From: a virus
Virus record (IMG/VR): IMGVR_UViG_3300005664_003236
Reading direction: 5' to 3' (one strand)
DNA: 6,666 nucleotides
In this document: positions 1 through 6,666 of the stretch, piece by piece
Layout: every line of letters begins with the position of its first letter
Numbering within the stretch: position 1 is the stretch's first letter
Made by a program: the position numbers and the translations under genes
Notes under the pieces: model-generated
The model's input: the letters and a program-made list of their open reading frames with translations, nothing else
What the model was told of the DNA's origin: nothing
Databases searched by the model: none

Positions 1-122
1 TGATCCCGGTCGGTTCCGCCGCCCGTGTTGTTTGACCTGTTGACACGACTGTCAGTCGGGCGAGGCTTACACTTCGCGGTCTTGCGTTCCTCGAATTGCT
101 TGACGCCCGCCGATCTGGCCCT
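1..122. repeat. Terminal direct repeat, copy 1 (circularisation overlap)
   Basis: Base-for-base identical to 6545-6666 (compared by eye over all 122 nt). Confidence 0.97.
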
Positions 123-275
123 AGAAGTCCAGTCGTCATACCATTTGCCACTATCCACCAGATCGTCGATCTGGCGCTCACGCGGAGTGCGCGTGGCGTC
201 ATACGCCGCCGTCATCGCTATCCGCTCTTCCAGCGTCAGTTTTTTCGGGCGGGAGGCCGAGAAGCCGCCTACCAT
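1..275 (-). CDS. 5' portion of a 104-aa junction-spanning ORF overlapping the rep 3' end; by position an analogue of phiX174 C/K or gokushovirus VP5; function unknown
   Basis: Hand translation of the minus strand from ATG 275-273 gives MVGGFSASRPKKLTLEERIAMTAAYDATRTPRERQIDDLVDSGKWYDDWTSRARSAGVKQFEERKTAKCKPRPTDSRVNRSNNTGGGTDRDQKLRFVPWCDRKS*. Codon 92 (CAG) is split between positions 2-1 and 6544. Composition is balanced (W/Y/D/E/K present) and third positions are mostly G/C, unlike the R/S/P-rich shadow frames. It overlaps rep (199-275) in the +1 frame. The start is uncertain: ATG 275 has no SD. Alternatives are ATG 215 (84 aa, GGAAGAG 9 nt upstream) and ATG 380 or 362 further upstream. Confidence 0.6.
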   Translation of the reverse strand, partial: MVGGFSASRPKKLTLEERIAMTAAYDATRTPRERQIDDLVDSGKWYDDWTSRARSAGVKQFEERKTAKCKPRPTDSRVNRSNNTGGGTDRD

Positions 276-1452
276 CGCCGCAGCACTCGCAAACCGCGAC
301 ACGTCCAAAGTGGACTTCGACGTAACCGGAAAGACGCGCGTCTTTGCCGGTTGCGGCGTCATAGTAGCGCCACCAACCATCTTCGGTGAGGTATCTTCCG
401 AAGCCGGTGGCACGAAGCGCGCTATCCTCTGTGCCATTGAGGCACCAGATACAGCGGAAACGCCACCCACGGGCGGCGATTTCCTGACGGCGCTTTTCTT
501 CGCCTTCGCGCTCACGCTGGCGGAAGTCGATATCGGCTGCGATGGTTTCGAGCGTTTCTTTTTCGTCGTTTTCTTCGACACGAAGTATCTCCATTGCTGG
601 CAAGTCATCGGCGAGCGATGCGAGGAGGGACGAGTATTGCGGCGGGCGACCTTCGCCCCGGAAAACCCGGCGATCATGGATCGCGCGCAAGTGCCAGAGC
701 AGCGCCTTGCGCCATGCTCCTGACGGCACCCAGAAGCCCCCGAAGCCGGGGATTTTAAGTTTAAGAGCCGGAAGCACGTCGCCGTTGGCGTCGAATGCTT
801 CCAGCCTTTTGACCAAGTAGCGCTCGCCTATGGCGGGGCGCTTGCTCATGCGGAACAGGCCAGTGGCGAAGTCTTCTGCCTTCGTTTCCCGCATGGTCCC
901 AGTCGATTTCTCGACCGTGAATTGGTCTTTTAATACATACGACAGCACATAATTCATGCCGCCTTCATCAGCGGTCTGGAAGGTGCAGAAACCCTTGCCC
1001 CAGACGGACCAGTGGAGGCGCTTTTCCGCGCCGCCAGGAACGGTCATTACCGTCTCCAAGTCTGTCACGACCTTGCCGAACCGCTCGACCTTGCCAAGCT
1101 GGCGAAGGTCGATATCGGAGTAAAGCACGAGGTGCCAGTGGCACCGATCGGTGCGCGAGCCTTGCTCGCCCGCCGCCAGAAAGCGGACGGTTGCGCGCGG
1201 CGATTGCTTGTGCGCCGCAGCGCGGATCCGCTTCAAGAAGCGCATAACGTCGCCGTAGTTGAAGAACCGGGCAGCATCCCGGTTTTCTTGCGTGGTTTCG
1301 TCATAGGTCAGCGCCACAATGAGAGTGTGGGGCCATTCGGCCTTTTCCATCATGGCCCGCGCGACCCAACCCTGCCGCCGCACAGCGATGCAGCTATTGC
1401 AGGTCCGACAGGCGAAGGTGTTGCCGTCTTGGGTTATGGGTCTATCACACAT
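199..1452 (-). CDS. VP4: Rolling-circle replication initiator (HUH endonuclease; Microviridae VP4 / phiX174 A-type Rep), 417 aa
   Basis: Track ORF 199..1494 trimmed to ATG 1452-1450, which has AAGGAG (1459-1464) 6 nt upstream; the track start at 1494 is TTG. RCR motifs occur in order. Motif I is LIVALTYD. Motif II is CHWHLVLY (H-W-H codons 1132-1140). Motif III is NYVLSYVLK, with two Tyr four residues apart (codons 949-951 and 937-939), as in phiX174 A. There is an N-terminal Cys cluster C-x12-C-x2-C-x2-C, which I recall being typical of gokushovirus VP4. Confidence 0.9.
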   Translation of the reverse strand: MCDRPITQDGNTFACRTCNSCIAVRRQGWVARAMMEKAEWPHTLIVALTYDETTQENRDAARFFNYGDVMRFLKRIRAAAHKQSPRATVRFLAAGEQGSRTDRCHWHLVLYSDIDLRQLGKVERFGKVVTDLETVMTVPGGAEKRLHWSVWGKGFCTFQTADEGGMNYVLSYVLKDQFTVEKSTGTMRETKAEDFATGLFRMSKRPAIGERYLVKRLEAFDANGDVLPALKLKIPGFGGFWVPSGAWRKALLWHLRAIHDRRVFRGEGRPPQYSSLLASLADDLPAMEILRVEENDEKETLETIAADIDFRQREREGEEKRRQEIAARGWRFRCIWCLNGTEDSALRATGFGRYLTEDGWWRYYDAATGKDARLSGYVEVHFGRVAVCECCGDGRRLLGLPPEKTDAGRADSDDGGV

Positions 1453-1505
1453 CGACGACTCCTTAGTGCTGTCGTTAAGTGCATACATGAACAAGAGTAT
1501 GCAGC

Positions 1506-1540
1506 GCCCTCGGCCCCCTCTAGACGAGGGGGCCGAGGGC
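1506..1540 (-). terminator. Perfect 15-bp GC-rich hairpin between the 49-aa ORF and rep; possible leaky terminator/attenuator or ssDNA structural element
   Basis: 1506-1520 (gccctcggccccctc) pairs perfectly with 1526-1540 (gagggggccgagggc); the loop is 1521-1525. It begins 5 nt after the TAG at 1546-1548. On the coding strand only a weak U-rich stretch follows (GCUGCAUACUCUUGUU), so this is not a canonical intrinsic terminator. Confidence 0.35.
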
Positions 1541-1545
1541 TTAGG

Positions 1546-1695
1546 CTACTTGGCGCGAGTGCGCCCCGAGCCTGTTTTGCGGGCGGGCTTTGCCTTGCCC
1601 TTCCGGTTCCACCATTCATGGTCATCCGGATCCAGAGGCGGGAGGGGCCGAGGAAGGCCCTTTTTCACGATGGGAACACCACGCCGCTTTTTCAC
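1546..1695 (-). CDS. 49-aa polycationic protein (16 K/R, 4 D/E); candidate DNA-binding/packaging microprotein
   Basis: Track ORF 1546..1731 starts at TTG. GTG at 1695-1693 is preceded by GGAGGA (1702-1707) with a 6-nt spacer and overlaps the amidase stop as GTGA. Product: (M)KKRRGVPIVKKGLPRPLPPLDPDDHEWWNRKGKAKPARKTGSGRTRAK. Confidence 0.6.
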   Translation of the reverse strand: MKKRRGVPIVKKGLPRPLPPLDPDDHEWWNRKGKAKPARKTGSGRTRAK

Positions 1696-2150
1696 AGCCA
1701 ATCCTCCGACCGAACCTTGAAGCCCGGACAAAGTTTCGGGGCATAGTCATTATGCCCCGAGACCTTTTCAATCCCAGGTTTGGCAGCGATCCAGCTACGG
1801 ACCGCCTTCCGCTGCGCTTCGGTGAACCACGCGCCGAAGGTGGCCATCACGTCGATCTTGCGGCTCTCGATCATGAGGACGCCGAGCGTCCCAACATTGT
1901 GGCCGATGACGTGCGCGCCGACCATCTCGCATGGCCTGCCGGACTGGATTTGACCGTCCGGCATGACGAGGCAGTGATAGCCGAAGCCATGCTTAAACAC
2001 AGCCCGCCCGCGGCCCGCCTCACGATGCCACCGATTGATCGTGGACCAGACCTGCAAAGGGGTCTGGCCCTCGAAATAGCCGGTTGGAATAGCGGCGCAG
2101 TGAAGAATGACCTCCCTTACGGGGATCTTGTTTTTGCCTTGCAGGATCAT
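1692..2150 (-). CDS. N-acetylmuramoyl-L-alanine amidase, T7-lysozyme / PGRP (Amidase_2) type, 152 aa; presumed endolysin
   Basis: The true start is ATG 2150-2148 (AAGGA at 2159-2163, 8-nt spacer). The 81 upstream residues of track ORF 1692..2393 are R/S-rich shadow overlapping the 107-aa gene. The sequence aligns by eye with T7 lysozyme as I recall it: ILHCAAI vs FVHCSAT, WH..G....GYHCLV.PDG.I..GR vs WH..GW..VGYHFII.RDG.VE.GR, GAHV.GHN vs GSHAKGYN, and GHNDYAPKLCPGF vs HHEVAPKACPSF. Equivalents of the Zn ligands and catalytic residues (T7 H17, Y46, H122, K128, C130) are present as H17, Y58, H133, K139, C141. The H-x5-K-x-C spacing is identical. Confidence 0.9.
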   Translation of the reverse strand: MILQGKNKIPVREVILHCAAIPTGYFEGQTPLQVWSTINRWHREAGRGRAVFKHGFGYHCLVMPDGQIQSGRPCEMVGAHVIGHNVGTLGVLMIESRKIDVMATFGAWFTEAQRKAVRSWIAAKPGIEKVSGHNDYAPKLCPGFKVRSEDWL

Positions 2151-2151
2151 C

Positions 2152-2475
2152 TCAGATTTCCTTGAAGTGACCGCCCGCCGTAATGGCGTAGGGCCGAAGG
2201 AGCACGATTTCGCCGAGGTAGTTTTCCACCTCGACCCGATAAGTTCGCGCGACAATTCGGACCGCCATATCCACCGCCTCGGCAAAGTCAGGCGGGAAAT
2301 CCCGCCCAGCCTTGTCGTGCAGAAGGATAAAGCCTTGCTCACTGATGTTCGCGAGCGCAGCGGGCCAGCCGTGCTTGCGCAGCGCTTTAACAATGAGCGT
2401 TCCGAGGTATTCAGCGGGTCCCCGATGCTTGGGGACCCGCCAGACGCGCTTGAGATAGCGCCTGCTAGTTGCCAT
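2152..2475 (-). CDS. Hypothetical protein, 107 aa (orphan, immediately upstream of the amidase)
   Basis: Internal ATG 2475-2473 of track ORF 2152..2871; upstream of it that frame is R/S/P-rich shadow of the 152-aa gene. Product MATSRRYLKRVWRVPKHRGPAEYLGTLIVKALRKHGWPAALANISEQGFILLHDKAGRDFPPDFAEAVDMAVRIVARTYRVEVENYLGEIVLLRPYAITAGGHFKEI has globular-like composition. It overlaps the preceding gene by 11 nt, has no SD, and its stop TGA lies 1 nt before the amidase ATG. Confidence 0.65.
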   Translation of the reverse strand: MATSRRYLKRVWRVPKHRGPAEYLGTLIVKALRKHGWPAALANISEQGFILLHDKAGRDFPPDFAEAVDMAVRIVARTYRVEVENYLGEIVLLRPYAITAGGHFKEI

Positions 2476-2923
2476 CGGCAGACGCCGGGGCAGGGGCAGG
2501 GGTAGGCTCGATGACCGGATTGGGGTCAGGGGCAGGAGCCTTCGGCACCCGCTCGACCGCCTTGAGGGCCTTAAGCTTGGCCTCCACCCGGCTTTCGATG
2601 CTGGCCAGCTTCTTGAGACCGTGGTCAAGCTGGCGCTGCATGGTCGCCGCCGAAGTCGGCACGTAATCCGGGTTTGCCCCGCTGTCGTGCGACCCTTCGC
2701 CGTAACGCTGGACGCCGTAACCCGGCTTCGCGCCGAATACGGCGATCCCAGCGGCGACCTGCACCTCGCAATCCGGAGGGATGAAGGCGAGGTAGCGGCT
2801 GGCGCGATGAGCGCCAGCCGGGACCGCGACGGAGGCGATGACCTCGCCGTCGCGGAGAATGTCAAGGGCACCGCCCTTGTCGGATACCAGCGTGTCGCTG
2901 GCCTTGATTTCAGATGCCTTCAC
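2465..2923 (-). CDS. Hypothetical protein, 152 aa: beta-rich N-terminal part, coiled-coil segment, Pro/Ala-rich tail; possible scaffold or minor structural protein (guess from position only)
   Basis: GTG start 2923-2921 with GGAGGA (2930-2935) 6 nt upstream, lying inside the last capsid codons. Third positions are strongly G/C. It contains a heptad-like stretch QRQLDHGLKKLASIESRVEAKLKALKAVERV followed by PKAPAPDPNPVIEPTPAPAPA. Confidence 0.7.
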   Translation of the reverse strand: MKASEIKASDTLVSDKGGALDILRDGEVIASVAVPAGAHRASRYLAFIPPDCEVQVAAGIAVFGAKPGYGVQRYGEGSHDSGANPDYVPTSAATMQRQLDHGLKKLASIESRVEAKLKALKAVERVPKAPAPDPNPVIEPTPAPAPASADGN

Positions 2924-2925
2924 GA

Positions 2926-4515
2926 TCAGTCCTCCAGATCAAAAATGTCTTCGTCTTCGATGATATCCACGGTTTCAACCGGGGTCGGACCGAAGACGAT
3001 GGGCGTGCGCACCGCGAGCGTGGACGAGACGCGATAGGTGCAGATTTCGCCGACCGTATCGGCGAAGGGGTAGTGATCGAGGCTGGCGGGATACAGAATG
3101 TTTTCCGGAGTCACAGACACCGGGATTTCCAGTTGCCAAATCTGGCTCTTGTTCTCGACCGTGTTGGGATCGACATAACGGTTGAAACCGTAAGTCGAAT
3201 ACGACCGCTTGAGTTGATTGTAGCCCGTGTAGAGAGCAACGGTCGTTTCGTTCGCTTGCAGACAGTCGCCGTCGATTTCCCGGATGGTAACGGCCACCGG
3301 GTCCAGCGCAAGCTGGTCCGAGACGTAATTGTCCAAGCCCCACGGTTCCGACAGGAACGGATGCGGTTGCGCCGCAAGGGTTTCGTCGGGCTTAAGGACG
3401 AGGAACGTCATGATGACGCCGCCCAATTCAGTCTTGGGGATCGGGACGTTGAAGCCGACCGTCACCAGGTTGTCGGTCCGCATCACGTCGTCTTCCACAC
3501 CGCCGGTGTCGGTCGCGCCCTTGATCTGGGTCATGAAGGGCCGCACGACTTCCGCCAGAACGAAGGGCAGCTTCGCGTCATCGACTCGGAGGCCATGTGC
3601 CCAGCGGAGCACGTATTCGGTCCCGAACTGGGGATAGGCCTTGACGATCTGCTCCATCTCCCGGGTGAGCCGGTCCATCGTCTCGGCATTGTAGAAGTCG
3701 ATCAGACTGACCCCTTGGGCGGCGCCGTCGAAGACCGCCGTCAGGTCTGCGGTCGAAGTTGCGCCGCTCCCCTTGGACTTCACGGCGATATCGGTCGCGG
3801 AGGTATTCCGGGCCTTGCCGTCCGACCCGGTCGTAACGATATCCGTCCCGTCCCCATCGCGGAAGGTCGAACCCGAGGGCTGCGAGGGCGTGTTCCGGAA
3901 CAGCATACCCTTCACCGGCAAGGTCATCTGGGGAATTTCCAGATTGACCATCCCGTTGATCCGGTCATCCGGGTCGAGGACGCCATTGAGGCGATCCAGC
4001 ACCGTGTTGCCGATCAGGGCCGGGGTGAGAGCCGTGTTGGAGTGGAGGATCGTCGCCGCCTTCACATATTTCCGCTGACGCAGGAAGTTGATCGCCGCGT
4101 TGTGCGCCAAACGCGGCATTTCGCTCACCTTTTTCACCCCGGCGATGGACTTGGGATGAATGTTGCAGCGGCGCGAGATTTCGCTCTCGTCTTCGAGACC
4201 GAACAGCGGATTGCCCGAGAGCAGCTTCTCCCGGATCACTTCCGTCATCCCGGCATAGGCCGCCTCGGGGTCTTTGATCAGGTCGATGGCCTGAACCGGA
4301 ATGAAGAGCGTGACCGCCTCGAAGGTCGGCGGAGTGATCAACCGACCGGGGATCGGGTCCAACTCGGCGGTGATGTTGACGGTATAGACGCCGCCCTCGA
4401 GCGGACGCACGGCCTCGCACATGACGGGGTAAAACTTGCCGCCACGCATCTTGCCGATGGCGGTATTCCCCGCCGTTCGCGTGGAATACTTGATGGGACC
4501 TTCGGGAAGGTTCAT
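2926..4515 (-). CDS. VP1: Major capsid protein (Microviridae F / VP1 jelly-roll family), 529 aa
   Basis: ATG 4515-4513 with AAGGA (4522-4526) 6 nt upstream. Size is typical of VP1. Blocks recognised by eye against remembered references: GGKFYPVMCEAVRPLEGG (cf. phiX174 F GRLITISTTPVIAGDSF and Chlamydia-phage VP1 G.LIPI..DEVLPGDT), TLFIPVQAI (cf. FTFYVPHRH / YFFVPLRL), and AHNAAINFLRQRKY (cf. RAYNLIWN.YYRD). It lies in the same genome as a microvirus-type Rep. Confidence 0.85.
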   Translation of the reverse strand: MNLPEGPIKYSTRTAGNTAIGKMRGGKFYPVMCEAVRPLEGGVYTVNITAELDPIPGRLITPPTFEAVTLFIPVQAIDLIKDPEAAYAGMTEVIREKLLSGNPLFGLEDESEISRRCNIHPKSIAGVKKVSEMPRLAHNAAINFLRQRKYVKAATILHSNTALTPALIGNTVLDRLNGVLDPDDRINGMVNLEIPQMTLPVKGMLFRNTPSQPSGSTFRDGDGTDIVTTGSDGKARNTSATDIAVKSKGSGATSTADLTAVFDGAAQGVSLIDFYNAETMDRLTREMEQIVKAYPQFGTEYVLRWAHGLRVDDAKLPFVLAEVVRPFMTQIKGATDTGGVEDDVMRTDNLVTVGFNVPIPKTELGGVIMTFLVLKPDETLAAQPHPFLSEPWGLDNYVSDQLALDPVAVTIREIDGDCLQANETTVALYTGYNQLKRSYSTYGFNRYVDPNTVENKSQIWQLEIPVSVTPENILYPASLDHYPFADTVGEICTYRVSSTLAVRTPIVFGPTPVETVDIIEDEDIFDLED

Positions 4516-4619
4516 TTCTTTTCCTTTCTGGGTTTGAACTTGATGGTCAGTTTCTTCGCGAGGACCGCCAGCTTCCGCCGCCGCTCCTCACAGGCCTTGC
4601 AGCGACGAGGGAGTTTCAT
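4512..4619 (-). CDS. 35-aa polycationic micro-ORF, J-like (candidate DNA-condensing/packaging protein)
   Basis: Not in the ORF track (<60 aa). Hand translation gives MKLPRRCKACEERRRKLAVLAKKLTIKFKPRKEKK* (16 K/R, 3 E). It exactly fills the VP2-VP1 gap: its ATG overlaps the VP2 stop (ATGA, 4616-4619) and its TGA overlaps the VP1 start (ATGA, 4512-4515). It sits directly upstream of the capsid gene, as J does before F in phiX174. Confidence 0.6.
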   Translation of the reverse strand: MKLPRRCKACEERRRKLAVLAKKLTIKFKPRKEKK

Positions 4620-5437
4620 TGAGGAAACTGGTGTTTCCACCAGTCCCCCGACACCGAGGCGTCCCCATTCTCGCCCTGATACTTCCGCTTGGCGCGCGTC
4701 CGCCGTTGCCGCGCGTCCGCAGAGTCGCCAAAGCCGAGGAAATCATCGGCATCGGTGAACCCATAGTAATTCGACGCACGCCGCAGATTATGGCCGAGAT
4801 CGGCAGCGAACTTACCAGCGCCGTAGACCCAGGAGCCTACGTCGCCGTATTCATCTTCCGCCTGTTGCGCGGTGGACCAGCCGGGCGCACTCTCCCAGCG
4901 CAGCCCGCTTACGAACCCACCAGCGCCCCGATCAAGGCGAGGATCAGGAACAGCAATCCCGCCATCATCGCCAGGACGAAGTAAGGTCGGATCATTAAGC
5001 GGATCAGTCGCTTCATTGGCTTCTCCCTCGCCCGCCGACCCAGCGGGAGACGCACCAGCGCCTCGCTGATAGATACCCGGCTCAATCGGTCGCAGGGTAA
5101 GGGCGGTAAGCCTGTCCTGCAAGACCTCGTTTTCGCGCTGATACTGGTTCAGTTGAAGCGCGTCGGCATTGCCCTTTTTCAAGAAGGCATCCGCCGCGAA
5201 CATGGCCGCGTCGGCCAGCGCCGCGCCCATGTAATTGGTGTTGTCGCCCGCGACCGGCGCAGCCCGTTGCAACAGGGTCAGCGGGTTAAAGCCATACTTG
5301 GCACCAGCCCGCCGCGCACCTTCGGCCATGCCGAAGATGGAATTGCGCGAGGCCTCCCAGCTATCCTCGCTGTCGCCGAGGACGCCGCCGAGAAGCGAGC
5401 CGAAGGCGCTGATACCAGCGGAGAGGGGGTCACTCAT
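4616..5437 (-). CDS. Putative DNA pilot / minor capsid protein (phiX174 H / gokushovirus VP2-like), 273 aa
   Basis: ATG 5437-5435 with GGAGG (5442-5446) upstream. The call rests on architecture only. There is a Gly/Ala-rich hydrophobic N-terminus (GISAFGSLLGGVLG) and a central heptad-like segment (ALQLNQYQRENEVLQDRLTALTL). A Gly/acidic middle and a basic tail (RQRRTRAKRK) follow. It lies next to the capsid module. Confidence 0.5.
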   Translation of the reverse strand: MSDPLSAGISAFGSLLGGVLGDSEDSWEASRNSIFGMAEGARRAGAKYGFNPLTLLQRAAPVAGDNTNYMGAALADAAMFAADAFLKKGNADALQLNQYQRENEVLQDRLTALTLRPIEPGIYQRGAGASPAGSAGEGEANEATDPLNDPTLLRPGDDGGIAVPDPRLDRGAGGFVSGLRWESAPGWSTAQQAEDEYGDVGSWVYGAGKFAADLGHNLRRASNYYGFTDADDFLGFGDSADARQRRTRAKRKYQGENGDASVSGDWWKHQFPQ

Positions 5438-5679
5438 ACCACCTCCGAATCGGGATCAACATCCCGCGCCAGCTTGCGAACGTCGCGGCGGACGCAAAGG
5501 TCGGTCTGCCAGTAGATATCGGCAACCAGACTGATCGCCAAATCATAGGCCGCGTCATCCACCTCTTGATCAGCGCGCACCTCGACGAGGCGAAGCAGCG
5601 CATTTTCATAGGTGGATATGGGCGCGCGATCCGGTTGCCGGAGACGCGCCCGCACGGGGATACGAAGATGGGTGCTCAT
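5434..5679 (-). CDS. Hypothetical protein, 81 aa
   Basis: The track ORF starts at TTG 5682; ATG 5679-5677 overlaps the upstream stop as TGATG. Its stop overlaps the VP2 start (ATGA 5434-5437). Composition is protein-like (MSTHLRIPVRARLRQPDRAPISTYENALLRLVEVRADQEVDDAAYDLAISLVADIYWQTDLCVRRDVRKLARDVDPDSEVV). Confidence 0.65.
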   Translation of the reverse strand: MSTHLRIPVRARLRQPDRAPISTYENALLRLVEVRADQEVDDAAYDLAISLVADIYWQTDLCVRRDVRKLARDVDPDSEVV

Positions 5680-5867
5680 CAACGCACCATCTGTTTAACG
5701 GTCGCAATCCGCTTGGCGACCTCGTCGTCCGTCATATCGAAGAGGACCTTGACCAGATCGACCGCCACGGTGAGATCGGTCAACTCCGGGCGCATGGCGA
5801 GCCAGAAACATGCGTTCTGCATGGTCGCCTTCGACTGCCGCGCGGTCGCGGCCTTGACGCGGGCCAT
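5679..5867 (-). CDS. Hypothetical protein, 62 aa
   Basis: ATG 5867-5865. Third positions are very G/C-rich on hand inspection. It is coupled to both neighbours through TGATG overlaps. Confidence 0.65.
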   Translation of the reverse strand: MARVKAATARQSKATMQNACFWLAMRPELTDLTVAVDLVKVLFDMTDDEVAKRIATVKQMVR

Positions 5868-5995
5868 CAGAAGCCACCCGCCGCGCAGATCGAGCGATGA
5901 ATCAGCGGGGCCTCCGAAAGCAGCCAGAGGCCGAAGGCACCGGCGGCGGGACCACCCACGAAGGTAAGGATGGTCTTGAACAGCGTGGATTTCAT
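5867..5995 (-). CDS. 42-aa single-pass membrane micro-ORF (first gene of the operon); function unknown, holin-like role possible
   Basis: Not in the ORF track. Hand translation gives MKSTLFKTILTFVGGPAAGAFGLWLLSEAPLIHRSICAAGGF*. GGAG (6005-6008) lies 9 nt upstream of ATG 5995-5993. There is a hydrophobic stretch of ~21 residues (LFKTILTFVGGPAAGAFGLWLL). Third positions are mostly G/C, and the stop overlaps the next start (TGATG). Confidence 0.6.
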   Translation of the reverse strand: MKSTLFKTILTFVGGPAAGAFGLWLLSEAPLIHRSICAAGGF

Positions 5996-6028
5996 GCGAT
6001 TTTTCTCCGAACAGGTTACAGTGGTTCG

Positions 6029-6057
6029 ACTATGACAAAAATCGCCTACTCCGTAAA
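6029..6057 (-). promoter_or_regulatory. Weak sigma70-like promoter candidate for the gene train
   Basis: On the coding strand: TTTACG (6057-6052), a 17-nt spacer, then CATAGT (6034-6029), about 35 nt upstream of the first ATG in the AT-richer part of the non-coding region. This is a pattern match only. A perfect TTGACA at 6189-6184 has no acceptable -10 at 16-18 nt. Confidence 0.2.
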
Positions 6058-6096
6058 GTGTCTATCACCACTCTTTCTCCAAGATTTTGCGAGGGC

Positions 6097-6125
6097 GGAC
6101 AGGGCTTGTGCCCGTCCCTATTTTT
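6097..6125 (+). terminator. Intrinsic-terminator-like hairpin plus T5, oriented on the NON-coding (plus) strand
   Basis: ggac(a)gggc (6097-6105) pairs with gcccgtcc (6110-6117): 8 bp with one bulged A and loop ttgt. It is followed by cta + ttttt (6121-6125). On the coding strand the run is an upstream A5, so it would not terminate there. Confidence 0.3.
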
Positions 6126-6172
6126 CCTTCCAGATATAGCGCCAATTTCTTGGCTTTTTCCGACAATCCAGC

Positions 6173-6200
6173 AGGTTGCATAATGTCAAGTTCGATAAGT
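6173..6200. promoter_or_regulatory. AT-rich core next to the 19-bp hairpin: candidate origin/recombination site (phiX174 nick-site-like decamer on the coding strand; dif half-site-like GCATAATGT)
   Basis: The coding strand 6193-6184 reads GAACTTGACA, against my recollection of the phiX174 A-protein substrate CAACTTGATA (8/10). The plus strand 6178-6186 reads GCATAATGT, identical to the XerC-arm/central junction of E. coli dif (GGTGCGCATAATGTATATTATGTTAAAT). Both could be chance matches. Confidence 0.25.
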
Positions 6201-6206
6201 GAAGGC

Positions 6207-6248
6207 GACACAAGAGAGGGGGCGCTTTCGCGCCCCCTCTCTTGTGTC
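6207..6248. repeat. Perfect 19-bp inverted repeat (hairpin) with 4-nt loop; GAAA loop and GCGAAAGC cap on the coding/packaged strand
   Basis: 6207-6225 (gacacaagagagggggcgc) pairs base for base with 6230-6248 (gcgccccctctcttgtgtc). The loop 6226-6229 is tttc (GAAA on the coding strand). There is no U-tract on either side. The structure is certain; its function is unknown. Confidence 0.9.
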
Positions 6249-6315
6249 ATGCGCGTAAACGAAGGGAGATCAGTCCCAGAATGACAGAGGGGAGGCGCGA
6301 AAGCTAGCGGTCGCC

Positions 6316-6333
6316 AGAAAGGAAGGAAGGAGA
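6316..6333 (+). other. 18-nt all-purine tract (agaaaggaaggaaggaga); polypyrimidine UCUCCUUCCUUCCUUUCU on the coding strand
   Basis: Read directly. It contains a GGAA-type micro-repeat and several overlapping SD-like hexamers on the plus strand, which appear as anti-SD-like CUCCUU on the coding-sense RNA. Confidence 0.8.
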
Positions 6334-6365
6334 TGCACCAGGACGCCAAGCTGTGCCTCCGGCAC

Positions 6366-6463
6366 GGGCGAGCAGAGCCGTTCAGCCTAGGCGATCCTTG
6401 GGGCCGGACCTCGCTACGCTCGCCCCTCACATGTTCGGGGTGCGGCATCCGCCGCAGGTCCGG
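6366..6463. other. GC-rich nested helices in the region downstream of the last gene
   Basis: An 8-bp helix 6404-6411 (ccggacct) / 6456-6463 (aggtccgg) encloses a 5-bp hairpin 6442-6446/6451-6455 (gcggc-atcc-gccgc) and a CCCC/GGGG helix 6423-6426/6437-6440. A competing 8-bp pairing exists at 6366-6373 (gggcgagc) / 6418-6425 (gctcgccc). A further small hairpin lies at 6485-6490/6495-6500. Confidence 0.6.
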
Positions 6464-6504
6464 GGTAAGCGTTTTTTTGCTATGAAGCTGCAAGCAGCTT
6501 GGAG

Positions 6505-6666
6505 CTAGGATTTGCGGTCACACCACGGAACGAAACGGAGTTTCTGATCCCGGTCGGTTCCGCCGCCCGTGTTGTTTGACCTGTTGACACGACTGTCAGT
6601 CGGGCGAGGCTTACACTTCGCGGTCTTGCGTTCCTCGAATTGCTTGACGCCCGCCGATCTGGCCCT
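6505..6666 (-). CDS. 3' portion of the same junction-spanning ORF (unique part 6505-6544; 6545-6666 duplicates 1-122)
   Basis: The minus-strand frame entering at 6666 reads RARSAGVKQFEERKTAKCKPRPTDSRVNRSNNTGGGTDRDQKLRFVPWCDRKS and stops at TAG (6507-6505). There is no start codon in this copy, which explains its absence from the ORF track. Confidence 0.6.
   Translation of the reverse strand, partial: RARSAGVKQFEERKTAKCKPRPTDSRVNRSNNTGGGTDRDQKLRFVPWCDRKS
6545..6666. repeat. Terminal direct repeat, copy 2 (circularisation overlap)
   Basis: Base-for-base identical to 1-122. The repeat stops exactly at the window end. Confidence 0.97.

Follow-up and report, generated by a model that had tools for sequence, protein, structure and literature searches.

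The coding signal at positions 1–275 of this DNA belongs to a gene of the g10 type, carried by a Tainavirinae-like microvirus, whose product is a basic and, as we read it, packaged protein; we put the probability of this reading at roughly 70%. We analysed the whole stretch of 6,666 nt (hereafter the window), in which a sequence-only reading had described a 104-aa ORF hidden by the circular junction and overlapping the 3' end of the replication gene rep. Since the conserved start of the gene is a GTG at position 581, positions 1–275 cover only its 3' half. The product is a member of the Ebor Gp10 family with a sub-clade-specific insert. Both the gene and its likely role were already published for Rhodobacter phage Ebor in 2025, so that the window carries a known, often mis-annotated gene and represents no new kind of system. 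The coordinates of all features are collected in Table 1.

Table 1. Features of the window around g10, with the evidence for each.
Position	Strand	Feature	Evidence or remark
1..581	-	g10-like gene, 5' part: codons 1-193 plus bases 1 and 2 of codon 194	start GTG 581-579, start position kept in 13 relatives; open frame
6505..6544	-	g10-like gene, 3' end: last base of codon 194, codons 195-206, TAG 6507-6505	contiguous in L012-L014
588..592	-	Shine-Dalgarno GGAGA	6 nt upstream of GTG 581
273..275	-	ATG of the sequence-only reading, Met103 of the full protein	Arg in L015; without Shine-Dalgarno
213..215	-	ATG of public gene callers, Met123	gives 84-aa product P0001
199..581	-	dual-coding stretch, 383 nt	frame 0 gives the C-terminal tail of Rep, frame +1 the disordered, basic N-terminal region of g10
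72..239	-	helical module, aa 115-170, ...REREIDxKVxxGxW[FY]DDWxxRAR...	alignment, AF2; dN/dS 0.06-0.17
1..71	-	family C-terminal motif, first part, aa 171-194, CKPRPTDSRVNRSNNTGGGTDRDQ	columns C, K, P, G, F, P, W and C without variation
6508..6544	-	family C-terminal motif, rest, KLRFVPWCDRKS	follows CKPRPTDSRVNRSNNTGGGTDRDQ across the junction
199..1452	-	rep, replication initiation protein gene (417 aa)	PF23343 E 1e-11; phrog_942 E 1e-32
6545..6666		terminal redundancy of the assembly	exact copy of 1-122; repeats g10 codons 154-194

A Tainavirinae-like genome cut open inside a gene

Bases 1–122 of the window are identical to bases 6545–6666, and the window is therefore a 6,544-nt circle (60.8% GC) with a 122-nt terminal redundancy. 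All convincing genes lie on the minus strand. Many long spurious ORFs also occur in this genome, which is 61% GC. The 529-aa MCP matches the Ebor capsid (PDB 9FFG/9FFH, E 2e-167) and, by tblastn, is 50–52% identical to the MCPs of Ebor and Ascunsovirus oldenburgi ICBM5; scans of the same protein against Pfam and PHROG gave no match. The window is syntenic with Ebor, with pilot, MCP, Gp5, Gp6, amidase and Rep in the same order, and its proteins share 33% identity with the Ebor pilot protein (Gp3), 30% with Gp5, 42% with Gp6, 61% with the amidase (Gp7) and 48.7% with Rep (Gp9). The window lacks a methylase gene corresponding to Gp8 of Ebor. Judged by the MCP match, the synteny and the 30–60% identity of the Gp3–7 and Gp9 homologues, all of them sequence comparisons, we classify the window genome as that of a Tainavirinae-like microvirus. 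An Rfam gathering scan of the window returned no match, and a search of the window for the Ebor dif/attP motif found nothing convincing, the best candidate having 10 mismatches of 28 and lying inside the MCP gene. A very basic ORF of 35 aa immediately precedes the MCP gene, at the place that J occupies in phiX174.

The sequence-only reading had traced a minus-strand ORF from ATG 275–273 to position 1, from where it would resume at 6544 and end at TAG 6507–6505. We recovered exactly this ORF (315 nt, 104 aa), with a peptide identical to the one quoted. It is missing from the linear six-frame list, as had been said, each half running off one end of the window, and it lies +1 relative to rep, whose 3' end it overlaps. 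The G/C-rich third positions described for it are also real, GC3 being 0.70 for the ORF and 0.69 for rep. The circular junction is genuine, because the ORF runs uninterrupted through three JGI contigs (L012, L013 and L014) that represent this genome opened elsewhere. The surrounding region had been described as about 700 nt of otherwise non-coding DNA: the rep stop and the next gene are indeed 747 nt apart, but once g10 is placed only 509 nt of it (5996–6504) stay non-coding.

A probable start inside rep

Upstream of ATG 275, inside rep, the frame of the 104-aa ORF continues without a stop for a further 184 codons. We compared it with 13 relatives taken from IMG/VR contigs, from Logan and JGI contigs, from the isolates Ebor and ICBM5, and from prophages in Pseudooceanicola, Mesorhizobium and Sinirhodobacter genomes and one Rhodobacteraceae MAG. 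In all 13, the frame that bears the C-terminal motif opens well inside rep, the +1 opening lying about 320–390 nt within it, and in all 13 an SD-like sequence and, 6–9 nt later in 12 of them, a start codon are followed by a basic N-terminus of the form M-[A/S]-[R/K]-K-x-K. GGAG or a one-mismatch variant (TAGAGG, GGAAAGG) stands 6–9 nt before the start in 11 of the 13, and a further relative (L020) has GGAAAGG about 11 nt upstream; several relatives have a stop codon immediately before the conserved start. The start codon itself is ATG in most relatives, TTG in two (L002, L010) and GTG in the window, where GGAGA, 6 nt and the GTG are followed by SKKTTKKKRSK.

The window gene thus very probably starts at GTG 581. 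The extent first proposed, 104 aa from ATG 275 with a 77-nt overlap, has to be replaced by 206 aa with an overlap of 383 nt, and ATG 275 is most probably not the start: the residue at that position is Arg even in the closest relative (L015). Read from GTG 581, the gene extends 238 nt past the rep stop, and its product has a pI of 10.7 and a net charge of +24, compared with pI 10.7–11.6 and net charges of +17 to +29 for the g10 proteins of the 13 relatives.

A search with the 104-aa peptide retrieved an identical 84-aa product called from ATG 215 and three homologues of 66–73% identity; the homologues found in this way directly follow rep, with a 17–47-nt overlap or a 13-nt gap. It could be argued that only a short protein is made, of 84 aa from ATG 215 or of 104 aa from ATG 275, and that the openness of the +1 frame further upstream is incidental. 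Gene callers do report 79–92-aa products in the clade, the strongly conserved part of the protein (helical module and C-terminal motif) falls almost wholly within the 84 aa, and GGAAGAG stands upstream of ATG 215. We nevertheless find this explanation improbable. ATG 275 is not kept in L015, as noted above, and the short calls in three further relatives (L002, L010 and L011) begin at TTG or GTG codons that are not homologous. Past rep, Ebor, ICBM5, L001 and the prophages have only about 30 codons, with no start codon among them, so that the gene must begin inside rep. The SD, the start and the basic N-terminus stand at the same place in 13 of 13 relatives, and the short forms would carry a net charge of only +6 to +8, against +24 for the full form and the range just given for the family. 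A shorter isoform may be made besides the full protein.

Dual coding and selection

The first 128 codons of g10 share their DNA, in the +1 frame, with the C-terminal tail of Rep, which is poorly conserved; the corresponding overlap in Ebor is 347 nt. Across eight relatives, stops in the +1 frame occur at 79 of the 2,151 rep codons upstream of the start (about 3.7%), compared with none of the 944 overlap codons. With synonymous-codon shuffles, the joint probability of a stop-free overlap in the eight genomes is about 5e-6, while single genomes give weak results (P 0.02–0.84); the single-genome null is weak because the Rep sequence itself has been shaped by the overlap. In a Mesorhizobium prophage (L023), g10 overlaps rep by only 106 nt and in the other frame, and it still encodes a 160-aa basic protein of pI 11.6. 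It follows that the basic N-terminal region does not arise merely as a side effect of the rep sequence.

Past the rep stop, g10 is under purifying selection. Pairwise dN/dS against the relatives is 0.06–0.17 in this part, and the window differs there from L015 at 8 of 238 sites, with all eight differences synonymous and seven of them at third positions. Inside the overlap, both frames evolve fast (omega 0.5–0.9, and 0.5–0.7 between the window and L015), and dN/dS in that stretch is not by itself proof of dual coding: between the window and L015, the overlapping parts are 67% identical for the Rep tail and 66% for the g10 N-terminus, compared with 93% for Rep and 100% for g10 outside the overlap. 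The proposal that the ORF is protein-coding has thus held up, with homologues directly after rep in every relative; stops and frameshifts in its frame were sought among the relatives and none was found, and third-position, synonymous change dominates.

Two other accounts of the open frame have to be set against these data. In a 61% GC genome with many long spurious ORFs, one might suspect that the ORF arose by chance or that it marks a conserved element without coding function, for instance an origin; this account is refuted by the dN/dS of 0.06–0.17, by the wholly synonymous differences from L015, by homologues in which the motif is invariant and by the 654 family clusters described below, and we give it practically no weight. 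Hardly more credible is programmed frameshifting or transcriptional slippage from rep, by which g10 would be made as the C-terminal part of a Rep–g10 fusion. The frame is open over the 184 codons upstream of ATG 275, and six A's stand at 245–240 inside the overlap. This A6 run, the site we considered when looking for a frameshift or slippage signal, is however not conserved, even in L015 (AGGAAACTG). The conserved SD and start mark independent initiation, the L023 gene has its short overlap in another frame, and Gp10 is found in Ebor virions, where Rep (Gp9) was not detected.

Homology to Ebor Gp10 and breadth of the family

Ebor Gp10 (XAV39057.1; CDS 5719..6156, 145 aa) overlaps rep (4776..6065), and its GenBank record carries the note 'MS verified presence in the virion'. 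It has been labelled a 'putative charge-mitigating virion protein' and a 'putative bifunctional structural protein' (Ebor; PMC11980548). Its C-terminus, ...CKMRPMDHSSKGGGSRPFVPWCKKV, has the same motif as the ...CKPRP...TGGG...FVPWCDRKS of the window. Pairwise BLAST of the two proteins is weak (E 0.011), and homology rests on profiles, motif and synteny; the profiles of the window clade and the Ebor clade align by hhalign with a probability of 98.2% (E 4.9e-14) over the C-terminal 33 columns. Ebor Gp10 and the window gene both begin in the +1 frame within the last third of rep and terminate a short way past its stop codon. They also share an SD, an M-S-K-K start, an N-terminus that is disordered and dominated by S, T, P and K, a pI of about 11 and the CKxRP...GGG...FVPWC end. 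The window gene differs in its GTG start, in its length (206 aa vs 145 aa), in reaching 238 nt past rep vs 91 nt, in a helical insert of about 56 aa containing W[FY]DDW, and in a motif spacer of 22 residues vs 11 in most of the family.

It is close to certain that the window feature belongs to the g10 family. The window has a start inside the 3' part of rep and an end past the rep stop, the C-terminal motif, the SD, start and N-terminus of the family, a strongly basic product with a low-complexity, disordered N-terminus, and a Tainavirinae-type genome. The family is broad: a profile search of 1.84 billion representative proteins yielded at least 654 clusters (50% identity) at E<=1e-3. Among the family proteins that we inspected (155; median length 140 aa, median pI 11.25), all 155 have CKxRP-x(11-22)-F[VI]P[WY]C close to their C-terminal end, and homologues of g10 reach down to 28% overall identity with the motif residues invariant. 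When the 104-aa ORF, the 206-aa protein and 12 members of the family were scanned against Pfam and PHROG, none could be assigned to an existing entry. Isolated weak matches from these scans were BNIP3 (0.003) and, in a non-conserved part of one member, phrog_8008 (0.005). The ICBM5 paper, which we searched for the gene, does not discuss it (PMC9753089).

Anatomy of the product

Residues 1–114 are predicted to be disordered; they are rich in S, T, P, A and K, 55% of them are S, T, P, A or G, and their net charge is +19. An AF2 model built on a 21-sequence alignment gives residues 1–110 no secondary structure (pLDDT about 50), followed by helices at 117–129 and 133–143 (pLDDT 86–89) and at 151–157 and 160–169. 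In this model of g10 alone, the C-terminal motif has a pLDDT of 50–65. The helical insert occurs in only 5 of the 155 family representatives and is absent from the Ebor, ICBM5 and prophage homologues; it lies almost wholly downstream of the rep stop, under strong purifying selection. The C-terminus of the window protein reads CKPRP-x22-FVPWCDRKS, a case of the general form CKxRP-x(11-22)-F[V/I]PWC-[D/K][R/K], in which the spacer between the two halves is most often 11 residues and, at 22, is longest in the window sub-clade.

Consequences for annotation

The main value of these results is for annotation. In this linearisation the gene was missed altogether, and public calls in the clade are cut to 79–92 aa, since gene-calling programs score long overlaps and non-ATG starts unfavourably. 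The gene is thus not so much hidden, as the sequence-only reading had it, as called in part: standard callers already report its 3' part in other assemblies, and a full-length homologue stands in the Ebor GenBank record. Annotation pipelines systematically miss or truncate g10, and the family has neither a Pfam nor a PHROG model. Elsewhere, the gene can be annotated by its landmarks, namely the SD, an M[AS][RK]K.K N-terminus and a CKxRP...FVPWC C-terminus. Once the basic protein is restored to its full 206 aa, a different virion composition is predicted for a widespread group of microviruses infecting Alphaproteobacteria.

A candidate core protein of the virion

The function of the ORF had been left open. 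Its homologue Ebor Gp10 has been detected by MS in virions and was proposed to neutralise the charge of the ssDNA. In purified Ebor virions, Gp10, MCP and pilot protein were the only three proteins present in significant amounts by LC-MS/MS; Gp10 has a pI of 11.3, is conserved in 'Tainavirinae' and was proposed to be a J/VP8-like charge-mitigating protein (PMC11980548). The averaged cryo-EM maps of Ebor show no ordered Gp10 density (PMC11980548), so that an icosahedrally ordered, J-like capsid anchor is not supported.

By homology with Ebor Gp10, we propose a model in which the g10 protein is packaged inside the T=1 capsid together with the ssDNA, where its basic tail would bind the DNA and neutralise phosphate charge. 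At an assumed 60 copies, g10 would offset about 22% of the 6,544 phosphates and could thereby do the job of J/VP8 of other microviruses. The same 60-copy calculation gives 20% for Ebor Gp10, 13% for phiX174 J, 25% for Chp2 ORF8 and 6–7% for the 84-aa and 104-aa short forms. The conserved, Cys-flanked C-terminal peptide may act as a specific interaction module. We hold this charge-neutralising mechanism to be somewhat better than an even bet. Functionally, g10 would most resemble J/VP8: phiX174 J and Chp2 ORF8 (VP8) are highly basic internal virion components, as g10 is predicted to be by its homology to Gp10, and 60 copies of each would add up to a similar positive charge. The differences are that g10 is 4–5 times longer, its 206 aa lying well outside the size of about 20–45 aa that marks J and VP8 as Arg- or Lys-rich peptides, and that it is encoded over rep and not beside the coat gene. 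The very basic 35-aa ORF upstream of the MCP gene could share the charge-neutralising role or take it over.

phiX174 B, which like g10 is read from within a replication gene in a different frame, combines a variable N-terminus with a conserved aromatic C-terminus; it is expelled on packaging and absent from mature virions. We regard it as unlikely, though worth weighing, that g10 is mainly an internal scaffolding protein analogous to B or to gokushovirus VP3, with an aromatic C-terminus that binds coat pentamers during assembly and with charge neutralisation secondary or left to the 35-aa ORF. Several features would fit: the combination of a disordered N-terminus with a conserved aromatic C-terminus, the GenBank name 'putative bifunctional structural protein', the J-sized basic ORF upstream of the MCP gene together with the fact that no other scaffolding gene has been identified, and the start inside rep and the size, which resemble those of B, the resemblance in gene position having been pointed out by the Ebor authors (PMC11980548). 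Against it, the Ebor homologue stays in mature virions, and the homologues of Gp5 and Gp6, two proteins absent from Ebor virions, are alternative scaffold candidates. Comparison of g10 by hhalign with phiX174 B, K, C and J and with Chp2 VP3, ORF8 and ORF5 gave probabilities of at most 0.2% in every case. In phiX174 B the acidic residues slightly outnumber the basic ones by our own count, whereas g10 is strongly basic, and B lies +2 to A and wholly inside it, whereas g10 lies +1 and passes the rep stop. An AF2 model of an MCP–g10 fusion, in which the disordered g10 N-terminus served as a natural linker and the alignment held 119 MCP homologues, folded the MCP well and left the C-terminal motif at pLDDT 31–36, with no sign of docking, a weak test made with the MCP monomer and an alignment of MCP homologues alone. 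The same model lends no support to an anchoring of the g10 C-terminus in a coat-protein cleft of the kind that marks J and VP8.

The likeness to phiX174 K and C and to gokushovirus VP5 that the sequence-only reading had seen finds no echo in these profile comparisons, and we consider it very improbable that g10 is their counterpart, that is, a non-structural accessory or DNA-packaging-switch protein. Gene position speaks for it to some degree: K, like g10, is +1 to the replication gene and straddles its stop codon, and in Chp2 the gene for VP5 (ORF5) comes after rep (ORF4). phiX174 C lies +2 and overlaps A by 4 nt in the RefSeq annotation. However, K is a leucine-rich, non-structural protein of 56 aa, whereas g10 is basic and disordered, and the Ebor homologue is a virion component. 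K is a small membrane protein.

The charge-neutralising model may be extended for the window sub-clade, in a manner that we offer as speculation with clearly less than an even chance of being right. Its otherwise disordered, Gp10-type core protein would have gained a folded helical module and a doubled motif loop, and it could as a result be truly bifunctional, uniting the roles of B and J in one protein, for example as a self-associating or scaffold-like and at the same time DNA-condensing protein, with the invariant Cys pair as a possible redox or metal latch. These gains lie almost wholly in the stretch that is free of overlap with rep.

Variation in the rep/g10 overlap among relatives

Compared with L015, the closest relative, the region in which the 3' end of the replication initiation gene (rep) overlaps the virion-protein gene g10 is a local divergence hotspot, with amino-acid identity falling to ~66% in both the rep and the g10 frames, while outside the overlap the flanking Rep is 93% and the downstream g10 100% identical, and the 250 nt of intergenic DNA after g10 are 97.6% identical. 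Such a pattern suggests either that selection is relaxed on the two disordered tails encoded here or that the segment is of mosaic origin. The overlap arrangement itself varies across the family, since the g10 homologue of the Mesorhizobium composti prophage (L023) lies in the +2 rather than the +1 frame and shares just 106 nt with rep.

Integrated relatives and the probable host

Relatives of the virus are present as integrated prophages in Alphaproteobacteria, namely in the genomes of Pseudooceanicola marinus, Sinirhodobacter huangdaonensis and Mesorhizobium composti and in a Rhodobacteraceae MAG (L022-L025). Homologues of the major capsid protein (MCP), among the matches P0178-P0231, also occur in Rhodovulum, Rhodobacter ferrooxidans and Rubellimicrobium records, and these sequence relationships together point to an alphaproteobacterial host, probably within the Rhodobacterales.

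Additional coding and non-coding features

Between the pilot and MCP genes, sharing 4 nt with each, lies a very basic 35-aa ORF (pI 11.1, net charge +13) that matches phiX174 J in size and position, and whose product could be a second DNA-binding core protein. Similar peptides (..PCKACEARRAALK..AKKL..) are encoded upstream of the MCP gene in three relatives (L001, L022 and L024); Ebor, the syntenic Rhodobacter microvirus, and the ICBM5 isolate have no such basic peptide ahead of theirs. Ebor carries a methylase gene (Gp8) at the place where the window has a gap separating rep from the amidase gene; this gap contains a single ORF with a TTG start and a predicted basic product, and public gene callers leave that ORF uncalled.

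The 509-nt non-coding region contains a perfect inverted repeat that is not followed by a T-run; this hairpin may serve as an origin or in priming, or the repeat may be a site of recombination. No convincing match to the Ebor attP/dif motif was found anywhere in the window; the hairpin is adjoined by a weak dif-like sequence that differs from the 28-nt E. coli dif at 11 positions but has a good XerC-arm half.

Coordinates of the features discussed (window positions unless a relative is named)
Feature	Position	Strand	Sequence
rep/g10 overlap	199-581; L015 1841-2232		
g10 homologue, M. composti prophage	L023 6665-7147		
Amidase-rep gap, 239 nt	1453-1691		
61-codon TTG ORF	1731-1546		
35-aa basic ORF	4512-4619	minus	MKLPRRCKACEERRRKLAVLAKKLTIKFKPRKEKK
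dif-like sequence	6173-6200		AGGTTGCATAATGTCAAGTTCGATAAGT
Inverted repeat, 19 bp, 4-nt loop	6207-6248		GACACAAGAGAGGGGGCGC / GCGCCCCCTCTCTTGTGTC

Follow-up and report, generated by a model that had tools for sequence, protein, structure and literature searches.

In the stretch of viral DNA analysed here (the window; 6,666 nucleotides, IMG/VR record IMGVR_UViG_3300005664_003236), it is highly probable, judging the gene model and the status of the homopolymer jointly, that the end of the replication initiator gene rep is shared by two genuinely overlapping genes and that the run of six adenines (A6) at which protein-like sequence seems to pass from one frame into the other is incidental. This gene model fixes the annotation of the open reading frame (ORF) that follows rep: it is the 3' portion of an overprinted gene for 206 aa that starts 383 nt before the rep end. 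By sequence comparison, the overprinted gene is a homologue of the gene for Gp10 of Rhodobacter phage Ebor; the family has already been described, and the window contributes a new member that carries an insert.

The genome and its rep gene

The window is a circular microvirus genome of 6,544 nt plus 122 nt of terminal redundancy, which takes the form of an exact direct repeat at both ends (1-122 = 6545-6666) and is an assembly overlap. Because of this repeat, an ORF that leaves the window at position 1 resumes at position 6544, where the reading frame of interest here continues until it stops at 6507-6505. The genome has a G+C content of 61% and its minus strand holds all long genes. The product of the major capsid protein (MCP) gene (2926-4515, minus strand) is 50% identical, over its full length, to the MCP of Ebor, Rep is 48% identical to Ebor Gp9, and the order of the genes is as in Ebor, an Amidase_2 lysis gene included. 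Judged by these two identities and by gene order, the genome that hosts the overprinted gene is that of a tainavirus-like microvirus. The lysis gene (1692-2150, minus strand, upstream of rep; PF01510) encodes a peptidoglycan hydrolase and is the counterpart of Ebor Gp7. Between its hydrolase and rep genes, Ebor encodes a putative methylase (Gp8), whereas in the window this interval contains only a 61-aa ORF (1546-1731).

Neither a megablast of the whole genome against phage records nor an Rfam scan of the window returned a match. The 28-mer XerCD dif/attP motif of Ebor was also sought in the window; the best candidate agrees at only 18 of 28 positions and lies within the capsid gene, and thus no homologue of the Ebor motif was found. 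A perfect inverted repeat of 19 bp that encloses a 4-nt loop (GACACAAGAGAGGGGGCGC / GCGCCCCCTCTCTTGTGTC) is present at 6207-6248, in the middle of a stretch of about 510 nt that lacks a convincing gene and extends from the stop codon of the Gp10-like gene (6505) to a small ORF (ATG at 5995). This element, which matches neither Rfam nor the Ebor dif/attP motif, could be an origin, attachment or terminator element. Directly past the Gp10-like stop codon is a 7-bp inverted repeat (AAGCTGC TT GCAGCTT; 6485-6500, minus strand), after which comes an A7 (6472-6478) that, besides the A6, is the sole run of at least six adenines in the genome.

The rep gene (199-1452, minus strand; ATG at 1452-1450, TGA at 201-199) encodes a rolling-circle replication initiator of 417 aa that matches Pfam PF23343 (E=1e-11) and PHROG 942 (E=1e-32). 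We found 234 Rep homologues, the best 120 of which are 371-456 aa long, so that none of those 120 comes near the 496 aa that a fusion of the two frames would have. The 513-aa phiX174 A protein, to which an earlier note on this DNA had likened the length of such a fusion, is by the same lengths an unsuitable yardstick. That note had also called for a comparison of rep 3' ends in related genomes, and in this comparison the Reps of relatives prove to be unfused and to end 3-25 aa past an aligned FP/IP motif, as the Rep of the window does. A sister strain, represented by three contigs from other runs (L046-L048) that are about 88-90% identical to the window, encodes a Rep without the first Cys of a CxxC pair (RFRCIWC -> RFLSLWC), a pair that is invariant in 23 aligned Reps.

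The start of the Gp10-like gene

The Gp10-like gene occupies the +1 frame relative to rep. Its 5' part (1-581, minus strand) extends from a GTG at 581-579 and overlaps rep over positions 199-581 (383 nt), and its 3' end (6505-6544, minus strand), past the circular junction, comprises the last 12 codons and a TAG at 6507-6505. Since 6545-6666 repeats 1-122, the 3' end can be viewed contiguously at 6505-6666. From the GTG to the TAG the gene encodes 206 aa, with 383 nt in rep and 238 nt beyond it. A Shine-Dalgarno (SD) sequence, GGAG (589-592, minus strand), lies 7 nt 5' of the GTG within the rep codons for M-E-I-L, and the SD and start are thereby embedded in the codons for a conserved D-x-E-I/V-L motif of Rep. 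The rep codons at which the gene starts are exactly homologous to those used in Ebor (CGT GTC in the window and GAT GTC in Ebor). Translation of the Gp10-like protein would begin independently at an internal, SD-led GTG on the mRNA of rep.

These observations bear on two claims of the earlier note, which had placed a switch of coding frame exactly at the A6 and had offered, as one of three readings, a genuine overlapping gene with its start at the ATG at 275-273. The switch does not hold up, given that the +1 frame is open from position 827, that its SD-led GTG lies about 340 nt upstream of the A6, and that a family profile aligns from this GTG onward. The overlapping gene was correctly foreseen in kind but not in extent, as its start is the GTG at 581 inside rep, at a place where all 25 lineages described below have a start codon. 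The ATG at 273-275 (minus strand) is an internal, in-frame codon for Met103; as the note had remarked, no GGAG-like sequence precedes it, and it is replaced by AGA in sister strains L046-L048.

Conservation of the overlapping frame across relatives

To place the Gp10-like gene among its relatives, we gathered prophages, viral contigs and contigs encoding close Rep or Gp10-like proteins, giving 25 lineages made up of the window, Ebor, 13 Rhodobacteraceae/Paracoccaceae prophages and 10 metagenomic lineages. In 25/25 lineages, an open +1 frame spans 299-419 nt of rep and a further 52-337 nt past the rep stop codon, and a canonical start codon is found at the homologous place (ATG in 17, GTG in three and TTG in five). 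Each of these starts is preceded at a distance of 7-9 nt by an SD sequence of the form GGAG(A/G/T) or GGA(C/A)A, and in all 25 lineages both elements are embedded in the rep codons for D-x-E-I/V-L. The encoded proteins of the 25 lineages share an N-terminus of the form M-A/S-K/R-K-x-K-K and a C-terminus of the form TCKxRPxD..GGGSRPFVPWCDRK, and the pI of the 21 proteins for which it was computed is 10.5-12.

The window protein conforms to this pattern at both ends. Its N-terminus reads (V/M)SKKTTKKK... compared to MSKKSK... in Ebor Gp10, its C-terminal motif reads ...CKPRPTD..GGGTDRDQKLRFVPWCDRKS compared to ...CKMRPMD..GGGSRPFVPWCKKV, and the two proteins end in ...RFVPWCDRKS and ...RPFVPWCKKV, respectively. 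The C-terminal motif alone matches Ebor Gp10 in a pairwise comparison with E=3e-4, and six residues of the family are invariant (K172, P175, G189, R192, P200 and W201). A profile built from 20 relatives, with the window excluded, matches a single one of 108 open segments of the window, and it does so with E=3e-8 over the full length of the gene, from GTG to stop. As a single query, the 206-aa protein found no match in a set of 5.8 billion proteins or, at E<=1, in Pfam and PHROGs; a profile search of the family in the protein set recovered only seven proteins, most of which are shortened gene calls.

We also counted stop codons in 21 genomes. In the +1 frame, none of the 2,510 overlap codons is a stop, compared to 179 of 6,253 codons upstream (2.9 per 100), while the +2 frame has 95 stops in 2,510 codons of the overlap and 240 in 6,232 codons upstream (3.8 per 100 in both). 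This test is to some extent circular, since an open frame is what delimited the region. When rep codons are shuffled synonymously in single genomes, the +1 frame stays open in 7-84% of trials. Openness is therefore persuasive only as a joint pattern over the related genomes, for which the product of the single-genome values is ~1e-12, with the qualification that the genomes are not independent of one another.

In public records, gene calls for this family cover only parts of 79-92 aa that do not overlap rep (P0121, P0125, P0126 and P0127; loci L004, L036, L042 and L043), which begin at internal ATG or TTG codons that are not homologous to one another. In many contigs, such as L029 and L032-L035, the gene is not called at all.

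Selection and codon usage

One member of the sister strain, L046, was used to count substitutions relative to the window. In the rep-only region, there are 57 synonymous and 19 non-synonymous differences in the rep frame. Past the rep stop codon, the +1 frame has 8 synonymous and 0 non-synonymous differences and every other frame has 0 and 7, and between the A6 and the rep stop the +1 frame has 2 and 1 compared to 0 and 3 in the rep frame. Judging by these counts, the 13-codon tail of Rep that follows the A6 (TDAGRADSDDGGV, then TGA at 201-199) evolves freely, and the +1 frame from the A6 onward is the part visibly under purifying selection. Codon usage in the region past the rep stop was also examined, where the +1 frame has a G+C content at third positions (GC3) of 0.68 and the other frames have 0.55, compared to 0.68-0.80 in the other genes of the genome.

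From the GTG to the A6, by comparison, the +1 frame has 11 synonymous and 42 non-synonymous differences and the rep frame 13 and 38. In this stretch the window-sister pair thus shows no selective signal for either frame, and as a consequence the argument for +1 coding here is drawn from freedom from stops, the conserved start and composition. Nucleotide identity to the sister strain is 77% both from the GTG to the A6 and over the whole overlap, 90% in the rep-only region and 97% after rep. Hardly any change separates the two strains in the SD, the GTG and the first ~30 codons, with GGAG 100% conserved in flanks that differ. The part of the window that diverges most from L046-L048, indels included, is the segment at 246-430 in the middle of the overlap, which may be diversifying or recombinant.

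Constraint on Rep ends near LGLPPE, and in the Gp10-like protein the constrained C-terminal part starts at KKLTLEER. The impression of a frame switch that the earlier note had recorded at the A6 hence reflects a real boundary of constraint between the end of Rep and the C-terminal part of the Gp10-like protein, and not a change of frame within one product.

A further ORF, in the +2 frame, was considered and is probably not a gene. It encodes 88 aa from an ATG at 202 and crosses the junction to 6480 on the minus strand. Its GC3 is 0.55, it has 0 synonymous and 7 non-synonymous differences relative to the sister strain, and its length among relatives varies erratically between 13 and 178 codons. 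The overlap of its start with the rep stop codon (ATGA) resembles an arrangement for translational coupling.

The A6 run and the readings it invites

The A6 (240-245, minus strand) encodes Lys113-Lys114 (AAA AAA) of the Gp10-like protein and forms part of Glu-Lys-Thr, (G)AA AAA A(CT), in rep. The earlier note described the site accurately: the plus-strand T6 at 240-245 is an A6 on the coding strand, the rep frame reads CCC GAA AAA ACT and ends 13 codons on, translation after removal of one A joins 404 and 92 codons into a 496-aa product, and addition of one A brings an immediate stop (AAC TGA). The product of the latter change would have 405 aa. Both Lys codons at the site are AAA since the rep frame requires GAA AAA. 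More broadly, AAA serves as the Lys codon at 8 of 15 positions in the overlap and at 13 of 57 in the other genes, where it is the minor codon; its preference in the overlap follows from the use of GAA by rep. AAAAAA matches the window three times, at two loci, compared to 3.1 +/- 2.4 times expected from dinucleotide shuffles, and is hence not in excess. In the sister strain, the site reads CCAAGGAAACTG, with AAGGAAA in place of the homopolymer (Arg-Lys in the +1 frame and Lys-Glu in rep), and the two-frame layout is kept, with Rep ending in ...SKETDAGRTHSDDGGV* and the +1 frame reading ...VPRKLTLEERIAM.... The A6 itself is present in three further independent assemblies of this virus (JGI samples 3300020036, 3300020050 and 3300020043) that are 99.98-100% identical to the window. 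Among 21 lineages inspected for runs near the rep end, A5 occurs only in Ebor, at the homologous PKKL, and in L026 and L021, while L032 has AAG AAG; three other lineages that bear the insert described below (those of P0125-P0127) have no A run at the site. The A6 is best described as two adjacent Lys codons of a Lys-rich protein, that is, as a coincidence of dual coding and not a recoding signal.

We weighed three other accounts of this region against overlapping genes with an incidental A6. If the true genome had A5, a single 496-aa rep would have been split by a homopolymer error in sequencing or assembly, and the continuous ORF obtained by deleting one A is the sole point in favour of this reading. 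We give it next to no credence, since the A6 recurs in the contigs of three other JGI samples, the sister strain keeps the frame relation and the Rep tail (TDAGRTHSDDGGV*) of the window around a sequence that is not homopolymeric, the conserved C-terminal motif is in the +1 frame relative to rep in 25/25 lineages, and the best 120 of the 234 Rep homologues, at 371-456 aa, end 3-25 aa past the FP/IP motif; the assembly error proposed in the earlier note is in this way refuted. An independent gene of 84-104 aa that starts at the ATG at 275 or at an ATG at 215, with the openness of the +1 frame further upstream a non-coding by-product of high G+C content and Rep composition, would agree with public gene callers, which give only 79-92 aa (P0121, P0125-P0127), with purifying selection that is clearly demonstrable only downstream of the A6, and with synonymous shuffles that often leave the +1 frame of a single genome open (fractions of 0.07-0.84). 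We nonetheless regard such a gene as improbable: the sister strain has AGA in place of the ATG at 275, the internal starts that gene callers select (ATG, TTG, ATG) fall in differing alignment columns, and most relatives have just 17-50 codons past the rep stop, which could not accommodate the conserved protein. A start and a GGAG at one homologous position, followed by the MAKKxKK motif, in 25/25 lineages, together with 0 stops in 2,510 overlap codons, also speak against it, as does Ebor Gp10, which was detected in virions and is annotated as a protein of 145 aa with only 30 of them beyond rep.

Slippage at the A6 could yield a 496-aa fusion of Rep to the C-terminal part of the Gp10-like protein beside the 417-aa Rep, either by a +1 shift of tRNA-Lys on AAA_A or by transcriptional loss of one A, and because the +1 frame is open, any slippage would indeed give rise to a fusion. 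In the +1 frame, tRNA-Lys could re-pair without a mismatch (GAA AAA ACU -> AAA), the codon that follows, ACU, is a minor Thr codon (11/87), and the 100 nt downstream, a G+C-rich dual-coding region with predicted hairpins, fold somewhat better than shuffled sequences (z = -2.0, with 6/200 shuffles as good). Other features make slippage very unlikely in our estimation. The run is not conserved, given AAGGAAA in a sister strain that is 88-90% identical, the lack of an A run at the site in three other lineages with the insert domain, and A5 runs near the rep end in only Ebor, L026 and L021 among 21 lineages. The frequency of A6 in the window is that of chance, no SD-like stimulator lies just upstream, no Rep of fused length is found among the best 120 of 234 homologues, the downstream frame is served by a conserved, SD-led start of its own, and Ebor virions contained Gp10 but no detected Rep (PMC11980548). 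With the run absent from the nearest and most other relatives, programmed slippage at the A6, as put forward in the earlier note to account for a short and a fused Rep, is unsupported by the sequences compared. The note had also named observations that would refute its proposal, namely a confirmed A6, independent SD-led starts in relatives and no fused Rep. These are essentially what we found, with the difference that the relatives have their starts well upstream, within rep. Efficient transcriptional slippage in bacteria is documented typically at runs of 8-9 or more, and the A6 is shorter. There is a slighter chance still that, in this lineage, occasional +1 slippage at the A6 appends the insert domain and the capsid-directed FVPWC C-terminus to Rep (496 aa), an idea that draws on just the open frame and a re-pairable AAA_A before the minor ACU codon. 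If true, a minor Rep-Gp10 fusion could connect the interior of the capsid with the 5' end of the ssDNA, to which Rep is bound, and so couple rolling-circle replication to packaging.

Properties of the Gp10-like protein

With two overlapping genes as the preferred reading, the product of the overprinted gene is a 206-aa protein with a pI of 10.7 (42 K+R and 18 D+E), and its N-terminal 113 residues have a pI of 11.9. The protein can be divided into three parts: a disordered, very basic N-terminal half that overprints rep, an insert that is confined to one subclade, and the conserved CKxRPxD...GGG...FVPWC C-terminus. The insert of ~56 aa (residues 115-170, LTLEERIAMTAAYDATRTPRERQIDDLVDSGKWYDDWTSRARSAGVKQFEERKTAK; 72-239, minus strand) is not found in Ebor or most relatives. 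Its carriers, namely the window, the sister strain L046-L048, L036-38, L042 and L043, share the pattern TPRxREIDxxVxxGxW[FY]DDWxxRAR...FExRK, which has no family match, and identity for the insert-bearing proteins P0125, P0126 and P0127 and their contigs is 62-73% in full-length alignment. An AF2 model of the whole protein, built from a seven-sequence alignment, is of low confidence and mostly disordered (pLDDT 52), with predicted helices at residues 117-143 and 160-168 (pLDDT ~70-78).

By analogy with phiX174 J and gokushovirus VP8, we think it somewhat likely that the Gp10-like protein is packaged together with the ssDNA, whose charge it would neutralise. Protein J of phiX174 and the Gp10-like protein are alike in that the N-terminal part is basic and the C-terminal end aromatic, and we presume, again by analogy with J, that the aromatic and Cys-containing C-terminus of the latter may dock on the inner capsid wall.

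Comparison with known systems

The analysis reveals nothing new about recoding mechanisms. Public gene calls for the Gp10-like family are systematically shortened to 79-92 aa, or miss the gene, and members can be recognised by a start and SD within the codons for Rep D-x-E-I/V-L, by a MAKKxKK N-terminus and by a CKxRPxD...GGSRPFVPWC C-terminus. One subclade of the family carries the conserved ~56-aa insert.

The closest known counterpart is Ebor Gp10. LC-MS/MS of Ebor virions identified it as the only protein present in significant amounts besides the capsid and pilot proteins, with Rep undetected (PMC11980548). It has a pI of 11.3, is conserved in the 'Tainavirinae', and was proposed to be analogous to the charge-neutralising DNA-binding proteins VP8 and J, and the authors of that study likened its position (and size) to those of phiX174 B (PMC11980548). 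The Ebor record PP754850 annotates Gp10 as 'putative charge-mitigating virion protein / bifunctional structural protein', and its gene (g10, 5719-6156), which is read in the +1 frame, shares 347 nt with the end of rep and runs on for 91 nt past it. Like g10, the window gene is read in the +1 frame from the homologous start codon in the 3' third of rep and passes the rep stop, and the protein it encodes is likewise very basic, with an MSKK-type N-terminus and the CKxRPxD..GGG..FVPWC motif. Unlike Ebor Gp10, which has 145 aa and an ATG start, the window protein has 206 aa and a GTG start, and overall identity between the two is only 20%; the greater length is due to the ~56-aa insert and a four-residue insertion before FVPWC. 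Moreover, Ebor Gp10 has been shown in the virion, whereas the window protein is known here from its gene.

The Gp10-like protein resembles phiX174 J and gokushovirus VP8 in being highly basic and in the role proposed for it by analogy, namely entry into the capsid along with the ssDNA and neutralisation of its charge, but these proteins have about 25-40 aa whereas that of the window is five times longer and overprints rep instead of being encoded by a separate small gene. Membership in the J or VP8 families was considered and set aside, given 206 aa and no Pfam or PHROG match at E<=1, which makes the analogy one of function. Like phiX174 gene B, which is nested in gene A, the window gene is overprinted in a replication gene in an alternative frame; however, B is fully nested whereas the window gene extends past rep, and the two proteins have no Pfam similarity. 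Ebor Gp10 is also retained in the virion, whereas phiX174 B is removed. Finally, the 3' part of the rep region gives rise to more than one protein, as in phiX174 A/A*, but A* is the product of in-frame internal initiation, while the second product in the window is read in another frame and is unrelated in sequence to Rep.
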